Assembly (NCBI GenBank): GCA_963708295.1
Contig: CAVPSJ010000001.1
Span: 1 to 64,000 of the forward strand
DNA: 64,000 nucleotides
Source of the DNA: an uncultured delta proteobacterium
Lineage (GTDB): Bacteria; Desulfobacterota; BSN033; UBA1163
Direction: 5' to 3'
Part shown: piece after piece, positions 1 to 64,000 of the stretch
Numbering within the stretch: the first letter of the stretch is position 1
Layout: every line of letters begins with the position of its first letter
Position numbers and translations under genes: made by a program
The notes under the pieces: generated by a model
The model's input: only the letters and a program-made list of their open reading frames with translations
What the model was told of the DNA's origin: nothing
Databases searched by the model: none

Positions 1-324
1 AACCAGGGTTTCGAAACCGTATCGGTTGCATGCAAGGTTGGTTCTGTCCCAAAAGAGGAGATTGGTGTCAAGGACAGCGAAAAGGTTTTCATCGGCGAGT
101 ACGAATCTATGTGTAATCCCATTCTCCAGGCAGCGATCGTCAATGATGCCAAGACAGATTTCAATATTTTGTTGGGACTCTGTGTGGGGCACGACTCCCT
201 CTTTTTCAAGTATGCCGAAGCCCCGACAACCGTCCTGGCAGTCAAGGATAGAGCGACTGGCCACAACCCTTTAGGCCCCATCTACTTATCGGGCAACTAC
301 TATTCGTGGCTCAATCAACCTTGA
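1..324 (+). CDS. DUF1847-family putative metal-binding protein (5' end outside window)
   Basis: Frame open from base 1: ...VSVACKVGSVPKEEIG...ESMCNPILQA...GLCVGHDSLF...VKDRATGHNP, motifs typical of DUF1847. Confidence 0.8.
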   Translation, partial: NQGFETVSVACKVGSVPKEEIGVKDSEKVFIGEYESMCNPILQAAIVNDAKTDFNILLGLCVGHDSLFFKYAEAPTTVLAVKDRATGHNPLGPIYLSGNYYSWLNQP

Positions 325-350
325 TCTGCCCCTTCCATTGCGAACTCTCC

Positions 351-473
351 CTTTCCGTTGCAAAATATCTGGTCCGGGATCATGGTGAGAGGGTCTGGGT
401 CGAACGCCGGATCGGGAAAGGGTCGACGTTCTATTTCACTCTGCCAAAACGCGGAGAAGGAATGAGTTTTTGA
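351..473 (+). pseudogene. Remnant C-terminus of a sensor histidine kinase (HATPase_c end)
   Basis: Manual translation LSVAKYLVRDHGERVWVERRIGKGSTFYFTLPKRGEGMSF*, resembling GLAIAKHIVEAHGGRIWVES..GKGSTFYFTLP; no start codon or N-terminal part. Confidence 0.7.
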
Positions 474-486
474 GAAAAGCCTTGGG

Positions 487-1155
487 TTAGTATTTCGAGG
501 CTCCTATTTCTTCCATATTTCCTGTGACGGTAAACACCACGCGCTCACAGATATTCGTAGCCCGGTCGGCAGCGCGTTCGAGGTTGTGGGCAACCCATAT
601 GAGGCGTGTGGCACTGTTGATTGTCTTGGGGTTGACCATCATGAAGGTGAGGAGTTCTCGAAAGATCTGGTCGTTAAGATCGTCCACGACACTATCTAAG
701 GTGACGACCTGCATTGCCAATTTCGCATCGCGGGTAAGGAATGACTCGAGGCTTTTCTTGATCATTTCAGTCGTTATTTCCGCCATCCGGGGAATATCAA
801 TCAGCGGTTTCAAGGGAGGTTCATCGCCGATCATAATGACGATCTTTCCAATCCCCTCGGCATAATCGCCGATTCGTTCCAGCTCGATGATGATGTTGAG
901 AGCGGCCAAAATGAGGCGCAGATCACTCGCCACAGGCTGCTGGGTGCTAATCAGTTCAACGCATTTGTCCTCAATACTGAATCGCTGTTTATTAATCTCG
1001 GCATCATCAGCGATGATTTGATGGGCCAGAGTCAGATCCCGTTTTTTCAATGCTTCAATAGCGCGGTCGATCGCTTTCACCACCATGTTTCCCATCGTCA
1101 GGACATCACTCTCGACTTCCCGCAAATGTTGATGAAAAACCGTTCTTATTTCCAT
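487..1155 (-). CDS. phoU: Phosphate signalling protein PhoU
   Basis: QQPVASDLR, ELERIGDYA, LERAADRATNICE motifs. Confidence 0.95.
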   Translation of the reverse strand: MEIRTVFHQHLREVESDVLTMGNMVVKAIDRAIEALKKRDLTLAHQIIADDAEINKQRFSIEDKCVELISTQQPVASDLRLILAALNIIIELERIGDYAEGIGKIVIMIGDEPPLKPLIDIPRMAEITTEMIKKSLESFLTRDAKLAMQVVTLDSVVDDLNDQIFRELLTFMMVNPKTINSATRLIWVAHNLERAADRATNICERVVFTVTGNMEEIGASKY

Positions 1156-1240
1156 AATGATTGCCCCCTCTTCGACTGAGAATATTCCCCTGATCAGTTT
1201 TATTAAATGAGCCCTGTCTATTGAGTCAGGGAATTCTTGT

Positions 1241-2236
1241 TCAGTTCAAGCCGCAGATTCTACACAGGGAATAGATGACTCCAGCCAATATAGCAGATAC
1301 CGGAATGGTTAGAATCCAGGCCCAGAAAATCTGAAACGTCACACCCCAGCGCACTGCAGAAAGCCGAGTGGCGGAACCCACGCCCGATATCGCGCCCGTG
1401 ATCACGTGAGTCGTACTGACCGGGATACCCCAATGGGTGGCCAAGAAAATGCTAAAAGCGGCGGAGGTCTCAGCACAAACCCCATCGACGGGCGTTAACT
1501 TTGTGATTTTCTGCCCCATGGTCTTAACAATCCGCCAGCCGCCACTCAAGGTACCCAAACCGATAGCGGCATGAGCGCTCAGAACAACCCAGAGGGGAAC
1601 TATAAATTCATGGATGAAGCCCCCTGCAAAAAGAAGGCTGGTGATGATCCCCATCGTTTTTTGGGCGTCATTGCCCCCGTGGCCTAAACTATAAAGAGCA
1701 GCCGAAAAAACCTGAAAAACCCTGGACCACTTATGAACGAGCACCGGACTCTGTTTATACAAAACCCAGGTTGAAATGATCTTTAACATAAAACCTAACA
1801 CTAAACCAATCACAGGCGCCAAGACGATAAAAAGCAATGTCTTATACCAACCGCTCAAAATAATTACTCCAAACCCGCTCTTTGCTATGGCTGCACCGGA
1901 ATATCCGCCGATAAGAGCATGCGACGAACTGCTCGGCAGTCCAAAATACCAGGTAATAAAATTCCAAATAATAGCACCGCCAAGCCCTGCAAGAATCACC
2001 GTAGCCGTGACAGCCTTAATATCGACCATCCCCTTGCCAATGGTTACAGCAACGGTAGTACTAAATATCAGAAAAGCCAGAAAATTAAAAAAAGCTGCCC
2101 AGACGACAGCTTGCCTCGGCGAAAGGACCCTGGTAGAAACGATGGTGGAAATGGAATTCGCAGCGTCATGCATTCCGTTGGTAAAATCAAAAACCAAGGC
2201 CACAAGTATGATGAAGATTAAGAATAATAAATTCAT
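1241..2236 (-). CDS. pit: Inorganic phosphate transporter, PiT family
   Basis: NGMHDAANSI, GLPSSSSHALIGG, HGGNDAQKTMG, PVSTTH signatures; hydrophobic. Confidence 0.95.
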   Translation of the reverse strand: MNLLFLIFIILVALVFDFTNGMHDAANSISTIVSTRVLSPRQAVVWAAFFNFLAFLIFSTTVAVTIGKGMVDIKAVTATVILAGLGGAIIWNFITWYFGLPSSSSHALIGGYSGAAIAKSGFGVIILSGWYKTLLFIVLAPVIGLVLGFMLKIISTWVLYKQSPVLVHKWSRVFQVFSAALYSLGHGGNDAQKTMGIITSLLFAGGFIHEFIVPLWVVLSAHAAIGLGTLSGGWRIVKTMGQKITKLTPVDGVCAETSAAFSIFLATHWGIPVSTTHVITGAISGVGSATRLSAVRWGVTFQIFWAWILTIPVSAILAGVIYSLCRICGLN

Positions 2237-2351
2237 ATGACCGGATTCACTCCATTGACATATTCCCTTGTGGAGCCAGCAGCCGTATGATGGCCAAAAA
2301 AATCATGATTCGTTCGTCCTGTTTACTCGGTGTTTAGGAAAGTTCAGGAAA

Positions 2352-2981
2352 TTAAGAATACTTGATAGCCACCCCTTCCAATATATTCGCGATATCCTCA
2401 CACCTGTCGATGACACTCTCCATATGATTGTAAATTTCTCGCCACTTAATAAGATCAGCAATATCGACGGAACGATCAAATAGCTCAGCCATCGCCGAAC
2501 GATAGACTCTATCTCCGATGTTCTCCAACCGATTGATTTCTACGCATCGTTTAAGGAGCTGTTTTCGTGCTATCCGGTCGTGCATTTCAGAAACCGCTTT
2601 TTCAACTTCAACCACTGCTTGTAGGACAATATCGACAAGTTCCTTAGCCCTGTTCGTGGGGCGCGCTACTTTGTAGAGGAACATGGCATCTGCCGCCGCA
2701 TGAATGAAGTCAGTGACATCGTCTATAGAATGAGCCAACAGAGCGATGTCCTCTCGGTCGAATGGAGTAATAAAAAAACTGTGTAGTTGCCCGAATATTT
2801 GATGAGTAATCGCATCTCCCTGGTGTTCCAAGTCGGTGATTACTCCAACCCTTTCCTTTAAATGTTCCCAGATGTGCACCATATCTCTTAGCTGCTGTGC
2901 TATCTTGACGGCATTCTGGGTCCCCTGTTCAAAAAGAACCATAAATTTCTTATCTTTAGGCGTAAGCGATAACTTGAACAA
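2352..2981 (-). CDS. DUF47 Pit accessory protein
   Basis: LEHQGD, FITPFDREDI, DRCEDIAN motifs; directly upstream of pit. Confidence 0.9.
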   Translation of the reverse strand: MFKLSLTPKDKKFMVLFEQGTQNAVKIAQQLRDMVHIWEHLKERVGVITDLEHQGDAITHQIFGQLHSFFITPFDREDIALLAHSIDDVTDFIHAAADAMFLYKVARPTNRAKELVDIVLQAVVEVEKAVSEMHDRIARKQLLKRCVEINRLENIGDRVYRSAMAELFDRSVDIADLIKWREIYNHMESVIDRCEDIANILEGVAIKYS

Positions 2982-3657
2982 AGAAAGCCTCCTTTACTTC
3001 CAAACCTATGAAAAAATGATGTGATAGAGCCTCGTCAGATGGAATAGAAGCCTTACGTGACATCTTATAAATGAGGGAGACTATGAAATTCAAGTCGAAA
3101 TACAGGAGATGAGGTGAATGTAGAGCTATTATGAAATATATCCATCAAGGTTTCCGATTCAAAAGGAATTGTCCTTATTTGTCCCAATGTTTGTATCTTC
3201 GGGCGTGAATGGAAATATACCTATTTCAGAAAACTTCGTCAACCCTAAATTTGAGGGAAGAACATTGATTTCTTCCAAGCTCTGTCGGCCAGAAGAGAGA
3301 TCAGCAGAGCAATCCTTTCATGCCGGCTGAGGAAAGGTTTAGTTTTTCATTGATTCGATCGAGATTCCCTTTTATCATTCGAGATAGTGGGAATAAATGG
3401 ACCTGATGACCGGCAAATTCTGACGGCCTTTGAGGGACGTTACCTTATTCGAGATCTCCACCATGGGGAAATTGAACTCCATTGGCAGGGAGCGCACCTA
3501 TGGGGTATAGTTAGTTTAAACGATCCTGACCTCCGAGCAGGGTACCTCAAGCTTTTTCAAGGAGGCTTGAAAAAGAAAGTTTCAAGTAACTAAAGTGACC
3601 TAGAGTGCCTAGAGTTTGAATGGGCTATGCGGATAGGGGGGAGAAGGGGCAGGGAGC

Positions 3658-4863
3658 ATGGGGAAAAAGGTGATAGGCAGAAGAGACTTCATGAAATCCA
3701 CGCTGGCCGGGTTTGGAGGGCTATTCTTCCTTCCTTCGATTGACAAAAAACAAGAGATGAAGGTGGCCGAGGCCAAAGGAAAAGAGAGGAAGTTTGTTTA
3801 TCGTACCCTCGGAAAGACAGGGATAAAGCTCCCTGCAATCAATATGGGGGTGATGCTTACAGACAATCCCAACCTTATCCGGGAGGCTCTGGATTCGGGC
3901 GTTTTACTCCTGGATACGGCCCATGCCTATATGGCAGGCCGGAATGAAGAAGTGATCGGAGGGGTTATCAAGGGGCGTCCGCGAGAGTCCTATTACATCG
4001 GGAGCAAGGTGAATCTCCCTCAGGACCGAACAACGGGTCTCTATCTGGAGGGCGCAACGACCGAGGAGTTTCTCAAGAAATTGGATCTCAGCTTGAAGCG
4101 TCTGGGCGTCGATTATGTAGATGTCCTCTATCAACACGGCGTCACCAAGAAAGAATCGGTCGCATTTGAGCCGGTTTTAAAAGCCTTCGATAAGGCAAAG
4201 AGAGACGGGAAGATCCGATTTTCCGGGATTTCCACTCATGGAAACGAACCGGAGGTCATTCATGCTGCCACCGATTCGAAAGCCTATGATGTCATTTTAA
4301 CGGCCTATAACTTCAAACAAAAACATTATGAAGAAGTGAGAAAAGCCATTGCCAAAGCCTCTCAGGCGGGTATCGGAATTATAGGAATGAAAGCGATCCG
4401 GGGAGGCTATCAACAGCCGCCGACAGTAAGGAATATCACTGCCTCCCTGAAATGGATTCTTCAGGATCCGAATGTTCACACGGTCGTTCCTGGGTTCACC
4501 ACCTTTGAACAAATGGAAATCGACCTCTCCGTGATGAAAGATCTTACCCTCACCGAACCTGAAAAGTTAGAGTTAGAGAAGGAAGCCTCCATCGGCGGAT
4601 TGTACTGCCAGGGGTGCAGGCAATGTTTGGGACAATGCCCGGAGCATCTCCCCATTCCTGATTTGATGCGGGCTTATATGTATACTTACGATTACCGAAA
4701 TCTTCCACTTGCTCAAGACCTTGTCTTGACACTGAATGTCCCGGCCAGGGTTTGCGGGGATTGCGGCCAGTGCTCGGTTAAATGCTCGATCGGATTTGAT
4801 ATCTCATCAAAGATTCGCGACGTTGTGCGACTAAGGGAGGTTCCGACGGAGTTTTTCGGATGA
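3658..4863 (+). CDS. Aldo/keto reductase with Tat-type signal and C-terminal 4Fe-4S domain
   Basis: GRRDFMK twin-arginine motif; YRTLGKTG, LDTAHAY, SLKRLGVDYVD; CQGCRQCLGQCP and CGDCGQC..C. Confidence 0.9.
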   Translation: MGKKVIGRRDFMKSTLAGFGGLFFLPSIDKKQEMKVAEAKGKERKFVYRTLGKTGIKLPAINMGVMLTDNPNLIREALDSGVLLLDTAHAYMAGRNEEVIGGVIKGRPRESYYIGSKVNLPQDRTTGLYLEGATTEEFLKKLDLSLKRLGVDYVDVLYQHGVTKKESVAFEPVLKAFDKAKRDGKIRFSGISTHGNEPEVIHAATDSKAYDVILTAYNFKQKHYEEVRKAIAKASQAGIGIIGMKAIRGGYQQPPTVRNITASLKWILQDPNVHTVVPGFTTFEQMEIDLSVMKDLTLTEPEKLELEKEASIGGLYCQGCRQCLGQCPEHLPIPDLMRAYMYTYDYRNLPLAQDLVLTLNVPARVCGDCGQCSVKCSIGFDISSKIRDVVRLREVPTEFFG

Positions 4864-4915
4864 AGGAAAACAGCCTTAGTTGATTGGATGGCATGAGCGC
4901 AAAGTTTTTTTAAAT

Positions 4916-5019
4916 TGTTATTGCGAGCGATCCCGCCTTAGCGGAGGAGCATGGCAATCCCAATTCGCAATTTTGAGATTGCTTCGTCGTCCCGCCAAAG
5001 CGGGACTCCTCGCAAAGAC
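4916..5019. repeat. REP-like palindrome (TGTCATTGCGAG...GCAATC...GATTGC...CTCGCAATGAC family) with nested TCCCGCCnnnGCGGGA hairpins
   Basis: TGTTATTGCGAG...GGCAATCCC...GAGATTGC...CTCGCAAAGAC; related copies at ~39269-39345 and ~46873-47020. Confidence 0.8.
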
Positions 5020-5058
5020 ACGTTATGGAATACATCTCCATTATAGACAGGGTAGATC

Positions 5059-5985
5059 ATGAAAGATAATCGAGCGACAATCACACGCCGTAAGTTTCTT
5101 AAAACTGCTGCCGCCGGAATAGCCTTGGGTCTCACGGGCGGGCCTTCTTTTTCAGGGGCAAAAGAAGATTATGATCTCGCGGTGATCTCCGGTGAACCTG
5201 TGGCGGCTACAAAAAAAGCTCTGGAAGTCATAGGAGGAGTTTCCCGATTTCTTAAGAAAGGACAGCGAGTTGTCCTAAAGCCTAACATGTCCTTTGCAAG
5301 GACGCCTGATTTCAGCGCTACGACTCACCCCTTGGTCGTTGCCACAGCGGCTCAGGCCTGCATCGAAGCAGGGGCGAAGGAGGTCCTAGTCCTGGATCAT
5401 ACACTGCAAAGGGCAGAACTCTGCCTTGAGAGAACCGGGATTCGAGAGGCCTGCAAGAACATCCCCGGTGTTCATGTCCTTGCCCTTCAAGAAAGAAAGT
5501 TTTTCGGTGAGGTCAAGATTTCCCGGGGAAAAGTGTTAGAGCGTGCAGAGGTCTTCAGAGAGATCTTGGACGGCTACGTGCTGATCAACATTCCCGTCGC
5601 TAAGTCTCACTCCGCCACCGGTGTCAGCTTGGGGTTGAAGGGGCTCATGGGTATGATCTGGGATCGAGAAAGCTTCCACTCCCAATATAATATCAATCAG
5701 GCCATAGCAGATTTGGCTACGGTCATCAAGCCGCAGCTGACCATCCTTGATGCTACCCGGGCTTTGGCCTCGGGTGGACCGGGTGGACCCGGAGAGGTGA
5801 AGAAACCGAATTTGGTCATCGCAGGGATCGATCCGATTGCCGTGGATTCTTACGGGGTGAGCATTGTTCCATGGTATGGGCAGAACTTCAAGGGCAGACA
5901 AGTCGAGCATATTCTCGCTGCCCATCAACGGGGGCTCGGAAAGATTGATATCGATCAGCTTAAAATCTTCAAGGAGAAAGCATGA
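5059..5985 (+). CDS. DUF362-domain protein with Tat-type signal
   Basis: TRRKFLK; VVLKPN, TTHP, INIPVAKSH, LGLKGLMG, DPIAVD motifs. Confidence 0.9.
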   Translation: MKDNRATITRRKFLKTAAAGIALGLTGGPSFSGAKEDYDLAVISGEPVAATKKALEVIGGVSRFLKKGQRVVLKPNMSFARTPDFSATTHPLVVATAAQACIEAGAKEVLVLDHTLQRAELCLERTGIREACKNIPGVHVLALQERKFFGEVKISRGKVLERAEVFREILDGYVLINIPVAKSHSATGVSLGLKGLMGMIWDRESFHSQYNINQAIADLATVIKPQLTILDATRALASGGPGGPGEVKKPNLVIAGIDPIAVDSYGVSIVPWYGQNFKGRQVEHILAAHQRGLGKIDIDQLKIFKEKA

Positions 5986-7619
5986 GGACCTTCATCCAGG
6001 CCATCTCCCTTCTCCTTTTTTCTGTCCTCTTTATCTTCGCCACCTATAAACTGCCGAACTGGCTTCCTGCGGATATCTATTTGCGCTTTGATCCTCTCCT
6101 GGGAATAAATGCTGTTATTGCGGCCAGGGAGATCATCGGCAGGGCACTGTGGGCTCTTGCGACCATCGGGGCGACCCTTGTTGTCGGTCGGTTCTTCTGT
6201 GCCTATGTTTGCCCGATGGGCGCCTCGATTGACTTTCTGGATCTTTCTCTTCTTCCGAAAGAAAAAACGCCCGGGCCTGAAGGCTGAAGTCAGCCTTCGA
6301 AGAACGAAATATTTTTTGCTGGTTATTTTCATCGTTGCTGCACTGACCGGCCTCTCCTTAGCCTTTCTGATGGACCCGATGTCACTTCTCACTCGCTTTT
6401 ACACTTTCTTTATCTATCCGCTGGCCATCACTCTGATCAATCTCATCTTAGATTTGCTTCGTCCGTTGGGTCAAGCCCTCGGATGGGTCAACCTATCTCA
6501 CCTCCACTATTTCCAGTCGGTCTATTATATGACTGCTGATCACGCTACTGATCTTCGGAGGAATCATCGCTCTTAATCGTCTGGTCCCGCGCTTCTGGTG
6601 CCGCTATCTCTGCCCGTTGGGAGCATTTCTCAGCTTGATCTCACCTCTTGGACTTTTTAAGCGCCGGGTCAGCGAGGATTGCAACGAATGTCTGAAATGC
6701 CAGAAGGCCTGTCCGATGGGGGCTGTCACCGAGGATCCGAGGGGAACCCGTCTTCCTGAATGTATTCAGTGCCGGACATGCGCAAAAGTCTGTCCCCAGG
6801 ATGCGATCACTTTTTCTGCTTCTCTTTCGATAGGCGGAGAATACTCGAAGGTCGATTTTTCCCGTAGAGGATTCGTCTATTCTCTGGCCGGAGGGCCTGG
6901 GAATTGGGTTTCTGGCCATGCAGACTCCATTCGCCCTCAAGCAGGGTAAACACCCACTCATACGGCCCCCCGGAGCAATTCCCGAGACTGAATTTTTGCG
7001 CACGTGCATTCGCTGCGGGGAATGCATGAAGTCTTGTTTGACCAATACGCTTCAACCCTGTCTCTGGGAATCTGGATTCTCAGGCCTGTGGACGCCAAAG
7101 ATGGAACCTCGTTTGGCCCCCTGCGATCAGAACTGCAATGTCTGCGGCAAGGTCTGCCCGACCCAGGCGATACGGTCCATTTCATTGGAGGAGAAGACCC
7201 ACGCCAAGGTGGGGACGGCCGTTTTACGGAAAGAGATGTGCCTGGTCTGGGCCGAGAACAAGATCTGTCTCATCTGTGATGAGATCTGCCCGTATAACGC
7301 CATTGTCTTTCGTCCAGTGGAAGGATATCGACGTCCCGTGGTCATTGCCTCCAAGTGCAACGGCTGTGGATTTTGCGAACAGAGATGCCCTGTCAAAGGA
7401 GAATCGGCCATCGTCGTCGCGCCAAACGGAGAGATTCGCCTGAAAGAAGGGTCCTATATGAAGGAAGCAAAGAGACTCGAGTTAGATTTTAAACCCGATC
7501 CCGGCGACGATAAATTCATTCTGGAAGAGTCCGGATTCAAGGTCGAAGATAGCAAGAAAGGGGAGGGGAGCTTTACACCCCAAAAAAACCAACCCCAAAA
7601 ACCCAAAGGATTTCTGTAA
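5982..7619 (+). CDS. Membrane polyferredoxin (NapH/MauN-like plus NapG/MauM-like 4Fe-4S domains), split by about 3 frameshifts
   Basis: Overlapping ORFs 5982-6287, 6109-6576, 6617-6949 and 6918-7619 carry GRFFCAYVCPMG, RFWCRYLCPLG, several CxxCxxCxxxCP and IRPPGA; indels probably sequencing errors. Confidence 0.85.
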
Positions 7620-7709
7620 AATACTGCGCTTCATCCTGAGCGAAGCCCCGGCTTTTGAGCCGTGGGTCGAGGGCGAACAAGGAAGAGAGAAAAACCCAGG
7701 GAGCCACCC

Positions 7710-8525
7710 ATGCCGTTTGAGACAGTCAATCATCTCCAGGTTTATTATGAGGTTCATGGTGAAGGTGAAGTCGTTATGCTCATGCACCATGGTTTTGGCT
7801 GCACCAAGATTTGGAAGAACATCTATCCGGCCTTTGTGGCTGAAGGTTACAGGATAGTCATGTTTGACCGCCGGGGCTTTGGGCGATCAGAACAGGGGGA
7901 TGATTTCCAGGATTTTTATGAAAGCGATCGTTATCGGCCGGAAAGCGTGGAAGAGTTACGGATCATAAAGGAAAAATTGGGCATCAAAGAATGCCATTTG
8001 GTTGGGCAGTGCGAAGGCGGTGTCGTGGGTGTTGACTATTCCATCAAATATCCCGAGGAGGTTAAAACCCTGGCTGCTGCCAGCACTCAATGTTATAGCG
8101 AGGTTCCCATGACTGAACTCAACAGGGACCGGTTTGTAAACAAATTTGCTGATCTGGACCCGGGGCTGCAGGCCAAGATGATGGATTGGCACGGTGCGGC
8201 GGCAGAGAGTCATTACAATCAATTTGCCAAGTATGGCGGCGCTTACGGATCGGACTATTTTGATCTGCGGCCTATCCTGCCGTCGGTGGGCTGCCCCACC
8301 CTGGTGCTCTATCCCGACCGCAGCTCCATCTTTGACGTGGAACAATCAACTGCTTTTTACCGCCACCTTCCACGAGGCGAGTTGGCTGTCTTCCCCAAAT
8401 GCGGCCACAACACCTATGAGCAACGACCGCAGGATTATATCCGCACCGTCCTGGACTTTCTCAGGAGAGCCACAAAGGGAGAACAGGACCCAATGGCCCG
8501 CCCGTCCATGACCTGTTTGGCCTGA
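7710..8525 (+). CDS. Alpha/beta-fold hydrolase
   Basis: HHGFG, FDRRGFGRS, GQCEGG (Cys at the nucleophile position), GHN; start moved to ATG 7710. Confidence 0.85.
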   Translation: MPFETVNHLQVYYEVHGEGEVVMLMHHGFGCTKIWKNIYPAFVAEGYRIVMFDRRGFGRSEQGDDFQDFYESDRYRPESVEELRIIKEKLGIKECHLVGQCEGGVVGVDYSIKYPEEVKTLAAASTQCYSEVPMTELNRDRFVNKFADLDPGLQAKMMDWHGAAAESHYNQFAKYGGAYGSDYFDLRPILPSVGCPTLVLYPDRSSIFDVEQSTAFYRHLPRGELAVFPKCGHNTYEQRPQDYIRTVLDFLRRATKGEQDPMARPSMTCLA

Positions 8526-8566
8526 TCATTCCCAAATGAGATCGTCTTTTAAGCGAGAAGGAATCG

Positions 8567-9703
8567 ATGAAAGCGATGAAGACGCCGGAAATCATTATTT
8601 CGGGGAAACCGAACGGGGAGGGGATGGTTGTCCGTTACCAAACCATGAGAGGGACGGATATCTTTGGCTTGGGCATACCGAATATCTATTTAAACGCGGG
8701 CTGGGATTTGGGACCTACTTGGTGCTATTTAATTGTTAGCCGAAAAACGAGCCTGATCGATACGGGTCGATTCGGGAACTATGCTGTTTTGGAATCTATG
8801 CTAAAGTCAATTGGCAGGGTTTTTTCAGATATTGACCGGGTGATACTGACGCATGGCCATGAGGACCATGATGGAAATATTGCTGAGATATTCCCTTCCA
8901 TACAGGGTGAGTTATGGGCTCATTCCATCTACCGGCAGATGATTTCTTACCATTCCGACACCACAGATGGCGCCAGGCATCCGGAGCTGCCTGGTTCTTG
9001 CCGTCAATGCATCATGCCAGAGAAAATCTACAGCCATTGTTTACAATATCATCGAAGAAGAAGTCTGCTCGATATCGATTTTGCTATTGATCGTGACCTC
9101 AGGCCGGCGGGTGACAGCCTCAGTTTTATCTTTACTCCGGGGCATTCGCCGGATGCCATGTGTGTTGGTCTGGAGGATGAAGTCATCTTTACCGGAGATA
9201 CATTGCTCCCTGACATTACTCCTCACCCGACTTTATCAAGCACCTTTGAAGTTAATCGACGAATCTTACCAGAGAGCTATCACGATGAGAACACGGTCTA
9301 TGGCTTGATGAATTATATTAAGTCTCTACACAAGTTGGGGGGTCTTGCTCCTCAACCGATGGCAATATTTCCTGGCCACCGTTTGTTTTATAACGACCAT
9401 TTCAACCTGATGGATAGTCTGCGCGGCAGAGCCAGCGAGATTACCCAGTTTCATATCGACCGTTGCGGCAATATCCTGAGGATTATAGACAGTAGGCCAA
9501 AAGGGTTGGACGAAATAGCATCCGAACATTTTTCGGCTTCATCTTTGGCAGGCGTTGGGAAACTCATGGCACGGGATGAAGTCATGGCTCATGTGGAGGT
9601 TATGGAGAAGTGTGGTGACGTCTGTTGGGTCGGTGAAAAGCGAGATAGGGTGCAATGGTGGGGGTCAAACAACTTCCTTGAGGTCATCGGAGCATATCTG
9701 TAG
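8567..9703 (+). CDS. MBL-fold metallo-hydrolase
   Basis: LIDTG, THGHEDHDG, TPGHS, FTGD, PGH motifs. Confidence 0.9.
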   Translation: MKAMKTPEIIISGKPNGEGMVVRYQTMRGTDIFGLGIPNIYLNAGWDLGPTWCYLIVSRKTSLIDTGRFGNYAVLESMLKSIGRVFSDIDRVILTHGHEDHDGNIAEIFPSIQGELWAHSIYRQMISYHSDTTDGARHPELPGSCRQCIMPEKIYSHCLQYHRRRSLLDIDFAIDRDLRPAGDSLSFIFTPGHSPDAMCVGLEDEVIFTGDTLLPDITPHPTLSSTFEVNRRILPESYHDENTVYGLMNYIKSLHKLGGLAPQPMAIFPGHRLFYNDHFNLMDSLRGRASEITQFHIDRCGNILRIIDSRPKGLDEIASEHFSASSLAGVGKLMARDEVMAHVEVMEKCGDVCWVGEKRDRVQWWGSNNFLEVIGAYL

Positions 9704-9905
9704 TAATGACAGCTGAGTGAAATGCCTCATCTGTCTGAGGAAAATTCCAGATAACCCAAAACGTTTTCCAGCCTCTTGATATGGAAAATATTAAATTCAT
9801 ATTTGAAAACAGGCAGTTTCAGTGTTCAAAGTTTTGTACGAGTGGTAGGTTTTGGAGGTACGAATATTGCACTGTTCTCGGTGTTGAGGCAGAAAGAAGT
9901 AAGTT

Positions 9906-10358
9906 ATGACGTTGAAAAGCTTGAAACCTGCTGTAACGAAACCTTGGCTCGTTGCCATAGCAGGATTAATGTGGACCGGGGTAGGGGTGATGCTCTGTCG
10001 TCTTGCCTACCACTGGTTCGTCGTCACCAACACAGGCGTAGCGGCAATCCTTGGATCGCTCGGTGCTGTCATGGCATTAGCGGCATACCATTTCGGCTTT
10101 TCTAAAATGGCTCAGAGGAACATCAAGCGGCTTTCCCTTTTGACAGATAGGACCTGTGTTTTTGCCTTTCAAACATGGAAGGGATATTTGATTATTGGTT
10201 TCATGATTATCTTGGGCGCCATTCTCCGTGGCTCACAGATCCCGAAACCCTATCTGGCCATCCTCTACACAACGATTGGCGGCGCCATCTTTCTGTCGAG
10301 CTTCCACTACTACGGACTTCTCTGGAGACTGGTGGTTCAAAAAGACTCCCGTCGATAA
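9906..10358 (+). CDS. Hypothetical membrane protein (about 4 TM)
   Basis: Four hydrophobic segments; 150-aa ORF with ATG. Confidence 0.7.
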   Translation: MTLKSLKPAVTKPWLVAIAGLMWTGVGVMLCRLAYHWFVVTNTGVAAILGSLGAVMALAAYHFGFSKMAQRNIKRLSLLTDRTCVFAFQTWKGYLIIGFMIILGAILRGSQIPKPYLAILYTTIGGAIFLSSFHYYGLLWRLVVQKDSRR

Positions 10359-10488
10359 TCAATCAAGAATCTCATACCGACTGCGAACCCTTTGACCTAC
10401 CGGAACAAAAGCCAAACATTACTTTCGATGCGATCACCGGGCCGATATAGTCCTATGTGCTCCTCCTTATCAAGGTAACCTTTCAAAA

Positions 10489-11058
10489 CTACTGCTCACT
10501 TCGGTCGATGCCACCCCCGCAGTGGGGACACACCATAACGTTTTCGTCGATCACTTCATCGCAATGACTGCACTTCCAGCGGTCAGTTGGAGATAGGTCT
10601 AGGCCGCAGCTATTACATTTGAGGTCGTTCTCTCCCAGCCGGTTGCCACAACCCGGGCAAGACGAGAAGTCGAGATCCTCGACGTGGGGCATTCCCTCGC
10701 CATCGGGAACCTCCGCCGCGAAAACTTTCTCATCGATATCCTTGGCCGAGGGCAAGTCCTCCGGCCGAACGTAGACCGAGAAAGACATACTTGGGGGATC
10801 GGACTGCTCGATTCGGTGAGGAATTCCTGTTTCGGCCAGCTTGTCCTGCAGATGGTGGATCCAATCGACGTCAGCCGTCCGCAGTTCTTTGAGAGAGGAT
10901 ATATCATCCTCCAATATCACCGGTTCAGGAATTTCACCAGGCTCATCTTCGAAGTCGTCTTCGGAAATGAGTGGAATGTTGCAGATGGGGCAGATGGCTG
11001 TGTCCGGGGCGAAACCCACGTTGCACTTTGGACAAAAGACTGAATCAAAATCAGCCAT
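10489..11058 (-). CDS. Acidic multi-zinc-ribbon hypothetical protein
   Basis: Six CxxC pairs (CPKC/CPIC, CPGC/CNSC, CSHC/CPHC). Confidence 0.8.
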   Translation of the reverse strand: MADFDSVFCPKCNVGFAPDTAICPICNIPLISEDDFEDEPGEIPEPVILEDDISSLKELRTADVDWIHHLQDKLAETGIPHRIEQSDPPSMSFSVYVRPEDLPSAKDIDEKVFAAEVPDGEGMPHVEDLDFSSCPGCGNRLGENDLKCNSCGLDLSPTDRWKCSHCDEVIDENVMVCPHCGGGIDRSEQ

Positions 11059-11081
11059 GAAAGTGCCTTTATTTCAACATC

Positions 11082-11187
11082 TATTAACGCCGTCAAGGAT
11101 CGGGCAACGCTCGGCTCTGAGCAGCGACGGCTAGCGATCTCTCCGTGTAGCGCGACCGCCCGGTTGACGCCGTCCAGTTCGTTAGCC
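11082..11187 (-). mobile_element. Degenerate attC-like site downstream of mazF
   Basis: Minus strand: stop-aa-GGCTAAC...CGTCAA-CGGGCGG...TTGCCCG-TTGACG-gc-GTTAATA, an imperfect hairpin bounded by TAAC/GTTA. Confidence 0.4.
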
Positions 11188-11189
11188 TT

Positions 11190-11519
11190 TTAAACTCGAA
11201 TATCCAGGGCGATGCTTAGCGCTCTATTAAGTTCTTCAATCTTGTTGAGAGAGAGCGATCCAACAAAGTTGGTTAGAAGCGACTTAGGCAAACTGATAAG
11301 CTCGTCGCAATGAATACTACTGTCGTGCTTCAATCCCTGATCCACGCCAACCAGAACTTGAGTGGAAAGACCGTCATGTGCTGAATAAATCGGGGCACAA
11401 ATAACCGTAGAGAAGCGGGAATCGATAAGGATCTGGCGGCTTACGATAACAAAAACTCTGGATTTTTTGGGATCCTTTGCGGATGGGTTGGCAACACGAT
11501 ACAATTCACCACGTTTCAC
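11190..11519 (-). CDS. mazF: PemK/MazF-family toxin
   Basis: [35 protein letters not shown]; overlaps the upstream antitoxin. Confidence 0.9.
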
Positions 11520-11746
11520 AGATCAACCTGATAAGTAAGAACATCTGCTGCTTCTTGGTTTAGAGAGTCCGCATGCCGATTGATGATCTCAAGGTCTCTG
11601 GCATCTTGCTGCCTCTGTATCAATTGCATAATAAAAGCCCTGACAGCATTTTCGATGAACGCGGACCGGTTTTTGTTTTTTCCCGCATATTCATCGATCG
11701 CTTTTAGTACATCTTCAGGCAGGGTTATAGATGTCTTGACTTTCAT
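11516..11746 (-). CDS. Ribbon-helix-helix antitoxin
   Basis: [28 protein letters not shown]; ATGA-type overlap with toxin. Confidence 0.85.
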
Positions 11747-11752
11747 ACCCCC

Positions 11753-11781
11753 AAAATACCTCGGAAATAATACTTTGTCAA
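11753..11781 (-). promoter_or_regulatory. Sigma-70 promoter of the TA operon (near-leaderless)
   Basis: TTGACA-17-TATTTT, ending 6 nt before the ATG. Confidence 0.6.
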
Positions 11782-11865
11782 GTCTTTTTTCCTTGAAAAA
11801 AAGGAGAGAGAATTATACTTGAAACTTTTCGGTCTAACCACCTATAATTACTCAAAAAAGAGAAT

Positions 11866-13602
11866 CTAAAAATTCCGATATTTGTTTGTGACAGGTAGTC
11901 GCCGGTCTTTGCCAAGGGCCCGGTGGGTGATCTTGACTCCGGGAGGGCTCTGTCTTCGTTTATATTCATTCCGGTCCACCAGCTGAATCACTTCCCTGAT
12001 CATACTTTCCTTGAATCCCATTTTCACTATATCCTGGACTCCTTTATCTTCCTCGACATAAGCTTGAAGAATGGGATCAAGGACAGCGTAGGGGGGGAGG
12101 GAATCCTCATCTTTTTGATTCGGCCTCAATTCCGCGGAAGGCGGTTTACTGAAGGTACGTTTGGGGATGAGCTCCTTTCCTTCTTTCTTATTTCTGAATT
12201 TTGTTAATTCATAAACCAAAGTCTTCGGGACATCTTTCAGGACAGCGTACCCCCCGGCCATGTCTCCGTAGAGGGTACAATACCCCACACTCATCTCACT
12301 CTTATTCCCAGTGGTCAAAACAAGCCATCCAAATTTATTGGACAGGGCCATGAGGATGTTCCCACGGATGCGTGCTTGAACATTTTCTTCTGTCACATCA
12401 GGCTTCAGACCTTTAAAAGACGGGGAGAGGGTGTTCAGGTAGGCTTGAAATACTTCTGTGATTGGAATGGTGAGGAATCGAATGCCGAGGTTCTTTGCCA
12501 GGAGTTTCGCATCCTCCAGGGATTCTTTTGAGGAATATTGAGAGGGCATGGCCACTCCCACCACTCCTTTCTTGCCCAGCGCATCCACAGCAATGGCGGC
12601 GGTCAGGGCAGAGTCAATGCCCCCGCTCAGGCCGATTAAAACCCTTTGAAATCCATTTTTCCGAATATAGTCTCCTGTCCCGACCACCAAGGCGGAATAA
12701 ATTTCAGCAGCGCGATCCAATGGCGCCGAATCCCTTTTGGGAAGGGCAGGTCTTTTTCTCACGGAATGGGTTTGGTTTGGAAGATGAATCTTCATCAACT
12801 CTTTTTGCTCTTCGGACAGCTTCTCTCTTCTGATTCGGGGATCATGAAGCCGCATTCGAAAAACTGCCTCCATATCGAGGTCCGCCAGGATCAAGTCCTC
12901 CTCGAACTGTTTTCCTCGAGCGATCAATTTTCCGGTTTGATCGAAGATCAAGCTTCCTCCGTCGAAGACCAGTTCATCCTGGCCTCCGACGAGGTTGCAG
13001 TAGGCGACGATGGCCACGTTGTCCGAAGCCCTGGTCGAAATCATCTTCTCTCGAAATTCGGTTTTTCCGGCGTGGTAGGGTGAAGAGGAGATGTTGACGA
13101 TCAATTCTGCTCCTCCGTAAAGGGCCTGGGTCCGGATCGGATCTCCGGGATACCAGAGGTCTTCACAGATGCTCGGCCCGATCGGTGTCGACTTGAGAGT
13201 AAAGATAAAATTTTCCTTTCCCGGCTGAAAATATCGGTCCTCATCAAAGACCCCGTAGTTGGGAAGAAAGGTTTTGGAGTAAGTCTTGATTCGTTTTCCA
13301 TTGTGGAGGAGAGCGGCTGAGTTAAAGATGTCTCCGTCCTTGTCAACAAAGCCCACGAGGGCAGTGATCGAAGAAGTGGCCCGGGCAATCCTGTCGACGG
13401 CCTTTAGATTGGCCTCGATGAACTTCGGCATGAACAAAAGGTCTTCGGGCGGATAGCCGGTGACAGCCATTTCCGGGAAAGCCAGCAGGTCTGCACCCAT
13501 CTTCTTTCCCTTGGCGATGTAATCGAGAATCTTTTTCGTATTTCCTTCGATGTCACCGACGGTGGTGTTGATCTGGCAGAGTCCGATTCTAAGTGTTCGC
13601 AT
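11866..13602 (-). CDS. nadE: Glutamine-dependent NAD+ synthetase
   Basis: Nitrilase domain (FPE, K..LPNYGVFDE, ICEDLW) plus GLSGGIDS, TGNKSE, PSAELRP. Confidence 0.95.
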   Translation of the reverse strand: MRTLRIGLCQINTTVGDIEGNTKKILDYIAKGKKMGADLLAFPEMAVTGYPPEDLLFMPKFIEANLKAVDRIARATSSITALVGFVDKDGDIFNSAALLHNGKRIKTYSKTFLPNYGVFDEDRYFQPGKENFIFTLKSTPIGPSICEDLWYPGDPIRTQALYGGAELIVNISSSPYHAGKTEFREKMISTRASDNVAIVAYCNLVGGQDELVFDGGSLIFDQTGKLIARGKQFEEDLILADLDMEAVFRMRLHDPRIRREKLSEEQKELMKIHLPNQTHSVRKRPALPKRDSAPLDRAAEIYSALVVGTGDYIRKNGFQRVLIGLSGGIDSALTAAIAVDALGKKGVVGVAMPSQYSSKESLEDAKLLAKNLGIRFLTIPITEVFQAYLNTLSPSFKGLKPDVTEENVQARIRGNILMALSNKFGWLVLTTGNKSEMSVGYCTLYGDMAGGYAVLKDVPKTLVYELTKFRNKKEGKELIPKRTFSKPPSAELRPNQKDEDSLPPYAVLDPILQAYVEEDKGVQDIVKMGFKESMIREVIQLVDRNEYKRRQSPPGVKITHRALGKDRRLPVTNKYRNF

Positions 13603-13618
13603 GTCTCACCCCCAAAAG

Positions 13619-13759
13619 AAGCTCAAAGCTCAAAGCTCGAAGTTCAGAGCCAATCAAGGCTCAGAAGCTCAAGAGCTCAAAGCTTTAACATCTTATCGCT
13701 TAGACTCGAAAACATCAAAATCAACAGCGCCGACCCCTTGAGCTTTCAACTTTCAGCTC
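13619..13759. repeat. Heptamer-repeat inverted element (AAGCTCA)n...(TTGAGCT)n
   Basis: Tandem AAGCTCA/AAGCTCG/AAGTTCA left arm; TTGAGCT-TTCAACT-TTCAGCT right arm. Confidence 0.75.
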
Positions 13760-15196
13760 TTATTCTTCTTCCGAAACCAGCACTTCTTTCTTAATGTTAT
13801 ACTTCTCCATTTTGCCGCGCAGGGTGCTTCGATGAATTCCCAGCAGCGTCGCGGCCTTGAGCTGATTCCCTTTGGTTTTCTGAAGGGCACGGAGAATCAG
13901 TCCTCTTTCCAGATTCGAGATCATGTCGAGATCCTGTGAGGCCGCAGGGGCATTTGAGAGTTCTTCGAACAGCGCGTCGAGGAGGTCCTCCACATTCTTC
14001 TTGCTCAATTCCTCCTCGGCTTCTCGCTTCTCCCACCCTTTTTCGAAAAAGAGTTGATCCTCAAGGATCCATTCCCCCTGGCAGAGCACCCTGGCCCTTT
14101 TCAGGACATTCTCCAGTTGACGGACATTTCCGGGCCATTCATAGGAGTTAATCTTCTCCATCGCTGACGGAGTGATCCCCACCGTTCCCCTCTTCAATTC
14201 TCGGTCGAATTTTTTTAAGAAATAGGAAACCAGGTCCGGAATGTCTTCTTTCCGTTCTCTCAAGGGCGGAATGGTGATCGAGACCACATTGAGTCTGTAA
14301 TAGAGGTCTTCCCTGAACTTTCCGCTTGAAATCGCCTCCTCCAAATTTTTATTGGTGGCGACGATAAACCGGATGTCCACCTTGATCGTTTCCGTTCCCC
14401 CGAGCCTCTCAAAACGCTTCTCCTGGAGGACCCTCAGTAATTTGGCCTGGGTGGAGAGGGACATGTCACCGATCTCATCCAGAAAGATCGTTCCCCCCTG
14501 GCACTGTTCGAGCTTGCCGATTCGGCGAGAGATCGCTCCGGTGAATGCTCCTTTCTCATGGCCGAAGAGCTCGCTTTCAAGAAGGGTGTCCGGAATGGCC
14601 GCACAATTGACCGGAAGGAAAGGCTGATGGGAACGGAGACTGTGATGATAGATCGCCCGGGCGATCAGTTCCTTGCCCGTTCCGCTTTCTCCCCTGAGGA
14701 GGACCGTGACGTCGCTCGGGGCGACCTGGCCGATCATTTTGTAGATCTCCTGCATCCTGGGAGAGGATCCGACAATCCGTTCCTCTTCTCCCTCGGACAC
14801 GGCCAGGGGAGCGTAAGTGACTTCCTCTTTGATCAGTTTTCGCAGGGCGAGGGCTTTTTCAACCAGCCTTTTCATCTGCGGAATGGGGAACGGTTTCAGG
14901 ATATAGTCATAAGCCCCGTACTTCATGGCTTCGATGGCCGTTTCGGTCGTCCCGTAAGCCGTCATGATGATCACGAGGGACTTGGGGTCGATGAGTTTGA
15001 TCTCCTTCAGCACTTCGATTCCGCTTCGACCCGGCATCTTGATATCCATGATGATCAGGTCAGGCGAGCTTTCCCTGACCCGATCCAATGCCTCCGTGCC
15101 ATTTTGAGCCGTGAGGATCGCGTATTTTTCCTCCATCATCCTTTTCAGAGAATATCGGATCGATTTGTCATCGTCGACGATCAGAATGGTCTGCAT
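13760..15196 (-). CDS. Sigma-54-dependent response regulator (NtrC family)
   Basis: Receiver [35 protein letters not shown], Fis HTH; start moved to MQTIL. Confidence 0.95.
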
Positions 15197-15206
15197 CTTC
15201 TTCCTT

Positions 15207-16919
15207 TCATGAAACAGGGAGCCAAACCGTAAAAAGAGTTCCTTTCCCGGGTGCGCTCTCCACCTCGATCTTTCCGTCGTGCTGGTCGATGATCCGATGG
15301 GTAATGGAGAGGCCCAGGCCAATTCCTCCTTCCTTCGTAGAGAAGAAAGGGTCGAAGAGTTTATCGATGTCTTCACCGGGGATACCCACGCCGGAGTCCT
15401 GGATGGAGAGCTTCATCCATCGATCGTCCTCTGGAAGCCGCCCCTTCAACGACAGGTGGCCACCCTTCGGCATCGCCTGGACGGCGTTCAATAGAAGGTT
15501 GAGGATGGCCTGTTTCATCTGTTCGCGGTCCATCAAAATGAGGGGGAGAGGTTGAAATTCCTTTCGAACTTCGATCCGCTGTTTCTCGATTTGAGGCCTG
15601 AGCAATTGAAGGGTTTCTTCGATAATGGAGAGGACCTCCGCTTTCTCTAAGCGAGGGGGAGCCGGCTTGGCGAATCGGAGAAACTGATCGACGATTTCAT
15701 TGATCCGATTGATTTCTTCCGCGATGACCTTGAGGTCCTCCCGATGGGAGTTTCCAGCCGGATAATTTCCAGTCAGAGAATGGATCAGGATGTTGATGCT
15801 GGTCAATGGATTTCGAATCTCGTGGGCAATGCCTGCAGCCAACTGCCCCAAAGCGGCTAACTTATCGGATCGAACCAGCTGGGCTTCCGTTTTTCTCAAA
15901 TCGGCGGTCGTTTTTTGAATCTTTTCTTCCATCTGCAGGCTGAAGGCTTTGAGTTCCTGGTACATGAAGGCATTGTGAATGGCCAGGCCGGCCTGTTGGG
16001 CGTAAACCATCACCGATTCGAGGGCCTCCTTCGTAATGTTTTTGCTGGGCTCAACGAAGTCTGCGGCAATAGCTCCCAAGGCCTTTTCCTTAACCAGAAG
16101 AGGAACCACCACCAGGGAGTGAAGATTGAATTTCTCTTTCAGGACGGGGTTGACTCTTGGGTCTTTGCCGGCATCGGGAATCACGAAAGGCTGTTTCTCG
16201 AAAATCGACCGGGCAACGACACTCTCCTCCGGATCTAAGCGCAGCGTGATTCCCTTGATTCTTTCCTCATCGATTCCTACCGCCATTTTGCATTCAAGAG
16301 CATTCCTCGTTTGATTGACCAGGTAGAGACGGGCTCGGTCGAATCCGATATTTTTGGTCACTCCTTCCAAGACCAGTCTGAGAATCTCATCAATATCAAG
16401 GGTCTCCATCAGGCCGGATTTCTCAATGCAGACGGCTGCCTGATTGGCCACTGTCGAGAGCATCTCCTCTTCGTTTTTCGAAAAGGAATGGGGGTACGAC
16501 GTGTAGCAGTTGATCACACCGATGACCCTGTCCTTAATACACATGGGGACACTGAGCATCGAAACCAATCCTTCCTTTTTGGCCAGATCTTTTTCTTTAT
16601 ACAGAGGGTCTTTGAGGACGTTGAGAATGGCGATCGGCTGATTACGAAGAGCGACATGGCCCACCACTCCCTCTCCCAGGGCGAGGCTTCGCTCTTTCAG
16701 ATATTCTTCGCTGATGCTCTGGGTCGCCTTCAACTTCAGCCTGTGGTCTTTCTCATCCAGAATCCAAAGAGAACAGATCTTCGAGTCCATCAAATTAGCG
16801 GTCACGGTTACCATCAACCGCAGGACGTCTTCAAGATAGAGGCCGGAGGCGATGGCTTTGCTGATCTCCAGTAAAGCATTGATCTCTTTGGATTCCGGGT
16901 TTTTCTGCCCTTTGATCAA
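15207..16919 (-). CDS. Cytoplasmic GAF-GAF sensor histidine kinase
   Basis: Two GAF domains; AHEIRNPL H-box, NLLLNAVQA, DSGVG, FDPFFSTK, GIGLGL; no TM segments. Confidence 0.92.
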   Translation of the reverse strand: MIKGQKNPESKEINALLEISKAIASGLYLEDVLRLMVTVTANLMDSKICSLWILDEKDHRLKLKATQSISEEYLKERSLALGEGVVGHVALRNQPIAILNVLKDPLYKEKDLAKKEGLVSMLSVPMCIKDRVIGVINCYTSYPHSFSKNEEEMLSTVANQAAVCIEKSGLMETLDIDEILRLVLEGVTKNIGFDRARLYLVNQTRNALECKMAVGIDEERIKGITLRLDPEESVVARSIFEKQPFVIPDAGKDPRVNPVLKEKFNLHSLVVVPLLVKEKALGAIAADFVEPSKNITKEALESVMVYAQQAGLAIHNAFMYQELKAFSLQMEEKIQKTTADLRKTEAQLVRSDKLAALGQLAAGIAHEIRNPLTSINILIHSLTGNYPAGNSHREDLKVIAEEINRINEIVDQFLRFAKPAPPRLEKAEVLSIIEETLQLLRPQIEKQRIEVRKEFQPLPLILMDREQMKQAILNLLLNAVQAMPKGGHLSLKGRLPEDDRWMKLSIQDSGVGIPGEDIDKLFDPFFSTKEGGIGLGLSITHRIIDQHDGKIEVESAPGKGTLFTVWLPVS

Positions 16920-16972
16920 AGGGGCCTCCTATTTTTTTCTATCATAAACGAAATCCCCGATTTTTCAAAATG

Positions 16973-17008
16973 AAAAAGGGGATACCGGTATCCTGCGATA
17001 TCCCCTTT
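16973..17008 (-). terminator. Intrinsic terminator after gdhA
   Basis: Minus strand AAGGGGATA...TATCCCC-TTTTT. Confidence 0.6.
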
Positions 17009-17046
17009 CGAATCAAAGATTTTGAATTTTAAGCTTCTTTCTTATC

Positions 17047-18294
17047 TTAGACCCAACCCCGCAGCTTGCAGGCTTCCGCTACCCTTGCCACGGAAACCAA
17101 ATAGGCGGCCTGCCGCATGTTGACCTTCTCCTTTAAATACATCTGGTAGACTCCGTGAAAGGCGCGGGTCATTTTCTGGTCGAGCCTCTCGTGAACTTCT
17201 TGCAGGGGCCAGTAAAAATTGTACGTGTTTTGAACTTGCTCAAAATAGGATACGGTCACCCCCCCTGCGTTGGCGAGGAAATCAGGGATCACGAAGACCT
17301 TGTTCTGATACAGGATGTCATCCGCTTCCGGGGTTGTTGGTCCGTTGGCCAGCTCGCAAGAAATCTTGCACCGGATTCGATCTGCGTTTGCCGCGGTGAT
17401 CACATTTTCAAGGGCCGCCGGGAAAAGAACGGTGACCTCCAGCTCCAGGAGTTCTTCGTTGCTGATGTTCTCGGCTCCCGGGAATTTCTGGAGACTTCCG
17501 GTTTTGAGCTTGTAATCCACCACCTGCTTCGGATCTAACCCCTTTGCGTTGTAGATCCCTCCCTGGGAGTCCGAAGCGGCAATCAGTTTAAGTCCAAGAA
17601 TCTCGCTGCCCAAAAGAGCTGCGTATTGACCGGCGTTTCCAAAGCCCTGGACCGCCATGGGTTTGTCCCGGAGATCGATGTTCAGTAATTTGGCCGCTTC
17701 ACGCATCACATAGACGCCGCCCCGCGCCGTAGAATCTCCTCGTCCCTCCGATCCTCCGAGGGGAATCGGCTTCCCCGTGATGACACCGGGATGATGATGT
17801 CCGACGATCGTCTCATACTCGTCCATCATCCAGGCCATAATCTGAGGGGTTGTATAGACATCCGGAGCGGGCACGTCTTTCGAAACCCCTAGCGTCGAGG
17901 CGATGGCCCTCATATGAGCGCGAGCCAAACGCTGCTTCTCGCCCTCCGACATCCATTTCGGATTGCAGGTGATGCCTCCCTTTCCTCCTCCCAGGGGGAT
18001 ATCCACCACGGCCGTCTTCCAAGTCATCCAGGCAGCCAGGGCGCGGACGGTATCGATGGTCTCTTCCGGATGCCATCGGATGCCGCCCTTGGCTGGCCCC
18101 CGGGCCGTATTATACTGAATCCGATACCCATGGAATATTTGAACTTTTCCGTCATCCATTTGGACAGGTAGCGTTACCCGCAGCTCTTGTTGAGGCCACC
18201 GAAGCAGATCATGGGTGGCTAGGTCCAAACCTAGTCTGTCCGCCGCAACATCCAGTTGCGCCTGTGCAATCTTGAAGGGATTCAACTCTGCCAT
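17047..18294 (-). CDS. gdhA: Glutamate dehydrogenase (Glu/Leu/Phe/Val family)
   Basis: GPAKGGIR, GGGKGG, DVPAPD, QGFGNAG, ANGPTT, ANAGGV. Confidence 0.93.
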   Translation of the reverse strand: MAELNPFKIAQAQLDVAADRLGLDLATHDLLRWPQQELRVTLPVQMDDGKVQIFHGYRIQYNTARGPAKGGIRWHPEETIDTVRALAAWMTWKTAVVDIPLGGGKGGITCNPKWMSEGEKQRLARAHMRAIASTLGVSKDVPAPDVYTTPQIMAWMMDEYETIVGHHHPGVITGKPIPLGGSEGRGDSTARGGVYVMREAAKLLNIDLRDKPMAVQGFGNAGQYAALLGSEILGLKLIAASDSQGGIYNAKGLDPKQVVDYKLKTGSLQKFPGAENISNEELLELEVTVLFPAALENVITAANADRIRCKISCELANGPTTPEADDILYQNKVFVIPDFLANAGGVTVSYFEQVQNTYNFYWPLQEVHERLDQKMTRAFHGVYQMYLKEKVNMRQAAYLVSVARVAEACKLRGWV

Positions 18295-18320
18295 GTCTTG
18301 TTCTCCTTTTCTGAGATGAG

Positions 18321-18380
18321 TAATAAAAAAAGGGCGCCAAATTTCTTTGACGCCCTCGTCTTCAATACGGCATTGTATTG
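18321..18380 (-). promoter_or_regulatory. ANTAR-binding twin-hairpin antitermination switch with overlapping intrinsic terminator
   Basis: Minus strand CAATAC-AATGCC-GTATTG, aa, GAC-GAGGGC-GTC; hairpin 2 overlaps terminator AGGGCGTCAAA-gaaa-TTTGGCGCCCT-T run; ANTAR gene adjacent. Confidence 0.85.
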
Positions 18381-18390
18381 GTTAACGGCC

Positions 18391-18418
18391 ATTATATGAT
18401 ATTTTGAATTTTTGTCAA
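18391..18418 (-). promoter_or_regulatory. Sigma-70 promoter of gdhA
   Basis: TTGACA-16-TATAAT just upstream of the ANTAR hairpins. Confidence 0.8.
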
Positions 18419-18445
18419 GAAAATAATATTTCCTAAAACAGGTCA

Positions 18446-19147
18446 CTATCTCATTCTGTCTGTAAGGAGAATCGCCTCCGAGATCTCCCTCATCGTTTTC
18501 CGACTGTTCATGCTCGCCTTTCGAATCCTCCTGAACGCCTCTTCTTCATTCAGAGCATGTTGTTTCATCAATATCCCTTTGGCCCTTTCCACCAGTTTTC
18601 GAGTTTCCAACTCCTCCTGGATCACCTTGGTCTTTACCATTAATTCGGTATTCTCAATACAGATCGCCGCCTGGTTGGCGACGGAGGTGAGGACGGCTCT
18701 CTCCGTCTCACTAAATTCATGAGGATAGGAAGTGTAGCAATTGATCACCCCGATCACCTTATCTTTGACTGTCAGGGGAACACTGAGCATGGAAACCAAG
18801 CTTTCTTTTTTTGCTAATTCTTTCTCTTTGTAGCGGGGTTCTTTCAAGACATCGAGGATGGCCAAGGGCTTGTTCTGTTGCACTACGAAACCCACGATGC
18901 CCTCTCCCAGTTTTAAAGCCCGTTCCTTGAGGTATTCCTCGCTCATGGTTTGGGTGGCCCTGATTTTTAAAACCTTTTCTTTTTCATCCAAGATCCAGAG
19001 AGAACAGATTTTAGAGTCCATCACATTGGCGGTGACGGTCACAATCAGCTTCAAGATATCATCTAAGTACCGGTCGGAGGAGATGGCCTGGCTGATTTCC
19101 GAGAGAGCCTCAATCTGTTTCTTGGGGGAGGGTTTTTTGTATAACAA
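18446..19147 (-). CDS. GAF-ANTAR RNA-binding antiterminator
   Basis: GAF domain then LETRKLVERAKGILM..LNEEEAFRRIRKASMNSRKTMREISEAI. Confidence 0.93.
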   Translation of the reverse strand: MLYKKPSPKKQIEALSEISQAISSDRYLDDILKLIVTVTANVMDSKICSLWILDEKEKVLKIRATQTMSEEYLKERALKLGEGIVGFVVQQNKPLAILDVLKEPRYKEKELAKKESLVSMLSVPLTVKDKVIGVINCYTSYPHEFSETERAVLTSVANQAAICIENTELMVKTKVIQEELETRKLVERAKGILMKQHALNEEEAFRRIRKASMNSRKTMREISEAILLTDRMR

Positions 19148-19178
19148 CGGCGAACCTTCCTTTCACTATTGCGAAGCC

Positions 19179-19207
19179 AATTTACACAAAAGGTCTAAAG
19201 TTGTCAA
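19179..19207 (-). promoter_or_regulatory. Sigma-70 promoter of the GAF-ANTAR gene
   Basis: TTGACA-17-TAAATT. Confidence 0.65.
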
Positions 19208-19273
19208 CAAGCCGGAAGCGGTCGTGTGCGCAGTGTTTCCGGGCGGCATGTCTCGTCCGCCGTGGCTTTCTTT

Positions 19274-21914
19274 TCAGGGCCTCTTTGTATCCGCCCCATT
19301 TAGAAAGCACACGGCCTGGCGGTGTTGAGGATCGGCCACCACCGTAGCAAAGCCCCCGTCCGTGGTATTGGGAACGTCGATCAAGCGAAGAACCGGTTCG
19401 TATTCGCGGGCGTGAGGGAATAGCTCCAGGAGGATATTCGGCGCTCTTTCAAAGAATTCCGTCTGAAATTCCGTAGCGGCATCGTCCGGGAACACCGGCA
19501 GATAAATAATCTGGGCTTCCACCAAATCCTGGAAAAAGTGCGTTCCATAAGAGACTTCGGGCACATGGCCGGCTTCTTCCAGGGCCACTTCCACCAAGAC
19601 CGCTGCATTATCGATATCGGCGTAAGTCACATTGACTCCTAAATCAATGTTTCCGCTCCCCCATCGTCCTGGTCCCATCATCAAAATCTTAGCATCTTTG
19701 ATTGCCGGGTGGCGATTGATTTGTCCCACCAAACGTCCCAGGGATTTTTTCGCCTCTCGGGCCAGGCGATTGTATCCTTGGGGGTCGATGTAGAGTATGT
19801 AACGGATTTGCTCGACCGAGCCGCCACAGATCATGCGATGGGAGCGAAATAGAATCTGCTGGCGTTCCAGCGAGGTGGGCACCGACACAGCCACCATTGA
19901 ACCGGGGGTAAACAGCGGCCGGCATTGAAGCAAATTGATGCGGACATGTTTGCCGCCGTCGACAGAGGCTGTAAACTCCACGTCCACCGGCTGTCCATAG
20001 GCCTCTTCCAGTCTGGCCAACAGATTCCCCATGACCGGAACAAAATCTGTTCGTAGAATCAGGTTGTTAAAAGTGAGCACCCATTGATCCGCGCTTCCGC
20101 CCACCTTCCCGGAGACGGGGTCGTAAGGGTAATTGTCGCGCATGACCGAAACGAACATGGAAAGATGAGGATACTCATCTTTCGCCAATATGTCGGTCAA
20201 GAAGTGGGTCTCGAACTGGTTTGTCTCCAGGTTGAGCACATCCACCTGATGCTGAGAATACTTGGATACTTTCACCCCTACTTCCGGGCGCAGCTGGGGA
20301 TGGCTAATGGCGATCATGCGAGGGTAATCCGCACCGACCCGGTCCACCGCCCTTGTGCCCAGCCCAAAAACGAGGCGGGTGACGCCTTGCCGGGAATCGA
20401 TGCGGTCATTCCAGGCATAGAGGTTGCGCGAGAAGGCGACTCCGGCCAGCGTCGGGAAAGAAATACTGCCGGTACGGCATGCCCGAAACGCGCTGCACCA
20501 AAATCGCCATTTGTTCGTCGTTTGCGCCCAGACCACGCTTACTGCGATAACACAGGGCATCGGGGTTGAGAGCACTGGCGTACACCAACTTCACCGCACG
20601 CATGAAGTCATCCAGGCGGGCCTCGGGATTTCCCTGGTTCGTACAAAATATACTGCGATATTTTCCGGCAAAGGAATTGCCAAAACTGTCTTCCAGCAAA
20701 CTACTGGAGCGTACGATGATGGGTGCTTGTCCGTAGTAGTCCAGCATGGCACGAAACTGTTCTCGGATGGTTGACGAGAAACGACCCGCCAAAAAACGCT
20801 CCTCAATCTCTTGAAATTCATCGGGAGAAGTGGCGGAATCACAGGTCAGTCGCAATCGGAGCCTAAAAAGGTCGTTGTTGACCAGAAAGGTGAAAAAGAC
20901 ATCCGAGCCGATGTAAAAAGAGTCGTGGTCGTCGAGCCGCTCTTTGAAGTCAATCCCCGTCTCTTCCTTTTTCGCCAGCAGGATACGCTGCGCGAGCAAC
21001 ATGCCGGCGGCTTTTCCCCCGATGCGTCCGGCCCCGATCAAGCGCTTTCGAATCGCAAACAGATCTTCCAGGGTAAAATACCGATCCGCGAGCCGGTTAA
21101 AGACGGGATGATGTCCGATGAGCATTCGACCCAATTCCTGTTTCAAAGCCAACTGTTCGGGATCCCCTTCGTCAAAGCCGGATTGGGTTTTGCTGTAGTC
21201 GGAAAGCTTTTGGTAGACGCTTTCCCAGGGAGCCAGGGGTTGCGTCGTTTCGAGCAAGGGGGATTGCCGGGCTGAGGCCAATACTTCTGCGGCTTCGCGA
21301 CTTTGCGAAAGCGGGTGCCAGTTTTCTCCGGCGACGAGATGGGGCAAGAACATCTGTGGCGAATAACGATCCCACACCTTGATGGGGTGGATATGCATTT
21401 GGTCTTTGGCGTGATACACGTCCACAAGGATTTGCGTCGTATCCCGAATGCGGGCCACGGCGTAGTGGGCATGCTGGCCGCGCGTCAAGGCAAAATAGGC
21501 GACCGTATTCAACTCAAATAGAAAAGGGCAGGTGATCTGGAAGAAGTTGGCGAGCGATTCGTCGGTCGCCCACTCCACCACCAACGCTGACAGGTTGTCA
21601 AAGACGTACATGACCTCGGGGCCGTGCGCTTCAATAAGGAGGTGGACTTCGCGCGTAAAATAATCAAAGCCCAGGCTGGGGTCCAGCTCAATCATTTCCA
21701 ACCCCGGGTGAGAAGCCAACACGGGTGGGTGGGATGCAAAACGCAAATAGACCAGCCGCCGCCGGGCGGCAAGAGCAGCCTCGGCAAACGGCACAGCAAA
21801 GTGACGGTAATCCTCGAGGCGATCAACCTGCCAGACGACATTGTCGCCTAAACGGATTCCTTGTAAAACTTCGTCCAGGGCTTTAATCCCACTGGGAATC
21901 TCAGAAGTTTTCAT
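19274..21914 (-). CDS. PEP synthase/PPDK ATP-grasp-domain protein with degenerate KaiC/RecA-like N-terminus; one frameshift near 20455
   Basis: SGIKALDEVLQG; IGGKAAG, RSSSLLED..AGKY, MAILVQ, DVEF, LLQCRP; C-terminal GPGRWGS..SYGTHFF; the two ORFs join at YFFP/LAGVAFS. Confidence 0.85.
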
Positions 21915-22060
21915 TTCTTGCGTAAAGAGCCTCCGTTTCTGTATAAAGCTCCGTCTTTTGATCCCCTAAGCTCTTTAAGAGCCTGTGTGGATGCCCAAGC
22001 AGAAGGTTACAGAATTATTACACAAGTGGTTAGTTTTTTACAATGGAATTTTAGGTAGAG

Positions 22061-22212
22061 TTGACCCGAATAGGGGATTATGCTACATGTGAAGTATCTT
22101 CCCCTCGCTGCCTTGAAGGAAGGGACACTCTAGGGCTGGCCTGGGCTCGAGACCAAAATGAATGGAAGCGGTACCGGGCCCGGGTGACCGACCACGAGTC
22201 AGATCAATACTT
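22061..22212 (+). promoter_or_regulatory. Promoter and structured 5' leader of the LUD-purH-purD cluster
   Basis: TTGACC-17-TACATG with TGn; long hairpin CCTGGGCTCG/CGGGCCCGGG; RNA class not identified. Confidence 0.4.
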
Positions 22213-22243
22213 TTTAATTCTGCGAAACAAGAAGGAAGGAGAA

Positions 22244-22885
22244 ATGGATCCGATCAAACAATGGTGGGTTGAAGAAAGGGCGAAGAAGGCCGTTGAAAAA
22301 CTGGTGGCCCATGAATTCAAAGCCATCTATGCGAAGACGAAAGAAGCGGCAGCTCAAGAACTCTGGAAACACATTACCCCGGGGCAGAAGGTAGGGGTGG
22401 GTGGGTCCCTGACGATAAGAGGGCTGGGGATTTTGGAAAAATTGGAGGCGCAGGGTTATATCCTCTACGATCATTGGAAGCCCGGACTCTCAGCAGAGAA
22501 TATCCTTGAGATACGGAAGTCACAAATGAGCACGGATCTCTTCTTAACCAGTGCCAATGCCATCACCCTGACTGGAGAGCTGGTCAATATCGATGGGATC
22601 GGAAACCGTGTGAATTCGATCAATTTTGGTCCTGGAAAGGTCATCCTCGTTGCCGGTTATAATAAGATCGTTGAAGATGTTCAAGAAGGGATTAAAAGGA
22701 TAAAGAATGTGGCAGCCCCCTTGAACGCCAGACGACTCCATATCGATGTCCCCTGTGCGAAGGTGGGGAAGTGCGTGGATTGTAATTCGCCCAACCGGAT
22801 CTGCAGGGTGATCGTCATCCATGAGCGAAAACCTTCTTTGACGGATATCTTCATTATCCTGGTCGGAGAAGAATTGGGTTTTTGA
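22244..22885 (+). CDS. LUD-domain (lactate utilization LutC/YkgG-like) protein
   Basis: GVGGSLT, FLTSANAIT..GELVNIDGIGNRV, PCAKVGKCVDCNSPNRIC; RBS AAGGAG before ATG 22244. Confidence 0.9.
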   Translation: MDPIKQWWVEERAKKAVEKLVAHEFKAIYAKTKEAAAQELWKHITPGQKVGVGGSLTIRGLGILEKLEAQGYILYDHWKPGLSAENILEIRKSQMSTDLFLTSANAITLTGELVNIDGIGNRVNSINFGPGKVILVAGYNKIVEDVQEGIKRIKNVAAPLNARRLHIDVPCAKVGKCVDCNSPNRICRVIVIHERKPSLTDIFIILVGEELGF

Positions 22886-23058
22886 AATACGAAGCACGAA
22901 ATCCGGGCGAAGCATCCCGAGGGGATCAATACGAAAGAATTTCGAAATATTAAATCCTGAGGTTCAATATTTATCCTTAAGTTTTGTTTAATTTGACATT
23001 CGGATTTGTTTCGGATTGGTCCGAGGCGGACGCTTCGCCCGATATTCGAATTTAGTAT
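22885..23058. repeat. Heptamer-repeat inverted element (AAATCCG/AAGCACG type) with two 22-nt inserts
   Basis: AAATACGAAGCACGAAATCCG left arm; TTCGGATTTGTTTCGGATT...GATATTCGAATTT right arm. Confidence 0.8.
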
Positions 23059-23073
23059 TTTGGGGGTGTCGCG

Positions 23074-24636
23074 ATGGGTAAAATCAGGAGGGCAATTGTG
23101 AGCGTTTCGGACAAGGCCGGAGTTGTTTCGTTTGCGAAGGGTTTAGCCCAAATGGGGGTTGAGATCCTCTCCACCGGAGGGACGGCAAAGACATTGAGGG
23201 AGCAAGGTGTCTCGGTCATCGATATCTCGGACTATACTGGATTTCCGGAGATGCTGGATGGACGGGTAAAGACCCTCCATCCAAAGGTCCACGGGGGACT
23301 CCTGGGAATGCGATCTAATAAGGAACACGTCAAGAAGATGGAAGAGCACGGAATCCTTCCCATCGATCTTGTGGCCGTCAACCTCTACCCTTTCGAGGCA
23401 ACCATAGCGAAGAAGGAGTGTCCCCTTGAGGAAGCAATTGAGAATATCGACATCGGTGGGCCTACCATGCTCCGTTCGTCGGCCAAGAATTACCCCGACG
23501 TCACCGTGGTGGTGGACCCGGGCGATTACGAACCCGTCCTCTCTGAGTTGAAAGAGAGGGGGGAAATTTCCATCGAGACCAACTTTCGTTTGGCCAAGAA
23601 GGTTTTCCAGCATACGGCACGTTACGACGGGGCTATTTCAAATTACCTGGGACAGATCGAGAGGGGCAAGAAGGCCTTTGAATTCCCGGAGACCTTTACT
23701 TTCCAGGTGAAGAAAGCCCAGGAATTACGTTATGGAGAGAACCCCCACCAGAAGGCGGCCTTTTACCGGGAGCTTTTATTAACCGAGCCTTCTGTTTCGA
23801 ATGCCGTTCAGCTCCAGGGGAAGGAATTGTCTTACAACAATATCCTCGATATTGACTCCGCCTACGAGACAGTCAAGGAGTTTGAAGAGACGGCTACGGT
23901 CATCATCAAACATAACAATCCCTGCGGTGCGGCGATTTCTATCCAGAGTCTGGCGGATGCTTACAGAAAGGCGAGGGATTGCGATCCGGTCTCTGCGTTC
24001 GGCGGGGTTGTGGGCTTCAACCGTGCTGTCGATAAAGAGACGGCCAAGGAGATGGCTGAAATATTTCTCGAAGTCATCATTGCCCCGGGGTTTGATCCGG
24101 AGGCATTAGAGATTCTTAAGGCGAAAAAGGATCTGCGGATCCTCAAAACCCCGCCTCTTAAGGGGTCCTCCCTGCAAGGGGGATTCGACCTGAGAAAGGT
24201 CGTGGGCGGTCTGTTGGTCCAGGATCGAGATCTTGGCAAGGTGCCGATGGAACAGTGGAAGGTGGTCACCAAAAGGAAGCCGACGGAGGCGGAGAAAAGG
24301 GCCATGGCCTTTGGCTGGAAGGTGGCCAAACATGTCAAATCAAATGCCATTGTCCTCGTCCGGGAAGATCGGACCATCGGGGTGGGCGCCGGTCAGATGA
24401 GCCGGGTTGATTCCACCCGGTTGGCGGTGATGAAGGCGCAATCCTCAACCAAGGGAACGGTGTTGGCTTCGGATGCCATGTTTCCATTCAGAGACGGGGT
24501 GGATACAGGGGCGGAAGCAGGTGCTTCGGCCATCATTCAACCCGGAGGCTCGATTCGAGATCAAGAGGTGATTGCCGCGGCAGACGAGTATAACATCGCC
24601 ATGGTCTTTACAGGGATGAGGCACTTCCGACACTAA
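23074..24636 (+). CDS. purH: Bifunctional AICAR transformylase/IMP cyclohydrolase
   Basis: [47 protein letters not shown]. Confidence 0.97.
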
Positions 24637-24643
24637 AAGGATT

Positions 24644-24782
24644 AAATCCGAAGCACGAAATCCGAAGTACGAAACATCGATGTTCCGACAAGAGATGTTT
24701 AGAATTTTGGTAATTTGGATTTTTAATTTGTTTCGGATTGGTCCGAGACGGACGCTTCGCCCGATATTCGAATTTCGGATTT
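24644..24782. repeat. Heptamer-repeat inverted element with 22-nt insert
   Basis: AAATCCGAAGCACGAAATCCGAAGTACG...TTTGTTTCGGATT[insert]CGATATTCGAATTTCGGATTT. Confidence 0.8.
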
Positions 24783-24839
24783 CTTGCTCAGGCTCACATA
24801 AGATCCATTGGTCTGACGTACACGGTTAGGAGTTGAACC

Positions 24840-26119
<1,280 letters not shown>

Positions 26120-26216
26120 AAAGGCAGGGGCATGTGGGATAGCGCCGAATGATGAAAAAATCCTCAACCAATAAAAGGCTTGGACGAAATAGCAGAAGAA
26201 GAGGAGGAATAGAGGA

Positions 26217-27275
26217 ATGCACAAGATCGCAGTAATTCCAGGAGACGGGACAGGGCCCGAAGTAGTAGCCGAAGGGTTGAAGGTTTTGAAAGCCGTCTCT
26301 GAAAAATTTAAGTTCAAATATCAACTGGAACATTACGACCTGGGCGGGGACCGCTATTTGAAGACAAAGGAGACACTGCCGATTTCCGTCTTCAATGAAT
26401 TGAAAAAGATGGACGCTATTTATCTGGGTGCCATTGGCCATCCGGACGTCAAGCCGGGAATTCTGGAGCAAGAGATTCTGCTGAAGATTCGATTTCAGCT
26501 GGATCAGTATATCAACCTGAGGCCGGTCAAACTCTACCCTGGCGTGGAAACGCCCCTCAAGGATAAGGGGCCCGAGGATATCGACTATATTGTCGTGAGA
26601 GAGAATACCGAGGGGGCCTATCTCGGGGCCGGAGGATGTCTCAAAAAGGGAACACCTGACGAGGTTGCCATCCAGGAGGCGATTCATACCCGGAAGGGTG
26701 TGGAACGCTGCATCCGCTACGCCTTCGAATATTGCCGCAAGAGGAATAAGAAGAAAAAGCTCACGCTCTGCGGCAAAACCAATGTGCTGACCTATGCCTT
26801 TGATCTCTGGGAACGGGTTTTTTACGAAGTGGCGAGGGAGTATAAAGGGATTGCTACGGATTATGCCCATGTGGATGCGACCTGCATGTGGATGGTGAAG
26901 AATCCGGAGTGGTTCGATGTGATCGTGACGGACAATATGTTTGGAGATATCATCACCGATCTGGCGGCCATGACTCAGGGAGGATTGGGGATTGCCGCAG
27001 GAGGGAATATCAACCCGGAAGGAGTCTCGATGTTTGAGCCCATGGGAGGGTCCGCACCGAAATACACGGGGAAGGGGGTCGTCAGCCCTCTGGCAGCGAT
27101 TTCTGCGTGCCAGTTGATGCTTGAAATCTTGGGGGAGGAAAAGGCTGCCGGGGAGGTGGAGAAAGCGATCATGAAGGTCGTCAAGCAGGATGTAAAAAGC
27201 CTGACCGCCGGGAAGATGGGGTATTCCACCTCCCAGGTCGGCGACCTTGTGGTGAAGTATATCCTCGGGAAATAA
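26217..27275 (+). CDS. leuB: 3-isopropylmalate dehydrogenase family enzyme
   Basis: IPGDGTGPEV, VRENTEG, KTNVL, NMFGDIITD, FEPMGGSAP. Confidence 0.85.
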   Translation: MHKIAVIPGDGTGPEVVAEGLKVLKAVSEKFKFKYQLEHYDLGGDRYLKTKETLPISVFNELKKMDAIYLGAIGHPDVKPGILEQEILLKIRFQLDQYINLRPVKLYPGVETPLKDKGPEDIDYIVVRENTEGAYLGAGGCLKKGTPDEVAIQEAIHTRKGVERCIRYAFEYCRKRNKKKKLTLCGKTNVLTYAFDLWERVFYEVAREYKGIATDYAHVDATCMWMVKNPEWFDVIVTDNMFGDIITDLAAMTQGGLGIAAGGNINPEGVSMFEPMGGSAPKYTGKGVVSPLAAISACQLMLEILGEEKAAGEVEKAIMKVVKQDVKSLTAGKMGYSTSQVGDLVVKYILGK

Positions 27276-27328
27276 ATTTCAAATTGCAGATTTTTTCAAT
27301 TTTAGATTTGAAATCTGAAATCTGAAAT
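27274..27328. repeat. Short heptamer repeat element (TGAAATC)n
   Basis: ATTTCAAATTGCAGATT...TTTGAAATCTGAAATCTGAAAT. Confidence 0.6.
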
Positions 27329-27339
27329 GGAGGTTAAAG

Positions 27340-28138
27340 ATGGAATGGGGAATGAAAAATCGTTTGGCACAGTTGATTAAATCGGATGGACACTGTCTGT
27401 TTTTGCCGATCGATCATGGTTATTTTCAGGGGCCCACCCGCAAGCTGGAAAAACCCGGGGAAACCATTCGGCCCCTGCTTCCTTACTGCGATGCTCTTTT
27501 CGTGACCCGCGGCGTGGTGCGCTCGTCTATCGATCCGGAAAACACGAAGCCGATCATCCTTCGGGTATCCGGAGGAACGAGCGTCATCGGCAAAGACCTT
27601 TCCAACGAAGGCATTACCACCTCCATGGAGGAGGCGATCCGTCTCAATGTGTCCGCAGTGGGAATTTCTGTCTTTGTTGGAAGCGATTATGAAAAGGAAT
27701 CGCTGTTAAACCTTACGAAGCTGGTGGACGAGGGAGAGAAATACGGGATACCGGTCATGGCCGTGACCGCTGTGGGGAAGGAGCTGGAAAAAAGGGATGC
27801 CCGCTACCTTGCTCTGAGCTCTCGAATTGCTGCGGAGCTGGGCGCGCGGATTGTCAAGACTTACTGGTGCGAGAATTTTGAGAAGGTGGTCAATGGTTGC
27901 CCCGTGCCCGTGGTGATGGCGGGCGGGCCCAAAGTGAATACGGAGTTAGAGGTCTTTGAATTTGTCCATGACGGAATGGCAAAGGGTGCCATCGGAGTCA
28001 ACCTGGGAAGAAACATCTGGCAGAATGACTATCCGGTGGCCGATGATCAAGGCTTTACGTGCGATTATCCACGAAAAAGGAACAGTGAAAGAAGCGAACG
28101 AGATCTTTGAGCAAGAGAAAAACAAGATGAAAAAATAG
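27340..28138 (+). CDS. lsrF: DhnA-type class I aldolase / LsrF-family thiolase (frameshift near 3' end)
   Basis: MEWGMKNRL, DHGYFQGPT, LRVSGG, AAELGARIVKTY, AGGPK, GRNIWQ. Confidence 0.85.
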
Positions 28139-28233
28139 GGACACATCCCTTTTTGCGCTTTCAAAGGTTCCAGGATAGGGGTATTTTTCATCTCAATCGT
28201 TCAATCGAGAATGGGATATGCCCCCTTTTTTAA
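28130..28233. repeat. Intergenic inverted-repeat element
   Basis: AAAAAATAGGGACACATCCC...GGGATATGCCCCCTTTTTTAA. Confidence 0.5.
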
Positions 28234-28239
28234 AATACG

Positions 28240-29267
28240 ATGCGCGTCGCGATGTATTACAACAACAGGGATGTGAGGCTGGAAGAGATTCCGATACCTC
28301 AGATCGGCCCCGGTGAGTTATTGGTCAAGGTGGTGGCCAGCGGCATCTGCGGCAGCGATGTCATGGAATGGTATCGGATTAAAAAGGCTCCCCGGGTGCT
28401 CGGTCATGAGATCACAGGGGAGATCGTTGAGGTCGGCAAAGGGGTGGATCGCTACAAAAAGGGCGATCGCGTCTTTGTTTCTCATCATGTTCCCTGTAAC
28501 ACCTGTCCATACTGTCTGAACGGTGATCACACTCTTTGCGATACGTTACGGACGACCAATTTCGATCCGGGAGGTTTCTGCCGAATATCTCCGTGTTCCC
28601 AGGATCAACGTGGATCGGGGTGTTTTTGTGTTGCCCGGGGAGATCTCTTTTGAAGACCGGCGTCTTTATCGAGCCGTTGGCCTGTGTCCTTCGCGGGCAG
28701 CGATTGGCAAGACTGGAACCCGGGAAGACCGTTTTTGTTATCGGAAGCGGAATCTCAGGAGTTCTTCATATTGCTCTGGCCCGCGCGTCAGGGGCAGGAC
28801 GGATCATTGCCTCGGATATCAGCGAATACCGTCTCAGGACGGCGAAACAATCCGGTGCGGACGAAGCGCTCTTTGCCAAGGACGTCCGCACTTCAAAGAT
28901 TCGAGAAATCAATCAGGGGCGATTGGCTGATCTGGTCATCGTTTGTGCTGGAAGCCCTTCAGCGTACAAACAAGCGCTTGAGACCGTCGACAGGGGAGGA
29001 ACGATTTTATGTTTTGCTCCTTTGGAGCCGGGTGTTGATCTTGTTCTTCCTTTCTTTGAGTTTTGGAATGATGGAATGACCCTTTTATCCACTTACGGGG
29101 GGAGTCCTTTTGACATTTCAACAGCCGTCGAGCTGATAAGAGCCCAGCGTCTTCCTCTTCAGAAAATGATCACCCACCGGCTTCCGCTGGCAGAGACAGG
29201 GGTTGGATTTCAAATGGTGACGGATGCCAAGGACTCTATCAAAGTGATCATTGAACCTCACCGGTGA
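28240..29267 (+). CDS. Zinc-dependent dehydrogenase (sorbitol/threonine dehydrogenase-like), frameshifted
   Basis: GICGSD, GHE, CNTCPYC..C, IEPLAC, GSGISG across two to three frames. Confidence 0.85.
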
Positions 29268-29338
29268 AACAAGAGAAAAGGCAGGGCCATCTCTGACCCT
29301 ACCTTCGCCCGTTAAAAGCTGAATCTGGAATTGCTTTT

Positions 29339-29518
29339 TTATCTCCTCTTTCTTTTGCTTGCCCTCTCGAAAAATAGTTCCAGGTCCTTCTGCCCGAACC
29401 ACATCCGATACGGTGTCTGTTTAGACTCCAATACGAAAGTTCCCTGATCAATGATCTTCAGCTCATATAACTTTCCGGTGAGTTTATGCTTCAATCTGTC
29501 CCCTTCCACAATCCTCAT
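29339..29518 (-). CDS. Small hypothetical protein, 59 aa (paralogue B; not in ORF track)
   Basis: MRIVEGDRLKHKLTGKLYELKIIDQGTFVLESKQTPYRMWFGQKDLELFFERASKRKRR*; similar to the upstream ORF. Confidence 0.75.
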   Translation of the reverse strand: MRIVEGDRLKHKLTGKLYELKIIDQGTFVLESKQTPYRMWFGQKDLELFFERASKRKRR

Positions 29519-29543
29519 GGCGCGTCATAACCCCTTAACTTTT

Positions 29544-29699
29544 TCAAAAAAAGATCCGAGATGCCGACTTTGGAAACCATATGCGTACGAGCCCCTCTTC
29601 ATCCTCCAGCATGACCACTTTTTCGTTTTCAATCTTTGAGATCTTAAACAGGTCCTGGGTTAATTTATTTCTTATCCTCTCTCCCTCGACGATGGTCAT
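29544..29699 (-). CDS. Small hypothetical protein, 51 aa as read (paralogue A; probable indel near 3' end, true stop ~29525)
   Basis: MTIVEGERIRNKLTQDLFKISKIENEKVVMLEDEEGLVRIWFPKS..; RBS AAGGGGG; alternate frame gives HLGSFFEKVKGL*, aligning with paralogue B. Confidence 0.7.
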   Translation of the reverse strand: MTIVEGERIRNKLTQDLFKISKIENEKVVMLEDEEGLVRIWFPKSASRIFF

Positions 29700-29868
29700 T
29701 CGGCGTTACCCCCTTTTCCAGCCCCGGTGATTCTTGCTGAGGTGTCGGTCCATATGATTCGATACATCGAATGATTGCATAAATCTCACGTTGACAGGAT
29801 TTCTTTGTCTCCGGCTGGGGTTCCACGACAGCCCCTGGCCTGGCTTTGTTTGGCGGTAAGAAACAAAA

Positions 29869-29883
29869 GCAATATCAGTGCCA
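29869..29883 (-). promoter_or_regulatory. Sigma-54 promoter (-24/-12)
   Basis: Minus strand TGGCAC-TGATA-TTGC, a consensus match. Confidence 0.8.
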
Positions 29884-30245
29884 ACGAAGCTATTCTCATA
29901 ATCGTTTGATACTACAGATTTTTTCAAAAGCGTGGTTTCTCAAACGAGATAAGAAATATGACTTTTTGCCGGAAATGGACCATATCTGTCATCTCTGGCA
30001 CAAGCCGGCCCTATCCATTCACGAAAACCATCATGAACTGTTGCAAAGCGGTTAGCAACCCCTCCCTGCCATTATGCAACTGAGAAATTAAGTCAATAAT
30101 CGAGGCTGATTTGCGACCTGCCTTAACCAACCTGGCATGTCCACACGCGGAAAGACAATTTTTGGCCTATTAAATCACTCTTCCGGTCAAGCAGTAACTT
30201 TTAGAATATGAAACGTTTCAACCGGTTACATGCTTTTGAGAAGAC

Positions 30246-30260
30246 TGGCACCATCCTTGC
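30246..30260 (+). promoter_or_regulatory. Sigma-54 promoter (-24/-12)
   Basis: TGGCAC-CATCC-TTGC, a consensus match 84 nt before ATG 30344. Confidence 0.8.
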
Positions 30261-30343
30261 TGTAAACAATAACGAAGAGGAGGAATCAGCGGTTTCGTCC
30301 GAACAATGACCCAATTCGTCATCCTTAGAAAAGAATAAAACCT

Positions 30344-30928
30344 ATGCGCCGGGGACGAAAAAGATTAAAGGAGCTATGTTACCGAGATAAGAAGATCGTC
30401 AAGAGACTGAACTCCAGTTCTGAAACGATGACTCATCTGGCTAGGAAACATGGCATTTCCAAACAGCGAATCTTTCAAATTCTAATGAAAGCGAGAGAGC
30501 TCGGCTACGTCGTTCGCAGGCCGAGGTTATTAGCACGGGAGCACGGAATTCGCCAATGTGAGGTCTGTAACAAAATCTTACAGGTTGCCGACAAGGATAA
30601 TCTGATAACCAAGAAACAACTCTCCCAGTTGTTGAGCATTGACTATGAGATCTGCAACTGGCATCTCAGTCAACTCAAAGGGTCAGGTTTTGTTTCCAAG
30701 AGGTTTGCGACGCTGAGAAGTGACAGATTGGCCAGAGCTCTCCAATATTACAAGTACAATTCTCTTCCGCCGGGTGTCGTGGGAAAAAGATTTGGATATA
30801 GGAACTTTTACTCGCTTCTGAATTATCAAAGGAAGAAGGGAATCAATGTTGAAAAAGAGGTCAATCTGCCCATCACAGCCCTGTTGAATCCGGAGGATCC
30901 CATGGCCGTGTCTCCGTCTGTCCTGTGA
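30344..30928 (+). CDS. Basic hypothetical protein with HTH-like motifs and CxxC
   Basis: TMTHLARKHGISKQRIFQIL and ITKKQLSQLLSIDYEICNWHLSQLKGSGFV; CEVC. Confidence 0.7.
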   Translation: MRRGRKRLKELCYRDKKIVKRLNSSSETMTHLARKHGISKQRIFQILMKARELGYVVRRPRLLAREHGIRQCEVCNKILQVADKDNLITKKQLSQLLSIDYEICNWHLSQLKGSGFVSKRFATLRSDRLARALQYYKYNSLPPGVVGKRFGYRNFYSLLNYQRKKGINVEKEVNLPITALLNPEDPMAVSPSVL

Positions 30929-30973
30929 ACTTGTTCATTGCCCTTTGTTCTCGTCTTTTCCGCAAACCTCATG

Positions 30974-31987
30974 CTATTCTGACTCGCCCTGAATCCTCAA
31001 GACGCCCGCCCCTTGAATTCTCCCTTGCTTTAATAGAATCAGAGCCTGGTTTGCCTCTCCCAGTTTAAATTCTTGAACTTCGGGGATGATGGGGATTTCA
31101 GCAGCGAGAGACAGAAATTCCTGAGCATCCTTTCGGGTAACGTTGGCCACACTCTTGATTTCTTTTTCATCCCAAAGGAGTTTAGCATAGTCCAGAGGTG
31201 GAATTGGATTTCTCTTGCGAATGACTGCTAACACCAGCCTTCCGCCCTTTTCCAAGACCCTCAACGCCCGGGGGACTGTCTCGCCGACTGGCGTAAAATC
31301 AATTGCACAGTGAACTTTTCCGGGAGGATCATCTTCCGGCCCGCCTGCCCAGGAGGCTCCCAGTTTCTTCGCCAGATTTCGATGGGTCTCGCCTCTTGTG
31401 AAGACAAAGACGTTGCAACCCCAGTACCTGGCGAGCTGAATAACAATGTGAGCGGACGCTCCAAACCCAAAAAGTCCCAGAGTCTGGCCCTTTTTGATAC
31501 CGGAAAGGATGAGGTCCCGATATCCGATTGCGCCAGCGCATAAAAGCGGGGTGGCCTGGGCATCGGAAAATCTTTCTGGGATCAAATAGGCAAAGTCTTC
31601 AGAGACGACTGTGAATTGGGCATAACCTCCGTGGGCATGACATCCCGTCCCTCGAAACTCCAGGCATAAATTTTCATTTCCTCCTCTGCAAAAATGGCAC
31701 TTTCCGCAAGCGGAATGGATCCATGCAATTCCCACCCGATCTCCCGCATGAAATCTGGCCGCTCCTGAACCTAACCTTGCAACTGTGCCGACGATCTGGT
31801 GTCCCAGAACGATTGGAAGTTTTGGGGGTAGTCTTCCCTCGATTTCATCCAGCTCCGTATGGCAGATGCCGCAGGCCGAGATTCTTACCAGAATTTGCTC
31901 GGGTCCGGGAGAAGGATCGGGTATTTCCTCCATCTTCAGCGGTTCGTTTTCTACGGGGGAAATCCCCCTGAGGATCATGGCCTTCAT
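30974..31987 (-). CDS. Zinc-binding alcohol dehydrogenase (AdhP-like)
   Basis: CGICHTE, GHQ, CGKCHFC..C, PLLCAG, GFGASA; start moved to MKAMIL. Confidence 0.9.
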   Translation of the reverse strand: MKAMILRGISPVENEPLKMEEIPDPSPGPEQILVRISACGICHTELDEIEGRLPPKLPIVLGHQIVGTVARLGSGAARFHAGDRVGIAWIHSACGKCHFCRGGNENLCLEFRGTGCHAHGGYAQFTVVSEDFAYLIPERFSDAQATPLLCAGAIGYRDLILSGIKKGQTLGLFGFGASAHIVIQLARYWGCNVFVFTRGETHRNLAKKLGASWAGGPEDDPPGKVHCAIDFTPVGETVPRALRVLEKGGRLVLAVIRKRNPIPPLDYAKLLWDEKEIKSVANVTRKDAQEFLSLAAEIPIIPEVQEFKLGEANQALILLKQGRIQGAGVLRIQGESE

Positions 31988-32138
31988 CTCTTCTGACCTC
32001 CGTCCCTGTTCTCCTATTAGCATACCAGACCCTGATGGATTGGGAAATATGAAAATCAGATTCATTTGAAAACGGGAAGGATAGCCCGGGAAGAATAAAT
32101 GAACGAAAGGCGGGTTTTACAAATTGCAGAAGCGGGAA

Positions 32139-32163
32139 AGGGCGGGGTTTAAAACCCCGCCCC
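32139..32163 (-). terminator. Intrinsic terminator after the 32557 gene
   Basis: GGGCGGGGTTT-AAAACCCCGCCC hairpin. Confidence 0.65.
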
Positions 32164-32179
32164 GGATTGATTAAATTGA

Positions 32180-32557
32180 TTAGTAAGGTCTGTAATACCC
32201 TTCGACCCAGACCTTTCTCTCCTCGTAGTATCCAGGGGCTTGGCGATTTTCATAATGTCCGGACACTCCACGTCCCCAGCGGTCTCGATAACCAGGTATC
32301 CAAACTCTTTCCCAACCTCCGGGAACCCATTCGCGAGTCATCTCCCAGTGGCCCGGAACATATTCCTGTCGCGGCGGATAGTAATGATGTTCCGGTGCTG
32401 GCGCGATAACGACCGGGGGCGGCAGGGCGGCGAGGGCGAACAGTCCTCCTAAGGCGAGTGCTTTGAATATGTCTTTTGATCCTGCCTCGGCAGTGGGGAT
32501 GGTGAAAACAGAGATTAAGGCCAAAACCAAGATCGTCAGAGCTAATTTTTTCCACAT
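32180..32557 (-). CDS. Secreted protein with YXWGXW-like (W-V-P-G-x-W) repeats
   Basis: Signal peptide ending AEA; YVPGHW, WVPGGW, WIPGY, VSGHY, WVEGYY repeats. Confidence 0.8.
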   Translation of the reverse strand: MWKKLALTILVLALISVFTIPTAEAGSKDIFKALALGGLFALAALPPPVVIAPAPEHHYYPPRQEYVPGHWEMTREWVPGGWERVWIPGYRDRWGRGVSGHYENRQAPGYYEERKVWVEGYYRPY

Positions 32558-32601
32558 AGAAGGTCCCTCCTTTAGGATGTTTTTGTTTGTCTTTTACTTT
32601 T

Positions 32602-32630
32602 TTAGACGGAGGGCGCAGAGAACTTATTCA
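32602..32630 (-). promoter_or_regulatory. ECF sigma promoter
   Basis: TGAATAA-15-CGTCTAA; the same motif precedes the ECF sigma gene. Confidence 0.7.
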
Positions 32631-32702
32631 AAAAAAGTTTAGGTGGGGGAGACGGAAGCCAAAAGAGGAAACAGAACAATGGGCAGAGTCAAATGACTGT
32701 CA

Positions 32703-33143
32703 TTAGAAGCGGGCGGAGACGGCATAGATGACGACGCCTTCTCCGTGTCTTGGACCCCCGATCAAGACTGTCCTCCCGGGGGAAAGTCTGACCTGGGTAT
32801 CAAGAACATCCTTTCCTTCACGAATGACCCTTATCCTTAATTTGGCGGCTTCTTTCTGCAATCCCACCAAAGTGACTTCCATGAACCTTCCAGGATGGGC
32901 CATGATGGTGGCGGGTTGGTTTGGGGAAAGTCTAAGGTTCTCTTCCCTCAGCAGGCGATAAGAAGTGAAGTTGAAAAGGGACCCCAACTCCTTGTGCACA
33001 TCCCTTAAAGAGGGATCAATGTTCTGGCCGACGTTCGAGGCCTGGATGACCCTCATCCGGACCGGAACTTGCGCGGAAGCTGTTAAGGTTGAGAAGAGAG
33101 AAAAAACGAAGAAGGCAGCCAGGAGGAAACCTGTTCTTCTCAT
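32703..33143 (-). CDS. Secreted hypothetical protein, third gene of the ECF operon
   Basis: Signal peptide MRRTGFLL..ASA; ATGA overlap with the anti-sigma stop. Confidence 0.75.
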   Translation of the reverse strand: MRRTGFLLAAFFVFSLFSTLTASAQVPVRMRVIQASNVGQNIDPSLRDVHKELGSLFNFTSYRLLREENLRLSPNQPATIMAHPGRFMEVTLVGLQKEAAKLRIRVIREGKDVLDTQVRLSPGRTVLIGGPRHGEGVVIYAVSARF

Positions 33144-33652
33144 ATCGTTGTCCGTTCCTCCTCCGGACCCTCGAACAGCCATATGACCGTTACCTTCGGT
33201 TCTTCCAACTGATAGACCATCACATTATCGCTCTGACTCTCGATGTATTCTACAACAGATACCTCCGGAGAGGAAGGGGTTTTTTTCAAAATAATCTGGG
33301 TCGTAACAAACAGGAGGACCACGACGGTTGCCACCGCAGGAATCCAGACTCTTTTCTTAAAGAGAGGGGTGACGTCAAGCCAGGAACGGAGGGATTGCCA
33401 CCAGGTTAACTTCTCCTGCTGACGAATTCCCCTCTCGATTTTCTGCCACACCCACGGGAAATCCTCCTTCCGGGTTGCCGCTTCTACAGGAGCTTTTATC
33501 AATGTCCTGAATTCCTCCATCGACTTCAACGCGTCCCGGCACCCCGGGCACTCCTGAAGATGGCCTTCCATGAGAAGTTTTTCCTCGTCCGTGACCTCCT
33601 GGTCAAAATATTTTTCTAAAACCGTTGATACTGAGGAACAGGAATTTTTCAT
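33140..33652 (-). CDS. Zinc-finger (zf-HC2) membrane anti-sigma factor
   Basis: HLQECPGC (HxxxCxxC), one TM segment, downstream of ECF sigma. Confidence 0.88.
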   Translation of the reverse strand: MKNSCSSVSTVLEKYFDQEVTDEEKLLMEGHLQECPGCRDALKSMEEFRTLIKAPVEAATRKEDFPWVWQKIERGIRQQEKLTWWQSLRSWLDVTPLFKKRVWIPAVATVVVLLFVTTQIILKKTPSSPEVSVVEYIESQSDNVMVYQLEEPKVTVIWLFEGPEEERTTI

Positions 33653-33699
33653 CTGCCTTCCCCCGCTTTACGCGCCTTCGCCAAAAACATCGGCCTGAC

Positions 33700-34296
33700 C
33701 TACCTTTCTGAAACGGTAGAAATGCCACGGTCCTGGCCGTGGACCTTCACATAGTCTTTTAACGACTCTTGCATCCTTTTTCTGCCATAATGAAGACGGG
33801 ACATCACCGTCCCGATGGAGCATCCCATAGCCTCTGCCATCTCCTGGTAGGAGAGGCCTTCCACATCTCTATAAATAAGAGCGGCCCTCTGTTCATCGGG
33901 AAGTTTATCCATTGCCAGTTTTACCCTTTCTTCCAGCTCCTTTTGGAGAAGGACCCTTTCGGGCCCTTTTTCAGCCTCTTCTGAAGGTTCGAAACTTCCT
34001 TCCTCATCAAGGCTTGACATGAATTGTTTCCCCGCCTTCCTCTTATGGTCGATCGCAGTGTTCATTACCATCCGATAAAGATAAGTATAGAAATGGGACC
34101 TCCCTTTAAAGTTTTTGATGGACCGAAACAGCTTGATAAAAACTTCCTGAACGACATCCAGGGCTTCCTCCCTTTGCCTCACCACACCATACGCAATCCG
34201 GTAGACCTTCTCATGATATTTATCGAAGATCTCCTTCAACGCCTCTTGATCTCCTTGCTGGCACCTGGAGATTATCTCGGTTTCTTCACGCTCCAC
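33700..34296 (-). CDS. ECF RNA polymerase sigma factor
   Basis: DVVQEVF, FYTYLYR, LSYQEMAEAMGCSIGTVMSRLHYGR. Confidence 0.93.
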   Translation of the reverse strand: MEREETEIISRCQQGDQEALKEIFDKYHEKVYRIAYGVVRQREEALDVVQEVFIKLFRSIKNFKGRSHFYTYLYRMVMNTAIDHKRKAGKQFMSSLDEEGSFEPSEEAEKGPERVLLQKELEERVKLAMDKLPDEQRAALIYRDVEGLSYQEMAEAMGCSIGTVMSRLHYGRKRMQESLKDYVKVHGQDRGISTVSER

Positions 34297-34310
34297 TGTC
34301 TCTTAACCTT

Positions 34311-34338
34311 TTAGACGATAAACTCTCTGAATTATTCA
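34311..34338 (-). promoter_or_regulatory. Autoregulatory ECF sigma promoter
   Basis: TGAATAA-14-CGTCTAA, 15 nt before the GTG start. Confidence 0.65.
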
Positions 34339-34442
34339 AATATTAAAATTATATTCATTGTAACCCAATTGTCCACCCTTATTATAATTTTAATTGAAAG
34401 ATTCGGATTTTCAGGATACTAATAGGTATCCTTTTCCAAGGA

Positions 34443-35159
34443 GTGCGAAGAAGGGTGTCCATACCGAAGCAAAAGGCATCTGATCATGGCCGATATTCCC
34501 ATTGGTTCTTGCTGGTTGCGTCCATTTTCATCACCTGCCTGATTACCTCTAACATCATCGCGGTCAAGCTCGTCAATATTTTCGGACTCCTATTGCCGGC
34601 AGCCATCCTTATCTTCCCGATCGGCTACATTTTTGGCGATGTGCTCACAGAAGTTTATGGGTATCGACAGGCCAGACGGGTGATCTGGCTGGGGTTTTTC
34701 TGCAACCTGATCACGGTGGCGGCAATATGGCTGGGACAGATTCTGCCCGCTGCCTCTTTCTGGGATGGACAGGCAGCGTACGAACGGATCCTGGGTTACA
34801 CGCCGCGATTGCTTGGAGCCTCTTTTGTGGCCTACCTGGTTGGAGAATTCGCCAACTCCTTTGTGCTGGCGAAGATGAAAATTGCAACAAAGGGCCGCTG
34901 GCTATGGACCCGAACGATCGGTTCGACCCTTGTCGGCCAGGGCCTGGATTCCGTTCTATTCATGACCCTTGCATTTGCGGGGACGATTCCTCTGTCCGGT
35001 CTCGCAAATGCCATCGTGGTTCAGTGGCTCTCCAAATCGGTCTATGAAGCCATCGCCACCCCTTTGACGTACGGCGCAGTGAACTTCCTGAAGAAAAAGG
35101 AAGGATTGGATGCCTTTGATTATGACACGCAGTTTAACCCCCTTCTGATTGGAGAGTGA
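34443..35159 (+). CDS. yhhQ: Queuosine precursor transporter (VUT/YhhQ family)
   Basis: SNIIAVK, FPIGYIFGDVLTEVYG, RTIGSTLVGQGLDS. Confidence 0.88.
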   Translation: MRRRVSIPKQKASDHGRYSHWFLLVASIFITCLITSNIIAVKLVNIFGLLLPAAILIFPIGYIFGDVLTEVYGYRQARRVIWLGFFCNLITVAAIWLGQILPAASFWDGQAAYERILGYTPRLLGASFVAYLVGEFANSFVLAKMKIATKGRWLWTRTIGSTLVGQGLDSVLFMTLAFAGTIPLSGLANAIVVQWLSKSVYEAIATPLTYGAVNFLKKKEGLDAFDYDTQFNPLLIGE

Positions 35160-35412
35160 CTTTCCATTGGATGCAATCAAGCGAATTGGATTACTGATCA
35201 TCGGCTGGTTATTCATCGGTTTAGGGGTTGTCGGCCTATTCCTCCCTTTTCTGCAGGGAGTTCTATTTATCCTGATTGGTCTTGCCATCCTCTCTTCTCG
35301 AAGCGAGATCATCAATCGGTTCTTGAAATATCTTGAGGAGCGTTATCCCCACCTTCACGAGCGCGTGGAGAAATGGAAAGCGAAGATCCGAGGCTGGTTC
35401 AAGAAGGATTGA
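35149..35412 (+). CDS. Small membrane protein (DUF454/PGPGW-like)
   Basis: IIGWLFIGLGVVGLFLPFLQGVLFILIGLAILS. Confidence 0.75.
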   Translation: MESDFPLDAIKRIGLLIIGWLFIGLGVVGLFLPFLQGVLFILIGLAILSSRSEIINRFLKYLEERYPHLHERVEKWKAKIRGWFKKD

Positions 35413-35427
35413 GAGGAAAAAGGGCTT

Positions 35428-37783
35428 ATGTCGATTGAAGAGATTATCGAATCCTGGAAACGGTCCCGTGCCATCTCACCCTGTATCACGGATCTTCGAA
35501 TTTCTAAGAAGAAGGAAGGGCAATATCGCTCTTTTCCGAAGTTCATCCATCCGGCCATCCGGGAGGCTTTGAAAACACAGGGAATCGAGCAGCTCTATTC
35601 CCATCAGGTCGATGCGATCGAGGCGGTTCATCAGGGAAAGGACATCGTCGTCGTCAGCCCGACCGCTTCCGGAAAGACCCTTTGCTACAACCTTCCCGTA
35701 TTGAACACCAAGCTGGAGGCCCCTTCTTCAAAGGCTTTTTACCTCTTTCCCACCAAAGCCCTTTCGCAGGATCAGATGTTTGAACTACAAAAATTCATCG
35801 AGCGGATCGGAGAATCGACCACTACCTTCACCTATGACGGAGATACTCCCCAGGATGCCCGGCAGGCCATCCGGACCCGAGGGGATGTTGTGATCACCAA
35901 CCCCGACATGCTTCATACAGGGATCCTTCCCCACCACACGAAATGGATGAACTTCTTCCAGAATCTGAAATTCGTGGTGATTGATGAGCTCCATACCTAC
36001 CGGGGAGTCTTCGGGGCTCACATGACCAATGTCCTGAGACGGCTGGACCGGATCTGCCGTTTTTACGGATCGAAACCTCAATTCATCTGCTGCTCCGCGA
36101 CGATCGCCAACCCGAAAGAGTTAGCCGAAAAACTTCTCGGAAGGGATGTCTTCCTGGTGGATCAAAACGGGGCTCCGTCAGCGGAGAAGATCTTCATTTT
36201 TTATAATCCGCCCATCGTCAACAAGGAATTGGGGATTCGGGGAAGCCATATTCATGCAGCCAGAAGGCTGGCCACGCCCTTCATCGAGCAGGGGATTCAG
36301 ACGATTCTCTTCGCTACCAGCCGGCTCTCTGTCGAGGTGTTGACCAAATATTTGAAAGATCGCTTTGAGAAGAAACTGGAAGACAAAGGAAAAGTCAGAG
36401 GATATCGCGGGGGCTATCTTCCAAAGATGCGGAGGGAGATTGAAAAAGGGTTGAGGGAGAGAGAAGTCAAGAGCGGTGGTTTCCACCAATGCGCTGGAAC
36501 TTGGAATCGACATCGGGGATCTGGAGGTGTGCCTGATCGCGGGTTATCCCGGCACCATTGCCAGCACCTATCAGCAGGCAGGACGGGTGGGAAGACGGTC
36601 AGAAAAGTCGTTGGCGGTTCTTATCGCACGAAGCCAGCCCCTGGATCAGTTCATCATCGAAAACCCGGATTATTTCTTCGGTCAATCCCCGGAGCACGGA
36701 TTGATCAATCCGGATAACCTCCTCATCCTGCTCAGCCATATTCAGTGCGCGGCTTTTGAGCTTCCCTTCAGGGATGGGGAACGCTTCGGACGGGAAGATT
36801 TGAATGAGATGTTGAAGTACCTGGAGGAAAAAGGAACGCTTCATCATGTGGATCAAACACTGGTACTGGACACAGGATGCCTATCCTGCGGAGAAGGTCA
36901 GCCTCCGCTCCGCCTCAGAGGAAAATTTCGTAGTGGTCGATATCACGAAGAAAAAGGACGAGGTGATCGCCGAGGTGGACTTTACCGGGGCCCACACGAC
37001 CCTTTATGAAGGGGCGGTTTACCTCTGCGAATCGGAACTCTACACGGTGGAGAAGCTCGACTACCCGAACCGCAGGGCCTACGTCAGGAAGACCGAAGGG
37101 GATTATTACACCGATGCGATTGACTACACCGACGTCTCGATCCTGGAGGGGTTCGAGAGAAAGCAGGGTGAGGGCACGGTCTTCGAACATGGCGAGGTAA
37201 AGATTGCGACCCGTGTGGTCGGTTATAAAAAGATCAAGTTCTATACCCTCGAGAATCTGGGTTACGGTAAGATCGAGCTTCCGGATCTCCAGTTTCACAC
37301 CACCTCCTACTGGATCACTTTCAGAAGGGATTTGTTAGAGCGACTTCCTTATTCCCGTTTGGAGGTGATTGACGGGGTGTTGGGACTCGGCTATGCCCTT
37401 CATTCCATGGCAGCCCTTCACCTGATGTGCGATCCCCACGACCTCAGCCGCTGTGTCGGAGATCGAGGGGCAAAATGGTTCCTCAGACTTTCGAGGGATT
37501 CGAAAGGGATTTATTCTTCTTTCGACGCTCTGGACGAAGTTCCGCTGGAAGGGATGGAGATTTTTGAGCCGACCCTTTTTCTCTATGACAACTATCCGGG
37601 GGGGATGGGTTTCAGCCCACCAGCTCTTCGACGATACGCGCGTGCTCCTCGAGAAGACAATGAGACTCATTTCCAGGTGCGAGTGCCGGTACGGGCTGCC
37701 CGTCCTGCGTGGGTCCCTCGAAGGAGGTCGGCGAGAAATCGAAAGAAGTAGCGTTGGCACTGCTTGAAGAGATACTGAAGTAA
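35428..37783 (+). CDS. DEAD/DEAH helicase with DUF1998 (MrfA/YprA/SftH-like), several frameshifts
   Basis: PTASGKT, TNPDMLH, DELH, SATIANP, STNALELGIDIG, QQAGRVGR, LYD.YPGG.G, CEC..GCPSC. Confidence 0.9.
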
Positions 37784-37796
37784 ACATTACGAATAT

Positions 37797-37933
37797 AAAT
37801 CCGAAGCACGAAGCACGAAATTCGAAACAAGCACGAATGTTCAAAATTCGAATGCCGGAATAAGCAGAAAGTCTTGAGTCTTGGATTTAAGCTTCGGATT
37901 TGTTTCGGATTTCGATATTCGAATTTCGAATTT
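37797..37933. repeat. Heptamer-repeat inverted element, empty (no 22-nt insert)
   Basis: AAATCCGAAGCACGAAGCACGAAATTCGAAACAA...TGTTTCGGATTTCGATATTCGAATTTCGAATTT. Confidence 0.8.
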
Positions 37934-37947
37934 GATTGCAGTTCACG

Positions 37948-39230
37948 ATGGATCTCAAAGAACGGCTAAACAGACTGACTTCGATTTCAAAGACTCCAAC
38001 CGGAGGACAAACCTCAGGTGCTCGGGGACTTGCGGCAGAGGCTGGACCGGCTATTCGAACCGAAGAAGGCTTATCAGAAAAAGGTGGTCGTTCCTATCGA
38101 GCAACTGGTCAAGGGAGAGGTTGTTTCAATCCCTGAGGGAGAGACGCTTCCTGGCGAAAGAAGATTTCGCTCCGGACCTTCGATGTGGGGAGATGGCTCT
38201 GGCAGATATTCTCAATATTCCCACTTATCCTGCCCATCTTCTTTCCAGGGATGAGCGGCTTAAGGAATTGGATTTTCGAAAGGCGCTTTTTCTCGATACT
38301 GAAACAACCGGTCTGAGCGGAGGAACCGGGACCTTTGCCTTTATGGTGGGATTGGGGTTTTTTCAGGAGGATCGGTTTTCAGTTCATCAGTTTTTCATGA
38401 GGGATTATTCCGAAGAAAGGGCCTCCCTTTCTCTCCTCAAGAATGTGATTGATTCTTTCCAATTCTTAGTGACCTTCAATGGGCGGCAATACGATATCCC
38501 GCTCCTCGAGACCCGATTTATTCTCTCCCGGATGGTCTCCAAGATAAGGGAAATGCCCAATTTTGATCTTCTTTACCCTTCCAGGAAGATTTGGAAAGGA
38601 GCTTATGAAAACTGCCGGCTGGTTACCCTTGAATCCCGACTTCTGGGGGTAGAAAGAACAGATGATATCCCATCCGAATGGATTCCCTCCCTTTACTTCG
38701 ATTACATCCAGACTGGCGATGCAAGAAAGATCTCGCAAGTCTTTTACCATAATCGGATGGATATCCTCTCGATGGTCGGCCTGGCCGGGAGGATCCACCT
38801 CGTCTATCATGATCCCCAGGCCGCCCGGCCGAGAAAAGGGATCGAACACTTTGCATTAGGCAGGCTCTTCTGGGAACACGGTCAGCGGGAGAAGGCCATC
38901 CCTTGCTTTGAAATCGCTCTTAAGCGGTGTAATGACGATCTGTCCTGGGAAGTGATGAAGTGGCTCTCGATGGCGTTCAAGAAGACAGGGCAGGGTGAGA
39001 AGGCACGATCTCTCTGGGAAGAGATGTTAAGCTGGCCTTATAAGAAGGAGATTTTCCCTTACATCGAATTGGCAAAGTACCATGAACACCGGCTCAAAGA
39101 TTGGGATAGGGCGATGGCCTATGTCGATGAGGCTTTAGACCTCGTTGCATCGCATCAACACGGGGAGATCGAGGTTCTCCGGCATAGAAAACGGAGACTG
39201 GAGCAGAAAAAAGGGTTAAACACGGTTTGA
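37948..39230 (+). CDS. RNase H-like DEDD exonuclease with TPR (MrfB/YprB-like), 5' frameshifts
   Basis: FLDTETTGL.GG.GT, VTFNG..YDIP, HN.MDI, ELAKYHEH; follows the helicase. Confidence 0.88.
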
Positions 39231-39268
39231 TGAGAGTTCAGATGAGACCCAAATTCCGATTTAGGAAT

Positions 39269-39345
39269 TGTCATTGCGAGGGAACCGAAGCAATCTCGTC
39301 TTTTTCAATCAGATTGCCACGCACCTTTCAGTTGCTCGCAATGAC
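39269..39345. repeat. REP-like palindrome
   Basis: TGTCATTGCGAG...GCAATCT...AGATTGC...CTCGCAATGAC. Confidence 0.8.
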
Positions 39346-39399
39346 CGGATGGGGAAAGGGGTTCAGTTTCTATATCGGGATTTGGATGAGAGTTTAGTA

Positions 39400-39428
39400 T
39401 TGACAGCCACCTTATAAATTTCTATATT
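39400..39428 (+). promoter_or_regulatory. Sigma-70 promoter
   Basis: TTGACA-17-TATATT. Confidence 0.7.
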
Positions 39429-39466
39429 AGAGTTAACTTGTTTTTGGAGGAAAGGAGGGAAAGGGG

Positions 39467-39631
39467 ATGCCCAGCTACGACTACCGATGTCCAAAATGTA
39501 AGAAGAAATTTACTGCCATGCTCAGCATCAGTGAACACGATGCCGGGAAGGCGAAATGCCCGAAATGCGGAGGAAAAAAACTAGAACAACTGATTAGTGG
39601 TTTCCAGGTAAAAACCTCAAGAAAGAGTTAA
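39467..39631 (+). CDS. FmdB-family zinc-ribbon protein, 54 aa (not in ORF track)
   Basis: MPSYDYRCPKCKKKF...KCPKCGGKKLEQLIS; strong RBS AAGGAGG. Confidence 0.9.
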   Translation: MPSYDYRCPKCKKKFTAMLSISEHDAGKAKCPKCGGKKLEQLISGFQVKTSRKS

Positions 39632-39645
39632 GGGTTTAAAAATCA

Positions 39646-39803
39646 ATTTCAAATGTCAAAGTTCAAATTCTCCACAATGAAGAGTCAAACTCATCAAATT
39701 TCTAAACCTAGCCGGTGCACGAGCGGACGAATCTAAATTTGGGTTAAGACATTTGACATTGCTTTTTTTCATTTGGACTTTGAACTTTGACATTTGACAT
39801 TTC
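39646..39803. repeat. Heptamer-repeat inverted element (ATGTCAA/TTGACAT)
   Basis: TTTCAAATGTCAAAGTTCAAA...TTTGGACTTTGAACTTTGACATTTGACATTT between convergent genes. Confidence 0.7.
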
Positions 39804-39809
39804 TTCTTA

Positions 39810-40727
39810 TTACCTTTCTTCTATATCAATTCCAAAATGCTCAAGCGTCCTTTGGACCAGCAATTTCCAGAGGCGGTAGTTTTCCTCGGCGGGGAAAAAT
39901 TCGAGAAATCCCTTTGAAAATCGCACAGTCACATCCTTCGTGATTTCTTCAACCGACCAGCCCCCGTTGATTTTTTCCAGCACAAAGGCTTTAAAATCCT
40001 CAATCGATTGACGGTTCATCTGCAGATGTTTCCTTGCGAGGTCCTTTCCTATCATGGTCCCGTAGTGGCCCCTGCAAAGGATTTCCGGATCGATCGCTAT
40101 CATCTTATCGAGGGATTTTTCGGTCTCCCCCAGCCGGTACCAATAATTGGGCCTGAAGAAATCGGGTGGAGAATAGAACCCGGCTCCGTCCGAGCAGAAA
40201 AGGAGCCCTTCCTGTTCGACGAAAGCGGCTAAACAGTCAGGAGAGTGACCGGGGATCTCAAGAAATCTCATCCTGACTCCTCCGCCCAGGTCAAGGATGG
40301 ATCCCTCGCTGACGGTGATATCCAAAGGGAAGAAAGGGGAGGGCTGAAGAGCTGGAGCTTCCGAGATGATTCCTCCTTCCTTGAGAGCGAGCGTCATCTT
40401 TCGGTCGGAATCAAAAATCTTGGCGACGATCCGCTCGCTTGAAAAAATCGTTCGATTCAAATCAGAAGAAACGATTTTCATCCATGGGTATCTTCCCTTG
40501 AGAGTAGGAAAGACCATCATGTGGTCGAAATGGGAGTGGAGGATGACGAGGTGGGAGATGGCTTCGGGGGGAACGTCCAGTTGTTTCAATTGTTCCAAAA
40601 AAGGATAGGTGACGCCGCTGACCGCCCCTTCGACAATAGCATAGGTTTCCCCCTTCACCAGATAGAGGTTGAACAGTTCACTTCCCAAGAGGGTGATGTT
40701 TTTAGTGACTTGAAATGGAAGCTGCAT
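39810..40727 (-). CDS. MBL-fold metallo-hydrolase
   Basis: LHSHFDH, PGHS, SDGAG, GHYG. Confidence 0.85.
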   Translation of the reverse strand: MQLPFQVTKNITLLGSELFNLYLVKGETYAIVEGAVSGVTYPFLEQLKQLDVPPEAISHLVILHSHFDHMMVFPTLKGRYPWMKIVSSDLNRTIFSSERIVAKIFDSDRKMTLALKEGGIISEAPALQPSPFFPLDITVSEGSILDLGGGVRMRFLEIPGHSPDCLAAFVEQEGLLFCSDGAGFYSPPDFFRPNYWYRLGETEKSLDKMIAIDPEILCRGHYGTMIGKDLARKHLQMNRQSIEDFKAFVLEKINGGWSVEEITKDVTVRFSKGFLEFFPAEENYRLWKLLVQRTLEHFGIDIEER

Positions 40728-40780
40728 GATTCAAATTAACCGATGCTATTGTATTGCTTCAAGAGTCCCTTTACTTTGAT

Positions 40781-40834
40781 TGTCATTCCGGGCTTGACTT
40801 AGCCTGCCCCGTACTAGATACGGGGGAATCCAGT
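40781..40834. repeat. REP-like palindrome (GTCATTCCGGGCTTGAC...GGAATCCAG) with nested hairpin
   Basis: Nested CCCCGTA-CTAGA-TACGGGG; lies where the integrase remnant breaks off. Confidence 0.65.
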
Positions 40835-40839
40835 ATTTC

Positions 40840-40987
40840 TTAGCTGGAATATTATCGAGTTGGTAATTGCAGGATTTGAGAAATCTCCGCACCCAGTGAA
40901 TGTAGAACCGATTTTGTCTTGGGGTATAGTCCCCAATTTTGAAAGAAACTTCTCAAAATCTGCGAGCACACTCATTTCTTTGTCCAT
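40840..40987 (-). pseudogene. intI: Truncated integron integrase (N-terminal ~45 codons, one frameshift)
   Basis: MDKEMSVLADFEKFLSKLGTIPQDKI/RFYIHWVRRFLKSCNYQLDNI with RBS GAGG; Y..WV..FL is typical of integrase N-terminal SAM-like domains; divergent from attI. Confidence 0.65.
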
Positions 40988-41169
40988 GATTGTGCCTCAA
41001 TAAGAGATTGGAGGATTTAATTATATGCAATATAACATTACAATTCAAACAAATTATTTCAGGCAACAATATTTCGTGAAAAGATGGCCAAGTATTCAAC
41101 TATCTGATATTACTTAGATAAACGGCGATTTGTCGGATAACAAAAGTTTATCAGTCTGCGAAAATATGT

Positions 41170-41198
41170 TTGACAAAACCGACGAGTAAGTATAGGAT
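41170..41198 (+). promoter_or_regulatory. Candidate cassette promoter Pc
   Basis: TTGACA-17-TAGGAT, 32 nt before the attI crossover. Confidence 0.7.
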
Positions 41199-41204
41199 TT
41201 TAGG

Positions 41205-41237
41205 AAATTACGACATGCAGTATAATTATTGTTCGCA
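41205..41237 (+). mobile_element. Integron attI site (crossover G/TTCGCA)
   Basis: GTTCGCA at 41231-41237 is the exact reverse complement of attC1 R'' TGCGAAC; no hairpin upstream. Confidence 0.7.
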
Positions 41238-41262
41238 GCAATTATCAAGATAAGGAGACACG

Positions 41263-41685
41263 GTGACATCGTTTAGGGCTACCCTGGCCGCCGCTATCGT
41301 CACCCTCTTCGTCTTCCTCGCTGGCCTGCAGAGTCCAGTTTGTGCGGAGCCACTGGAAAAGGCATTCCTGGGAACATGGGCGCCAAAGGGCTCTGAGGCA
41401 TGCAAGGCAGACCCTGTAGTCAAAGTGTTCCCAGACAAGATCATATTGCAGAATGGCGGAGACTCCGCCGAATTCGGCGATTTGGACGCATGCTACACAT
41501 GCGAAGGCGGCGCGAATTACAACGGGATAGTTGTTTGGGTCGTTCCCGAATTTAGCAAGAAATCCAATCCTTTCACCCTTTACTTCAATGCAAAGGAGAA
41601 CAAGGGCGTACTGGAGATCGAGTTTGCCGATGGGAGTCTTGCAAAGCGGTTTCCCTTGAAGTCGGTGCTCCGAAAATGCAAATAG
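41263..41685 (+). CDS. Gene cassette 1: secreted hypothetical protein
   Basis: RBS AAGGAG, GTG start, signal peptide, CYTC, ends in LRKCK; followed at once by attC. Confidence 0.8.
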   Translation: MTSFRATLAAAIVTLFVFLAGLQSPVCAEPLEKAFLGTWAPKGSEACKADPVVKVFPDKIILQNGGDSAEFGDLDACYTCEGGANYNGIVVWVVPEFSKKSNPFTLYFNAKENKGVLEIEFADGSLAKRFPLKSVLRKCK

Positions 41686-41687
41686 AC

Positions 41688-41753
41688 TGCGAACCCGAGC
41701 GTGGAGCGGATGGCTTTCAGCCACGCGCTCACGCTCAACGCCGGGCGTTGGCA
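41688..41753 (+). mobile_element. attC site 1
   Basis: TGCGAAC-ccgag-CGTGGAGCG..TGGCT-ttc-AGCCA..CGCTCACG...GTTGGCA, 66 bp. Confidence 0.85.
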
Positions 41754-41761
41754 TAGAAAAT

Positions 41762-42922
41762 ATGAAAAATAGAATTCTCTTTCTTGCACTATTGATCATC
41801 CTCTCAGCATTTCAATTTTCATGGGCTAACGGAGTGCCGGAGACAGAAGAAGATGAAGAATTTTCGCTGAAGTTTCTCGAAACACTGCGTCAAGAGAAAC
41901 CGGACCTATTTAGAATCGGCGATCTCTTGTCGAGAAAGTTCATTTGTGCACAGTATGCTGACGAATTTGGAGACCCAAATTGGGGCAATCGGATTCAATA
42001 TAACTTTGAATATCATTTCTCTTCAGGCTGGTGCATAGCAAAAGTAATTTTATCTGTTCGGAAACAGGAAGAGAGGTTGTTAGAATACAAGATTTATCGT
42101 ACCAGTAAATCTGTAAACAATTATCACTTCGTATTTTCAGGAGACGAGAAAATTACGCAGGGAACTCAGGGTTATCCAGGTAAATATTTTGTGAAAACAT
42201 ACGAAGATGGTGAGGTACGACGAGCAGAGATCCTTGATGAAATAGACACAAATATTGGGACATTGAGGGTTGTAAGAAAAGAATTTAGTTGTAAGGAAGG
42301 TCTTTCTGATGAGTCCGATTTGGTGCTAAATTATAAGGAAATATATGGGTACGGCGGCCGTATAAGGATATATGGAGCTTTTTACTTAGGTAATTCCCCC
42401 CATATCTTAATAGGGGTAAGTTGCAGTGGTACAGGTTGTCGCATTGATGATCTGATTTTATTAATAATAAATGCAAATGGAGAAGTAAAACAAATTGGGA
42501 CGAAGGATTTTTACAGCGAGGACAACTCAATAAAAGCTAACTTGAAGGGAAATGAGATTATAATCAATCTTGGTTTATACAAAGGAAAGGAAAAAACTGC
42601 TGTGTATCGTAATAACGAAATTAAGATTCTTTACAAAAAGCTGCCGTACAAACCATTAACAGAAGAACAATGTACTGATCTATACGAAATTGCAAAGGGG
42701 TGTATAAGGTTACGTGGAATAAGGGGGTTTACCTGCGAAAAACAAGCAGTCAGTTTTTCTGGATCGTCCAATGCAGACAAGTGGAATTTTCGCTACATAA
42801 ACAATGAACCCGGGTTTAAGCAAGAGTTATTCAATGCTGAATGTCTAAATGCGTGCAAAACGGGGGGCTTATCTGAGTACAATGCGTTTGCAGAACGTTT
42901 GTGTGGACGTAAAGCACCATAA
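41762..42922 (+). CDS. Gene cassette 2: AT-rich secreted hypothetical protein
   Basis: Signal peptide; CSGTGC motif; Cys-rich C-terminus; visibly lower GC than the chromosome; no RBS. Confidence 0.8.
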   Translation: MKNRILFLALLIILSAFQFSWANGVPETEEDEEFSLKFLETLRQEKPDLFRIGDLLSRKFICAQYADEFGDPNWGNRIQYNFEYHFSSGWCIAKVILSVRKQEERLLEYKIYRTSKSVNNYHFVFSGDEKITQGTQGYPGKYFVKTYEDGEVRRAEILDEIDTNIGTLRVVRKEFSCKEGLSDESDLVLNYKEIYGYGGRIRIYGAFYLGNSPHILIGVSCSGTGCRIDDLILLIINANGEVKQIGTKDFYSEDNSIKANLKGNEIIINLGLYKGKEKTAVYRNNEIKILYKKLPYKPLTEEQCTDLYEIAKGCIRLRGIRGFTCEKQAVSFSGSSNADKWNFRYINNEPGFKQELFNAECLNACKTGGLSEYNAFAERLCGRKAP

Positions 42923-43010
42923 TGCCAACAAGTCAATGAAGGCGACGGGTGATAGCCCCGTCGCCTTTTGCGAGGGTGGTTGGCCCCGCGCCTTATTTCC
43001 ATCGTTAACC
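42923..43010 (+). mobile_element. attC site 2
   Basis: TGCCAAC-aagtc-AATGAAGGCG...CGCCTTATT-tccatc-GTTAACC, 88 bp, directly after the stop codon. Confidence 0.88.
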
Positions 43011-43027
43011 GGACAGAAAAGTTCGCG

Positions 43028-43456
43028 ATGAAGAGAGATCAATTCAAGTTTTTCTACGGCTTGCGCGTCAGGTATGCAGAAGTGGATAGCCAGGGCATTG
43101 TCTTTAACGCGCATTATCTCACCTATTTTGATACGTCTATTACTGAATATATGAGAAGTATTCATTATGACTATCATGCCCTCGTCTCGGAAAGAGGGCT
43201 CGATTTTCACCTCGTCAAATCAACGGTTGAGTATCTGAAGCCCATTGGTTTTGACGAAATCATTGAGATTGGCGTTACGGCCCACAGAGTCGGGAAATCA
43301 AGCGTGACTTGGGTGCTTGGGATCTTCAAAAGAGGAGAGTCGGATTGCCTGGCAAAAGGAGAGATTGTCTGGGTATGCTCCCGGGTGGGTACGAGCAGGT
43401 CACATCCTTTGCCTGAAGACCTTGTAAAATTGTTGTCTGAGCAGCAAAAGCCCTGA
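43028..43456 (+). CDS. Gene cassette 3: YbgC/4HBT-family acyl-CoA thioesterase
   Basis: RVRYAEVDSQGIVFNAHYLTYFD; start moved to MKRDQF. Confidence 0.88.
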   Translation: MKRDQFKFFYGLRVRYAEVDSQGIVFNAHYLTYFDTSITEYMRSIHYDYHALVSERGLDFHLVKSTVEYLKPIGFDEIIEIGVTAHRVGKSSVTWVLGIFKRGESDCLAKGEIVWVCSRVGTSRSHPLPEDLVKLLSEQQKP

Positions 43457-43477
43457 AGGACTTCCTAACCTGCCAAC

Positions 43478-44203
43478 ATGTCTCAGATTCAACTGATCTT
43501 TGAGAGGCAGTGGCTTCATGCGTCGCTGCTCGCTACCTTTCTCGTTGGACTGGCGTGGGTCGGACGGATCGATGCCGTCCGGGTTGGACAGCTTTGGGGA
43601 GCCAGCACGAAGGGGTGGTTTTGGCTCGCCGTGGCACTGCCCGTAGCGCATCAGGTATGCGTCTGGGTTTGCTGGCGGGGTCAGCTTTATGCATCGTTAC
43701 TCACGCGAATGTTCGGGAGTCGCGGATTTGGCGTGTATGCCGCAGGGTTCGCAATCCTCGGCATCGCGAGGGTGGTTGCCGTTTTCATACTGGCCATATC
43801 CAATCGAGATACGCTCCATGTGGATCTGAAGGTCCTTCGGGTCGCAGCCGTGATCGTGGCGATTCCGGCCGTATACCTCTTCTACTCCGTCAAGCGTTAT
43901 TTCGGCTTCAAGCGTGCCTTCGGCATCGACCATTTCGACAAGTCTTATCGGTCTCTCCCATTTGTCAGGAAGGGGATCTTTGGGTTCACACGGAACGGGA
44001 TGTACGTCTTCGGGTTTTTTCTTCTTTGGGTTCCGGGATTGTGGTTCGCGTCGGCAGCGGCGCTTATCGTAGCCCTCTTCAATCATCTGTATATTTGGGT
44101 CCACTTTTACTCGACAGAACTCCCTGACATGAAGCGCATATACGGAGAAACCCGGGTGACCCCAAGCGGGGAGGCTCGGCTCATCGGCAGAGCAGAGGAT
44201 TGA
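43478..44203 (+). CDS. Gene cassette 4: PEMT/isoprenylcysteine methyltransferase-like membrane protein
   Basis: Multi-TM; FGFKRAFGIDHF, FVRKGIFGFTRNGMY, TE.P.M..IY. Confidence 0.75.
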   Translation: MSQIQLIFERQWLHASLLATFLVGLAWVGRIDAVRVGQLWGASTKGWFWLAVALPVAHQVCVWVCWRGQLYASLLTRMFGSRGFGVYAAGFAILGIARVVAVFILAISNRDTLHVDLKVLRVAAVIVAIPAVYLFYSVKRYFGFKRAFGIDHFDKSYRSLPFVRKGIFGFTRNGMYVFGFFLLWVPGLWFASAAALIVALFNHLYIWVHFYSTELPDMKRIYGETRVTPSGEARLIGRAED

Positions 44204-44213
44204 AATACTTAAT

Positions 44214-44300
44214 GTCTGACAACCGGGTCGTGTGCCGTGAGAAGTCATTGATTCGCTAACCGGTGCAAGTCCGGTCATGGTAACTGCCAGGGGGCCATAA
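44214..44300 (+). mobile_element. Interrupted attC start followed by a group II intron 5' fragment
   Basis: GTCTGAC-aaccgggtc then GTGTGCCGTGAGAAG...ACCGGT-GCAA-GTCCGGT (GUGYG start, domain I GNRA hairpin); no RT ORF follows. Confidence 0.5.
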
Positions 44301-44346
44301 CGTCTCCCCATCCCCCTACCTCCCCATCTCCTTAATCAATTCGAGA

Positions 44347-45128
44347 TCAGTGCGTGTGAGCGAACAGGCGAGGGCGTTGAGTTGTTTCAGGTCGCTCCTC
44401 GGGTTTGATGTCTCCCCGGATACCGATCTTTACTTTCTTTAGAGGGATATTCTTACCTGAGGCTGCAATTGCATCCTCCGTGGCCTTGACCAAGCCAAAG
44501 CAGCAGGGGACTTCCATATAGGGAAGCGTAATGCTTTTGATGGAATTTGTCTTGAAGATCTCGGTCAATTTTTCCTTGTAGTACTGAACATCATCCAGCT
44601 TTGGACAGCCCACCACCACGGCTTTCCCTTTCATAAAATCTCGATGGAAATCGGGATACGCAAATGGGACGCAATCCGCGGCGATCAGAAGGTCTGCATC
44701 CTGAAAATAGGGAGCATTGACCGGAACTAACTTCAACTGGACAGGCCAATGAGAGAGCTGGGAGACAGCGGGCGTCACAGAGGCGGATTCAGATTCGGCC
44801 TCTGGAACCTTAAATTGTATTGCCCTCGAAGAAGGACATCCGGTGAAAACAGGTCAGGTTGGGGTTGGTAGGTTCAGCTTCCTGTTCTCTTATGAAGATG
44901 AACCTCGACAGCTTTTTCGTCGAATTCTTCAGCCTCTCTTTCAATGACGGTAATGGCATCTTCCGGACAATGACCAAGACAGGCGCCCAGGCCATCGCAG
45001 AACTTCTCGCTCATCAATTTTGCTTTTCCATCGACGATCTGAAGGGCTCCTTCAGCGCAGTTGGGAATGCAGAGACCACAACCATTACATTTCTCCTCAT
45101 CAATCTTCACAATCTTTCTCGTTGCCAT
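44347..45128 (-). CDS. 4Fe-4S dicluster protein (hcp-associated type), frameshifted
   Basis: CNGCGLCIPNC, CDGLGACLGHCP, GCPSS, WPVQLKLV, AADC, GCPKLD, MEVPCC. Confidence 0.85.
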
Positions 45129-45184
45129 GGTTTTACCTCCTGTCGTTATTTTAATTATAAAATAACTCGCTCTTAAACCTTTTT

Positions 45185-45204
45185 CCTTGATCTAAGTCAA
45201 AAGG
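45185..45204. promoter_or_regulatory. Crp/Fnr-type (HcpR-like) operator
   Basis: TTGA-TCTAAG-TCAA palindrome upstream of the 4Fe-4S gene. Confidence 0.6.
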
Positions 45205-45320
45205 AGGAAAAAATTTATAACCTTTTGAAATTATGTGAGATTGTCTGTGTCGAAAGGAGTCTGGGATTGAGTAATCTTAGATTTGAACGCATATCTGATT
45301 CACGCCTTAGGAATTAATGC

Positions 45321-45349
45321 TTGACATCATGACATCATGATGTTAAATT
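45321..45349 (+). promoter_or_regulatory. Promoter/operator of the vapBC-like operon
   Basis: TTGACA-17-TAAATT, with GACATCAT direct repeats and palindrome ACATCATGATGT in the spacer. Confidence 0.75.
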
Positions 45350-45381
45350 TAGAAGCAAAGTAGAGACAGGAGGCTTTTATC

Positions 45382-45633
45382 ATGAAAAGAGCTCAAATTC
45401 AAATAGATGAAGAAGTGTATGAACTGCTAAGAAATCGGGCTTTCAAGGAGAAGAAATCGATTGCAGGGGTGATTCGCGAGATTGTAAAAAAAGATATTTC
45501 CCAATCTGATCGCCATCCATCTTCTTCGATTAAGGATTTTACGTTTATTGGCACGGGTCGTTCAAAGCAGCGTCCTCTTAAACCGGTATCAGAACGTCAC
45601 GACGAAGCTCTTGAGGAGGTCTTTAACAAGTGA
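45382..45633 (+). CDS. vapB: RHH/CopG-like antitoxin
   Basis: MKRAQIQIDEEVYELL..SIAGVIREIV..SERHDE; overlaps the PIN gene. Confidence 0.8.
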   Translation: MKRAQIQIDEEVYELLRNRAFKEKKSIAGVIREIVKKDISQSDRHPSSSIKDFTFIGTGRSKQRPLKPVSERHDEALEEVFNK

Positions 45634-46019
45634 TCTTTTTGGACACCTCGGCGATTTATGCATTAGCTGATAAGGCAGATACTAACCACATGACTGCGTA
45701 CGATAAATTCGAAGTCGCCTTGAGGTCTGGAGAGACCTTTCTCGTGCATAACTATATCTTGCTGGAGAGTGCTGCTCTCTTACAGGCAAGGTTGGGACTT
45801 CCCTCGGCCATTCTATTCCTAAAGGATGCCAAATCGTTTGAGGTGGAATGGGTTGATCTGGACTTGCACGAAGAGGCAGCAAAAGAACTCGAAAGGATTG
45901 GGAAGAGGGCGATCAGTTTAGTGGATTGCACGAGTTTTCTCGTAATGAGACGAAAAGGTGTTCAAGAGGTCTTGGCCTTTGATCCAGATTTTCATGATCA
46001 AGGATTTACGATTTATTGA
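45630..46019 (+). CDS. vapC: PIN-domain toxin
   Basis: IFLDTSA, ILLES, ISLVDCTSF, AFDPDF. Confidence 0.9.
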   Translation: MIFLDTSAIYALADKADTNHMTAYDKFEVALRSGETFLVHNYILLESAALLQARLGLPSAILFLKDAKSFEVEWVDLDLHEEAAKELERIGKRAISLVDCTSFLVMRRKGVQEVLAFDPDFHDQGFTIY

Positions 46020-46024
46020 TTTAG

Positions 46025-46239
46025 TCATTTCCTATCTCTTTAATTCTATATCGTCCCTCCAACGGAACCTCATGGGTCCCTACTGTACTCCTGAAGACGA
46101 TTTTTCTTTGCCCTCATCTAGGCCCCCTTATCACGTTGAGGGTGGCATATTCTCTTGAATGAAGAGGTTCGATGGCGGTCACCTTATAAGTTGGGGGATG
46201 ATCCTCCTCGGCGTTTACCTGGCTACACGAAAAGGTTGA
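46025..46239 (+). pseudogene. Possible decayed DMT/EamA transporter 3' end
   Basis: Terminal frame reads GHLISWGMILLGVYLATRKG*; upstream frames are broken. Confidence 0.35.
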
Positions 46240-46366
46240 TTTCACTCTATCCAATTTCCTCCCGTCAGAGAGGAGGTTTCAAGTGAGATAAAAATCTTGA
46301 CATCTAAATTGATTAATGATATCAAATGCCGCTGTAAAGACCGTTTTGAAAAGGAGGGCAACGATC

Positions 46367-46573
46367 TTGGCAGCAAAAGGTGTTGTGAAGTGGTTTGACA
46401 CAAAGAAGGGATATGGGTTCATCGAGCAAACCGGCGGAGACGATGTGTTTGTCCACTTTTCAGGGATTGCGGGGGATGGGTTTAAATCTCTTCGTGCAGG
46501 AGAGGAGGTAGAGTTCGAGGTTGCCAGCGGCCCGAAAGGGCCCCAGGCGACCCATGTCATCAAGGCGACATAA
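46367..46573 (+). CDS. cspA: Cold-shock protein
   Basis: [31 protein letters not shown]; RBS AAGGAGG before TTG. Confidence 0.92.
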
Positions 46574-46872
46574 AGCGCAAAGCGCAGAGAGCATAGCGCC
46601 TGCCTACAGCAGGCAGGCATAGTCTAGAATTCAAAGCGTGAATCCAAGTATTCTTAGTCATCAGGTTTAGGTGATTAAGTCATTGGATGTTTTAACGACA
46701 CGGTTGTGTTCTCCTATTTCTGCTTCTCAATGACCTCCCTTCGGGTTTCCTCAAAGCTTCTGCGACGATCGGGGTAAGAAGACCTTCGACCGGAATCCCA
46801 TTCTTTTCCGACTACAAAAAGCAGTCCATCTCCACTTCCAAGAGGTACAAAATGTATTCAATGCCGTTTCCT

Positions 46873-47020
46873 TGTCATTGCGAGCGATCCCGCCTTCACG
46901 TGAGACCGTGGCAATCCCGCTTCACAAATACGAGATTGCGGAGCCTGTTCCGAACAAAGTGAGGAATCTCCGGGTTTGTCATGGCTTCGCCTCGCAACCA
47001 TTTCATTTCTCGCAAGGATA
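46873..47020. repeat. REP-like palindrome with nested insertions
   Basis: TGTCATTGCGAGCGATCCCGCC...GGCAATCCC...GAGATTGC...CTCGCAAGGA. Confidence 0.7.
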
Positions 47021-47165
47021 GTTTATTTATCAGGTTTGTATGGGTTCACGAAATGAGAGAGATCATCAAGATGAGAATTGGGGCCCATGGTGATTCCGTC
47101 ATCTGTCTAGGGTTGACATTAGGAAGGCTGGTTCATTAAATTTGAGGGTAGGAAAGTAAGAGAGA

Positions 47166-48926
47166 ATGAGGGCGTTCAAAACTCTTCAAAATGATTTTAT
47201 TGAGAACCGATGGCGGGTTTCGATTGGGCTCATCGCTCTCCTTATCGTTGATGTCCTTCAGCTCTTCATCCCGCGGGTCGTCAAATACGCAATCGATGAC
47301 CTCACCCTGGGTACCGTTTCTCATTCTCGCCTTCTGGTCTATGGATTGGAAGTCCTTCTCCTGGCCGTGGGTATCGGAACTCTTCGATATGTTTGGAGGT
47401 ACTTTCTTCTGGGCGCGGCGCGGCGGATCGAAAAGGCGCTCAGGGACCGCCTCTTTATTCACCTTCAAACCCTCTCCCTTTCCTATTTCTCCCGCACCCG
47501 AGTAGGAGACCTGATGGCTCATGCCACCAACGATATCGAGGCCGTTCGGATGGCCATGTCGATGGGAGTCGTGTTCTTAGTGGATACGATCATCCTTGGA
47601 ATCCTGACGATTTGTTTTATGGTTTATATCCACCCCAAATTGACGCTTTTCGCCATTCTTCCCATGCCCTTGATTACGCTGATCACCCTTCTCTTCAGCC
47701 GAACGGTCCACCACCGGTTTGAAATGGTTCAGAAGGCCTTCGCCTCACTGACCGAAAGGGTGAGGGAGGCCGTTGCGGGTATCCGGGTGATCAAAGCCTA
47801 TGTTTTGGAGGAGAGGGAAGAGAAGAAGGTCTCTCAACTGAGCCGGGATTATATTCAAAGGAATTTGAATATCGTCAAAGTATGGGGAATGTATTTTCCC
47901 GTCATCCTTTTTCTCTCCAATCTCTCCATGGCGATCGTCCTCTATTGGGGCGGAAAGTTGACAGTCCTTGAATCGATCTCACCGGGAGATTTCGTGGCTT
48001 TTATGAGCTATCTGGGGCTGCTTACGTGGCCCATGATGGCCTTGGGCTGGGCAGTCAATATGATCCAACGGGGCGCCGCTTCCATGGACCGTCTCAACCG
48101 GATCTTTGGAGAAACCCCGGAAATCCTCGACGTTCCCGCACGGGGGCAGCGGGCATTGAAGGGAAGAATTGACATAGAGGATCTCACCTTTTCCGCCGGG
48201 AATGGAGAGAAGCCCCTGCTCAGAAACATTACCCTCAACATCGACGAGGGGGAGAGGGTCGTTATCGTTGGCAGGACGGGATCCGGAAAGACCATCCTCT
48301 GCAATCTGGTGGCAAGAATTTTGGAATCTCCCAAAGGTCATCTGTTTTTCGATGGGGTTGAAATTCATGACATCTCCCTGGAAGTGTTGAGGAAATCGAT
48401 TGGATATGTGCCGCAGGACACCTTCCTCTTCTCAAATCCCATCCGGGAGAACATCGCCTTTGGGAGAATGGACGCCACGGAGAAAGAGATTGAAGAGGCG
48501 GCGCGGCTTGCACAAATTTACGATGAAATCATGGATTTTCCAGAAGGGATGAATACCGTGATCGGAGAAAGAGGGATCACTTTATCCGGGGGGCAGCGGC
48601 AGAGGATCGCGATTGCCCGTGCGATTCTCATGGATCCACCCATCTTCATCCTGGATGATGCCCTCTCCTCAATGGATATTCAGACGGAAGAACGGGTTCT
48701 CGAGGGATTGGAGAAGTATCTTCGGGGGAAGACGAGCATCCTGATCACCCACCGAATCGCCCCCCTTCGGAGAGCAGATCGGATCGTCGTTCTGGACGAC
48801 GGACAGGTGGCGGAGGTAGGGGACCACAAGAGCCTTCTCGCCAGAGGCGGAATTTATACCGACCTCTATTGGCAGAGCCAATTGGAGGAAGAACTGGAAA
48901 GAAATCATACCGGAATGGTGGAATGA
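47166..48926 (+). CDS. ABC exporter, permease/ATP-binding subunit (MdlA/YheI-like)
   Basis: TM domain, GRTGSGKT, LSGGQRQR, LDDALS. Confidence 0.93.
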   Translation: MRAFKTLQNDFIENRWRVSIGLIALLIVDVLQLFIPRVVKYAIDDLTLGTVSHSRLLVYGLEVLLLAVGIGTLRYVWRYFLLGAARRIEKALRDRLFIHLQTLSLSYFSRTRVGDLMAHATNDIEAVRMAMSMGVVFLVDTIILGILTICFMVYIHPKLTLFAILPMPLITLITLLFSRTVHHRFEMVQKAFASLTERVREAVAGIRVIKAYVLEEREEKKVSQLSRDYIQRNLNIVKVWGMYFPVILFLSNLSMAIVLYWGGKLTVLESISPGDFVAFMSYLGLLTWPMMALGWAVNMIQRGAASMDRLNRIFGETPEILDVPARGQRALKGRIDIEDLTFSAGNGEKPLLRNITLNIDEGERVVIVGRTGSGKTILCNLVARILESPKGHLFFDGVEIHDISLEVLRKSIGYVPQDTFLFSNPIRENIAFGRMDATEKEIEEAARLAQIYDEIMDFPEGMNTVIGERGITLSGGQRQRIAIARAILMDPPIFILDDALSSMDIQTEERVLEGLEKYLRGKTSILITHRIAPLRRADRIVVLDDGQVAEVGDHKSLLARGGIYTDLYWQSQLEEELERNHTGMVE

Positions 48927-49108
48927 TGGAATAGTGGAGTGATGGATAAATTCTAAAATCCGAAGCACGAAATCCGAAACAAGCACGAATGTTGAAAATT
49001 CCGAATGACCTAAACGAGAAAGTTCCTAATTTTAAGCTTTGGATTTAGGATTTGTTTCGAGTTGGTCCGAAACGGACGCTTCGCCCGATATTCGGATTTC
49101 GGATTTAG
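48911..49108. repeat. Octamer repeat (GGAATGAT-type) plus heptamer inverted element with 22-nt insert
   Basis: GGAATGGT-GGAATGAT-GGAATAGT-GGAGTGAT, then AAATCCGAAGCACGAAATCCGAAACAA...[insert]CGATATTCGGATTTCGGATTT. Confidence 0.8.
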
Positions 49109-49175
49109 CAATGTCATGAATAACGAGTGCCATGTTAAAGGTCATTTAAATCCGGCGGATAGTTTGAGCTGAACG

Positions 49176-51308
49176 ATGCACGCTGATTTCGGCTACATGG
49201 AAGAAGGCAAACTGGGGAAGCCCTACGACCTGAAGCTGATGGCCAGGCTGGGGGGATTTCTAAGGCCTTATTGGAAATTGATGGCTCTTTCCCTCCTTTT
49301 CGTTTTGATGATGGCGGGTTTAGACCTCATCATTCCCTATCTCACGAAAGAAGCGATCGATCGATACATCGTCGTGGCGGCGAGGGAAGTCGTCTTGAAA
49401 GGAGATAGCTCGGAGGAGGAGCGTCGCTTCTGGGATCAGTATGGTCAGAAGTTCATTCCAGAAAAAGAAAAAGGGAAATTTCTTCTCCCGCCAGAAGCAT
49501 TGCGATCCATGGACAGAAAAGAGATAACTCTTTTCCAGAAATATGGCCTTCTCACGGAAAATCGATACTACCTGTTCATCCCCCAAGGACCGGAACAGGA
49601 AGATCTCTTAAAAAGACACCCCTCTCTTTTCGAGAACAGCGGTTCCCACTGGTTCATTTCTTTCGACCGGATGAGAGAGTTGAGTCGAGAGGAGCTTCTT
49701 GTCCTCAGAGGGAGAGACGTGGAAGGTGTGTTCCATATTGCCCTCTTCGTGGTATTCATCCTCATCATGAATTTTGTAATGAGTTTCGCCCAGGTCTACG
49801 CGATGGAGTTCGCAGGTCAAAGAATGATGCATGATCTCAGGATGAGGGTTTTTTCCCATCTCCAGGGCCTCCCGATCGCTTTTTTCGATAGAAATCCGGT
49901 AGGAAGATTGGTGACCCGGTTGACGAATGACATCCAGAACGTCCATGAGATGTTTACTTCTGTCCTCATTAATCTTTTGAAAGATGTCCTACTGGTATTC
50001 GGGATCATCTTCCTTCTGCTTCACCTCAACCGGCAGCTCGCGCTGGTCTCGTTTTCTGTCATTCCGCTGATCTTTGTCACCGCGGTCTTCTTCAGCCGTC
50101 GTGCCAGAGATGTGTTTCGAGAGATCCGTTTGAGGATTGCCCAAATGAATTCTTTCTTCAATGAAAATTTCTCGGGCATCGGAGTGGTTCAGCTCTTTCG
50201 AAGGGAGAAAGAGAACAGCCGGCGATTCGAGCAGGTCAACGATAAGTATTACTCGGCAAACATGAAACAGATCTCCATTTATGCCTTCTTTGTCCCTCTG
50301 GTCGAAATCCTGAGCTCTGGAACGATCGGCCTTCTTTTATGGTACGGAGGGGGAAAGGTGATTCAAGAGGTCATGTCGCTTGGAGTCTTGGTCGCGTTCC
50401 TTTCCTATATACGGATGTTCTTTCAGCCTATCCGGGACCTTTCCGAAAAATATAATATCCTGCAATCGGCGATGGCCTCCCTCGAGAGGATCTTCTCATT
50501 ACTCGACGAAAAACAGAAGATTTTGAAGTCGGTGCGATTCGAGACCGGATCTTTTCCGCCCGGAAAAGAAGAGATTAAGGGGAACGTTGAATTTCGGCAT
50601 GTCTCCTTCTCCTATAATGGGAAGGATAGGGTCCTCAAGGATGTTTCTTTCTCAGTGGGTGAGGGCGAAACCGTGGCGATTGTCGGCGCCACGGGAGCTG
50701 GGAAAACCTCGCTACTTCACTTACTCGAGCGATTTTACGAAGTTGAAAACGGGAGCATCCTGGTCGACGGGATTGATATCCGAGAGAGGGATATCACCCG
50801 GCTCCGGTCGCAGATCGGGCTGGTGATGCAAGACACCTTTCTCTTTGCGGGGGATATCGGGGAGAATATTCGATTGGGAGATGGGAAGATCGACGAAAGA
50901 AAGGTGAGGGAGGTGTCGCGGGTGGTTAACGCGGAAAAGTTTATCCTGCGGCTCCCCGAGGGATTCGGCACAAAGACAGGGGAAGGGGGGCAGGCGCTAT
51001 CTGCGGGGGAGAAGCAGTTATTGGCCTTTGCAAGGGCTTTATCCATCAATCCGAAGATCCTGGTTCTCGACGAGGCGACCTCGCACGTCGATCCTGAAAC
51101 GGAACGGTTTATCCAAGAAGGACTGGCGCGATTACTCAAAGGAAGAACGGCGATTGTCATTGCTCACCGGTTGTCCACGATCCAGCATGCCGATCGGATC
51201 GTTGTGCTCCATAAAGGGAGGGTTCGGGAAATCGGTACCCATACAGAATTAATGGCCCAGAATGGCATTTATTTCAGGCTTTATCAACTTCAATACGGCT
51301 CGCCATGA
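49176..51308 (+). CDS. ABC exporter, permease/ATP-binding subunit (MdlB/YheH-like)
   Basis: GATGAGKT, LSAGEKQL, LDEATS, AHRLST; large loop between TM1 and TM2. Confidence 0.93.
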   Translation: MHADFGYMEEGKLGKPYDLKLMARLGGFLRPYWKLMALSLLFVLMMAGLDLIIPYLTKEAIDRYIVVAAREVVLKGDSSEEERRFWDQYGQKFIPEKEKGKFLLPPEALRSMDRKEITLFQKYGLLTENRYYLFIPQGPEQEDLLKRHPSLFENSGSHWFISFDRMRELSREELLVLRGRDVEGVFHIALFVVFILIMNFVMSFAQVYAMEFAGQRMMHDLRMRVFSHLQGLPIAFFDRNPVGRLVTRLTNDIQNVHEMFTSVLINLLKDVLLVFGIIFLLLHLNRQLALVSFSVIPLIFVTAVFFSRRARDVFREIRLRIAQMNSFFNENFSGIGVVQLFRREKENSRRFEQVNDKYYSANMKQISIYAFFVPLVEILSSGTIGLLLWYGGGKVIQEVMSLGVLVAFLSYIRMFFQPIRDLSEKYNILQSAMASLERIFSLLDEKQKILKSVRFETGSFPPGKEEIKGNVEFRHVSFSYNGKDRVLKDVSFSVGEGETVAIVGATGAGKTSLLHLLERFYEVENGSILVDGIDIRERDITRLRSQIGLVMQDTFLFAGDIGENIRLGDGKIDERKVREVSRVVNAEKFILRLPEGFGTKTGEGGQALSAGEKQLLAFARALSINPKILVLDEATSHVDPETERFIQEGLARLLKGRTAIVIAHRLSTIQHADRIVVLHKGRVREIGTHTELMAQNGIYFRLYQLQYGSP

Positions 51309-51450
51309 GTCCGGTGCGGAGTTCGAAGGAGTTCTATCGAAGTTTCCGATGGTCGGACGAATCACTCCGAACTTATCAATCTTAATCGAAAATCAGGATT
51401 GTTGAGGGTTGACAAAAGGGGATCGCTGTCCTATATAGGAAAGAGGTTCT

Positions 51451-51666
51451 ATGGAAGAGCAGGATGATCATTCTGACCCAATCGATCAAAAAGAGGAAAA
51501 GAAACGGGAGATCGACCTCAATAACCTATTTCCTGAAAAGGGCTATGATTTAAATCACCTTTTCCCGGATGAAGGAACCAAGAAACTCCTTTACGAATTA
51601 AGGCGGAACAAGCGAGATATTGAGCGTTTTATAATGAGTCTTCATGTGGAGGAAGAACAGAAATGA
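51451..51666 (+). CDS. Hypothetical protein
   Basis: TTGACA-17-TATATA promoter and RBS upstream; internal repeat DLNNLFPE/DLNHLFPD; overlaps the next gene. Confidence 0.6.
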   Translation: MEEQDDHSDPIDQKEEKKREIDLNNLFPEKGYDLNHLFPDEGTKKLLYELRRNKRDIERFIMSLHVEEEQK

Positions 51667-51899
51667 AGTGCCCTCATTGTGGTGAAACATTGGCTTCCGT
51701 TGTTTGCCCGGAGTGCGGGGGAGAGACGCTTGAAGGAAGCCTTTACTGCTGTCGTTGTGGAAAGCCCACAAAGATCGAAAAGGCGGAGATTGATGTCTCC
51801 GAGCGTGTCCCCTGTCGTGATGGGAACTGCGTTGGCACTATCAATGAAAAGGGGATTTGCAATATCTGTGGGAACCCGCTTATTGGAAACGCGGGTTGA
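51663..51899 (+). CDS. Small zinc-ribbon protein
   Basis: CPHC, CPEC, CCRC, C.DGNC.G..CNICG. Confidence 0.75.
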   Translation: MKCPHCGETLASVVCPECGGETLEGSLYCCRCGKPTKIEKAEIDVSERVPCRDGNCVGTINEKGICNICGNPLIGNAG

Positions 51900-51975
51900 G
51901 AGGGTTATTCCCCCTTTTTCTAAAGGAGGCTGATCTTGGCATCTTTCTTGTATGTTACTTTGCACATAATTTTTA

Positions 51976-52030
51976 CTTGAAAGAACAGATTTTTGACCCT
52001 ATTGACAACTGGAACAACGATGATTAGCTT
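51976..52030 (+). promoter_or_regulatory. Tandem sigma-32-like and sigma-70 promoters of lon
   Basis: CTTGAAA-14-CCCTAT followed by TTGACA-17-TAGCTT. Confidence 0.55.
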
Positions 52031-52069
52031 AGTAGGAAGGTAAGTGATTAATTTTAAAGGAGGACCAGG

Positions 52070-54484
52070 ATGATATTTTTGCCGAGAGGGGGAGCCGACC
52101 GAGACGAGAAGGCAAAGGACGACAGGGTTATTGTCCCCGATGAACTCCCGATTCTCCCGCTGAGAGGGACCGTGCTTTATCCTGACTTAATATTGCCCAT
52201 CATGGTGGGCAGAAAGAAGTCAGTGAAATTGATCGATGATGCGATGGATTCCGACCGTATTATCGGAGTGATCACCCAGAAAAGGTCTGAAATTGAAGAT
52301 CCGAAAGAGACCGATCTTTATTCAGTGGGCGTTGCTGCGCTGATTTTAAGGATGATCCGGGAACTGGATGGAAGCCAACGAGTCATTGTCCAAGGGGTCT
52401 CGAGAATCAAGATAAAAGAATACATCCAGCGGGAACCCTACTTCAGGGCAAGGAGTGAAGTGATCGATGACGGGTCCGTAACAGGAGTGGAAATCGATGC
52501 CCTTATCATGAATTTGAAGAACCTTTTTCAAAGGGCTGTTGAGTTGGCTCCGTACCTGACGAGTGAGTTGGGAACGATGGTTTCTAATATCAAGTCTCCC
52601 TCCATTCTTGCTGATTTGATCGCCTCGAACCTTAATATTTCGACGACTGAGAAGCAGGGAATCTTGGAGACATTTGACGTCCGAGAACGGTTGACGAAAG
52701 TCCATCTCTTCCTCAACAAAGAAGTTCAGGTCCTGGAACTGGGGAACAAGATCCAATCGCAGGTCAAGGAGGATATGGATCGAACCCAGAGAGAATATTA
52801 TCTCCGGGAGCAATTGAAGGCGATTAAGAAAGAGCTGGGAGAGCTGGATGAACATTCAACGGAGATTAAGGAGCTTAAAGAGAAGATCAAAAAGGCCAAG
52901 ATGCCTCCCGAAGCCTTGACGGCTGCAGAAAAAGAGCTAGATCGCCTGGCCAAGATCCCCCCTGCCTCGGCCGAGTATACCGTCGCCAGAACCTATCTCG
53001 ATTGGTTGGCGGAACTCCCTTGGTCCGAAACCACAGAGGACAACCTGGATATCGACAATGCCCAGAAGACCCTGGATGAAGACCATTATGATTTGGAAAA
53101 GGTAAAAAAACGGATTTTGGAATACCTGGCAGTCAGGAAATTGAAGGCGGATATGAAAGGGCCGATCCTCTGTTTCGTCGGGCCTCCAGGGGTGGGGAAG
53201 ACCTCACTTGGAAAGTCGATCGCTCGAACAATGGGCCGTAAATTCATAAGAATCTCCCTGGGTGGCGTCCGGGATGAAGCCGAAATCCGAGGGCATCGGA
53301 GGACCTATGTGGGTGCGCTGCCTGGCCGGATCATTCAAGGGATCAAAAAAGCTGGATCAAATAACCCGATCTTCATGCTGGACGAAGTGGATAAAATCGG
53401 AATGGACTTTCGCGGAGACCCCTCCTCTGCACTGCTGGAGGTATTGGATCCGGAACAGAACTTTTCCTTCTCCGATCACTATATCGATGTTAATTTCGAT
53501 CTCTCGAAGGTAATGTTCATCACCACCGCGAATGTGCTCGATACCATCCCTCCTCCCCTCAGGGACCGGATGGAAACCCTCGAGCTTCCGGGCTATAGCG
53601 AAGATCAGAAGATGATGATTGCTAAACAGTTTTTAATTCCCAAGCAGATCGGCGAGCACGGCTTGAGTTCAGAGTACATCGAATTTCAGGATGCGGCACT
53701 TCAGGTGATCATCAGTTCCTACACCCGGGAGGCAGGGGTCAGAAACTTGGAGAGGGAGGTCGCAGCCATCTGTCGTGGGGTGGCCAAGGATGTGGCACGA
53801 GAGATAAAAGAGAAGGTGATCATCGGTCCGGACAACTTGCATAAATTCTTGGGACCGGTCAAATTCTTCCTGGAAGTGGCAGAACGGACCTCTAATCCAG
53901 GTGTGGCGACGGGTCTGGCCTGGACGCCTACTGGAGGGGACATCATTTTTGTGGAAGCGACGAAGATGAGGGGAGAGAAAGGGCTGACCTTGACAGGGCA
54001 ATTGGGAGATGTGATGAAGGAATCCGCCCAGGCCGCTTTAGCCTATGTTCGATCCAAATCGAAAGAACTCGGTATCGAGGAGGATTTTTTTGAAAAGAAT
54101 GATATCCACATCCATGTGCCAGCGGGGGCCATCCCAAAGGATGGGCCTTCAGCTGGGGTGACGATGTTTGTGGCGCTGACCTCCCTTTTGACCGACAAGC
54201 CTGTTCGCAGCGACGTCGCCATGACGGGAGAGATCACGTTGAGGGGCTTGGTCCTTCCTGTGGGGGGGATCAAAGAGAAGGTATTGGCGGGAATGCGGGC
54301 CGGGATTAAGACGATCATCCTTCCGAAAAAGAACGAGAAAGACTTGGAGGAGATTCCCGAGCATATTCGAAATCAGATGAATTTTAAATATATTCAGCGG
54401 ATGGATGAGGCCATTGAACTGGCGCTGAAACACACGGAGCCGCGAAGCACAGAGCGAGAAATCGTCAGCCCTCCAGTTAGTTAA
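52070..54484 (+). CDS. lon: ATP-dependent Lon protease
   Basis: LPILPLR, GPPGVGKTS, RGHRRTY, PKDGPSAG, GGIKEK. Confidence 0.97.
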   Translation: MIFLPRGGADRDEKAKDDRVIVPDELPILPLRGTVLYPDLILPIMVGRKKSVKLIDDAMDSDRIIGVITQKRSEIEDPKETDLYSVGVAALILRMIRELDGSQRVIVQGVSRIKIKEYIQREPYFRARSEVIDDGSVTGVEIDALIMNLKNLFQRAVELAPYLTSELGTMVSNIKSPSILADLIASNLNISTTEKQGILETFDVRERLTKVHLFLNKEVQVLELGNKIQSQVKEDMDRTQREYYLREQLKAIKKELGELDEHSTEIKELKEKIKKAKMPPEALTAAEKELDRLAKIPPASAEYTVARTYLDWLAELPWSETTEDNLDIDNAQKTLDEDHYDLEKVKKRILEYLAVRKLKADMKGPILCFVGPPGVGKTSLGKSIARTMGRKFIRISLGGVRDEAEIRGHRRTYVGALPGRIIQGIKKAGSNNPIFMLDEVDKIGMDFRGDPSSALLEVLDPEQNFSFSDHYIDVNFDLSKVMFITTANVLDTIPPPLRDRMETLELPGYSEDQKMMIAKQFLIPKQIGEHGLSSEYIEFQDAALQVIISSYTREAGVRNLEREVAAICRGVAKDVAREIKEKVIIGPDNLHKFLGPVKFFLEVAERTSNPGVATGLAWTPTGGDIIFVEATKMRGEKGLTLTGQLGDVMKESAQAALAYVRSKSKELGIEEDFFEKNDIHIHVPAGAIPKDGPSAGVTMFVALTSLLTDKPVRSDVAMTGEITLRGLVLPVGGIKEKVLAGMRAGIKTIILPKKNEKDLEEIPEHIRNQMNFKYIQRMDEAIELALKHTEPRSTEREIVSPPVS

Positions 54485-54492
54485 GACCCTAA

Positions 54493-54782
54493 CAGGCTAC
54501 TGAAAAACGTCCATCCGTCCCGCGCTTGGCGGGATTTCCGTCGTCATTGTGGCGTACCCTCAAGTATGCCTCTGGCCGACTCACCAACTCGTCGGCGTGC
54601 CTGCACGCCGTAGTGCTTGCTTTCGACTCTTTGCGGGTTACCGCCTTGAGTGGAGAATTTGGGTCACCTCATAAGCGCAGATGTTTCGGCACGCAGGCGT
54701 GGCAAGAAGTCACTCCTTATTCGTTGTGACGCTACTCTCGGGATTTCGGGGGCCTTGTATCTGGGCATTTTTGAGCAGCCTG
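54493..54782. mobile_element. MITE-like element with terminal inverted repeats
   Basis: CAGGCTACTGAAAAACGTCCA...TGGGCATTTTTGAGCAGCCTG; about 290 bp, non-coding. Confidence 0.6.
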
Positions 54783-54872
54783 AGAATAGCACCTTTTGCA
54801 GTGATCCGCTAAAATTTTCTTTCCTGCGTTTACCCTTTGCCCGGAACCACGGGTTAGATCTGGGACTGTTTC

Positions 54873-56099
54873 GTGGATTATCCAAAACTCAGAAACATAA
54901 ATATTTTTCCAGTCCAGAGTTCTGGAGAAACCCTGCTCTGCCTCCAGGACCCACAAGACATCAGTGAGAAACCCCTTTTTTTGTCACCCCCTGTCTATTT
55001 CATTATCTCCCTTTTTGACGGTCAGCATTCGATCCTGGATATTCAGGCGGAATATATGAGGAAGTTTGGAGAATTCCTGTATACAGAAAAATTACAGGAG
55101 ATCATCCTTCAATTAGATGTTGCCCTTTTTCTTGAAGGGGAACGGTACCAAGAGGCGTTCAGGCAGAAAGAGGAGGATTTTAAAAAGCTCTCGTTCAGAA
55201 GAGCGGTTTTTGCCGGGAAAAGCTATGAAGCGGACCCCGGCAGATTGAGAAGTCAACTTGAAGGGTATTTTACGATCGCAGGCGGCCCCGGATCTCTTGG
55301 AGACAAAAGAATTGAAAATGGCTTAAAGGGAGTGATCGTTCCCCACATTGATTTTCAACGGGGAGGGTCCTGTTATGCCTTCGGTCACCGAGAGATATGG
55401 GAAGGAAGTTCTGCCGACTGTTTCGTCATCTTTGGAACAGCTCACGCTCCGATGGACAATCCCTTCTGCCTGACCCGAAAAGATTTTGCCACCCCCCTCG
55501 GCACGTTAGCCGTGGATAGGGAATTGGTAGAAGCCATCCAATCCCGCTGTCCGGATAACCTCTTTCAAGAGGAGGGAGTGCAACGGAGCGAGCATTCCGT
55601 TGAATTTCAGTGTGTCTTTCTGCGATATCTCTACCCGGAGCCCAATCCTTTGACCATTGTCCCCATTCTGAGCGGATCATTTCACGAAGCGATCGAAAAA
55701 AGGGTCTCGCCGATGGAACTCAAGCCGATCCGCCAGTTCATCGACGCGCTCGGAGAGGCTGTTTCATCTGTTGGAAGAGAAGTTTGTTATATTGCCAGCG
55801 CAGATCTTGCTCACATGGGCCTCCAATTCGGGGATCTTGAAGGCATCCGCGAGCATGACCTCGGGGTCATCTCTCGAGAAGACGATGAGATGTTGGAGTA
55901 CGCGAAGAAGATGGACGGCGAGGGATTCTTTTCATCGATCGCGAGGGAGAAAGATCGGAGGAATGTCTGCGGTCTTCCGGCGATCTATTCCATGCTCAAG
56001 ACCCTCCAGGCGGGAGAGGGCACACTTCTTAAATATGGCCAGGCTTTTACTCCGGAGATGGAATCCGTCGTCACTTTTGCCAGTCTTGGCTTTTACTGA
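54873..56099 (+). CDS. amrB: AmmeMemoRadiSam system protein B (MEMO1 family), long form
   Basis: R.A.FAG.SY, PHID, GTAH, EHSVEFQ, SADLAH, NVCG. Confidence 0.88.
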   Translation: MDYPKLRNINIFPVQSSGETLLCLQDPQDISEKPLFLSPPVYFIISLFDGQHSILDIQAEYMRKFGEFLYTEKLQEIILQLDVALFLEGERYQEAFRQKEEDFKKLSFRRAVFAGKSYEADPGRLRSQLEGYFTIAGGPGSLGDKRIENGLKGVIVPHIDFQRGGSCYAFGHREIWEGSSADCFVIFGTAHAPMDNPFCLTRKDFATPLGTLAVDRELVEAIQSRCPDNLFQEEGVQRSEHSVEFQCVFLRYLYPEPNPLTIVPILSGSFHEAIEKRVSPMELKPIRQFIDALGEAVSSVGREVCYIASADLAHMGLQFGDLEGIREHDLGVISREDDEMLEYAKKMDGEGFFSSIAREKDRRNVCGLPAIYSMLKTLQAGEGTLLKYGQAFTPEMESVVTFASLGFY

Positions 56100-56105
56100 A
56101 AAGGA

Positions 56106-56179
56106 AGGAGTTCGGAGTGATTCGTTCGGAGTGTTTGTTGGGATTTTACTCCGAACTCCCAACCCTTAACTCCGAACTT
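56106..56179. repeat. Heptamer inverted repeat (GGAGTTC/ACTCCGA); related copy at ~51307-51372
   Basis: GGAGTTCGGAGT...ACTCCGAACTCCCAACCCTTAACTCCGAACT. Confidence 0.65.
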
Positions 56180-56185
56180 CTTAAA

Positions 56186-56425
56186 TCAGGAGGGTTTCTG
56201 CTTCATTCTATCGATGGAAGGGTAGTATTCCGAAAGTTTTTTCTCTACTTCTAAAGGAAGTTCTACTTGAAGGTTAAGGATCTTTTCTCTGAGCAAGGCC
56301 AGGGCCCCCAATTTTTCACTGACTTCTTTCGGCGTCACGCGACTTAATCTTCTTGATACCTCTTTCACCTCCTCGTTGAGGAACTCGACCAGTTTCAGGA
56401 TCTCCGCAATCTTTTTTTGGGACAT
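56186..56425 (-). CDS. Hypothetical helical protein
   Basis: RBS GGAGGG; 79 aa. Confidence 0.65.
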   Translation of the reverse strand: MSQKKIAEILKLVEFLNEEVKEVSRRLSRVTPKEVSEKLGALALLREKILNLQVELPLEVEKKLSEYYPSIDRMKQKPS

Positions 56426-56506
56426 TTGAATTTCCCTCCCCGTAATTCCATCACCATACCTGATTTAAACCGAGAATTCAAGGATTTTGATCTGCTTTTG
56501 ATCTGC

Positions 56507-57196
56507 TTAGTCGTTCAGCACTTCTTCCTTCGCAAAGTCGGAGAGACTCCGGTCGTTCCCTTCCTTGAGCAACCTTATCCAGTTCCTCACCCGATCCATC
56601 CCGTAAGCTTTTTCCCACGCAGCGACGATCTGCTCCACAGGAATATCCGCATACACACCATGAAAATGGATATATTCCATAAACCTTTGATTTTGGAAAT
56701 TATAGGCCTGGAAAAGAGAATCTTCGCGGCCGTTAAATTCAAGGGGCGGGACATGGTGCCTTCTGCAAAGCTCTAGGTTGAAAGCAGGTGTGGCCTTTAC
56801 CCATTTCCCCTCGAGATGACACTCCACAAAACCATGGTAGACAAAGAGGTCACTTCCCATGAACTTGATGAGTTGCTTTGTAGCAAGATGATTCCGGACA
56901 TCGGCAAAACCGATGCGGGCGGGAATGCCGCAGCATCTTGCCAGGGCACAGAGAAGAGAGGCTTTGGGCACGCAAAAACTTCTTCCCCGCTGGAGCACAT
57001 TGCTTGCGCGGTAGTGTTCAGGGAGATGAAAAGGAGAATAAGGGTCGTAGAGGATCCTGTCGCGTACGGCATCATAGAGCCTGACGGCGATCTCGATCGG
57101 CTCTGTCCTCCCCTGAACGATGGCGCTCGCATAATCTCTGATGCTCGGATGATCGCTATCGATGATCGATGTTGAAGTGAGATAATCTTTTTCCAT
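56507..57196 (-). CDS. Transglutaminase-like domain protein
   Basis: FCVPKA..LAR..GIPAR, HG, WVKATP. Confidence 0.88.
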   Translation of the reverse strand: MEKDYLTSTSIIDSDHPSIRDYASAIVQGRTEPIEIAVRLYDAVRDRILYDPYSPFHLPEHYRASNVLQRGRSFCVPKASLLCALARCCGIPARIGFADVRNHLATKQLIKFMGSDLFVYHGFVECHLEGKWVKATPAFNLELCRRHHVPPLEFNGREDSLFQAYNFQNQRFMEYIHFHGVYADIPVEQIVAAWEKAYGMDRVRNWIRLLKEGNDRSLSDFAKEEVLND

Positions 57197-57297
57197 GTTC
57201 TTGTTCCCGGGCTCCCTTTACCCGAGAAACGTGAAGGGGGCAAGCCGCCTTCACGTTTGCTTCGGTGAATAAGAATTTACTAAATTGAAGCGGAAGA

Positions 57298-57399
57298 GTC
57301 AACCCTTCGACGCCCCGCATAAATGCAGGGGTTTGACTCTGAGCGGCGGTTTCCGCCCTCGCCCTGAAGGGCACGGCTTCGCGCCGTCGAATGGGTCAA
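57298..57399. repeat. Composite palindromic element with IS200/IS605-like hairpins
   Basis: ACCCTTCGAC...GTCGAATGGGT arms enclosing CCCCGCAT-AA-ATGCAGGGG and GCCCT-GA-AGGGC. Confidence 0.55.
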
Positions 57400-57498
57400 T
57401 AAAATCGCTCAGAGGAATAACGATCTATGGTTGAGATTCTAAATGAGATATGGTATGAAAATAAATTGTTGCCAACTCTTGGACGATCGGGGTTGAAG

Positions 57499-57903
57499 AT
57501 GGTGCAAACTTTTCAAGTGCGAACCTCGGCTCAGACCGAATTTATTGACATCACCCGTTCCGTCCGAGAGGCTGCAAAAAAAACGGGGGTGGAAAATGGA
57601 ATTTGCATCGTCTTCATCCCCCACACCACCGCTGCTGTGACGATCAACGAAAATGCGGATCCAAGCGTCGTCCAAGATATAGTCATGGCATTCAACAAGA
57701 TCGTTCCCTTTAAGGATTCCTATCGCCATACGGAAGGGAATTCTCCAGCTCATATCAAGGCCAGTCTGGTGGGATGTTCCCAAAGCGTCTTTGTTGAGTC
57801 GGGGGAGTTAGTCCTCGGAACCTGGCAGGGGATCTTTTTTTGTGAATTTGATGGGCCAAGGAATCGGAAAGTCCACGTGAAAGTGATTTCTGAGGGTCAA
57901 TGA
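57499..57903 (+). CDS. yjbQ: YjbQ (UPF0047) family protein
   Basis: PHTTAAVTINENADP, H.EGNS.AHIK, LGTWQGIFFCEFDGPR. Confidence 0.92.
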   Translation: MVQTFQVRTSAQTEFIDITRSVREAAKKTGVENGICIVFIPHTTAAVTINENADPSVVQDIVMAFNKIVPFKDSYRHTEGNSPAHIKASLVGCSQSVFVESGELVLGTWQGIFFCEFDGPRNRKVHVKVISEGQ

Positions 57904-57969
57904 AGTTTGCTCCTTCCTGGAAGCGTTGCCCTCGAGCAGGTCACCGGGGTCTTCATTTCGTGACAGACG

Positions 57970-58746
57970 ATGGATCTGACTATTGAAGAGCTCGTCGATA
58001 GAGCGGGTGAGATTATTGAAAAAGAACCACGTCTGATCCTGCTCCCTTCTGAAGGGAAAGTCGTCTTTGTCGGAGATACCCATGGAGATCTGGAGGCCAG
58101 CCAGGAGGTGATTCGGCAATACCTCAGAAGATCTTATCGCATTGTCTTCTTGGGAGACTATGTGGATCGGGGGGCTGATTCAGAAGAGAATATCCAATAC
58201 CTTCTGGGGCTGAAGTTGGAACATCCCGAAGAGATCTTTCTTCTGGCCGGGAATCATGAGGGGTTTATGGTGAAACAGTTTGACCCTTCCAGTTTCTGGA
58301 GTTCCATCTCATTTGAAGAGAGGGAACGGTATGGTTTCTTATTCTCCAAATTCCCTTTAGCCGCCACGACTCAGAATGGAATCTTAGCCGTCCATGGGGC
58401 ACTGCCAGATTTAAAGTCTCTCGAAGAAATAGGCAGGGTTGGACTGGGAGATGAGAATTGGGACAGGATCGTCTGGGGGGATTTTGCGGAAGAGGAGGTC
58501 GATTTTCTGGGTGATTTATGGGGAAGGCCCCAATTCGGTCGGCCTTATTTCGAGCGAATGATGGAGCGATATCAAAAACAGGTGCTCCTTCGATCCCATC
58601 AACCCCATGCGCGTTTGAGAATGTTTAACAACAGGTGTATCACTATTTTTACCTCTCATGCCTACTTGCCGGTCCGCACCGTTGCCATCGCCGACCTGGA
58701 AAAGGAAATCCGAAGCGCCGATGATATCGTCTTAGAAAGGGTTTAA
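57970..58746 (+). CDS. PPP-family Ser/Thr phosphatase-like metallophosphoesterase
   Basis: GDTHG, LGDYVDRG, GNHE, HG, RSHQ. Confidence 0.9.
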   Translation: MDLTIEELVDRAGEIIEKEPRLILLPSEGKVVFVGDTHGDLEASQEVIRQYLRRSYRIVFLGDYVDRGADSEENIQYLLGLKLEHPEEIFLLAGNHEGFMVKQFDPSSFWSSISFEERERYGFLFSKFPLAATTQNGILAVHGALPDLKSLEEIGRVGLGDENWDRIVWGDFAEEEVDFLGDLWGRPQFGRPYFERMMERYQKQVLLRSHQPHARLRMFNNRCITIFTSHAYLPVRTVAIADLEKEIRSADDIVLERV

Positions 58747-59055
58747 ATTCGAAGCACCTGCCTTCGCAAGGTTCCGCCTTTACGGGATGAGGCAGGCAAA
58801 ATACGAAACTCAAAATGAAGATGTTAAATCCTAAACTCGAAATCCTAAACTCTAAACAAACTCAAAATGTCTAAAGCACAAAGCTCAGTATCGTATGAAT
58901 TAGAAAGGTCGGACTCCATGGGTGAGAAGTTAGGAATACCTTTTGGGTTTTATGTTTTGGATTTGCTTAGGATTTAGAGTTTAGTGTTTAGAGTTTAAAC
59001 AGCTTCGGATTGGTAGGAAACGGACGCTTCGCCCGATATTCGGATTTCGAGCTTA
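58745..59055. repeat. Composite heptamer-repeat element with nested palindromes
   Basis: AAATTCGAAGCA[CCTGCC..GGCAGG]CAAAATACG; AAATCCTAAACTCG...TTAGGATTTAGAGTTTAG; 22-nt insert at 59012-59033. Confidence 0.75.
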
Positions 59056-59068
59056 GCGAGTGCATGGG

Positions 59069-59725
59069 ATGCTCAAAATCATTTCATTCGATATGGACGG
59101 AACCCTGGTTGACGCAGAATTCACGGACTGGGTCTGGGGGCATGGCATTCCGGCACTTTATGCCAAGAAAGTAGGGGTCACCTTCGAGGAAGCGAAAACT
59201 TTTGTCACAGACGAATACCGTAAAGTCGGCGAGGGGGCGATTGAATGGTACGATATCAAATATTGGTTTCGATTTTTCGGACTGGAGGAGAGTTGGAGAG
59301 GGGTCATGGAACAATATACGGATAAGATCAAGGTTTATCCGGATGTCCATCAGATATTGGACCGTTTGAGAGGCAGGTTCCCGTTGGTTCTCACCTCTAA
59401 TGCAGGGAGAGAGTTTATTGACATTGAGATGAAAGCAACGGGCCTCGGGAGATACTTCAACCGGATTTTTTCAGCGACTTCTGATTTCGGTCAGGTGAAG
59501 AAAACAGCGGACTTTTACCAACGGATTTGTCGGGCCCTCGAAACCAAACCTCAGGAAATGGTCCATGTGGGTGACCATTATGACTTTGACTATCTCGTTC
59601 CCCGCTCGCTGGGGATCCATGCCTTTTACCTAAATCGACTGGGCGAACAAAACGCTGCCTCTATCATCTCAGATCTGAGAGATCTGGAAGAGAGACTTCC
59701 TACTGCTTCGGATTTCAGACGTTAA
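59069..59725 (+). CDS. HAD-superfamily hydrolase
   Basis: FDMDGTL, TSN, K, HVGD..FD. Confidence 0.9.
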   Translation: MLKIISFDMDGTLVDAEFTDWVWGHGIPALYAKKVGVTFEEAKTFVTDEYRKVGEGAIEWYDIKYWFRFFGLEESWRGVMEQYTDKIKVYPDVHQILDRLRGRFPLVLTSNAGREFIDIEMKATGLGRYFNRIFSATSDFGQVKKTADFYQRICRALETKPQEMVHVGDHYDFDYLVPRSLGIHAFYLNRLGEQNAASIISDLRDLEERLPTASDFRR

Positions 59726-59894
59726 ATTGAAGGATCCCTACCTGGCCCGGTCTCCATCGCGACCGGGGAAATCTGGAGCTTGAAATTGCAGACCTCGAAG
59801 GGGTGATCGCTGATCGGGGAACGAGCAAGATTGAAAGAATTCTTCCCATTATGCTATGATACTAAAGGGTTATGGGAAGGGTGGGAGGAAAGAA

Positions 59895-61295
59895 GTGGCT
59901 GTCCCGAGGATACTGGTCGTCGATGATGAAGTGATCGTTTGCGAGAGTTGCAAGCGTATTCTGGAAGAAGAGGGCTACGATGTGGAAACTGCCCTGAGCG
60001 GGAAAGAAGCCTTTGAAAAGATGAAAGACAACCCGTTTGACATCGTCATCACCGACCTTAAGATGCCGGGAATTGACGGCATGGAGGTCCTGAAGACATT
60101 CCGTAAGGATTATCCCGATTCAATCATCATTATGATCACCGGCTTCTCCACGGTCGAAACCGCGGTCGAGGCCATGAAATTAGGAGCCTTCGACTACATC
60201 CCCAAGCCCTTTACGCCTGATGAAGTCGCCATCGTGGTGAACAAGGCGATTGAGAAGAAGAATCTGATGTTAGAAAATATCTACCTGCGCCAGGAGTTGC
60301 AGGAAAAGTACGGGTTCCATAATATCGTGGGGAAGAGTAAGAAGATGCAGGAGATCTACCGGGTCATTGCCAAAGTGGCTGTCACCGATAGCACGGTCTT
60401 AATCTATGGGCAGAGCGGGACAGGAAAAGAACTTATTGCCCGGGCCATTCATTTCAACAGTCCGAGGAGAGAGAAACAATTTGTGCCGGTGGACTGTGCG
60501 GTTCTTTCAGAGAATCTTTTGGAGAGTGAATTGTTCGGCCATGTCCGGGGTTCTTTCACCGGGGCCGTCACGACCAAACCGGGGCTTTTTGAAGTGGCTG
60601 ACGGAGGAACGGTTTTCCTCGACGAAGTTGGGAATATCAGTCTTTCTATTCAGGCGAAACTCCTGAGGGTCTTGCAAGAGAGAGAATTTACCCCCGTGGG
60701 AGGAACCAAGGCCAAAAAGGTGGACATCCGGCTGATTGCTGCCACCAACAAGGATCTCGAAAAGATGATCAAAGAAGAGGTCTTCAGGGAAGATCTCTAT
60801 TACCGGCTGAATATTGTTCCCATCTCTCTCCCGACTTTGAAAGAACGTCAGGAGGATATTCCACTCCTGGCTGTTCATTTTCTCAAGAAATATGCCGATG
60901 AGATGGGAAAGACGATCAAAGGATTTACTCCCGAAGCCATGGAAAAGTTGACGAGGTATCCCTGGCCGGGGAACATTCGGGAACTGGAGAACGTCATCGA
61001 GCGGACAGTCGTGATGATCGATGATGAAATGGTGGGAGTGGTGCATCTCGTTCTGCCGGGGCAAGCGGAGAAAGAAATTTTGGAAAATCAAATCCCCACG
61101 ACAAGCGAAGAGCTAAAAGAGATTAAGAAACAGATGAGGGAAAAGGCGGTTGAAGAGATTGAAAAGGCATTCGTCCTGAATGCTTTGGAGCGGCATCAAT
61201 GGAATGTTACCCGGGCGGCTGAAGAGGTGGGAATGCTTCGACCAAACTTTCAGGCGCTGATGAGAAAGTACAACCTCCGAGCTCGGGGAGAATGA
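59895..61295 (+). CDS. Sigma-54-dependent response regulator
   Basis: ILVVDDE, TDLKMP, GQSGTGKE, GSFTGA, WPGNIREL, HTH; RBS GGAGG before GTG 59895. Confidence 0.93.
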   Translation: MAVPRILVVDDEVIVCESCKRILEEEGYDVETALSGKEAFEKMKDNPFDIVITDLKMPGIDGMEVLKTFRKDYPDSIIIMITGFSTVETAVEAMKLGAFDYIPKPFTPDEVAIVVNKAIEKKNLMLENIYLRQELQEKYGFHNIVGKSKKMQEIYRVIAKVAVTDSTVLIYGQSGTGKELIARAIHFNSPRREKQFVPVDCAVLSENLLESELFGHVRGSFTGAVTTKPGLFEVADGGTVFLDEVGNISLSIQAKLLRVLQEREFTPVGGTKAKKVDIRLIAATNKDLEKMIKEEVFREDLYYRLNIVPISLPTLKERQEDIPLLAVHFLKKYADEMGKTIKGFTPEAMEKLTRYPWPGNIRELENVIERTVVMIDDEMVGVVHLVLPGQAEKEILENQIPTTSEELKEIKKQMREKAVEEIEKAFVLNALERHQWNVTRAAEEVGMLRPNFQALMRKYNLRARGE

Positions 61296-61302
61296 AGAAT
61301 CG

Positions 61303-61456
61303 TCAATGGGCAATGACCAATGACCAATGATCGATGAGGAATCGTTTGCGGATAAGGGCTGAAACGGATTCGATTTATGAAATCATCGACGATCGCCGAA
61401 TGGGTAGTTTACAAATCGATTCTTGCCGATTGAACATTGATCATTGAGAATTGGAG
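61303..61456. repeat. Heptamer inverted element (CAATGAC/CATTGA)
   Basis: CAATGGGCAATGACCAATGACCAATGATCGATGA...ATTGAACATTGATCATTGAGAATTG. Confidence 0.65.
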
Positions 61457-61671
61457 TTTTTGCCTTGTCAGATTTTTTTAAATGGCTCATTGTTGGCTGG
61501 TCAATCGTCTTAGTCGGGATTGCCGGACTCGGATTGATCCTCATCGTCAAATATGGGGAAGTGAAAAAGATTGAAACAGACGACGTAAGTCTTTGTTTCA
61601 TCATCGCCTTTTTCTGTTGGTTAATCCCAATCATTGCCTTCACCATCCTAGCCCGGACCTTAGGATTTTAA
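61444..61671 (+). CDS. Small two-TM membrane protein (start uncertain)
   Basis: Two hydrophobic helices. Confidence 0.55.
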   Translation: MRIGVFALSDFFKWLIVGWSIVLVGIAGLGLILIVKYGEVKKIETDDVSLCFIIAFFCWLIPIIAFTILARTLGF

Positions 61672-61878
61672 TTATTTTAGACCGCATATTATTTCTATTT
61701 TCAATCAAAAACAAATTAATTCAGGTAGTTATAAGGCTTATCTATCGTTTTGTATCCTAAATCGTATATTATAATTATACATTTAAGCCTTCGTGTCAAA
61801 TCATCTTATTTTTAAAAAAGTAAATAAATTCAAATGATTAGGTGAGGGTTAAGTCGAACTATCTTGCCGGTTTTCTTT

Positions 61879-61894
61879 TGGCATATCAAATGCA
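61879..61894 (+). promoter_or_regulatory. Sigma-54 promoter of the cytochrome operon
   Basis: TGGCAT-ATCAA-ATGCA, with an AT-rich region upstream. Confidence 0.65.
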
Positions 61895-61932
61895 ATATCC
61901 ATAATGAAACCCAAAAGAAAGGGGGGTGCGAT

Positions 61933-62232
61933 ATGGTAAAGGGAAGAAAATCTTGGCTGGTTGGATTAATAAGCGGACTCGTTATCTTAATGGCCACGCC
62001 GGCATTTGCAAGATCTATTTCTTTCAAGGATGCAGGAGTTGCCCTTTGGGTTTTTGTCATCATAGGAACTGTAATCGTCCTTCTTCAACTGATTCCGGCA
62101 GCCATTCTTTTTTTCTCTTTTGTCGGAACTTCCTCGAATATGGTTTTCAAACGCAAGAAAGAAAGTGAGAAAGGGGCCGCCAGGGAGAATACGGTCCTCA
62201 CTGGAATTGAACCGGTACCTGTAAAGAAATAA
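61933..62232 (+). CDS. Small membrane protein (QLIPA motif)
   Basis: Signal peptide ending AFA, then LWVFVIIGTVIVLLQLIPAAILFFSFVG; RBS before ATG 61933. Confidence 0.7.
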   Translation: MVKGRKSWLVGLISGLVILMATPAFARSISFKDAGVALWVFVIIGTVIVLLQLIPAAILFFSFVGTSSNMVFKRKKESEKGAARENTVLTGIEPVPVKK

Positions 62233-62247
62233 GGGTTGGAGAAAACA

Positions 62248-62502
62248 ATGTCCGGGAAAACGAAGAAAATTATAGTGCTTTTGGCTTCCGTCCTGATCTT
62301 GGCGATTGCGCTGTTCACTTTGGGGATCAGTTATGCTGGAGGGGTCAGAGGAGTCGGCCTTATCGGAGTCTGTTTTTTCTTCACCGGGGGGGTCGTCGTG
62401 GTCCTCGCGCAATTGGTTCCCGCCGGCATCCTCATCTCCTCTTTCATTGGGAGGGCGTTTTCTTCTTTCCGAAGAGGAGAGATGCCTATTCGGGTGACAT
62501 AG
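62248..62502 (+). CDS. Small membrane protein, paralogue of the preceding gene
   Basis: VVVVLAQLVPAGILISSFIG. Confidence 0.7.
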   Translation: MSGKTKKIIVLLASVLILAIALFTLGISYAGGVRGVGLIGVCFFFTGGVVVVLAQLVPAGILISSFIGRAFSSFRRGEMPIRVT

Positions 62503-62621
62503 AATAGAAAGTAGATTCTAGTCCGAGGAGTTATTTCCTGGCTCGAAGCCGTAAGCCTCGTTTGGCCCATGGCGGATCGTTCGAGCAAGAAGAAGGAAAC
62601 CGAACGGAGAGGGAGTTTGAT

Positions 62622-63050
62622 ATGAAGTCGAAAACGATCCTCATTGTTTATCAAGATGAGCTTGAGACCAGATCGCTCTCTACGGTTTTTAACGGCATGG
62701 GGTATAAGGTGGAGACGGCGAAGATAGTCAGTGAGACGATTCGGAAGGTTCGAAAAGGCAATATTCATGTCGTTCTCCTCGACGACGAGATTGAAGGCGT
62801 GAAGGCTTGTGATCTCGTTCCGTTGTTCAAAAAGATGGACGATAAGATCCAGGTGATCGTCACCTCCTCAGAGGCCTCTCTCGGGCTGGCCAAGCGTCTT
62901 CGAGGGGCAGGGATCTTTTATCAAGCCATGAAACCGATTGACCTGGAAGAGATCAAGTCGGCCGTCGGGTGCGCTTGTGAAAAGATTGAGAGGGAGAGTT
63001 TGAAAGAAGGGTTCTTCCCTTTCCTCATTCCAGGGAGGGTTCCGGCATGA
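62622..63050 (+). CDS. Stand-alone atypical receiver-domain protein
   Basis: TILIVYQD, VVLLDD, MKP; acidic pocket degenerate. Confidence 0.75.
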   Translation: MKSKTILIVYQDELETRSLSTVFNGMGYKVETAKIVSETIRKVRKGNIHVVLLDDEIEGVKACDLVPLFKKMDDKIQVIVTSSEASLGLAKRLRGAGIFYQAMKPIDLEEIKSAVGCACEKIERESLKEGFFPFLIPGRVPA

Positions 63051-64000
63051 AATGGAGAGAAGAGGGAAGCAAGTCTTGGAGATTTTTCCCAGCGGGCCTG
63101 CCCCTCTTACTGCCCGCCTTACTGATGTTGGGATTGATTTTGGGAGGGATGGCAAGGGTTGCCTGGAGCGACAATTCCCTCTGTCTCGGTTGTCACCGGG
63201 ACGAATCGCTCAAAAAGCAAGATGCTCGGGGTAAAAGCACTTCCCTCTTTGTGGCCGAGGCGGTTTTTAAGAATTCGGCCCATGGAAAACTCTCCTGTTC
63301 GGATTGCCATACCCGGGTTAAAGATGACAAACATGCCGAGGGCGGGCAGAAGGCGGCGGACAAAAGGGTGAACTGTGCAACCTGCCACGAGAAGGCTGAG
63401 AAGGAATATCTGCAGGGTCTTCATTCCAAGATGATCATGAAGGGGACGGAAAGAGCGGCCAATTGCTATGATTGCCACGGAAACCATAACGTTCTCCCGA
63501 GTAAGAACAACAAATCCATGACTCATGTTTCCAACATCGATCGGACGTGTAACCGATGCCATTCGGATGCGGTATTTGTCAAGCAGCATGCGTTGGGAGC
63601 CCCCATTCCGGGAGAGGAGTTTAAGAGAAGCGTCCACGGCAAGACAGGAGAGGTGACCTGCACCAATTGCCACGGGAGCCATAACTTGAGATCTCTGATT
63701 GATCCCAAATCCATGATCTTCCGATCGAATATTCCCCAAACCTGCGGTTCCTGTCATCCTGAAATCACGAAACAATTTGTGGAGAGCGTGCATGGCGTAC
63801 TCGCCGCCAGAGGGAGAACCGATTCTCCCACTTGCACGACTTGCCATGGCATCCACGGGATCAAGACAAAAATAGACCCGGATTCTCCCGTGAATGAGCG
63901 AAGAATCGCTCTTACAACCTGTCCTCAATGCCATGCGGCGGAACGGATTTCGAGAAAGTTCAACCTCACCACCAGTTCCGTAAAGTCATATTATGACACT
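63047..64000 (+). CDS. Multiheme c-type cytochrome (at least 9 hemes; continues past window)
   Basis: Manual translation: signal peptide, then CLGCH, CSDCH, CATCH, CYDCH, CNRCH, CTNCH, CGSCH, CTTCH, CPQCH with intervening S.HG ligands; absent from the ORF track because it has no stop. Confidence 0.93.
   Translation, partial: MKWREEGSKSWRFFPAGLPLLLPALLMLGLILGGMARVAWSDNSLCLGCHRDESLKKQDARGKSTSLFVAEAVFKNSAHGKLSCSDCHTRVKDDKHAEGGQKAADKRVNCATCHEKAEKEYLQGLHSKMIMKGTERAANCYDCHGNHNVLPSKNNKSMTHVSNIDRTCNRCHSDAVFVKQHALGAPIPGEEFKRSVHGKTGEVTCTNCHGSHNLRSLIDPKSMIFRSNIPQTCGSCHPEITKQFVESVHGVLAARGRTDSPTCTTCHGIHGIKTKIDPDSPVNERRIALTTCPQCHAAERISRKFNLTTSSVKSYYDT

Follow-up and report, generated by a model that had tools for sequence, protein, structure and literature searches.

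Layout of the locus

The window, as we call the whole 64,000-nucleotide stretch of DNA that was analysed, comes from an uncultured sediment bacterium. Six co-oriented genes, all on the minus strand, span positions 11866-21914 (Table 1), and the NadE, sigma-54 regulator, GAF-GAF kinase, glutamate dehydrogenase (GDH), GAF-ANTAR and PPDK_N proteins named in the initial annotation were all found there. However, the gene for the PPDK_N protein, referred to here as the dikinase, is not an intact reading frame, being split near position 20454 into 502-aa and 433-aa frames, while relatives encode one protein of ~880 aa. Contigs from runs X2 and X3 are one base shorter at 20453/20454 and, since frameshifts also affect purD and an alcohol dehydrogenase of this window, the split is probably a 1-nt insertion due to assembly error.

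Table 1. Features of the locus, with positions counted from the first nucleotide of the window.
Feature	Position	Strand	Basis and remarks
Dikinase-like gene	19274..21914	-	KaiC/RecA-fold N-domain without Walker A, PPDK_N ATP-grasp, C-terminal domain with invariant His
Sigma-70-like promoter match 5' of GAF-ANTAR	19179..19207	-	10/12, consensus match only
GAF-ANTAR one-component antiterminator, 233 aa	18446..19147	-	Domain match, orthologues in relatives
gdhA sigma-70 promoter match	18391..18418	-	12/12
ANTAR-type leader RNA of gdhA	18323..18383	-	P1 ~18380-18363, P2 ~18360-18349, terminator stem 18357-18330, U tract
Glutamate dehydrogenase, 415 aa	17047..18294	-	Best model GdhA_Arch, below its cut-off
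Terminator-like hairpin 3' of gdhA	16974..17009	-	Followed by promoter-like match at 16968-16941
Twin-GAF histidine kinase, 570 aa	15207..16919	-	GAF-GAF-HisKA-HATPase; H, N, G boxes present
Sigma-54 response regulator	13760..15196	-	Receiver, AAA+ with GAFTGA, HTH_8; best model NtrC TIGR01818, below cut-off
Glutamine-dependent NAD+ synthetase NadE	11866..13602	-	CN-hydrolase and NAD synthase domains

As read from these elements, the six genes probably do not form a single operon, because promoter-like sites precede the GAF-ANTAR, gdhA and kinase genes and gdhA is followed by a terminator-like hairpin. The five intergenic regions of the locus gave no sigma-54 promoter match, and an Rfam search of the window at gathering scores returned no match. 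The six genes had also been proposed to act as one system, but a gene-neighbourhood comparison recovered all six together at only 6 of the 25 kinase loci. Relatives differ widely in the genes that they carry at the locus, with nearly all of the variable genes being nitrogen-assimilation genes, and the locus is composed of three modules, in which GAF-ANTAR goes with a glutamate-forming gene under leader control, the kinase with the regulator and nadE, and the dikinase with GDH. NadE (NF010588, 746 bits against a cut-off of 479) is encoded after the regulator in 22/25 loci, with no leader found upstream of its gene, and in our explanation it is a long-standing glutamine-consuming passenger.

The dikinase and its association with GDH

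All 45 aligned members of the dikinase family contain the PF01326 ATP-grasp domain, and residues K301, R402, S421 and H792 are invariant among them. In a structural model (pLDDT 85), H792 lies at the start of a helix and the protein ends ~80 residues further on. This model aligns to rifampin phosphotransferase (RPH) 5hv3 (residues -7 to 866, 400 residues, Z 19.1), over a range which covers the RPH swivel domain (767-865; PMC4844700). When the C-terminal domain was compared by HHalign with four swivel-motif stretches taken from genomes, none matched (Prob 0.2), and Pfam detected neither a swivel family in the members nor a barrel at the C-terminus for binding pyruvate/PEP. Folding of the C-terminal domain from a single sequence failed (pLDDT 35), and an Atlas feature search for the domain retrieved only unnamed or "putative PEP synthase" clusters. 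The family is large, with at least 8000 candidates at E <= 1e-20, and its members are routinely annotated as PEP synthase or pyruvate,water dikinase. NCBIfam PEP-synthase scores for the N-terminal fragment were all far below cut-off.

The dikinase travels with one type of GDH. This GDH clade (>=80% identity) occurs in 15 of 41 genomes, in all of which a dikinase lies on the same contig no more than 8 kb away, and that GDH is present in 15 of the 16 dikinase genomes; among the 22 genomes with only more distant GDHs, a dikinase was found in one. Within one genus both are present in 5 of 14 genomes and both are missing from the other 9. A GDH lies within 5 kb of the dikinase at 30/40 loci of the phylum and 32/80 metagenome loci, and at 5 of the 40 phylum loci the dikinase instead sits by glutamate synthase or amtB with no GDH within that distance. 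The link was seen at 3/11 loci in the phylum of genome G283, and the genes adjoin in Parabacteroides distasonis, although the Prevotella dikinase locus contained no GDH. A 1996 Bacteroides paper reportedly described trans-acting genes downstream of gdhA.

By analogy with VadK, the most likely role for the dikinase is regulation of its co-inherited GDH, a tentative assignment; modification of GDH would fit both the co-inheritance and the VadK precedent. Prediction of a complex between dikinase residues 292-872 and GDH scored 0.00, which is evidence neither way. A rather unlikely alternative is that the dikinase is a metabolic enzyme which, like the RPH-type dikinases, phosphorylates a small molecule of glutamate/2-oxoglutarate metabolism in a pathway shared with GDH and glutamate synthase. 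Its closest folds are indeed small-molecule dikinases, and among its neighbours are GDHs of two types that share only about 30% identity as well as, where GDH is missing, glutamate synthase, NrpR and amtB, a variety which a metabolite link fits better than a single protein surface would. However, the model shows no evident separate substrate-binding domain, either between the ATP-grasp and His domains or after them, the N-terminal domain can be exchanged (KaiC-like or short), and within one genus the dikinase comes and goes together with one GDH clade.

Two other roles were considered and rejected. The idea of a glutamine synthetase replacement arose from the missing glnA of the source assembly, but 38/41 genomes have glnA, including dikinase carriers and the closest relative. 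The suggestion of the initial annotation that the dikinase makes the ligand of the GAF domains fits poorly, and a general role of this kind was discarded, because GAF-ANTAR and kinase are found in most family genomes without a dikinase.

Predicted antitermination and sigma-54 control

The gdhA leader is predicted to form two hexaloop hairpins, P1 (loop AAUGCC) and P2 (loop GAGGGC), with P2 overlapping a 12-bp terminator followed by a U tract, consistent with the ANTAR RNA switch that had been proposed for gdhA. The whole leader folds with z = -5.2 and has the lowest terminator energy among the 25 matches of a genome-wide twin-hexaloop scan, and the spacing of its sigma-70 match is like that upstream of relatives' leaders. 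Loop position 4 is G in both hairpins and position 1 is A in P1 and G in P2, where A is canonical and is present in most relatives; relatives' leaders carry A or G at position 1, which were the only letters permitted there by the search pattern. Across 25 leaders the terminator stem has two-sided changes at 6/12 pairs, a value reached in 0/500 shuffles.

Relatives carry such leaders ahead of gdh, of a glutamate-synthase-like gene, and of glnA and asd. The claim of nitrogen control is well supported. A leader model (R1) matched 34/41 genomes, including sites upstream of 7/15 GDH orthologues and of 22/52 glnA matches (in 20 genomes), the latter from a training set that held only one glnA leader. 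Further R1 matches were followed by asd-like ORFs in 9 of the 20 examined, asd of the source genome itself has such a leader, and the kinase operon has its own in relatives G017 and G018. The R1 search found no leader in 5/5 genomes of family f3, two of which encode a full-length GAF-ANTAR. Contigs from RNA run X17 cover parts of the locus at 90-99% identity, but they cannot show expression or leader function.

The GAF-ANTAR protein contains the only ANTAR domain of the assembly (PF03861, E 1.8e-21), lacks a receiver domain, and has an orthologue of 84-91% identity in 20/24 family relatives. A GAF domain common to antiterminator and kinase had been reported, and this holds for kinase GAF1 (70% identity over 161 aa) but not for GAF2 (28%). 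In agreement, 77 of the 86 conserved columns of ANTAR GAFs are also conserved in GAF1, and the kinase GAF1 sequences form one clade (100/100) nested in the GAF-ANTAR group (98/98), on their own branch (0.28) and with four conserved-but-different columns. GAF-ANTAR monophyly was not rejected by the AU test (p = 0.29), so that copying in either direction is compatible with these data. Ongoing gene conversion between the two was rejected, as the GAFs do not pair by genome.

The closest solved sequences to this GAF are those of EI-Ntr, 3trc (E 4e-16) and 3ci6 (E 6e-16), with identity judged by eye from alignments at ~30%; other GAFs (NLH1, phosphodiesterase) score just behind. The best NCBIfam matches are PtsP and NifA, and an Atlas feature search returned generic GAF clusters. 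The EI-Ntr GAF is reported to bind glutamine, according to the accessible part of PMC4848567. From these sequence relationships we infer that one ligand may be read by both GAF-ANTAR and kinase, and we lean slightly towards glutamine (inhibitory) or 2-oxoglutarate as the most likely candidates.

The kinase has twin GAF domains without PAS and scores 130.9 bits with the NR(II) model (cut-off 240), while the regulator scores 498.6 bits with TIGR01818 (cut-off 558.6), which is nevertheless its best model. Kinase and regulator occur in clusters with amtB and/or glnA in relatives G017, G018, G023 and G121, and other families also have related pairs situated among genes for glutamate synthase and GAF-ANTAR. 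A matrix trained on 11 sites upstream of GATase/amtB also found sites ~114 bp before glnA sigma-54 promoters, and in 10 relatives an enhancer-like site, sigma-54 promoter and leader are stacked before glnA, which lends comparative support to the proposal of parallel RNA and sigma-54 control. The site-plus-promoter pattern was present in 21/24 family genomes and 0/16 outside (reversed control 0), and the regulator C-terminus in 22/24 and 0/16, respectively. We assign the tandem site to this regulator provisionally, from gene position and co-distribution; the pairing falls short of proof because site and regulator are both confined to the one family in which the pattern was trained, and because the source genome encodes many other sigma-54 activators. 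An exact sigma-54 16-mer from one amtB promoter was also tried as a probe and retrieved mostly unrelated genes. In the source assembly, neither the upstream tandem site nor a glutamine synthetase nor a true glutamate synthase is seen, which probably reflects a gap in the assembly, given that glnA is present in the closest relative.

These same observations bear on whether the kinase-regulator pair serves another target altogether, its GAF having drifted to another ligand, rather than activating the glnA/amtB sigma-54 promoters. The many activators, the confounding of site and regulator co-distribution by kinship, the separate GAF1 branch with its four altered columns and the lack of a sigma-54 promoter match in the five intergenic regions would all agree with this. 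We consider it improbable, as the pair sits in amtB/glnA clusters, is leader-controlled in two genomes, has relatives in other families that lie among genes for glutamate synthase and GAF-ANTAR, and retains most of the conserved GAF columns.

Proposed circuit and known systems

The weakest explanation, that only chance brought the genes together at an insertion hot spot next to the pur genes and that this copy of the dikinase is a dead pseudogene, could draw on the variable gene content and on frameshifts in the dikinase genes of relatives G008 and G285, but is very improbable given that those breaks sit at other positions, that near-identical contigs in runs X2 and X3 lack the extra base and purD is broken in the same window, that nearly all variable genes belong to nitrogen assimilation, and that conserved dikinase-GDH linkage is already seen in further lineages.

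Taken as a whole, we regard the locus with reasonable confidence as a lineage-specific nitrogen-assimilation control cluster of three modules. GAF-ANTAR would sense nitrogen status via its EI-Ntr-like GAF and, when active, would bind the leader twin hexaloops and block the terminator, as expected from the known ANTAR mechanism, so that gdhA would be transcribed. In relatives the same antitermination would act on the glutamate-synthase-like gene, on glnA and asd, and in some cases on the kinase operon. The kinase, bearing an old duplicate of the ANTAR GAF, would phosphorylate the sigma-54 regulator, which would activate the GATase-amtB-glnK-glnD and glnA promoters via the tandem upstream site; since glnA is preceded by both a sigma-54 promoter and a leader, it would need both initiation and antitermination. 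The dikinase, with no pyruvate domain, would autophosphorylate its conserved His from ATP and then regulate the co-inherited GDH in a VadK-like manner. A bolder version, which we put forward as speculative and doubtful, is a complete PII-independent circuit in which one GAF that binds glutamine/2-oxoglutarate, present in duplicate on the antiterminator and on an NtrB-like kinase, sets up an AND gate for glnA, with widespread PPDK-derived His kinases phosphorylating or binding GDH as a third, post-translational layer.

To our knowledge, nitrogen sensing in anaerobic Desulfobacterota is poorly mapped outside Geobacter. The locus provides a small testable set, namely a 233-aa antiterminator, an RNA of 56 nt, the paralogous sensor of the kinase and a defined enhancer site, which could yield the first ligand of a GAF-ANTAR protein and a test of one sensor feeding two regulatory layers. 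If the dikinase regulates GDH, many genomes would carry it under a wrong label (PEP synthase/pyruvate,water dikinase) and ammonium assimilation would gain a new, testable control point; if the wider PPDK-derived layer is also real, GDH in anaerobic bacteria of several phyla would be under a form of control that has gone unrecognised.

Our literature search, for which subscription papers were largely out of reach, found no description of the six-gene combination or the dikinase-GDH link. None-the-less, calling the system undescribed, as the initial annotation did, was too strong, because its logic has a published analogue in Geobacter sulfurreducens (accessible part of PMC2995071). There, GnfL/GnfM and GnfK/GnfR likewise combine a sigma-54 activator at tandem upstream sites with ANTAR antitermination of a subset of genes, and targets of the amtB/glnA type, predicted in our case, are common to both. 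However, as the same part of that account describes, GnfL has a PAS sensor and the ANTAR protein is a phosphorylated response regulator, in place of the GAF-GAF kinase and one-component GAF-ANTAR found here; Geobacter gdhA has an RpoN promoter repressed by GnfM, where here it has a sigma-70 promoter and an ANTAR leader; and the paralogous GAF shared by kinase and antiterminator is a feature of our locus that does not appear there. Compared with NtrB/NtrC, in which a PAS-sensor kinase is under PII, the kinase here has twin GAFs without PAS and the regulator falls below the NtrC equivalog cut-off.

The leader resembles the targets of EutV, NasR and AmiR, with two hexaloop hairpins, G at loop position 4 and P2 overlapping the terminator, and differs in that sensing is by a GAF, G is frequent at loop position 1 and gdhA and asd are among the targets (accessible parts of PMC3369931 and PMC7496416). 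In the same texts, glutamate and glutamine synthases, amt and PII already figure among the predicted ANTAR targets, and supplements of PMC3369931 list predicted targets among which gdh may be found. According to its accessible text, no GAF- or PAS-ANTAR had been characterised as of 2012 (PMC3369931), and the characterised one-component examples named in the accessible text of PMC7496416 in 2020 are PAL and NasR. EI-Ntr (PtsP), reported as a glutamine sensor in the accessible part of PMC4848567, has the closest solved GAF, but in overall sequence it is distant (E about 1e-16), and it is attached to different outputs.

Finally, the dikinase shares with PEP synthase, PPDK and rifampin phosphotransferase the PPDK_N ATP-grasp, in which the Arg and Thr of the RPH ATP site have aligned equivalents; its His domain may be a swivel domain, and it is without the pyruvate-binding barrel or rifampin domain. 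In this it is like VadK (Rv1127c), a truncated PPDK with an ATP-binding and a His domain and no pyruvate domain, which, in the accessible part of PMC13400623, is encoded near the enzymes it interacts with and autophosphorylates on His; our protein, known from sequence and model, differs by comparison with that description in its length of ~880 aa, extra N-terminal domain, diverged His domain and linkage to GDH.

Gene content and neighbourhood of the locus

All six genes claimed by the initial annotation (nadE, a sigma-54 regulator, a twin-GAF kinase, gdhA, a GAF-ANTAR gene and a dikinase-like PPDK_N gene) were found on the minus strand with the domains it had named. Promoter-like and terminator-like sites between them, recognised as consensus matches only, suggest that the locus may comprise several transcription units. 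The neighbourhood survey that this annotation had proposed bore out the grouping in part. Using 25 loci selected for carrying the kinase (at most 25 kb each, some ended by contig ends), we detected the full six-gene set in six, with nadE next after the regulator/kinase in 22, GAF-ANTAR in 14, and GDH and the dikinase in 11 each. GDH or a glutamate-synthase-like gene was present in 19, and in relatives' loci either of the two can occupy a single slot behind a common leader. In family f2, a linkage of GAF-ANTAR, the glutamate-synthase-like gene and nadE does not include the kinase. Other features of these and related loci are listed below.

Positions of features in the window and in other sequences
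Feature	Sequence	Position	Remarks
Six-gene locus	Window	11866-21914	
Break in dikinase frame	Window	near 20454	
Frameshifted purD	Window	24840-26113	
Frameshifted alcohol dehydrogenase	Window	28240-29264	
PemK/MazF-like toxin ORF	Window	11190-11519	Directly downstream of nadE, with the next entry
Double zinc-ribbon protein	Window	10489-11058	
Several short degenerate GAGCTTT-like repeats	Window	13602-13760	Regulator-nadE intergenic; region varies among strains
Second ANTAR-type leader	G000 contig C4	about 1028200 (minus strand)	Before asd; spotted by hand
522-aa protein (and relatives)	Locus L024	2242-3828	Partial Glu_synthase match only, no NCBIfam family; its slot may be taken by GDH instead; tandem duplicated leaders often precede
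435-aa protein	Locus L028	10436-11743	Fusion of KaiC-like N-domain (same type as the dikinase's, 26% identity), XRE HTH and cupin; recurs in nitrogen clusters, beside nuoEFG-like genes
435-aa protein	Locus L035	17310-18617	As above
435-aa protein	Locus L054	13253-14560	As above
417-aa twin-GAF ANTAR protein	Locus L052 (family f4)	9355-10608	Adjoins NrpR

Proposed RNA and sigma-54 control of nitrogen genes

The gdhA leader, which follows a 12/12 sigma-70 match, contains two hexaloop hairpins, P1 and P2, the second of which overlaps a terminator stem. This is consistent with the ANTAR RNA switch proposed earlier for gdhA, since the leader agrees with the motif in PMC3369931, except that loop 2 begins with G. 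We aligned it with 24 of 33 distinct U-tract leaders, mostly short ones, from a pattern search of fetched loci. The pattern fixed the hairpin cores, which are therefore invariant by construction, and not the terminator stem, where two-sided changes were seen at 6 of 12 pairs, a value reached by none of 500 shuffles (kinship inflates such counts).

A model built from aligned leaders, R1, gave 91 matches in 34 of the 41 genomes compared, and none in the five genomes searched from family f3. Judged by coordinates, 22 of 52 glutamine synthetase matches (from 64 rows, less 12 fragmentary ones) and 7 of 15 GDH orthologues have an R1 match upstream. Among 20 further matches that were fetched, nine lie ahead of asd-like ORFs (of which one proved to be asd), two of a glutamate-synthase-like gene, one of amtB and one of the kinase, with the remaining seven preceding a small uncharacterised ORF, one other unassigned ORF, or no clear gene; asd would be an unexpected member of the regulon. 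The gdhA leader is the only confident R1 match in the window's own assembly, G000, where the asd leader was spotted by hand. As G000 encodes one ANTAR domain, GAF-ANTAR would by elimination be the cognate protein. Four genomes (loci L262-L265) carry a sigma-70 promoter and ANTAR leader, followed in three by a ~100-aa ORF without an NCBIfam family. Genome G010 (locus L038; 95% complete, 2 contigs) has the kinase-regulator pair and a leader before glnA, yet no close GAF-ANTAR match.

In relatives, the GATase-amtB-glnK-glnD operon starts with a conserved sigma-54 promoter and has a tandem site 117-137 bp upstream. A matrix trained on 11 such upstream sites also detected sites before glnA promoters. 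The site-plus-promoter pattern occurs in 21 of 24 family genomes versus 0 of 16 others, and the regulator C-terminus in 22 of 24 versus 0 of 16, distributions confounded by kinship; we infer that the kinase-paired regulator is the probable activator at these sites. In 10 genomes (three result sets combined) an ANTAR leader begins 9-13 bases past the glnA sigma-54 promoter, ahead of glnA, and both layers would therefore converge on one transcript.

The whole G000 assembly gave no match to glutamine synthetase, glutamate synthase, glnD or the tandem-site pattern before a sigma-54 promoter, and does contain amtB-glnK (contig C19) and Gln-dependent NadE. Because glnA is present in 14 of 14 genus mates and in the closest relative, these absences are likely to reflect sequence missing from the assembly (91% complete), which probably lacks a second nitrogen cluster.

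The dikinase-like protein and its association with GDH

The dikinase frame is broken in the window. This is probably an assembly error, because relatives encode a single protein of about 880 aa, near-identical contigs from sequencing runs X2 and X3 have one base fewer at the break, and frameshifts in purD and an alcohol dehydrogenase indicate indel errors elsewhere in the window.

The dikinase lies within 8 kb in 15 of 15 genomes bearing this GDH clade and occurs in one other of the 41. Across the phylum, 40 of 58 dikinase matches were examined for neighbours no further than 5 kb away, and 30 of them have GDH and 35 a nitrogen gene of any kind. Metagenome loci gave 32 and 57 of 80, respectively, or 14 and 24 of the 32 with both flanks of at least 2.5 kb. 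Two GDH types, ~30% identical to each other, neighbour the dikinase, and gdhA adjoins a homologue in Parabacteroides distasonis. Against a general link, the count was 3 of 11 loci in the phylum of genome G283, and no GDH was present at the Prevotella dikinase locus. Six related loci in the G283 phylum follow what we take to be dnaN.

In the predicted structure (pLDDT 85), the N-domain adopts a KaiC/RecA fold (Z about 21), and its aligned part lacks a Walker A motif. The model also contains an ATP-grasp resembling rifampin phosphotransferase (RPH) and PEP synthase, and a C-terminal domain with an invariant His at the start of a helix. One structural alignment spans the RPH swivel range (boundaries from PMC4844700), profile searches detected no swivel in the C-terminal domain, and the pyruvate domain is absent. 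According to PMC13400623, VadK, a truncated PPDK, shows that such a dikinase can regulate neighbouring enzymes. By analogy, we tentatively favour a VadK-like regulator, which may be somewhat short of an even bet; a small-molecule kinase appears somewhat less likely.

The common GAF domain and comparison with known systems

A GAF domain common to antiterminator and kinase had been noted, and the ANTAR protein's GAF is indeed 70% identical to kinase GAF1, with 77 of 86 conserved columns in common. This GAF type occurs in 70 of 251 phylum genomes, mostly in short ORFs of GAF-ANTAR size, and a kinase with a close copy only in the window's family. In a 49-row tree (10 long or duplicate rows removed, rows of 21 close loci thinned), GAF1 formed a single clade (100/100) inside the GAF-ANTAR group (98/98), with an AU test (p 0.29) leaving the direction of copying unfixed. 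As the nearest solved sequences are the EI-Ntr GAFs, for which PMC4848567 reports glutamine binding, our best guess for the ligand would be a nitrogen metabolite.

The initial annotation knew of no characterisation of this combination. A literature search covering few subscription papers found neither the one-component GAF sensor, nor its duplicate on the kinase, nor gdhA and asd as ANTAR targets, nor the dikinase-GDH module. The nitrogen regulon is real and coherent, with the dikinase its newest and least proven part. The novelty does not extend to its general logic: two-layer nitrogen control is already known from Geobacter (PMC2995071) and ANTAR nitrogen regulons have been described (PMC3369931).

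Follow-up and report, generated by a model that had tools for sequence, protein, structure and literature searches.

The window analysed here, a stretch of 64,000 nucleotides in all, belongs to the 4.9-Mb assembly G000 and carries on its minus strand a glutamate dehydrogenase gene (gdh) preceded by a gene for a GAF-ANTAR regulator. The locus raises the question of whether the 151-nt gap between these two genes houses a complete antitermination switch on gdh, as an earlier note had claimed, and whether the adjacent regulator operates it. ANTAR antitermination is understood from EutV, AmiR, NasR and PAL, in which the sensory part is a receiver, a pseudo-receiver, a NIT domain and a LOV domain, respectively. 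Our analysis leads us to read the leader as an ANTAR-type transcription attenuator gating gdh, with a probability of roughly 0.85. The claim of a complete switch is supported by the anatomy of the leader, a covariance model built independently of it, compensatory changes in relatives, and the joint occurrence of motif and ANTAR gene.

Two papers define an ANTAR target by dual hexaloops, a G at position 4 of the loops, and a second hairpin (P2) that is overlapped by a terminator (PMC8934654, PMC3369931). All leader elements lie in the minus-strand gap between the two genes and are given in Table 1, with sequence letters read on the minus strand. The earlier note had described a TTGACA/TATAAT promoter, two hexaloop hairpins, and a terminator with a U-tract sharing the second hairpin, all placed before the ribosome-binding site. 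Every one of these elements was found in that order, with small corrections: the AAUAC arm given for hairpin 1 accounts for five of its six base pairs, and the terminator stem has 12 rather than 11. The leader promoter is the only one of four promoter-like sites between 16800 and 19400 that matches the sigma-70 consensus in full, and its spacing places the putative transcription start at about 18384, some 4 nt before hairpin 1. The leader contains two neighbouring stem-loops, each with a loop of 6 nt and a G at its fourth position (AAUGCC and GAGGGC), followed by the stem and U-run of a Rho-independent terminator. The 5' arm of this terminator (18357-18346) is made of the loop and the 3' arm of hairpin 2 together with the next AAA. 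Because hairpin 2 and the terminator draw on the same nucleotides, they are mutually exclusive, as the note had proposed. An attenuated RNA of about 60 nt would be expected to end near 18325. Since the Shine-Dalgarno motif lies outside any predicted helix with the terminator, control of gdh appears to be transcriptional.

Table 1. Positions of the leader elements and genes of the gdh locus in the window.
Feature	Position	Strand	Description
NtrC-like sigma-54-dependent response regulator	13760..15376	-	Pfam; NCBIfam ntrC 498.6 bits, under the 558.6 cut-off
GAF-GAF histidine kinase	15207..16919	-	Pfam
Promoter-like site for kinase gene	16941..16968		Next after the gdh terminator
Terminator after gdh	16974..17009	-	14-bp stem and T-run
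gdh, 415-aa glutamate dehydrogenase, ELFV family	17047..18294	-	Pfam ELFV_dehydrog 252 bits, ELFV_dehydrog_N 178 bits
Shine-Dalgarno GGAG; gdh ATG	18303..18306; 18292..18294	-	3' of the U-tract, unpaired with the terminator
U7 tract of terminator	18325..18331	-	Overlaps the terminator 3' end
Intrinsic terminator	18330..18357	-	12 pairs, of which 6 G-C and one G-U; GAAA loop 18345-18342
Hairpin 2 (P2, antiterminator)	18349..18360	-	3-bp stem GAC/GUC; hexaloop GAGGGC (18357-18352), G at positions 1 and 4
Linker between hairpins	18361..18362	-	AA, 2 nt
Hairpin 1 (P1)	18363..18380	-	6-bp stem CAAUAC/GUAUUG; hexaloop AAUGCC (18374-18369), A at position 1, G at position 4
-10 hexamer TATAAT	18391..18396	-	Spacer to -35 of 16 nt
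-35 hexamer TTGACA	18413..18418	-	12/12 consensus together with -10
GAF-ANTAR one-component regulator, 233 aa	18446..19147	-	Pfam; GAF residues 28-165, ANTAR residues 177-227

Predicted folding energies describe how such a leader would behave on its own. For the 98-nt leader the predicted free energy is -31 kcal/mol, compared to -16.6 +/- 2.9 kcal/mol for 200 shuffled sequences (z -4.9), none of which equals it. Taken singly, hairpin 1, hairpin 2 and the terminator are predicted at -5.2, -2.2 and -19.4 kcal/mol, respectively, and the most stable structure predicted for the putative transcript combines hairpin 1 with the terminator (-26 kcal/mol). Hairpin 2 would therefore be unable to outcompete the terminator unaided, which is the ground for reading gdh as off by default.

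The uniqueness of the leader was examined with covariance models. The first (R1) was built from 22 modules that include the gdh leader of G000, and its search of this genome returned the leader at 79 bits (E 3e-14), followed by a next match at E 0.9. A second model (R2) was built without that leader in order to avoid circularity. Its 18 modules come exclusively from other genomes, 16 of them located before glutamate-synthase-like (gltS-like) genes and two running off their contigs. In the whole assembly R2 recovered the gdh leader as the only significant match (77.3 bits, E 5e-14; next match E 0.8). With filters off, the same model returned the leader in the window at E 7e-16 and a runner-up at E 0.056, which corresponds to the palindromic terminator on the opposite strand. 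The second-best match of the genome searches (G000:C4:462089, E 0.8-0.9) is surrounded by no hexaloop or terminator anatomy and was dismissed. Pattern scans of G000 for the hairpin 1 stem and for GAC-hexaloop-GUC followed by a T-run gave these results: there are 369 sites resembling hairpin 2, 24 of them with a T-run, and the features are combined at the gdh leader only. A looser scan for twin hairpins, in which stems of 3 bp or more were accepted, run over both strands of 109 loci, gave 929 matches and is too unspecific by itself.

Rfam 15, a collection that may hold no ANTAR-target model, yielded no ANTAR-type family and no riboswitch between 17000 and 22500 at E up to 10. Its best match there, BjrC68, scored 23.2 bits, under its threshold of 39, and covers the terminator only, as a weak match to generic terminators; ar14, NEAT1_2 and others were weak, generic or spurious. 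Public metatranscriptomes were also consulted. Six runs contained 7-11% of the sequence words, and the pieces listed from four runs are 90-99% alike, derive from relatives, and cover only coding parts of gdh and the regulator. These assembled Logan contigs carry no information on RNA starts, ends or levels and leave 18322-18479 uncovered, and are consequently silent on termination.

Alignments of the motif from related genomes establish which parts of the leader are constrained. In 22 aligned modules of the family, five of the 11 terminator pairs and two of the six hairpin 1 pairs were changed on both sides, and none of 500 shuffles reached the covariation score of the alignment. One terminator pair that involves the hairpin 2 loop is a G paired to C that is replaced by an A paired to U (G29/C52), showing that the loop of hairpin 2 covaries with the 3' arm of the terminator. 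This covariation, together with the shared arm, upholds the exclusive relationship of the two structures. An alignment of 31 twin hairpins revealed changes on both sides in four of six hairpin 1 pairs and in all three hairpin 2 pairs (GAC/GUC to GAU/AUC, GGC/GCC or AAC/GUU), the latter contributed by only five more distant sequences, given that the hairpin 2 stem is invariant inside the family. The rows of both alignments were picked by script for formable hairpins, and the paired percentages that follow are therefore inflated by selection: 95.8% of cells for the terminator and 94.9% overall in the 22 modules (37-52% with partners slid), and 97% for both hairpins in the 31 sites (16-48% with partners slid).

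The note had given a purine at the first and a G at the fourth loop position as the rule for ANTAR sites. This rule holds in both loops of all 31 sites. The fourth position is always G; the first is occupied by A in 22 sites and by G in nine in loop 1, and by A in 24 and by G in seven in loop 2. Positions 2, 3, 5 and 6 of the hairpin 1 loop vary freely. The published loop consensus has A at position 1 of both loops, and the gdh leader differs from it by the G that opens the hairpin 2 loop (PMC8934654). The linker measures 2-4 nt in the 31 sites and is 2 nt long in G000; the same source reports that a linker extension of 20 nt abolishes EutV action (PMC8934654).

The gene immediately upstream of the leader encodes the only protein of G000 that matches the ANTAR profile (PF03861), at 76.1 bits where the gathering score is 27.3. 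The relatives of its ANTAR domain in the PDB are Rv1626 (E 1e-12), EutV (6e-11), NasR (3e-7) and AmiR (2e-3). We compared the domain with 11 residues through which EutV contacts the hexaloops, taken from PMC8934654, using an ungapped phmmer alignment and a +2 offset between chain index and published numbering that was derived from heptad residues. Eight of the 11 contacts are identical (R142, K143, K149, E160, R168, M172, N173 and R175), two are conservative replacements (Y164 to F and K147 to R), and in the last one T takes the place of R177. In 27 genomes of the same family, orthologues of the regulator share 83-93% identity with it along the whole protein; the figure for two sister families is 72-76%, and copies about 68% identical occur in metagenome-assembled genomes labelled Anaerolineales. 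Among 80 loci centred on regulator orthologues, 24 have an R1 match on the same strand within about 500 nt downstream.

The distribution of motif and ANTAR gene was tabulated in 61 genomes, a motif being an R1 match at E up to 0.001; the genomes are related to each other and the tabulation is descriptive. The motif was present in 37 genomes and an ANTAR-domain match in 43. Both were present in 34 genomes and both absent in 15, a concordance of 49 out of 61, and the 12 discordant genomes comprise nine with an ANTAR gene and no motif and three with a motif and no ANTAR gene. Several discordant cases can be described further. Of the motif-only genomes, G015 is 70% complete, G024 has a fragment of the regulator orthologue at a contig end, and G028 is 94% complete in 560 contigs, in which the ANTAR gene was not found. 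Of those with an ANTAR gene and no model match, the leader of G001 is hidden by N masking, in G030 only 13 nt separate the regulator from gdh and there is no leader, and G026 is a further instance. Two genomes of the same genus that are 94-95% complete, G006 and G010, have neither motif nor ANTAR gene. Natural controls were provided by G027 (75% complete) and G033 (89%), where gdh is 85% identical and no ANTAR gene was found: the twin hairpin and the terminator are absent from their gdh leaders. Searches for gdh in G010, G006 and G026, considered as controls for loss, gave only paralogues about 50% identical and were uninformative.

These distributions bear on the best surviving alternative, in which the attenuator is genuine and is worked by another agent, be it a riboswitch that binds a metabolite, a different RNA-binding protein or a small RNA. 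The three genomes with a motif and no detected ANTAR gene speak for such an agent. However, the concordance in the 49 genomes speaks against it, as do the fit of the motif to the ANTAR definition and the conservation of contact residues in the neighbouring protein. Furthermore, with about 35 nt and two very short hairpins, the part of the leader before the terminator falls below the size of known aptamers, and the Rfam search at E up to 10 returned no riboswitch. We therefore regard control by another agent as improbable. Operation of the attenuator by the GAF-ANTAR protein is the reading that we prefer, the pairing of this regulator with this RNA being suggested by their adjacency and co-occurrence.

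The genes that follow the motif in relatives define its regulon. The 84 R1 matches in related genomes form 64 leader units, 20 of which carry two modules in tandem; 61 units were retrieved, three of them without an ORF call, and the downstream genes of the remaining 58 were classified by N-terminal motifs, with representatives of the classes checked in Pfam. The gltS-like genes (PF01645, 522-551 aa) are the most frequent (25 units), followed by glutamine synthetase genes (glnA) of the 440-aa type (12) and by gdh (9), with glnA of a 477-aa type in four units and a GAF-kinase gene in three. The last classes, a 107-aa protein without family (3 units) and aspartate-semialdehyde dehydrogenase (2 units), occur in 2-3 genomes each and include weaker matches (E 1e-4 to 1e-7). 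Overall, gltS-like, glnA or gdh genes lie downstream of 50 of the 58 classified leaders, and the regulon of the motif is coherent in its content of nitrogen-assimilation genes. The ORF starts 5-272 nt downstream in all 58 units, 52 of which have a Shine-Dalgarno motif and six of which were accepted on the ATG alone. Promoters differ among classes. In all nine gdh and in 21 of 25 gltS-like leaders, the 80 nt preceding hairpin 1 contain an exact TTGACA, and a sigma-54-like -24/-12 element (TGGYA-N6-TTGCW) lies upstream of the attenuator in 12 of the 16 glnA leaders of relatives.

A simpler explanation of the locus would have the hairpin and U-tract end transcription of the GAF-ANTAR gene upstream, or insulate the two genes from each other, the hexaloop hairpins being coincidental. 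There is indeed no other terminator between the regulator stop (18446) and gdh, so read-through from the regulator gene would end here too. However, the consensus promoter sits between that stop and the terminator, and its own transcripts are the first to meet it. The module is also found before genes that are far from any ANTAR gene, such as those with glnA leaders. In addition, hairpin 1 has no role in termination and yet covaries, and its loop retains positions 1 and 4 while the other four are free. We consider this explanation very unlikely. It is just as hard to sustain that the unit from promoter to terminator serves mainly as an independent small RNA of about 60 nt with a function of its own (for example, titrating the ANTAR protein), gdh being transcribed from elsewhere: the default state would indeed make an abundant short RNA with both hexaloops from a consensus promoter, a role that does not exclude attenuation, but the interval from the terminator to the start of gdh contains no further promoter-like site, and an ORF begins downstream at short distance in each of the 58 classified units.

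With attenuation by the ANTAR protein as the preferred reading, the following sequence of events can be proposed. The sigma-70 promoter would fire constitutively, with the RNA starting some 4 nt ahead of hairpin 1. On its own, this RNA would form hairpin 1 and the strong terminator, and polymerase would stop at the U-tract, leaving the 60-nt product and no gdh mRNA. The GAF domain would act as the sensor of the GAF-ANTAR protein, and the active protein would bind the two hexaloops, probably as a dimer by analogy with EutV. Once bound, it would hold the weak 3-bp hairpin 2 closed and withhold the 5' arm of the terminator, allowing polymerase to read into gdh. The earlier note had stated that gdh is off by default and is opened by its neighbour. 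The first half is well supported by the predicted energies and by the natural comparisons among genomes, and the second is well supported by the comparative evidence; binding, the dimer, the default-off state, the ligand and the polarity of the switch are nevertheless features that we infer, as is read-through itself.

Known systems place this leader in context. One close counterpart is formed by EutV/EutW and the eutP, eutG, eutS and eutA leaders of Enterococcus faecalis, which share with the gdh leader the dual hexaloop, the G at position 4, the overlapped terminator and a short fixed linker (PMC3369931, PMC8934654). However, EutV is a phospho-receiver (REC) ANTAR protein switched by a kinase, whereas the G000 regulator has a GAF domain and no receiver, and the eut targets serve ethanolamine use, whereas those of the present motif are ammonium-assimilation genes. 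The NasR protein and nasF leader of Klebsiella oxytoca likewise involve a one-component ligand-sensing ANTAR antiterminator and a nitrogen-assimilation operon, as described in PMC3369931 and PMC7496416; there the sensor is a NIT domain that binds nitrate or nitrite and the target is nitrate assimilation, in contrast with GAF and gdh in G000. A third case is GnfK/GnfR of Geobacter sulfurreducens, another 'deltaproteobacterium', in which ANTAR antitermination of nitrogen genes is layered on sigma-54 promoters (PMC2995071). GnfR is nonetheless a REC-ANTAR protein and not a GAF-ANTAR protein, and Geobacter gdhA is controlled by GnfM at a sigma-54 promoter and repressed on nif induction, not by antitermination (PMC2995071). 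The gdh of G000 has instead a sigma-70 consensus promoter and an attenuator, with a motif common to the glnA and gltS-like genes of relatives.

Ramesh et al. 2012 predicted ANTAR nitrogen-gene motifs in many phyla, including the twin hairpin and terminator upstream of genes for glutamate and glutamine synthesis (e.g., the glutamate synthase genes of Desulfotomaculum reducens). These predictions came without an assigned GAF-ANTAR regulator, and no GAF-ANTAR protein had then been characterised. In the part of their supplementary tables that was searched, glutamine synthetase appears 25 times and glutamate dehydrogenase does not appear. A 2020 paper gives PAL and NasR as the only characterised one-component ANTAR proteins, and papers of 2012, 2020 and 2022 list the GAF-ANTAR class as uncharacterised. 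Our own literature search, the coverage of which lay largely outside subscription journals, found no paper characterising a GAF-ANTAR protein or naming gdh as an ANTAR target. The mechanism is ordinary, having been known since Ramesh et al. 2012, and what is new is its setting.

The surroundings of the switch provide further indications of its function. The best NCBIfam match of the gdh product is GdhA_Arch (603 bits, under the 750 cut-off), and the gene can be considered monocistronic because it is followed by a terminator of its own. Beyond this terminator lie genes for a GAF-GAF histidine kinase and an NtrC-like response regulator. The first GAF domain of the kinase is 68% identical to that of the GAF-ANTAR protein over residues 7-173 (E 5.5e-72, tblastn, G000:C1:16401-16898), compared to about 25-35% for other GAF paralogues. 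This similarity suggests that the kinase and the GAF-ANTAR regulator may read the same signal. The gene order in relatives varies around a common theme. Downstream of the regulator, G016 and G020 have a leader and gltS-like gene followed by a leader and gdh; the regulator is about 10 kb upstream of these genes in G016, where the kinase follows gdh, and adjacent in G020, where the kinase is found some 3 kb past gdh. G000, G034 and G008 have no gltS-like gene at this place, and the glnA of G008 lies in a 1.7-kb stretch that is absent from the same place in G000 and G034. G000 is without any glutamine synthetase, which may reflect an assembly gap because G034 has a glnA elsewhere.

The identity of the signal can be approached through the sensor domain of the regulator, which matches the GAF, GAF_2 and GAF_3 profiles at 55-74 bits. 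Its nearest solved relatives are PtsP/EI-Ntr GAF domains (PDB 3trc and 3ci6, E 4e-16), and its curated relative is NCBIfam PRK11061 (E 4e-21), with the NifA GAF a weaker match. Glutamine, 2-oxoglutarate or another metabolite reporting nitrogen status is a tentative candidate for the GAF ligand, one that falls somewhat short of an even chance. Such a ligand is plausible because the related GAF domain of EI-Ntr binds glutamine (PMC4848567). EI-Ntr (PtsP) nevertheless differs in its output domain, and the identity between the two is modest.

A wider scheme is conceivable, in which the GAF-ANTAR protein and the pair of GAF-kinase and NtrC-like regulator would jointly sense one nitrogen-status metabolite and combine sigma-54 initiation with ANTAR antitermination. 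Taken as a whole we consider it speculative and less likely than not. If it were true, glnA would need both signals, having a sigma-54-like promoter and an attenuator, while gdh and the gltS-like genes, with their sigma-70 consensus promoters, would have the RNA switch as their sole control. The genes for glutamate dehydrogenase, GOGAT-like proteins and glutamine synthetase would then be co-induced by one regulator, a pattern that would differ from the reciprocal control of GDH and GS-GOGAT in enterobacteria and Geobacter. Under the same scheme the regulon of G000 would have shrunk to gdh, leaving one regulator and one target.

The gdh leader leaves unchanged how ANTAR switches are understood to work. 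Its locus offers a minimal test bed composed of one regulator, one 60-nt target and one reporter-friendly gene. The identity of the GAF ligand would show how nitrogen status is sensed in this family of uncultured Thermodesulfobacteriota, anaerobes that are abundant in sediment and wetland. Furthermore, a switch common to gdh, glnA and gltS-like genes, and present also on sigma-54 promoters, would map the nitrogen regulon of a lineage that is without genetics.

Among the 64 leader units of related genomes, 20 carry two complete hairpin-terminator modules in tandem, an arrangement that is frequent in leaders of gltS-like genes (15 of 25) and found in only 2 of 9 gdh leaders. The U-tract was lost from the first module in some units (loci L007, L008 and L011). 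The leaders also differ in the promoter that precedes the attenuator. A sigma-54-like TGGYA-N6-TTGCW motif lies upstream of the ANTAR attenuator in 12 of the 16 glnA leaders and is replaced by TTGACA in gdh and gltS-like leaders. This placement implies, at the level of sequence, that glnA is under dual control by a sigma-54-like promoter and an ANTAR attenuator. Three sigma-54-like motifs of the window itself could be candidate targets of its NtrC-like regulator.

At locus L207 (contig C51 of G030, a genome of the same family, 3071-3084), gdh starts 13 nt past the stop of the regulator gene, and promoter, hairpins and terminator are all absent, leaving an apparent operon of regulator and gdh. 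The covariance model of these leaders had no match in the relative G001 because a run of Ns, approximately 100-135 nt past the regulator stop, covers the terminator half of its gdh leader (L019, contig C91).

Coordinates of features in the window and in loci of related or Anaerolineales-labelled genomes
Feature	Location	Strand	Remark
Tandem-module leader, example	L014 2439-2555		
Tandem-module leader, example	L017 2485-2604		
Tandem-module leader, example	L042 4907-5024		
Sigma-54-like motif, glnA leaders	L159, L164, L177, L179, L181, L186, L187, L189, L192, L194, L196, L200		~20-45 nt upstream of hairpin 1
Sigma-54-like -24/-12 motif	window 30246	+	motif scan
Sigma-54-like -24/-12 motif	window 29883	-	motif scan
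Sigma-54-like -24/-12 motif	window 25156	-	motif scan
Twin hairpin, Anaerolineales-labelled MAG	L092 4793-4859		
Twin hairpin, Anaerolineales-labelled MAG	L094 3436-3501		
Twin hairpin, Anaerolineales-labelled MAG	L105 ~4149		
PPDK_N ORF (PEP-utilising enzyme family)	window 19274-20575	-	overlaps ORF 20406-21914
PPDK_N ORF (PEP-utilising enzyme family)	window 20406-21914	-	overlaps ORF 19274-20575

A GAF-ANTAR gene, 68% identical, is present in MAGs labelled Anaerolineales. Downstream of it come a twin hairpin whose stems covary fully (hairpin 2 being GGC/GCC) and then a gene starting MVMGQLYEKDMSGCGIVGF, which by reading of its sequence looks like a putative amidotransferase. Horizontal transfer or mis-binning could account for this locus.

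Glutamine synthetase (PF00120) was not found in the 91.5% complete assembly of the genome under study, nor was a convincing match to glutamate synthase (PF01645), which may reflect an assembly gap or real loss. Glutamine synthetase is present in all five relatives checked; glnA of G008 lies within a 1.7-kb stretch that is missing at the syntenic spot both from G034 and from the genome under study (window ~21920-22229). In the window the PPDK_N matches are divided between two overlapping ORFs, and the position of the split differs in G034 and G008; sequencing errors could have introduced frameshifts, or the gene may truly be split or in decay.

The GAF domain of the ANTAR protein (18446-19147, minus strand) and the first of the two GAF domains in the histidine kinase (15207-16919, minus strand) share 68% identity (E 5.5e-72), and the likeness between the two genes ranges from 64 to 74% in most genomes of the family. 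This suggests that a sensor domain was duplicated and feeds two types of output, a kinase and an ANTAR protein.
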